NCBI GenBank assembly: GCA_964035545.1
Contig: CAXIUT010000153.1
Coordinates: 1-20,970, forward strand
Origin: Bugula neritina
Lineage: Eukaryota; Animalia; Bryozoa
DNA length: 20,970 nt
Direction: 5' to 3'
The position numbers were made by a program, and so were the translations under genes. Shown here in pieces: positions 1 to 20,970 of the stretch. Under the pieces are notes generated by a model, which searched no databases, was not told where the DNA came from, and saw only the letters and a program-made list of their open reading frames with translations. Position 1 is the first letter of the stretch; each line of letters opens with the position of its first letter.

Positions 1-319
1 CACTCAAATCAGAGTGATAGGAACCAATATGGTGTCAATGATGGGAGGGATCATGGTGACAGTTGCACCCATTATTATTGACGTTTGTATTACTGGAGGG
101 TTTCCTATTATGATTATTTTTGCTATTTTATCAGGAGTCAGTGGATTTTTATCATCAAGATTGCCTGAAACTTTTGGGTTAATTCCTCCTGATGAGATTA
201 AATAGTTGAAAGAAATTCATGAAGAAACAATAAAGAGGAAAAGTTTACTTGAAACAACAGAAGCTTTATACAAAAAAGATGAAGTCTCTGCAAGTGGTAG
301 TGAAAAAGCAGAAGAATGA
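1..319 (+). CDS. MFS transporter, SLC22/organic cation transporter-like, paralog 1 (5'-truncated)
   Basis: Frame from nt 2 reads TQIRVIG...RLPETFG...; it reads through TAG 203-205 (Glu) to TGA 317-319. The (P)TQxR and LPET motifs are typical of SLC22/Sugar_tr C-termini and match the three downstream copies. Confidence 0.85.
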
Positions 320-397
320 TATAATAGCTTAAATTCTTATCATATCTAACACTAAATATCTTTAAAATATCTAACACTCAATACCTTACAACAACTA

Positions 398-1989
398 ATG
401 AGCAACGAATAACAGTTAATTTAATCCCAAGATAAAGAATCGCCAACTTACTTTTCCTTGATGTAGAAGGTGGGAACAGCTGGAAGGTACCAACTGCTAA
501 CAATGATGGTTTGGATATCGACATTGTATATCGGTGGAGGTCTGATGATGATACTCCCTTCCTATTTTACCAAGCCGACTACAACTGCCCATCTGAATAC
601 CTGATAGAAACAGTTGTCTCAAATACATCTGTTCATTGAATCCATCTGATCGTACCCAATACATTCCTTCATAAACTTTTGACTCTTTGGTCAACACTGT
701 TCGAGATTACCGTTGTTAGACTTCTTAGTTGGATTTAGTGATAGCTATAATGTATGGAGGGTGTTTATTGGGTATATTTGTTTTGTCTGTGATAGGAGAT
801 GTCTATGGTCGTTGGACTTTGATGCTGGTTAATAAGATATTGATACTGATTGGAGTGGTTGTGACTGGGTTGAGTGGTGGTCTATGGGTGGGTGGACTAG
901 GGATGTTTTGTTTGTATGGTAGGATGTAAAAATAGTATCAATTTGGTTTATATCTATATTCCCTAAACCATATAGCCTGTTAAAGCTAAGCAGGCTATGA
1001 GCATAGTTATGATATTTTTTGCTGTAGGAGCACTAATGAACGTTCCTTGGTTCTATTCATAAAAGATTATAAAACTATTTTATTTGTCTGTTTTGCAATA
1101 CCTGAAGCAATATCAATTATCATTTTGATTCTTTATATCAAAGATGTGCCTATTAGTTTGGTAAATAACTACAGTGAGGTGCTATCATCTTTAAAACATA
1201 TATCTAAAATAAACAAGAAAGAGTTTAATTTATCTCTTGTTTAGTTAACAAAAACAATCTAAAAAATAAAATAAAATCAAAGAGAAAATAAAATAGCTAA
1301 CAATAATCAAGATTTACGATAATGGATTTATTTCGTTATCGATCTCTTCTAAAAATAACAACAATATTCATTTTACTATAATTCACAATAAGTCCTTTCA
1401 TATAATAGTCCAACTCTAATGCTAAACCAATTTTAATTCAACATATTTATCAATGACATCTTCGTACAAATAGCCCAAATCATCGCATATACGTCTAGTA
1501 TATTTATTACTCCTAAATTTTTAAGGAGAAATTTATCCTTTATATATTTCTCTACTTGTTTCGTCAGCTCTTTTATTTTGATTTTTGTGTGGTAGCAAAA
1601 CAAATCAAATGATGAGGATGTAGCAATGGTGTTGTAGTTTTGTTTTTTGTTATTTTGATACAGTTGACCATTACTTTGCAGTTTCCTGTCTTCTATATCT
1701 TTTTGAATTAACTGCTGCCTACGCAAGTTAGAGTTATTGGAATTGGACTGGTAGAGACCTTTGGATCTTTAATTTTGATGCTTATTCAGCCTTTGATCAG
1801 TGTTTGTATTAAAAATTAGTTTCCTATCATGGCTATATTTGCATCGCTTGCTGCTGTTAGTATTTTTTGGGGTGTATATGTTGCCTTTAGACTTATGGAC
1901 AGGCTCCTGCTTAGATAATATAAGAACTAAAATGTAAAAGTGGTATTAAATCTATCTAATTATAAAAGCTTAAAAGACCTTAAATATGA
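398..1989 (+). CDS. MFS transporter, SLC22-like, paralog 2 (many 1-nt frameshifts; sequencing error or pseudogene)
   Basis: ATG 398; VGTAGRYQ N-terminal motif, Cys-containing first loop, GDVYGR loop motif, NELLPTQVR, LP-ETYG; TGA 1987-1989. Roughly 8-10 single-base indels are needed to keep alignment with the paralogs. Confidence 0.8.
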
Positions 1990-2024
1990 TATTGTTTATA
2001 ATTTCCTCAATAATTTTGAACTTT

Positions 2025-3730
2025 ATGAACAATAAATATTCAAATTTAGAAAATTCATAAAAAAATAATACAAAAAAATGATATAGTAAAAGATGATTCC
2101 TAAATAGCCTCCAGATAAAAATCATATTTCCAGCTGATGTAGAGAGTGTGGCACGATGGGCAGGTACCAAATTCTAATGTTATTTCTTTGGATGTTGACT
2201 CTCTACATCGCGGGTGGACTCATGATGATGACTCCTTTTCTATTCTTCTAAGACGACTACGACTGCAAAGGTCTCTATCCTGACAGCAAAGCCTGTCTCG
2301 AGTATGTTTGCACCTTAACCGATGACGAGAAGCAGCAATATATTCCTGTTAAAAGTTTCCACTCGCTTGTTAATAAGTTTGGCGACTACCGCTGCGAGGC
2401 TTCTGAGATAGATTTGATTATCACTTGATGTATAGCGGTGGACTTCTGGGCATGTTCGTGGTATCCCTTTCTGGGAGACGTTTTTGGCAGAAAAACTTTG
2501 ATTCTATCAAACATGATTATTATTCTAATGGGAGTGCTTGTTACCATTTTCAGTGTTAATGTGTGGATGGGCGGTGCAGGTATGTTTCTATGCATGGTTG
2601 GGACTAAAACTTCAAGTAATCTTTGCTATATCTATGTGATATAAAGTATCTAATAGAAATATTCTAAAAAGTTTATTAGTATTATTATGAGTTTCTTTGC
2701 AATTGGAGCCTTATTTTCTGTTTTTTGGTTCTATCTTATTTTAAAACTTCTAAACTGTGATTAAAACTGTGATTATTTATTGCTATGGAATACCTCTTGT
2801 TATTGCCATAATCATACTAACTTTTTTTATTACTGAAACACCAATTTGTCTTGTTAGAAAATTATCTTCTTAAAAGGTCTTATAAAAATTATAATTTATC
2901 GCTAAATTCAACAAAAAGTAAGATTTCGATTTAACTCTTTAATAACTTGATAAAATAATCGATGATTTAAATCAAAATGACTTTAAAAAAGGATAAAAAA
3001 GAAAGAAATTCAGTATATTAGACTTATTTAGATATAAATCTATAAGAAATATCACTCTAATGGTAGTTTTACTAGATAGTACAATTAGTTTATAATACTT
3101 CAGTCCTACTCTTATGTTGGACCAGTTCAATTTCAACATATTTATCAATGGAATCGTCGTATAGTCGTCTCAAGTGTTTCCCTACTTGTTTAGCACTATT
3201 TTGATATCAAGATTTTAGAGAAAGAAGTTATCGTACATAAATTTTACCACATGTTTTGTCAGTTCCTTCGTGCTTGTTTTTATCTGGGACCAAAACAAAT
3301 CAGAAACAACTGAAATCGGCAACAGTATCGCCGTTCTTATCTGTGTCTTCTTTATACAAGTTACCATGACGATCGAGTTCGCTGTCTTCTACGTTCACAT
3401 CAACGAACTGTATCCGACTCAGGTCAGAGTCATTGGAGTCGGTCTTGTCGCATCTTTCGGAGCTCTTGGTCCTTGACACTCACTCAGCAAATTATTAGCG
3501 TTTGTATCTAGAGTGGGTTTCCTATTATGATCATCTTTACTGTTCTGGCTGCCTTGAGCTTGGTCTGTACCTATCGACTTCCTTAAACCTTTGGAAAGCT
3601 ACCAGCTTAGGTGATATAGTAGTTAAAGAATAAAGACAACTTGCAAAAGCACTAAGATGTTTCGTAAGAAGAAAAAATCAACTTAACTCCACAAAAATCA
3701 AAAGAAGAGAACAATGAATTCTTATCCTGA
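2025..3730 (+). CDS. MFS transporter, SLC22-like, paralog 3 (several frameshifts)
   Basis: GTMGRYQ, GDVFGRK, DLFRYKS, NELYPTQVR, LPETFG (E=TAA 3584); TGA 3728-3730. The start is tentative (ATG 2025 requires an indel in the A-run near 2075). Confidence 0.82.
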
Positions 3731-3780
3731 TAACTATTTGTTCATTTGCTTAATATTAATTTAAATAGCTGACTAACTCG

Positions 3781-5392
3781 ATGCGGGATGAAGAGAAACT
3801 GGTTGAAACGGCCAAGTAAAACGAATAGTCATAAGCTGGTAATATATATTTCTTTTGATGTAGAGGGTAGGAGCAAAGGGTCGATATCAGAACTTTTTAT
3901 TTGCTTTGTATTCTCTTTTTTTTTATGCTTTAGGAGGGATTCAGTTGATGACACCTTTTTTATTTTACCAGGACCCTTATAATTGCAACGATATGTTTCC
4001 TGATTAGAAAAGTTGTACTGAGTATGTCTGTGCAAAAGCATCTCAATAGGAGTTTATTCCTTAAAAAACATTTTTATCTTTGGTTAATAACTTTGGAAAT
4101 TACCGTTGTTAGAGTTAGATGTAGGAAGTAACTTTGATAATAACTGTAATGTATTCAGGTGCTTTTTTGGGTGCTTTTAGTATGGCTATTTTGGGTGATA
4201 TAGTTGGTAGAAAATCTTTGATTTTGCTTAATATCATCTTGATGATAACTGGTATCTCTGTATGTATTTGGAGTAGCAGTGTGTGGATGGGAGGTTTGGG
4301 ACTTTTGTTATGCAATTTTGCAGGTAAAAGTGGAACCAATTTAGTCTATGTGTTCATAACTGAAGTCGTATAAACCTAAAAAAGACAAATATTTTTGGTA
4401 AATATTCAAAACTTTTATTCAGTAGGAGCACTACTAAATGTACTTTGGTTCTATCTCATTGGAAACTATCGATACATTCTTATTTATTGTTATGTCATAC
4501 CAATGGCTATCGTTTTGGTTGCTTCTATTCTATTTGTAAAAGACTCTCCCATTTGCTTGGTCAACAAGTATTCACCTTAGTAAGCCTTTTAGGCGTTTAA
4601 ATTTATAGCTGAATTCAATCGCAGACAATAGCTCTAGTTGACAGTGGATGATATTTATGAGTTAAGACTAAAAATAAAGAAGCATGAGGGAAAGGAGAGC
4701 AAGGATAAGAAGGTTTTCAATATATTGGATTTATTCAGGTATGCTTCTTTAAGAAAAATTATTCTAATATCAATATTATTAGAAATAACAGTAATTTATA
4801 ATTTTTTACTCCTTCCATTATGCTCAGCCAATTTAATTTCAATATCTTCATCAATGGAATGGCTGTTTAGTCCTCCCAAATCATCTCTCAACTAGTCTGT
4901 ATGTATCTTATCACAAGAGTTAAAAGAAAAGTATTTGCTTATATTTCATTATCTGTGACTTGCGTTAGTTCTATCATACTAGTTTTTATTTGGGATCAAA
5001 ATAAAACAGAAACAACTGATATTGGTAACGGAGTGGCTGTACTTTTCTTTATCTTTCTGGTATCCTTTATGATGACTGCAGAATTTATGTTTTTTTATGT
5101 TTATATCAATTAGTTGCTACCCACTCAAGTTAGAGTTATTGGTTTGACCTTTTGTGCTACTTTTGGTGGGTTGACTCTTGCTTTTGCTTCTCAGATAGTT
5201 AATCTTTGTGTTAAGAATGATTTTCCTATTATGGTTGTCTTTGCAGCTATGGCGGGTATTAGTATTTTTGCTTCTTATTTTCTACCTTAGACATTGGGAG
5301 CGATGCCGGTAGAAATAATTGAAGAATTAATTGTAAATTAACCATAAGAATCAAGAATCAATTAGTCTCCTAAATCAAATAAAAACATGTGA
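3781..5392 (+). CDS. MFS transporter, SLC22-like, paralog 4 (several frameshifts)
   Basis: ATG 3781; VGAKGRYQ, GDIVGRK, DLFRYAS, NELLPTQVR (E=TAG 5111), LPETLG (E=TAG 5288); TGA 5390-5392. Confidence 0.82.
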
Positions 5393-5442
5393 TAAATAAT
5401 TAAAGAAGTTTTTAAGATTGAATATTATTGTTTTAATCATTA

Positions 5443-5643
5443 GAATAATTAAAAGTATCTTTTGCCTGATTGATTTCAAGATGTCTTCTTTGTTTTTCAA
5501 AAGATGATGAATAATTAAAAGTATCCTTTACATGATAAATTTCAAGATGTCTTCTTTGCTTTTCAAAAGATGATGAATAATTAAAAGTGTCTTTTGCCTG
5601 ATTGATTTCAAGATGTTTTCTTGTATGATATTTAAAAGATGAT
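5443..5643. repeat. 66-bp tandem repeat, about 3 copies
   Basis: Unit GAATAATTAAAAGTATCTTTTGCCTGATTGATTTCAAGATGTCTTCTTTGTTTTTCAAAAGATGAT starts at 5443, 5509 and 5575; the third copy diverges at its end. Confidence 0.9.
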
Positions 5644-5669
5644 TGAGATATTAATTTGATAATATTATT

Positions 5670-6427
5670 ATGGGAAATCAGCTGTGTCCAAGTAATGACA
5701 AGGAAATCATTCAAAATTTTGCATAAATATAAAAAGGATAAAAAACTTATTAAAGTCTTTTCAAGTATTGCCTTTCTCCCTAAGATGACTCATATAAAAA
5801 TCCACAAGATATGATTCATGATCTACATTAAAATAAAGAAAACATATAGTTAATTATAGATCCTTCCAACAAAAAGAAAATCATCTATTTGGTTAGATAA
5901 TAAAGTTAAGATTCTAAAATAGATTAAAAAAGTATTTCTAGGGACAGTTCAGGAAGTTTATTTGAAAAAACTAAACAAAATAGAGCAGTAGTAGTAGATC
6001 TAGTCCTTCAAGATGGATGGAAGTATTCAGGACCAATAGTTGATGGTTTGCCTGAAGGGTAAGGTTAATAATATGGACCAAATGGAGATTACTTTATTGG
6101 TCATTTTAAGAAAGGATAAAAAAGTGGATTAGGTCTTTACAATTTTTATAATTCAGCTCGATATCGAGGTTAATTCCGTCAGAATTTAATGTGGGGGTAG
6201 GAATTTTTGACTTTCAGAATGGAGATCGATTTGAAGGTCATTTTGCTAATAACGTTCGCGAAGGGAAAGGTCGTTACATTCCAAGACAGCCAAATATCGA
6301 TGGATTACTATACTTTTAGGGCTACTATAGCAAAGATGTGAAAGATGGATAAGGAGTGATGGTGTACGAGGATAGACAGGTACGTGGGATGTGGAAAGAT
6401 GGGGTATATGACTACGATATAAAATGA
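5670..6427 (+). CDS. MORN-repeat protein with a putative N-terminal acylation motif (MGNQLC)
   Basis: Repeats YSGPIVDGLPEGEG, YFIGHFKKGEKSGLG, YRGEFRQNLMWGEG, FEGHFANNVREGKG, FEGYYSKDVKDGEG; TGA 6425-6427. One 1-nt deletion near 6200. Confidence 0.85.
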
Positions 6428-6486
6428 TTTGAATTTTTTGAAGTCGTAAATAATTAGATTCAGTAAACTAATAAAAGAGTTTTCTG

Positions 6487-7770
6487 ATGATATCTGGCAG
6501 ACAACTTAATTCTAGAATTATGTTTTTAAGCCATATATTAATAAATGAACTTTCAAAACATGAGGTCGTCTTTGGATATATCTCAAAGTATAGGCAATCT
6601 CTTTCTTTTTTGTCTTCTGATTTTCTTCGTCATTCTTTGACTAACAAGCATCTTTTCAATGATTTTCAAGAAGATACTCGTTGCATGGCATTAAGGCCTC
6701 GTAGCAGTCTAGCTGTTAACTTGACTGATTTGCTTTAAAAGATAACACAGGATTAAAAATAACATGAGAAACTTCAAGTTAATCAACTGAAATCAACTTT
6801 GAATTCACTTTAGGAAAAGATCAAATATGCAAAAACGAATTTTACATGTTAAAAATCAAAGATCAGAGAAGAAAAAGCAACACATATATTTTAAGGTTTT
6901 GATTGTAATATGAAAAAAAGTAACAGATGTGAAGATCAAAGTACTCTTGCTGAAAGTATTAACGTGGTAAAAAATGAACAGCGTATTATTGATTCTTCTT
7001 TGGGTAAAATAAAAACATATTACTTGAGACTTCTCTAATCAGCTCTTTAGGGATCAAATCAAAGAGCAAACCAGCATCTTCATCTTTCCCTTAAAATACT
7101 TAAAAATGCTTATAAAATAAACTCTCCATCTTACGTAGAACTTTAATAGAAAAAAGTTAATTTACCTCGACATAAATCAGATCAAAACAAAAAAACAATA
7201 GTAATTGATATCGATTAAACTCTTCTTCATTGTTCCTAAGATCCAAATAAACCTTATGACTTCAATGTGTCAATATAAATATAAGATGGAACAATAGTTT
7301 AGGCTTATATAGCTTTGAGACCTCATGTGATAAGTTTTCTTAAGAAAATGGCCAAACATTTTGAAATAATAGCTTTTACAGCTAGTCACTAGTCATATGC
7401 AGATGTTGTTCTTGATTAGATTGATCCCAACAGATAATTTATCAGACATCGACTCTACCGGAAACATTGCATTGAAATACACTAAAAATTATATGCAAAA
7501 GATTTGAGGATACTGAATAGATAGCTTTCATAAATGGTGCTTATTGACAATGCTCCTTACAGCTACATTTTCCAACTTTAAAATGCCATACCCATCTTGC
7601 CTTATCTAGAGGGTGAAGATCAAGAATTGATGCATTTGGAGAAGTATCTTTAAGAGATGAGAAAATATGAGGATGTACGAGAGGTTAATAAGAGAATATT
7701 CAAATTGCATCAGTATAGTTTGTTTGGAGATGTGGAGGAATTGGTAAAAGAACTTTATGGAAAAAAATGA
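6487..7770 (+). CDS. FCP1/SCP-type (NIF, HAD superfamily) CTD small phosphatase-like protein
   Basis: Uninterrupted 427-aa ORF in table 30. Motifs IVIDIDETLLH (DxDxT; E=TAA 7216), LRPHV, FEIIAFTAS, YAD, RLYRKHC, KDLR, LIDN, NAIPI. The start could instead be ATG 6520. Confidence 0.92.
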
Positions 7771-8107
7771 TTACTACTTTATTTTATCTTTTTTCACTCA
7801 TCAATTGCTACTGCTTTTAACAATATTAATAGTGGATAATCTTAATAAAAGGATGTGAAGATATTTGACAATATCCATGATGATTAAATATTAGAAGTAA
7901 AGATGGGTATTATTTGAAGCGATGACTTGAAATACTACAATTAATGCAGTAGTTCGAGATATCTCCAGTTGTTGTTGGCATGGCCATTTCGATAACAGCC
8001 ATCTAAGACTGCCTCTCTTTAACATGCCTAATTATTATATCTTACCTCTTATTAAACTACACTCAATACTACCATAATTAAATAGCCATAATTAAAATCA
8101 ACTCGTA

Positions 8108-8431
8108 TCATTTATCTTTATTATTTCTATTCATAGTTCGAATAATAGTTCTAAAGATGCCACATTTTTATTTATAGCAATTTAGAAGATCATCTCTTTT
8201 CTATTTGATGCAAAGGTCGTAAATTTATTTGGAAATGTATTATAAGTTTTGTTGTTTGTTTGCTTCATCAAGGGTGACGTATTTCCCCATTCGATAGCAA
8301 CTAGCAGGAAATTAAGGATCAAAATCGTTGTCTTTTGGAATCATTACTAAAGGAGTTCTCTTTATCTAGTTACCGTCTTAAATGTTTACATCCCCTCTTT
8401 AACTGAAAAAGTCCTATTTATGTTAATTCAT
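8108..8431 (-). CDS. hypothetical protein (107 aa)
   Basis: ATG-to-TGA ORF in table 30 (MNEHKEDFFSERGDVNIEDG...) with AT-rich upstream sequence; no motif recognised. Confidence 0.45.
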
Positions 8432-8460
8432 AACAAATAATCTTTAAAAATTATTATTAA

Positions 8461-8976
8461 TCATAGATAATAACACTCACCACTTAGGAAAGTATTATTT
8501 ATCTACTGATGGCAAACCGATGCTCTGGTTAAAATCTCCTTGCCACTCTCTTCTACCTGTCCATTTATTAGGATACTAGCGGTCAAAGTCTCGGTATTTA
8601 TGAGGGAAATAGGGACTCTCATCTAGATCTTTTTGGAAATGCTGTTCAAACCTGATTGCGATAGTACTGTGCTCTTACTATGAACTTCATTGTCAGTGAT
8701 TTTTCCTGAAACTTTATGTTCCCGTTTTGATGGTGACAGCCCAGGAGTGCTTGTTTCAAGAGTTTGAGGATTATAGAAGGAAGTCTTTAGTGGAAATTTA
8801 TCATTTTCAAGTGGCTAGACATGTCTTTGAATAGGTTCATACCAGCTAATAATTCTTTTTTGCTTGTCTCCGAACCGAGCGATTTATTCTTGATGTCTAT
8901 GTCTGATCAGAGACTTATCATAGTACCTGATAGTGGGTTTAGCTCCAGGGATGTCATCTGTATACAGCGCTCTCAT
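8461..8976 (-). CDS. hypothetical protein (about 160-171 aa)
   Basis: ATG 8976 (MRALYTDDIPGAKP...) is open to TGA 8461. An optional 20-nt intron at 8557-8576 would move the stop to 8477. Confidence 0.55.
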
Positions 8977-9039
8977 GAATAAAATAATTATCAAAAATTA
9001 ATTATAGATGAAAATGTGATAAAAATAATGAAAATACAA

Positions 9040-10346
9040 TCATGGAAAAAGTGACCTGAAATCTAAATATTGACTATCTATCTCTTAGTATCTCTCGTTA
9101 TTTGAAATCATCAACTAAAATGCATCTAATCTTCCCTCATCATCTTATCCTAGATCATCTTATTGCCTCCTGAATTGGTCGAAATGAGATCGATTCTCAG
9201 GAATTATTTCGTCTTATGAGTTGGAAAAGAGGTCTACTTGGGTTTTATAACTGAAGTTTAGTGATTTAGAGAACTATTATTCGTTGATCAGGCTCTTTTA
9301 GGAAAAGAAAGGAACTTGTTCTTTGAATTTTTAGGGATTTTAGCTTGCGTTTTGAAGATATAAAGAAGAAACAGAAGGAAGATGTTAGTTGATGATTTTA
9401 GTTCTTTTAGGTTTGGTGATTTCTTATTTTAGTTCTTTTTTTTAATTTTAAAGATGTTTTTGAAGATTAGTAGTTTGTTAAATTAGAGTTTAGTTGAAGA
9501 AATTTAATTTTTTTTATAGTTTATTTTTGATTTTATTGAATTTATCAATATTTTATTTTTTGAAGACAAAACTATTTTTATTGAGTTCTCTCCAATACAA
9601 GCAATAAGCTAAATAACTAAATGATTACACTATATTTTAATCAGTCCTTCAATAGAAATAGATCTTTCATGCATATATTCAAACAATTGATAATCTTTTA
9701 TCCTTAGTTCTCTTATTTTATTTGCCCCAACAACCTTTTTCATTTATTTGTTGATAATTTTGACAACTCCATTGATAATGCTATGGACATTGGCTGTATT
9801 TCTTAATATGAGACTAAGTACACTATATTTAAAAGAATGGAAATTTGCCGAGGAGTTTTTCCTTGGTAAAAATATTAAAGAATCTTTTTTTTAATTTCTA
9901 TCTTATTATATTTTATCTAATTCATCTACTCTTTAGCTATTTCATGAGAATATCTAAGTCCAGTGATAGATACTTTATCTTGTACTCTTTTGTAGTTCTT
10001 CTGGAACCCAAAGCATGCATTTTTAGACATACAGGAGTCCATTAGTCTTTGTTGGAGGGACTTATTTCTGAAACTATCTGAATTAACGACTATATTTCCT
10101 ACTTTTATTTATTTATACTTATTTTGGCCATCTCTTAGCAGATTTGACTTGTCTTGTACTTCCTTTATTCTTACTTAAAAAATTCATCACAAATTTATTT
10201 ATTTATTATAACTGCTATTATGTATGCCAACACTAATAGTGCCATCCAACTTCATAGGTAGCCATACAAACTTGATAGACATTGATGATTGACCATTTTT
10301 TATGTGTGTATTGTTCTTAATTATGCCTGATGACAAAGATTGCCAT
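9040..10346 (-). CDS. Myb/SANT-like domain protein (408 aa, four 20-nt introns)
   Basis: After splicing 10099-10118, 9954-9973, 9802-9821 and 9609-9628 the frame is continuous to TGA 9040. It contains RWPKEEIESLIQIV...EWTPVC...RRTTKEYKIKY, a degenerate Myb repeat. The start could instead be ATG 10187. Confidence 0.7.
9609..9628 (-). other. 20-nt intron
   Basis: GTAATCATTTAGTTATTTAG; removal restores the frame to TGA 9040. Confidence 0.7.
9802..9821 (-). other. 20-nt intron
   Basis: GTACTTAGTCTCATATTAAG; removal restores the frame. Confidence 0.7.
9954..9973 (-). other. 20-nt intron
   Basis: GTATCTATCACTGGACTTAG; lies at the end of the Myb-like repeat. Confidence 0.75.
10099..10118 (-). other. 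20-nt intron
   Basis: GTATAAATAAATAAAAGTAG; removal creates the Myb motif WPKE|E. Confidence 0.8.
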
Positions 10347-10910
10347 CTGTTGATGTAATAGTTAATAACATAAAAATGATTTTTATGAGTTTTAAAGGGT
10401 ATAAATGACAAATTGAGTCAATTTTGGACTATATTAGTTGATTTGATATTAGTTTGTGGGTAGATATTGAGTATTGCGGGAGTTATAATGTTTTTATCTA
10501 TGCTACAAAATATAATTGTTTTCTTAAAATGTAAATAAAATCAATTAAAACCTCACAAATATGATAGTTTGATCTCCAATACCAATCTTTATCAAACCTA
10601 TATCTTTATAGCTATATTTTCTATAATATTTTTATCTAATCTTTTACCCCACAAACAATACAAAACAAAAACAGTTCCAATGATGATTTCCAAGTGATAA
10701 AGTATGATATCAGGTTGTTATTTAACTTTAACTTTATTTTTAAAATAAGATTAAAAGTTGCTCCCTATGATTATAAAAGATTATTCTTAACAAATTTTAT
10801 AAAAGAGCAATAATTTATAAAAAAAATAGTATATTCCTAGATAGATATTCATTATTATTTCATTATTTATTCAATAATACAATAAAATACTCTTATTTAA
10901 TATTTATCAT

Positions 10911-12896
10911 TCATATTTATCTTTGTTCTGGTCTGCAATAATCTAGCTATAAAAATTTAAATATCTCCTCTTCTGTTTTCATCAAAGGAATATCTCCTCC
11001 TTTGTAGATCTTTTTTATCCCGTTTCGTTATTTCTTCTTTAGACCGTGATCTGACAGTAACAAACCTTTGTTGTGTGCTACCATACGCATTTGTCTGTTG
11101 AATAGGTCACTACCTGTGAAGTACATCATTGCGAAGGCGTACTGGTTGACAGGATAATGTTTTATGTCTATTCTGTGGTGTTGTCCTTAGAAGTAGCAGA
11201 CTCCCATGTATGCGGAATTGTTTCTTCCATCGAATTTGCGAGGATGAGATAGACTTTATGTGATAAACTTTTTTTTTTATAACTAAAATACCAAATTTTG
11301 AAGTAATTTTGGCTAAATTGAACTATCATGACGGCATATTAGAATGTCAATGTCACCGCAAGTTGGTTTTTTACGACGATATGAACCAACTACCTAGACA
11401 TGATGAGTTTTGTTGGTGAGAACTAGTCTGTAAAATATTTATTTAAAACATTAGAAGATACGGGTAACTTTATCTCTTGGTATTCTTTTAGAAAACTACT
11501 AGAAATATTTAAGACCGACTGATATATTTTTAGAAATGAGATCTGGTCTTTTTTTGAGGTCATCTACTGTTTTGATTCCCATTTAATAGAACTATTGTGC
11601 TTTTTTGTATCCTATGCCCCATACTTTTTATAGCTATTTGCATACGCTAATATCACCTTTTTTTTGCATTCTTTGAACTTTACTTAACATTCCATTTTTT
11701 AGTATTTATCTTATTTTTTATACCATCCCTTTGGACACTCCTTCTATCTACTTAACATCATCGGCATCAGTGATTTCTTTATTATGTCTTCGAATGGCTC
11801 CAATGGTTCTGATGTATAGATGTGATCTCACATCGTTTTGTCTCTTGTATATCTATTGCATTTAATTTAATTTTTGACAAATGAAGTCATTACGTTTGAA
11901 ATAATGACTTTGTAAATTTTTAGGTGGGGCAAACCATATCATCTTCCGGTCTGATTTTGGCTACCAAGGAACCAAAGGGTCAGCTTAGATTGATTCACCC
12001 AATCTGCTATCAGACAGTACTGTCTTCATATTGTATTTTGATGGGTTTTATTTGATTGAGATCTATTGTTATACATTTGTTTTCTATTATTTATATTATT
12101 ATTATTCGATATTTTTATATATGATTTATTATTCTTATTTATTTTGCAGGAATTGAGGTTATACTTTATGATATCTATTGTTATTATTATTTTTATATTG
12201 ATTTTAAGGATCGATATATGAGCTGCTTTCCTAAATATCTTAAAACTAATCCTAGTCAAATGCTTTGATTCCTTTTTGACTAAGTTACTCATAGCTGGCT
12301 TCTTATGAAATCAATTTAATGATTTAATCGATTTAGGGTTTATTTTATAATTTGGGTCTTATATGTTTATCATTCAACTCTTAAGCCTACAACTTCTATT
12401 TGGCAACTGATAAAGAATTGATCTAATTGTGATAGTTTTAACTATTATCATACAATATATAATCTTGAATTCTCATCCTTTTCAACCTTTTTAAACTATC
12501 GACAATGAATTGATAACTTATTATCAACTAATACCTCAAATATTCAGATATTCTGGTTCTAATAGCATTGATATCAGATTTTTATGAAATAATGACTAGT
12601 TTAGCATATTATTGATTCATTTTTTATGTAAATTAAATGATCTTGCCTCCCTGCATAAATATGCCACGAACCAAATCAGTTACTTCTTAGTTTTTTGGAT
12701 CATTTTATTCGTCTAAAAGAGGCAAACATAGAGATAGATGCTGGAATATGCCGCTATTGGATATTTAGTTATTTTTTGATAGATCTTTTACCTTTCGAAT
12801 TATGGGAATTTTTGGTTCAGGTTATGCTTGTTTTTGCTTTATAGGAATAGCTGCTTTTAGTGTTTTTATGTGTTCTAGCAAGTTCATGTGATTCAT
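10911..12896 (-). CDS. POLL: X-family DNA polymerase, Pol lambda-like (BRCT + 8-kDa lyase domain + polymerase)
   Basis: Uninterrupted 661-aa ORF. BRCT-like GIFQHL..GGKII..FIVDSL; lyase HhH GVSKGMVEKIREIL; VWGIG; GLKYFEEFSKRIPR; GSYRRK..GDIDIL; YMGVC; RIDI; YFTGSDLFNRQMR; LSDHGL; TEEEIF..Y..PEQR. Confidence 0.92.
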
Positions 12897-13010
12897 TTGT
12901 TTGTATGTTTATAATTGAAGCGGGTGCTATGTTTAAAATCAATTCTCATTTTTTTGGAGTACTCAAAATATCAAATTATTAATTATCAATTTAAATAAGA
13001 CTGTATTTAA

Positions 13011-13073
13011 CAACTTATCACCCTTTAATATCAACTTATCACCCTTTAATATCAACTTATCACCCTTTAATAT
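13011..13073. repeat. 21-bp perfect tandem repeat x3
   Basis: CAACTTATCACCCTTTAATAT at 13011, 13032 and 13053, upstream of the PolX start. Confidence 0.92.
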
Positions 13074-13147
13074 CAAAAACCCTTATTATATATAGTAATG
13101 ATAGTAGGAATAGATGAATTGACTTGAATGAATCAAAATGTAGTAAA

Positions 13148-13894
13148 TCAGCTTTTTTTCAATAAGCATACTTTGTCTTTTTGCAATCTTTTTCTCAAAA
13201 ATCCATCTTCCAGCTCCTAGATAAATATCTACACGTATTTCATAAACTTTCCCTTATCTTTTATTTTCTTTCCCTCAATGTAGGCATTTAATTTTCCTTA
13301 TTGAATTTGTTTTAAGGTTTAGGCAGCCAAATACTTTCTGGCCTAGGTGTAGAGATGCTATCCACTATTTTATACTATTTTTATAAATCCGTATTATTTT
13401 AGTTCTTTTTCTATTATTTTATGCTAGTTTCTTTCTCCAAGTAAATAGTGTAATACTTTTTTGGTTGTTACGTGTGATTGCTTGAATGTTTTCCACAGTT
13501 GGCTTGCCACCTTCTCATGCTCTTATGCCTTTTTATCTCCTGAGTGAATCACTATTGAATTTTTAAGACAAAGAGTCAAGTGCTTTTGGAAGTTATGGAA
13601 AGAGGAAGAATTAAATCTACCTTGGACTGATAGCTAATACTCATCATCAAGCGACAATGAACTGGAAGATAGTAAACTTTAAACTGGAGAGGTTGGTTTT
13701 GGTTGTTAGTTTTTGATGAGAGGTTATTGTTTGATGGGTTAGTTTTGGATGAGGAATTGATCGAGGTATTTATTGGAGTCACCGCGTTGCAGGTATGGTA
13801 GTTCTTGTGGGAGTTCTTACTCTTTGAGTGAGTCTTGAACAACTTGGGTGTGATTTTACTAGAAGAAGATGCCTATTCCTTCTGGTTGTGACAT
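13148..13894 (-). CDS. hypothetical protein (248 aa)
   Basis: Uninterrupted ATG-to-TGA ORF in table 30 (MSQPEGIGIFFEENHTQVV...); no motif recognised. Confidence 0.7.
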
Positions 13895-14269
13895 ACTAAA
13901 TTAATTATACCACTGAAATAACTTTTAAACATTTACACTAACTTATTTTATCAATTCTGATTAGAATTATTCTACCAGTGACTATACAATTAAATCTAAT
14001 ATAAAAGAAATCATAGATGAAAAAGAGTCATAAAGGCAAGTAATGACTTAATATTTACTATGACATCATATAAAAAATAATCAAATAATTCTTTTTGATT
14101 TTAAGATCAAATGGTCAGAATATGTCAGTAATCATTCTTTTGCTAAAAGTATAAGTCATTGATATATTGATGCAATTGACTCCATATTTCTAGTATTAAT
14201 AATTCTCATATAAATAGCTAATCAGAGAATATTAAGATTGATCATATCAAATATTTAATTATAATTAAG

Positions 14270-15819
14270 ATGCCCCTCAACAACCAAAAGGAGTACATAT
14301 AAATCCCCCTATCAATCGAAGACACACCTCTCCTTCTCTTCTAAAAACTAAACCCGCCTAAACACCCATCAGATCCCATCGAACTCGGGCTCCACCTTAT
14401 AACCAACATCGACTAAGCCATCAGGTCATCAGACAACACCTCCTTATTGAACATTTACTTCAACTAGTTCTAAATAGCCAATTCTAGTAATTTTGTCTAG
14501 AAAGATTGGCCGGCAGTGCATGAAATATAGAGTATGATTCGTTGAATATTTAGTGCAATATGAGTAGAAAGATTTCGGAGCTAAAGTTCAGACGATTTAT
14601 AATGAGCTAAGGTTGAGGAATCAGTTTTAGAGAAGTAGAAAAGGTGCAGAGAAGTAGTTTGTGGATGTAACAGATTATAGTTGGTAAAACTACTAGTCTA
14701 TTTTGGAAAGATAGTGCAAATAAATATCGTTTCCACCTCTTGTCATCTGGGTACCTACTATCATATCAAGAATATATTTTAAAATTTCCTTTATCAGTTC
14801 AGTAAATACCATTAAACCAAACCTTCCTTCACATTGTAGGTCGATAACTCTATTTTCAATATCGAACGCACTAAAGAGTTATTGTCACAGTTGATACTAT
14901 TGATTCCAGCAGAGGCAACTAAAAATCCAAGTAGCAAGTAGACTTCTGGATATTTTGCCTTACTTGCTTCAGCATCGATTGAACTCTACCAAGGTAACTA
15001 CAAATAAGCCCTATCTCTCCTTTCTAGGATCTCTTTGCAACATCTTGCCGCATATTCTAGAGCAATAGGCGCACTTCTTCATTTATTTTTGCTTACCAGC
15101 TATAGCTACTTCATGCTCGAGCAATACAAATAGTCAGCTAGGGTAGTAGAGATGATATTGCTATTTTACCAAAAGAACAAAAAATATTTTAGCGGAGTGA
15201 AAGGCTAGCAAGCAACTATTAAACAGTTTGAGCAGTTGGCCAGTTTACTATGTCTGGATTATATATTTTTATAGTAAAAACCTAAATCAATAATTCTCTA
15301 GTTATTCAAAACAGTATTAATAAAGTTAAAAGACAAGCAGAACAAGTAAAAACTATATGACAAATATATAAAACTCAAACAAAAAGACCAGCACTCTCTT
15401 AACAAGCTATTCCTTTACATATCTTTGCCTTCCTTTAATGGAGTACTTTATTATCTATTTAGATCGATCAGATAAGCGAGATGGTGGGCATTCGCTTTAC
15501 TTCTGTGCATAATTTGACACTAAACACTGTTTTGCAGCACTATACTCAGATATCGATTGACAAGTTGTCAAAGATGTTGAAGGTGGGGCAGTAGGAAGTG
15601 ATGCACCAGTTGGAGTCGTTTAATAATGTATCTGCTGGTTCTGGGCCATGGGATGTGACTATTATGCAGCCTTTGCTTAGTCAAACCAGAAAAGTGCAGG
15701 TGTCAGTGGTAGATGGAGTTGTCCAGTTGGATACAGAATAAATACTAGATAGCAATAACTAGTGGGAACAGTATCATAAAGAAATTGCATGGCTTGTCTA
15801 AAAAGTCGATGCTGTCTGA
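14270..15819 (+). CDS. EIF3L: eukaryotic translation initiation factor 3 subunit L (divergent; three introns)
   Basis: After splicing 14532-14553, 14751-14770 and 15443-15462, the motifs are colinear with eIF3L: IYNELRLR, SWENY, PLVIW|NIFENFLYQF (cf. WLWDIIDEFIYQF), GYFALL..GNYKEAL, YFMLEQY, IKQFEQL, HYTQISIDKL; TGA 15817-15819. Confidence 0.8.
14532..14553 (+). other. 22-nt intron
   Basis: GTATGATTCGTTGAATATTTAG; removal restores the eIF3L frame. Confidence 0.75.
14751..14770 (+). other. 20-nt intron
   Basis: GTACCTACTATCATATCAAG; removal joins the conserved eIF3L motif W|NIFENF. Confidence 0.88.
15443..15462 (+). other. 20-nt intron
   Basis: GTACTTTATTATCTATTTAG; removal restores the frame. 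Confidence 0.82.
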
Positions 15820-15935
15820 TATATATAACTCAACTGTTGTATCAAATGTTTTTATAGTAGTGATAATAGTAGTGATTTAATAGTAGTTATACTAGTAATG
15901 ATAATTAAATAATGCAAATAGCAATAATAATAACA

Positions 15936-17816
15936 TCATAGTAGCAATTAGTGAGCCAGATCCATGGGAGATATTCTATATGTACCAAAAACCATCGACG
16001 CTAATAACAAATAAAAAGTTTTACTTCTTCTGGGATAACTCCAAAGCAACTATCTCTGCAAGGCATTATTTTCTAAAAACCCATTTTCTTACAACCACTT
16101 CCACACAACATCTGACACCAACTACCTTGTTTAGCTTTAGATAGTAATTTTTAGTCTATCTTCTAGTTAGTCTTTGAAATAATCTTAATCTTTGATTTTG
16201 AAGAAATCTTCGACAAAAGAACGAAGTATTTGATAGCTATCTGCCTGATTGACTAGTATTTTTAGATATTTAGAGGTTAGTATTTGTAGTTATGCAAAAT
16301 GTTTCCATTCGATAGTGATTTATTAGTGATTGCCTGGTATTTTACTATCGATTACAGTCTATATAATTTCTTTTAATTTGATCCGATGAAAATCACTATC
16401 GACCAACCCTTTCAATACCCCATGATATTTCATCAATACTCCACAAGTTATTTCTTACTCACCAATATTTTTGTTTATCTTTTTGCTCAATTGGTTGTAA
16501 TATAAAAACTATTTTTTTATTGATTATTTTATTTGTTTTTGTTACAGGTTGAAATGGAAGTAATAAAGAAGTGGTGGATTTGATCGACTTGTAGGTTGCT
16601 AGACATTTTACTAACGCCAAATGGACTATCTTGATTTTGAACGAATGGGTGGGTCGATGTTTGGAGTTAGAATGGTTGTGAGGTTGTTTTTGCTTCTTTA
16701 TTTTTTTAGTTATAGTAATTCAAAGGCTTTACCTAGTGATTTCCTTTTATTCTATTCGTGTTGTTGGATATTGCTATGATAGTTAATGCTATTTTAATCG
16801 TATTTACCAGGCACAACTTATTTTCTAAAATATTTTCTCAACTTGCCCACAAAGCCCTTCTTCTCCATCTAATCATCATACTACCCCACTAGACTGATAT
16901 AGTTTTAGTATATCTAGTTGACATTGAAGGAAGAATCTACCACATATAGCTTTTTAGTATTAAAAGGAATATCAACCATATCTTTGACTATTTATCCATT
17001 CGATAGCAGCAGTGTTAGATTGGTGAGGGGTTGATGTATTTTGGATGATATTAGTTTATTGATTTGTAGGATTAGATTTTATAGCAAACTCGTTCTGATG
17101 GTTTTAGTTGGTATGCAGTATGCTTTTATCAGTGTGAAGAGATATTTTAGCCAATATTTACTTCTGCTAATATAATTTTGCATCAATTATATCAGTTAAT
17201 TAGTATTGTTTATCTACCAAAATTAGTCAGGCCAGTTATTCCTATCGACAAAACTATCAAGCATTCCACTCTTGACCAAAGGCTTAAGATATTTGAGGAT
17301 GATGCTATTGAGTTAATGATTTTTATGTGATATTTTTTTATTGAAGTATAATTTGAAGTATGATTATAAACTTATACTAATAGTTGCTTCTTTTATATCT
17401 TTATAGTCCCTTATCAAATGCAATCCTACTATTTATACCTGACCATACCTGAACGAACACTATTTTTTATTTTATACTGTCTAGTGCTGTGATATGCTGT
17501 CTATTTTCTTTGATTCGCTTAGTTAGTTGTGATGTTAGAGAGGGGAGTCGATCGTTCTGTACATTTTTATCAACCTTGTGGAGTTGTCGCTTAGTTTGCG
17601 ACTGCTGACTATCGATGATGGGCTTATTTGGGATAGTTTATGTTCTGTTTTCATGCTCATTAATCTCTTTCTATTAGTTATGTGGCTATCTGGGTAAGAT
17701 ATAGTCGAGTGAGTTGTTTTGGTTTACTGGAATTGTTGGGTAGGGAGAGTGCGACCTGCAAGCGGTGAGATAAAATGTTTTTGTTTTGATTTTGTTATCA
17801 AAGGAAGTAAGTTCAT
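15936..17816 (-). CDS. hypothetical protein (626 aa)
   Basis: 1881-nt uninterrupted ORF from ATG 17816 to TGA 15936 in table 30, with protein-like composition. It is absent from the supplied ORF track. Confidence 0.8.
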
Positions 17817-17861
17817 AAAATTATTTATCAGCTAAGTTATATTATTACAAAACAACCAAAT

Positions 17862-17927
17862 ATGATATTCTTAATCAAAATAATGATATTATTTAATCAA
17901 AATAATGACATTCTTTAAATCATAATA
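17862..17927. repeat. degenerate 21-23 bp tandem repeat x3
   Basis: ATGATATTCTTAATCAAAATA / ATGATATTATTTAATCAAAATA / ATGACATTCTTTAAATCATAATA. Confidence 0.75.
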
Positions 17928-17969
17928 ATAAGGATGATATTTTACTACTTAATAATAAAAATAACAAAT

Positions 17970-19036
17970 TCACCAGCCTTTATTATGTTTATAAGCTATC
18001 AATATTTTTAACTTATTTCTGGCAGATGATTCCTAATGCACTTTGCTTTTAATTTTTTAAAGCGACCTCTTAATCGTTGCTGCTTTTTATCCATTTTTAT
18101 TTTGAAACTAAATAAAGGCCAACTAATTCATTTTCTTTTATATCAGCATCAATATTTTATAAACCTGTTTAATTAAATCCATTTCCTATATTAGCTATCC
18201 TTCTTTGACTTTTTAAACTTCCATTTCTTGTTTTATTTTTTTAATTTACCTTTATCGATTCATATTGATTTAGTTGGTTCTATAGATTTGTTTAGCTTTT
18301 CTTCCTTACTCTCTGTACATTCTTAACAAAAACAATTTGGCTAGCATGTCTGCCCTTCTCTAGATTTATACATTGGATGGAAATCTTCTAGTACTAAATT
18401 ATATCTTATTCTAGTCCATGAATTACAAATCATATCTTCTTATTTTCTTCTATTGCCTATGTTATATCCTAAATACTACAACACCATCTTCAGATCGTTG
18501 ACGTCGTATTTGATCTCTTTGAAATTGATGTATTTTTGGTCGGGAATAAATGACTAGTTTTGACCTATTTTCTATTTTTTATGCTTGTTGCGAATGTAGT
18601 TTATGCTTTTGAAAACGGGTTCTCCTGAAAGAGATTTTTCGTTGTAACAATTTTATATCAAATATGAAAAATCATATTCGCCTATTGTCACTGTACTCTT
18701 CTACTTATCCTTCTTATCCTATCTGTAGTGCTTGTATGTCTTTATATTTATTGCGCTGATATATGTCGACTATTATTGCAAACTAAATGATCGATTATTA
18801 TACAGTTTTTCGAGGAGATCTTGGCGATTGAGCAGTTAGTTGACGTTATGTTTGAGGGAGTCGTATAGAAATTGGTATTGCTATTTTTGGATGCGAGAGA
18901 TAGGTAGTTTGCCGAATATCTAGTATACTGTCTAAAACTAACCCAGTTATCGCATCTACCTATACGATTTCATCACCATCTATTCTACTAGCTAGTCTTT
19001 CTGGGTTATTGATTACTTTATCTCTTACTTTATCAT
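17970..19036 (-). CDS. hypothetical charged/coiled-coil protein (348 aa, one 20-nt intron)
   Basis: ATG 19036; two long open frames are joined by removing GTATTTAGGATATAACATAG (18457-18476); TGA 17970. Confidence 0.7.
18457..18476 (-). other. 20-nt intron
   Basis: GTATTTAGGATATAACATAG; removal joins two open frames. Confidence 0.65.
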
Positions 19037-19280
19037 GTTAATCTTATATTATGAATTCGATCATTTATCTGATTCAATGAATATATTAACAATAGTTTAA
19101 ATATGGTCTTTCAATTCCTATTTAAAACTAAGTAGTTGAGTAGTAGTCAATGATGAACTGCTACAACTCTTTACTCTTCTTTCCTAAAACATATTATAGA
19201 CATTTAACCTTTGATGATGATTTTGAGTAATGATATAAATGGATTGATTTAAATCCTGTTGATAATAATTACTTCACCAA

Positions 19281-19776
19281 ATGGCTTAATAAGGATCTCA
19301 ATATTTCTTCGGATACATCGGCGTTGCATCAGCTCTCGTCTTTGCCAACCTCGGAGCTGCCTACGGGTCAGCTAAAGCAGGAGTAGGTATCTGCTCCATG
19401 GGCGTCCTTAAACCAGAACTCATCATGAAATCTGTAGTACCCGTCGTCATGGCCGGTATTCTGGGTATCTATGGTATGATCGTTGCCGTCATCATCGTCC
19501 AAAGAAGTATCCTATCTTCTATTCAGTTGGCACTGATTACACAGACAAGTCAGCCTACGCCCATTTGGCTTCAGGACTCTGCTGTGGGTTCAGTTCTCTG
19601 GTACAAATTTAACTAGGTAGGCGGCTGGACTGGCTATCGGGATAGTGGGAGACGCAGGAGTTAGAGCAAATGCTCAACAAGACAAGATCTTTGTGGGAAT
19701 GATTTTGATTCTTATCTTCGGAGAGGCTTTAGCTTTGTACGGATTGATCGTCTCCCTTATCCTCACATCGCAGTGA
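19281..19776 (+). CDS. ATP6V0C: V-type H+-ATPase 16-kDa proteolipid subunit c (151 aa, two 20-nt introns)
   Basis: [59 protein letters not shown]|[44 protein letters not shown]; introns 19507-19526 and 19601-19620; TGA 19774-19776. Confidence 0.97.
19507..19526 (+). other. 20-nt intron
   Basis: GTATCCTATCTTCTATTCAG; required for the conserved V-ATPase c frame. Confidence 0.93.
19601..19620 (+). other. 20-nt intron
   Basis: GTACAAATTTAACTAGGTAG; removal joins the conserved SSL|AAG exactly. Confidence 0.95.
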
Positions 19777-19927
19777 TTCGTAGTGATAGATTCACCCATA
19801 AATTTAACCACCCATTCCTATCATTACATACATAGACATCATAGACATAAATACTAACAAGAAACTACTAACAAGACAACGACTATGAACAAGATAACTA
19901 CTATTAAGAAGATAACCATTTAAACAA

Positions 19928-20842
19928 TCAAAATCGACTTCTTCTCGTCTGTTTTCCATAGATTTTGAATGCTTCTTGAGTCTTTTCCAGTGCTTTCTCT
20001 AATCTTTTCTTCAAACTATCTTCTCTGGCTTCTGGCTAGTTTAGTTTATAACTAGTGGTCATTGAACAGTTAAAAGATGATTTGTGTATTTTGGGTCTAA
20101 CTTATTCTGTCCCAATGACTGAATGTCTAGTCTTTTCAGAAGTAATTGATTACTAAGATTGTTGAGAAAGTATTTAGTTTTTAGGTTGTCCTTTCTCTTC
20201 TGGACTGATAGAACGACCTCGACTTGATCCTCCTTTGCTTCTTCTATTTTTTCTTCTATTCAGCCGACTTTAAATTTCCGTTATTTTTTTATCCAACCTT
20301 GTGGAATAGTCTGACAACTAGGAAGATGCTCTTTTATTGACACTGATATTTTCCATGAGTTTATCGATTTGATTTTGGTATTATGCTTTTAGTTGGTATC
20401 TTTAGTGTTCGGGTACTATTTAAAATCTACAATTAAGAGCCAATTTAGGTTAATATTAACTACTAATTCCAATATCTTCTATTTTGATGGCTATTTTAAT
20501 GCCTAGCTATGCCAATTTGCATCCCAGCTAATTTAATTTTTATTTGATCATATTAACAAACTGATTCTCATTCAATTTGGCATGTCTGCTTAGATTGTCT
20601 TAGATGTACTAGTAATCAATAACGAATCCTTTGCCTTTCTTTTATACTATTCTCTACATCTATATTGTATAGGGCAGTTAGTGTGAAATTAAGAAGTTAA
20701 TGTTAGCTTGGACTTTATGGTAATCTTATTGGTCGTGGGTGGGTATTTGGCGACGGATTGTTACTTTTTGTATTTGGTGTTTTGGACCTTAGAATGGGTA
20801 GGGGTGGCTGCTGGTTATTTCGATTATGTATTGTTTTGGCAT
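19928..20842 (-). CDS. hypothetical protein (304 aa), telomere-adjacent
   Basis: Uninterrupted ORF from ATG 20842 to TGA 19928 in table 30. Confidence 0.75.
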
Positions 20843-20889
20843 GTTTATTATCTAATTATCTTATTTTATAGATAAAAGTAATAGATTAA

Positions 20890-20970
20890 GGGGTTGGGGT
20901 TGGGGTTGGGGTTGGGGTTGGGGTTGGGGTTGGGGTTGGGGTTGGGGTTGGGGTTGGGGTTGGGGTTGGG
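20890..20970 (+). repeat. telomere (TTGGGG)n, macronuclear chromosome end
   Basis: 13 GGGGTT units plus GGG run to the window end, with the G-rich strand pointing 5'->3' toward the terminus. This is the Tetrahymena-type T2G4 repeat. Confidence 0.98.

Follow-up and report, generated by a model that had tools for sequence, protein, structure and literature searches.

The window, a stretch of 20,970 nucleotides, is decoded with TAA and TAG as glutamate and TGA as the only stop. Almost certainly it is one end, telomere included, of a macronuclear chromosome from a ciliate with the nuclear code of peritrichs (NCBI table 30). The original prediction had proposed glutamate for both UAA and UAG (together UAR, or TAR in the DNA). 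Four independent lines, namely codon pairs with orthologs, the PolX family profile, paralogs within the window and strain polymorphisms, all agree on this assignment, and the observation lies far above chance. The identification with table 30 likewise holds, as glutamate for TAA, glutamate for TAG and TGA as the only stop were each tested in the window and each found. These results on decoding and on UGA as the sole stop hold for one 21-kb window.

Genes read through TAA and TAG

Genes were identified by homology, after a Viterbi gene finder that allowed for tiny introns proved too weak with its 1,680 training codons and was dropped. Annotation under the standard code leaves the chromosome looking almost gene-free, with only 7 ORFs of at least 75 aa across the 21 kb. 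With TAA and TAG read as sense, several MFS/sugar-transporter paralogs are found on the forward strand. Of paralog A the 3′ part is present (2..319; three-frame translation and paralog HSPs), with GAA in its LPET motif and a terminal TGA at 317-319. Paralog B (452..1989; paralog HSPs) has TAG at 717 (YRC-TAG-TS) and TAA at 1709 (LN-TAA-LLPTQV), while paralog C (2150..3730; Pfam Sugar_tr) has GAG at 2396 (YRCEASE), GAA at 3405 (INELYPTQV) and TAA at 3584 (RLP-TAA-TFG). Paralog D (3864..5392; Pfam Sugar_tr/MFS_1) has TAG at 5111 (IN-TAG-LLPTQV) and at 5288 (FLP-TAG-TLG), the latter followed by PVEIIEEL; B, C and D each end in TGA. The reading frames show breaks, namely several of 1 nt at homopolymers in paralog B, others at ~2425, 2470 and 3474 in paralog C, and one at ~4795 in a T6 run in paralog D. 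Since 1-nt frame breaks recur in several genes, the sequence may be partly erroneous or pseudogenic.

Two further forward-strand genes follow. A MORN-repeat gene (5930..6427; Pfam MORN, 1e-5; TGA end) has TAA at the conserved Y-x-G-E position, in the string YRG-TAA-F. A NIF/FCP-like phosphatase (6487..7770; Pfam NIF; TGA at 7768-7770) has TAA at 7216 within the DxD-x-T motif (IVIDID-TAA-TLLHCS), and 13 TAR codons of its domain could be aligned to orthologs. On the reverse strand, a conserved gene of unknown function (8108..8991; TGA end) shares 63-71% identity with its ortholog on contigs L006/L007; its frame is interrupted by a 1-nt break at ~8633, within an A5/T5 run. PolX, a Pol beta/lambda-like gene (10911..12938, reverse strand; TGA at 10911-10913), matches the Pfam thumb, palm and fingers domains and PDB Pol lambda at 8e-12. 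Its frame runs for 675 codons without TGA while containing 42 TAA and 21 TAG codons; at the TGA frequency of the window, a TGA-free run of this length has P ~8e-7.

Beyond PolX lie a second conserved reverse-strand gene of unknown function (13148..14065) and a forward-strand eIF3L/PCI-like gene of four exons (14225..15819; TGA at 15817-15819), the latter recognised by orthologs and by weak Pfam matches to Paf67 and PCI. Its introns span 14532-14553 (22 nt), ~14654-14673 (20 nt) and 15443-15462 (20 nt). A long conserved ORF on the reverse strand (15936..17969) contains 33 TAA and 15 TAG codons. The V-ATPase proteolipid subunit c gene (19281..19776, forward strand; Pfam ATP-synt_C, 5e-14; TGA end) begins MA-TAA-TAA-GS and has two 20-nt GT..AG introns at 19507-19526 and 19601-19620, based on a splice model scored against homologs.

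All eight numbered coordinates in the original prediction were correct, comprising the TAA, TAG and paralog GAA and GAG positions given above. The list of motif examples was accurate for seven of eight kinds. The PolX strings V-TAA-KIR-TAA-IL and KYF-TAG-TAG-F and the MORN string were found in the window, but the cited 'Myb WPK-E-E' failed: at 10130 the sequence reads WPK-TAA-V-TAA, in a frame with neither ortholog support nor a Pfam match.

Glutamate at TAA and TAG

For comparison we used syntenic metagenome contigs from three related species (L005-L009) and one more contig carrying PolX (L001). Alignment of the window with these relatives gave 5,783 codon pairs, of which 246 have TAA and 148 have TAG on the window side. 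Opposite window TAA we observed GAR glutamate codons 60 times, TAA 41, TAG 22, Lys 22, Asn 13 and Asp 12, with Glu making up 60 of 183 sense partners. Opposite window TAG we observed Glu 39 times, TAA 33, Lys 16, Asp 14, TAG 12 and Gln 4, with Glu accounting for 39 of 103 sense partners. An empirical likelihood test, which named 20 of 20 ordinary amino acids correctly as a control, ranked Glu best for both codons, followed for TAA by Gln (70.5 nats lower) and Lys (152 nats lower) and for TAG by Asp, Gln and Lys (34, 44 and 94 nats lower). Where at least two relatives agreed on a residue, they agreed on Glu for 13 of 18 TAA sites and for 7 of 12 TAG sites, compared with 13 of 22 true GAR codons.

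The common ciliate code (table 6, used by Tetrahymena, Paramecium and Oxytricha) resembles that of the window in reassigning UAA and UAG jointly and leaving UGA as the only stop, but it reads UAR as Gln. No other ciliate reassignment is as common, and it has been inferred to be ancestral for Oligohymenophorea (PMC10553269). For the window it is effectively refuted by the likelihoods for both codons and by the scarcity of Gln among the 148 TAG pairs, and annotation under table 6 would mistranslate roughly 7% of codons as Gln. Paralogs within the window point the same way, with TAR partners found for 11 of 50 Glu codons but for only 1 of 60 Gln codons.

The PolX profile, based on 108 representative homologs, also favors glutamate. 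TAA scored best as Glu (5.8, versus 1.9 for Gln and -2.0 for Lys) and TAG as Glu (6.8, versus 3.4 for Asp), with sense codons decoded correctly in 29 of 31 cases, though the profile alone separates Glu from Gln poorly because it mis-called true CAA codons as Glu, a point that favors the Gln reading. The KI-x-E-IL column holds Glu in 50 of 59 homologs; at this position the window shows TAA, and its relatives show GAR, TAA, TAA and TAG.

Strain variants in PolX comprise 16 changes, namely 9 ordinary synonymous changes, 2 TAG->TAA (12231 and 12528), 2 GAG->TAG (10967 and 10970) and 3 replacements. The occurrence of GAG->TAG among changes that are otherwise mostly silent argues against Gln. Two TAA->CAA variants, at 10436 and 10526, would suit Gln; they were set aside, as their frame is without ortholog support and the variants around them are not concentrated at third positions.

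A split code, with UAA as Lys and UAG as Glu, is known from the oligohymenophorean-type ciliate Oligohymenophorea sp. PL0344, which shares with the window UAG as Glu and UGA as sole stop (PMC10553269). Taken alone, the MFS paralogs in fact pair TAA with Lys slightly more often than with any other amino acid (8 versus 5 for Glu), a small sample that can mislead; even with out-of-frame shadow HSPs filtered out, the paralog tally by itself is too limited and too noisy to tell Glu from Lys at TAA codons. The ortholog pairs reject Lys by the margin given above, and TAA lies opposite Glu far more often than opposite Lys, whereas true Lys codons match Lys in ~60% of cases. TAA and TAG also interchange between species in both directions, and the two TAG->TAA strain changes fall among mostly silent ones. 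Together with TAA in Glu columns of PolX and in the paralog NELYPT and LPET motifs, this leaves the split code with next to no probability for the window, in effect refuted.

With glutamate as the preferred reading, UAA and UAG are ordinary Glu codons forming a four-codon family with GAA and GAG, and UGA is the sole terminator. By analogy with what is established for variant-code ciliates, such decoding would employ Glu-type tRNAs whose anticodons are UUA and CUA, together with an eRF1 specific for UGA. Scans for tRNA genes covered the window plus 13 related loci and found none; the eRF1 gene is absent from the window.

Termination at TGA

The original prediction also held that all genes end in TGA, and the genes that could be checked against orthologs bear this out. 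Five of them terminate in the window at a TGA codon whose position is identical, or nearly so, in the relatives: PolX (6 loci), the gene ending at 13148 (3 loci, with the same terminal TGA codon in orthologs of three relatives), the eIF3L-like gene (2 loci), the ORF ending at 15936 (1 locus, with an identical terminal TGA in the L008 ortholog) and the NIF gene (2 loci, where the orthologs on L008 and L009 share 47% identity and extend to 2-4 codons from the TGA). TAR codons occur 1-3 codons upstream of ortholog-checked TGA stops without terminating. Among 2,564 ortholog-supported codons we counted no in-frame TGA and 20 TGG codons for Trp, although the zero is partly built in since aligned segments were cut at TGA.

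A context-dependent code, in which UAR would be mostly Glu but sometimes stop, or UGA would also encode Trp or Sec in some genes, has precedent, as such codes exist in ciliates (PMC4967479; compare Condylostoma, karyorelicts and, outside the ciliates, Blastocrithidia). With all five checked genes stopping at TGA, nearby TAR codons read through, and Trp encoded by TGG, we consider this very improbable for the window, though rare dual use of UGA or UAR may occur elsewhere in the genome. In the nuclear code of the trypanosomatid Blastocrithidia (table 31), UAR is Glu or stop and UGA is Trp. The window shares UAR as Glu with this code, but differs in that TGA terminates every checked gene and Trp is TGG; the window also belongs to a chromosome with ciliate features, including its telomere and tiny introns.

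Chromosome, source and codon use among relatives

The 3′ end of the window carries 13.5 copies of GGGGTT on the forward strand at 20890-20970, the same G4T2 telomere repeat as in Tetrahymena and of the oligohymenophorean type. Together with this telomere, the introns of 20-22 nt in window genes form a ciliate signature. A density of ~15 genes in 21 kb, short introns and telomere repeats added directly at the chromosome end are the marks by which we recognise a macronuclear chromosome, here an incomplete one, since the opposite end of the window falls inside a gene. An Rfam scan of the window found no RNA genes, rRNA included, and four queries with window ORFs found no exact matches in public assemblies (two of these ORFs begin at TTG, written M by gene callers).

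The code itself is not new, having been described in 2003 and 2016. Table 30, in which TAA and TAG are Glu and TGA is the sole stop, shows no difference from the code of the window, and has been reported from Vorticella and Opisthonecta (Sanchez-Silva et al. 2003, as cited in PMC4967479) and from Campanella umbellaria and Carchesium polypinum (PMC4967479, PMC10553269). The contig has probably been carried along in the genome assembly of an animal, and on grounds of parsimony its source is most likely a peritrich, present as an epibiont or contaminant. The original prediction had named as the other possibility an independent origin of the code. Here the ciliate and its related environmental species would not be peritrichs, and UAR as Glu would have evolved twice in ciliates. 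The code is common to at least five related environmental species of 23-54% G+C, most of them with the gene order of the window, and stop codons have been reassigned repeatedly in ciliates (PMC10553269, PMC11687900), both of which lend this alternative some support. However, the combination of UAR as Glu and UGA as sole stop is not known outside Peritrichia, where a single origin is inferred (PMC10553269), and tiny introns are reported to have narrow length distributions in the three sequenced peritrichs (PMC13685798). The oligohymenophorean-type telomere and an epibiont lifestyle, which suits a passenger in an animal assembly, likewise argue for a peritrich, and we regard a second origin as unlikely. 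Our literature search found no report of telomere repeats in peritrichs.

The gain for biology is modest, adding an organism to those that use an already described code. For annotation the consequence is large: the ciliate contigs of this assembly need translation with table 30 and separation from the contigs of the animal host. Comparison of codon use across the five related species shows TAR and GAR together at 10-12% of codons in all five, with the TAR share following G+C content, from 8.1% at 23% GC down to 3.0% at 54% GC. As a fraction of Glu codons, TAR ranges from two thirds to one third across these species, tracking genomic G+C, as would be expected if mutation pressure acts on a four-codon Glu family into which TAR is fully integrated.

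Decoding of TAA and TAG in orthologous DNA

The original prediction held that UAA and UAG both encode Glu in this DNA and that UGA is its only stop. The decisive test of such a code is the comparison of codon pairs with orthologous DNA of related species. The closest fragment of the window's PolX gene (10911..12938, minus strand), P0003, lies on a metagenome contig of 54% G+C (L001), carries in-frame TAG and TAA codons in its upstream part, and ends at TGA. A scan of JGI metagenome contigs gave five more loci (L005-L009), collinear with the window from approximately 6580 to 16970 at 65-71% nucleotide identity, and with a common gene order over ~10 kb: NIF, an unknown gene, PolX, another unknown gene, an eIF3L-like gene and a long ORF. 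The six loci represent four species, three among the JGI loci (37%, 23% and 29% G+C) and a fourth for L001.

Once shadow matches in other frames had been removed, the alignments yielded 5,783 codon pairs. The partners of window TAA (246 pairs) include Glu (GAA or GAG, hereafter GAR) in 60 cases, TAA in 41, TAG in 22, Lys in 22, Asn in 13 and Asp in 12, and those of window TAG (148 pairs) include Glu in 39, TAA in 33, Lys in 16, Asp in 14, TAG in 12 and Gln in 4. Each candidate amino acid was scored by the partner distribution of its own codons in the same alignments. For TAA, Glu was the best candidate, and the scores of Gln, Asp and Lys lay 70.5, 83 and 152 nats below it; for TAG, Glu again led, ahead of Asp by 34, of Gln by 44 and of Lys by 94 nats. 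As a control, the likelihood test, cross-calibrated between species, named 20 of 20 ordinary amino acids correctly. At positions where at least two relatives carry an identical sense residue, Glu is the shared residue for 13 of 18 TAA and 7 of 12 TAG sites, and for 13 of 22 genuine GAA/GAG sites. The use of TAA and TAG (TAR) as sense codons and of TGA as stop is common to at least five related species (L001, L005-L009 and a further relative, L020) sampled in metagenomes and other sequencing runs, spanning 23% to 54% G+C.

An independent view was taken from the PolX family, using a 52-aa stop-free piece as query for 150 representative homologs, of which 108 were aligned to the window PolX domain, and adding up log-odds column by column as Codetta does. 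TAA (13 columns) scored 5.8 for Glu, 1.9 for Gln, 0.1 for Asp and -2.0 for Lys, TAG (11 columns) scored 6.8 for Glu and 3.4 for Asp, and the pooled codons gave 12.6 for Glu versus 3.5 for Asp and 2.5 for Gln. This profile decoded 29 of 31 sense codons correctly, but it wrongly called true CAA codons Glu, and it is therefore by itself a poor separator of Glu from Gln. Of 59 representative homologs, 50 have Glu at the column KI-x-E-IL, where the codon is TAA in the window and GAR, TAA, TAA and TAG in the four relatives. The same codon usage is seen in L020.

UAA=Glu and UAG=Glu thus fit best in both the ortholog pairs and the PolX profile, as had been predicted, with strain variants and codon composition in agreement, and we regard this assignment as established for the window.

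Strain variants, paralogs and the checked examples

Contigs of four public runs, with variants ~1% diverged, were aligned over 9040-14900. The 16 PolX variants listed comprise nine ordinary synonymous third-position changes, two TAG to TAA, two GAG to TAG (10967 and 10970, within KTEEEIF) and three amino-acid replacements, so that 13 of 16 are silent under the peritrich code (NCBI table 30). A first-position G to T change, nonsense under the standard code, behaves as silent.

The tandem MFS paralogs on the plus strand (A, 2..319; B, 452..1989; C, 2150..3730; D, 3864..5392) bear out their proposed use as an internal control. Copy C writes the Glu of N-E-LYPT as GAA, copy B as TAA and copy D as TAG, and that of LP-E-T is GAA in A, TAA in C and TAG in D. 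In 1,265 filtered codon pairs, TAR is the partner of 11 of 50 Glu, 1 of 60 Gln, 11 of 112 Lys and 7 of 68 Asp codons. Despite the small sample, the contrast of Gln with Glu rejects UAR=Gln. The sense partners of TAA in these paralogs are Lys in eight pairs and Glu in five; as the paralogs alone do not separate Glu from Lys for TAA, the ortholog data are needed.

Single-nucleotide frame breaks occur in paralogs B, C and D (540-5400) and in a conserved gene at 8108-8991 (8625-8640), whose L006 ortholog is intact. The majority look like losses of one nucleotide in short homopolymers (T6 at ~4795, T4 at ~905, A5/T5 at 8633), and copy C holds a -1/+1 pair ~50 nt apart around a correctly conserved segment. 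Both 2-kb ORFs (PolX and 15936-17969) are free of such breaks. The breaks may reflect assembly error or recent pseudogenes. The spacer between paralog D and the MORN gene (5400-5640) contains ~3 tandem copies of an ~85-nt unit, with peptide strings repeating in all three frames.

All eight codons for which the original prediction gave numbered positions read as it had described, and its PolX and MORN strings are found in the window translation. The PolX frame has 675 TGA-free codons holding 42 TAA and 21 TAG, a run with a probability of ~8e-7 at the window's overall TGA frequency. A supposed Myb motif, WPK-E-E, reads WPK-TAA-V-TAA and is unconfirmed, because its frame has neither ortholog support nor a matching Pfam family. 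Between a gene that ends near 10251 and the stop of PolX, the region at 10252-10910 contains long frames free of TGA, none of them ortholog-supported. Because strain variants there show no preference for third codon positions, it is probably a 5′ leader or intergenic spacer rather than a Myb gene.

Termination and codon composition

Alignments with orthologs run right up to TGA, or stop one codon short of it, in the window and its relatives alike for PolX (six loci), the eIF3L-like gene (14225..15819, plus strand; two loci), the gene that ends at 13148 (three loci) and the ORF that ends at 15936 (one locus); in the NIF phosphatase gene (6487..7770, plus strand) they come to within 2-4 codons of TGA. 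TAR codons stand only 1-3 codons ahead of these stops, as in PEQR-TAA-I-TGA and AH-TAA-LLL-TGA. The remaining recognisable genes also reach a TGA, as the claim that all genes end in TGA had it, and Trp is written TGG in the ortholog-supported codons. Within the window, UGA is the only terminator.

The 2,564 ortholog-supported window codons include 109 TAA, 65 TAG, 65 GAA, 32 GAG and 0 TGA, the last count being partly built in, as the compared segments were cut at TGA. TAR and GAR together make up 9.9-12.3% of codons in five of five species, and the split between them tracks G+C: TAR and GAR stand at 8.1% and 3.6% in L008 (23% G+C), 7.2% and 5.1% in L009 (29%), 6.8% and 3.8% in the window (~31%), 3.7% and 6.7% in L005-L007 (37%), and 3.0% and 6.9% in L001 (54%). 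The TAR-written share of Glu codons is lower as G+C is higher. This is how a single set of synonymous codons behaves when exposed to mutation pressure.

Known codes and the source of the window

The code of the window is already known, being that of peritrich ciliates, in which UAR is likewise Glu and UGA the sole stop. Sanchez-Silva et al. 2003, listed in the references of PMC4967479, were the first to show it for UAA, and work on Campanella and Carchesium broadened it to both codons (PMC4967479; PMC10553269). As put forward in PMC10553269, UAR=Glu had a single origin, within Peritrichia, in descent from an ancestor that read UAR as Gln; among Oligohymenophorea, the same source describes a single further variant in which UAG is Glu, PL0344. 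That variant shares UAG=Glu with the window but reads UAA as Lys, a code excluded here by the likelihood of Lys for TAA (-152 nats).

By analogy with established work on variant-code ciliates, UAA and UAG would be read by tRNA-Glu-derived suppressor tRNAs that carry UUA and CUA anticodons, and eRF1 would no longer recognise UAR. Suppressor tRNAs of this derivation are described for UAG=Glu in PMC10553269. tRNA scans found no tRNA genes in the window or 13 related loci, and the window holds no eRF1 gene.

The window is AT-rich (~31% G+C) and terminates in a ciliate macronuclear telomere made up of 13.5 copies of GGGGTT (20890-20970). Read with the standard or bacterial code, it has only seven ORFs of at least 75 aa; when TGA alone is taken as stop, both strands show long frames. 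Pieces of these frames match the Pfam families PolX thumb, palm and fingers, NIF, Sugar_tr/MFS, V-ATPase subunit c and MORN (5930..6427, plus strand), and more weakly Paf67 (eIF3L) and PCI; among solved structures, the PolX piece matches DNA polymerases lambda and beta (8e-12). One relative belongs to an NCBI assembly made from reads of a project on a parasitic copepod. The evidence suggests a ciliate contig carried as a passenger, epibiont or contaminant, within an animal genome assembly, and we infer that such a passenger would suit an epibiotic peritrich. The practical value of the result lies in annotation and decontamination of the assembly.

All five introns placed in the window measure 20-22 nt and have GT..AG boundaries, mostly of the form GTA..TAG: 19507-19526 and 19601-19620 in the V-ATPase c gene (19281..19776, plus strand; 20 nt each), and 14532-14553 (22 nt), ~14654-14673 (20 nt) and 15443-15462 (20 nt) in the eIF3L-like gene. 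These lengths fit the tiny, narrowly distributed introns described in PMC13685798 for the macronuclear genomes of the peritrichs Campanella sinica, Epistylis hentscheli and Vorticella campanula. Metagenomes contain a great number of relatives of the V-ATPase c gene; many of these share an intron position with it, and their mis-called ORFs read through the intron alike, with 82-87% identity over the read-through.
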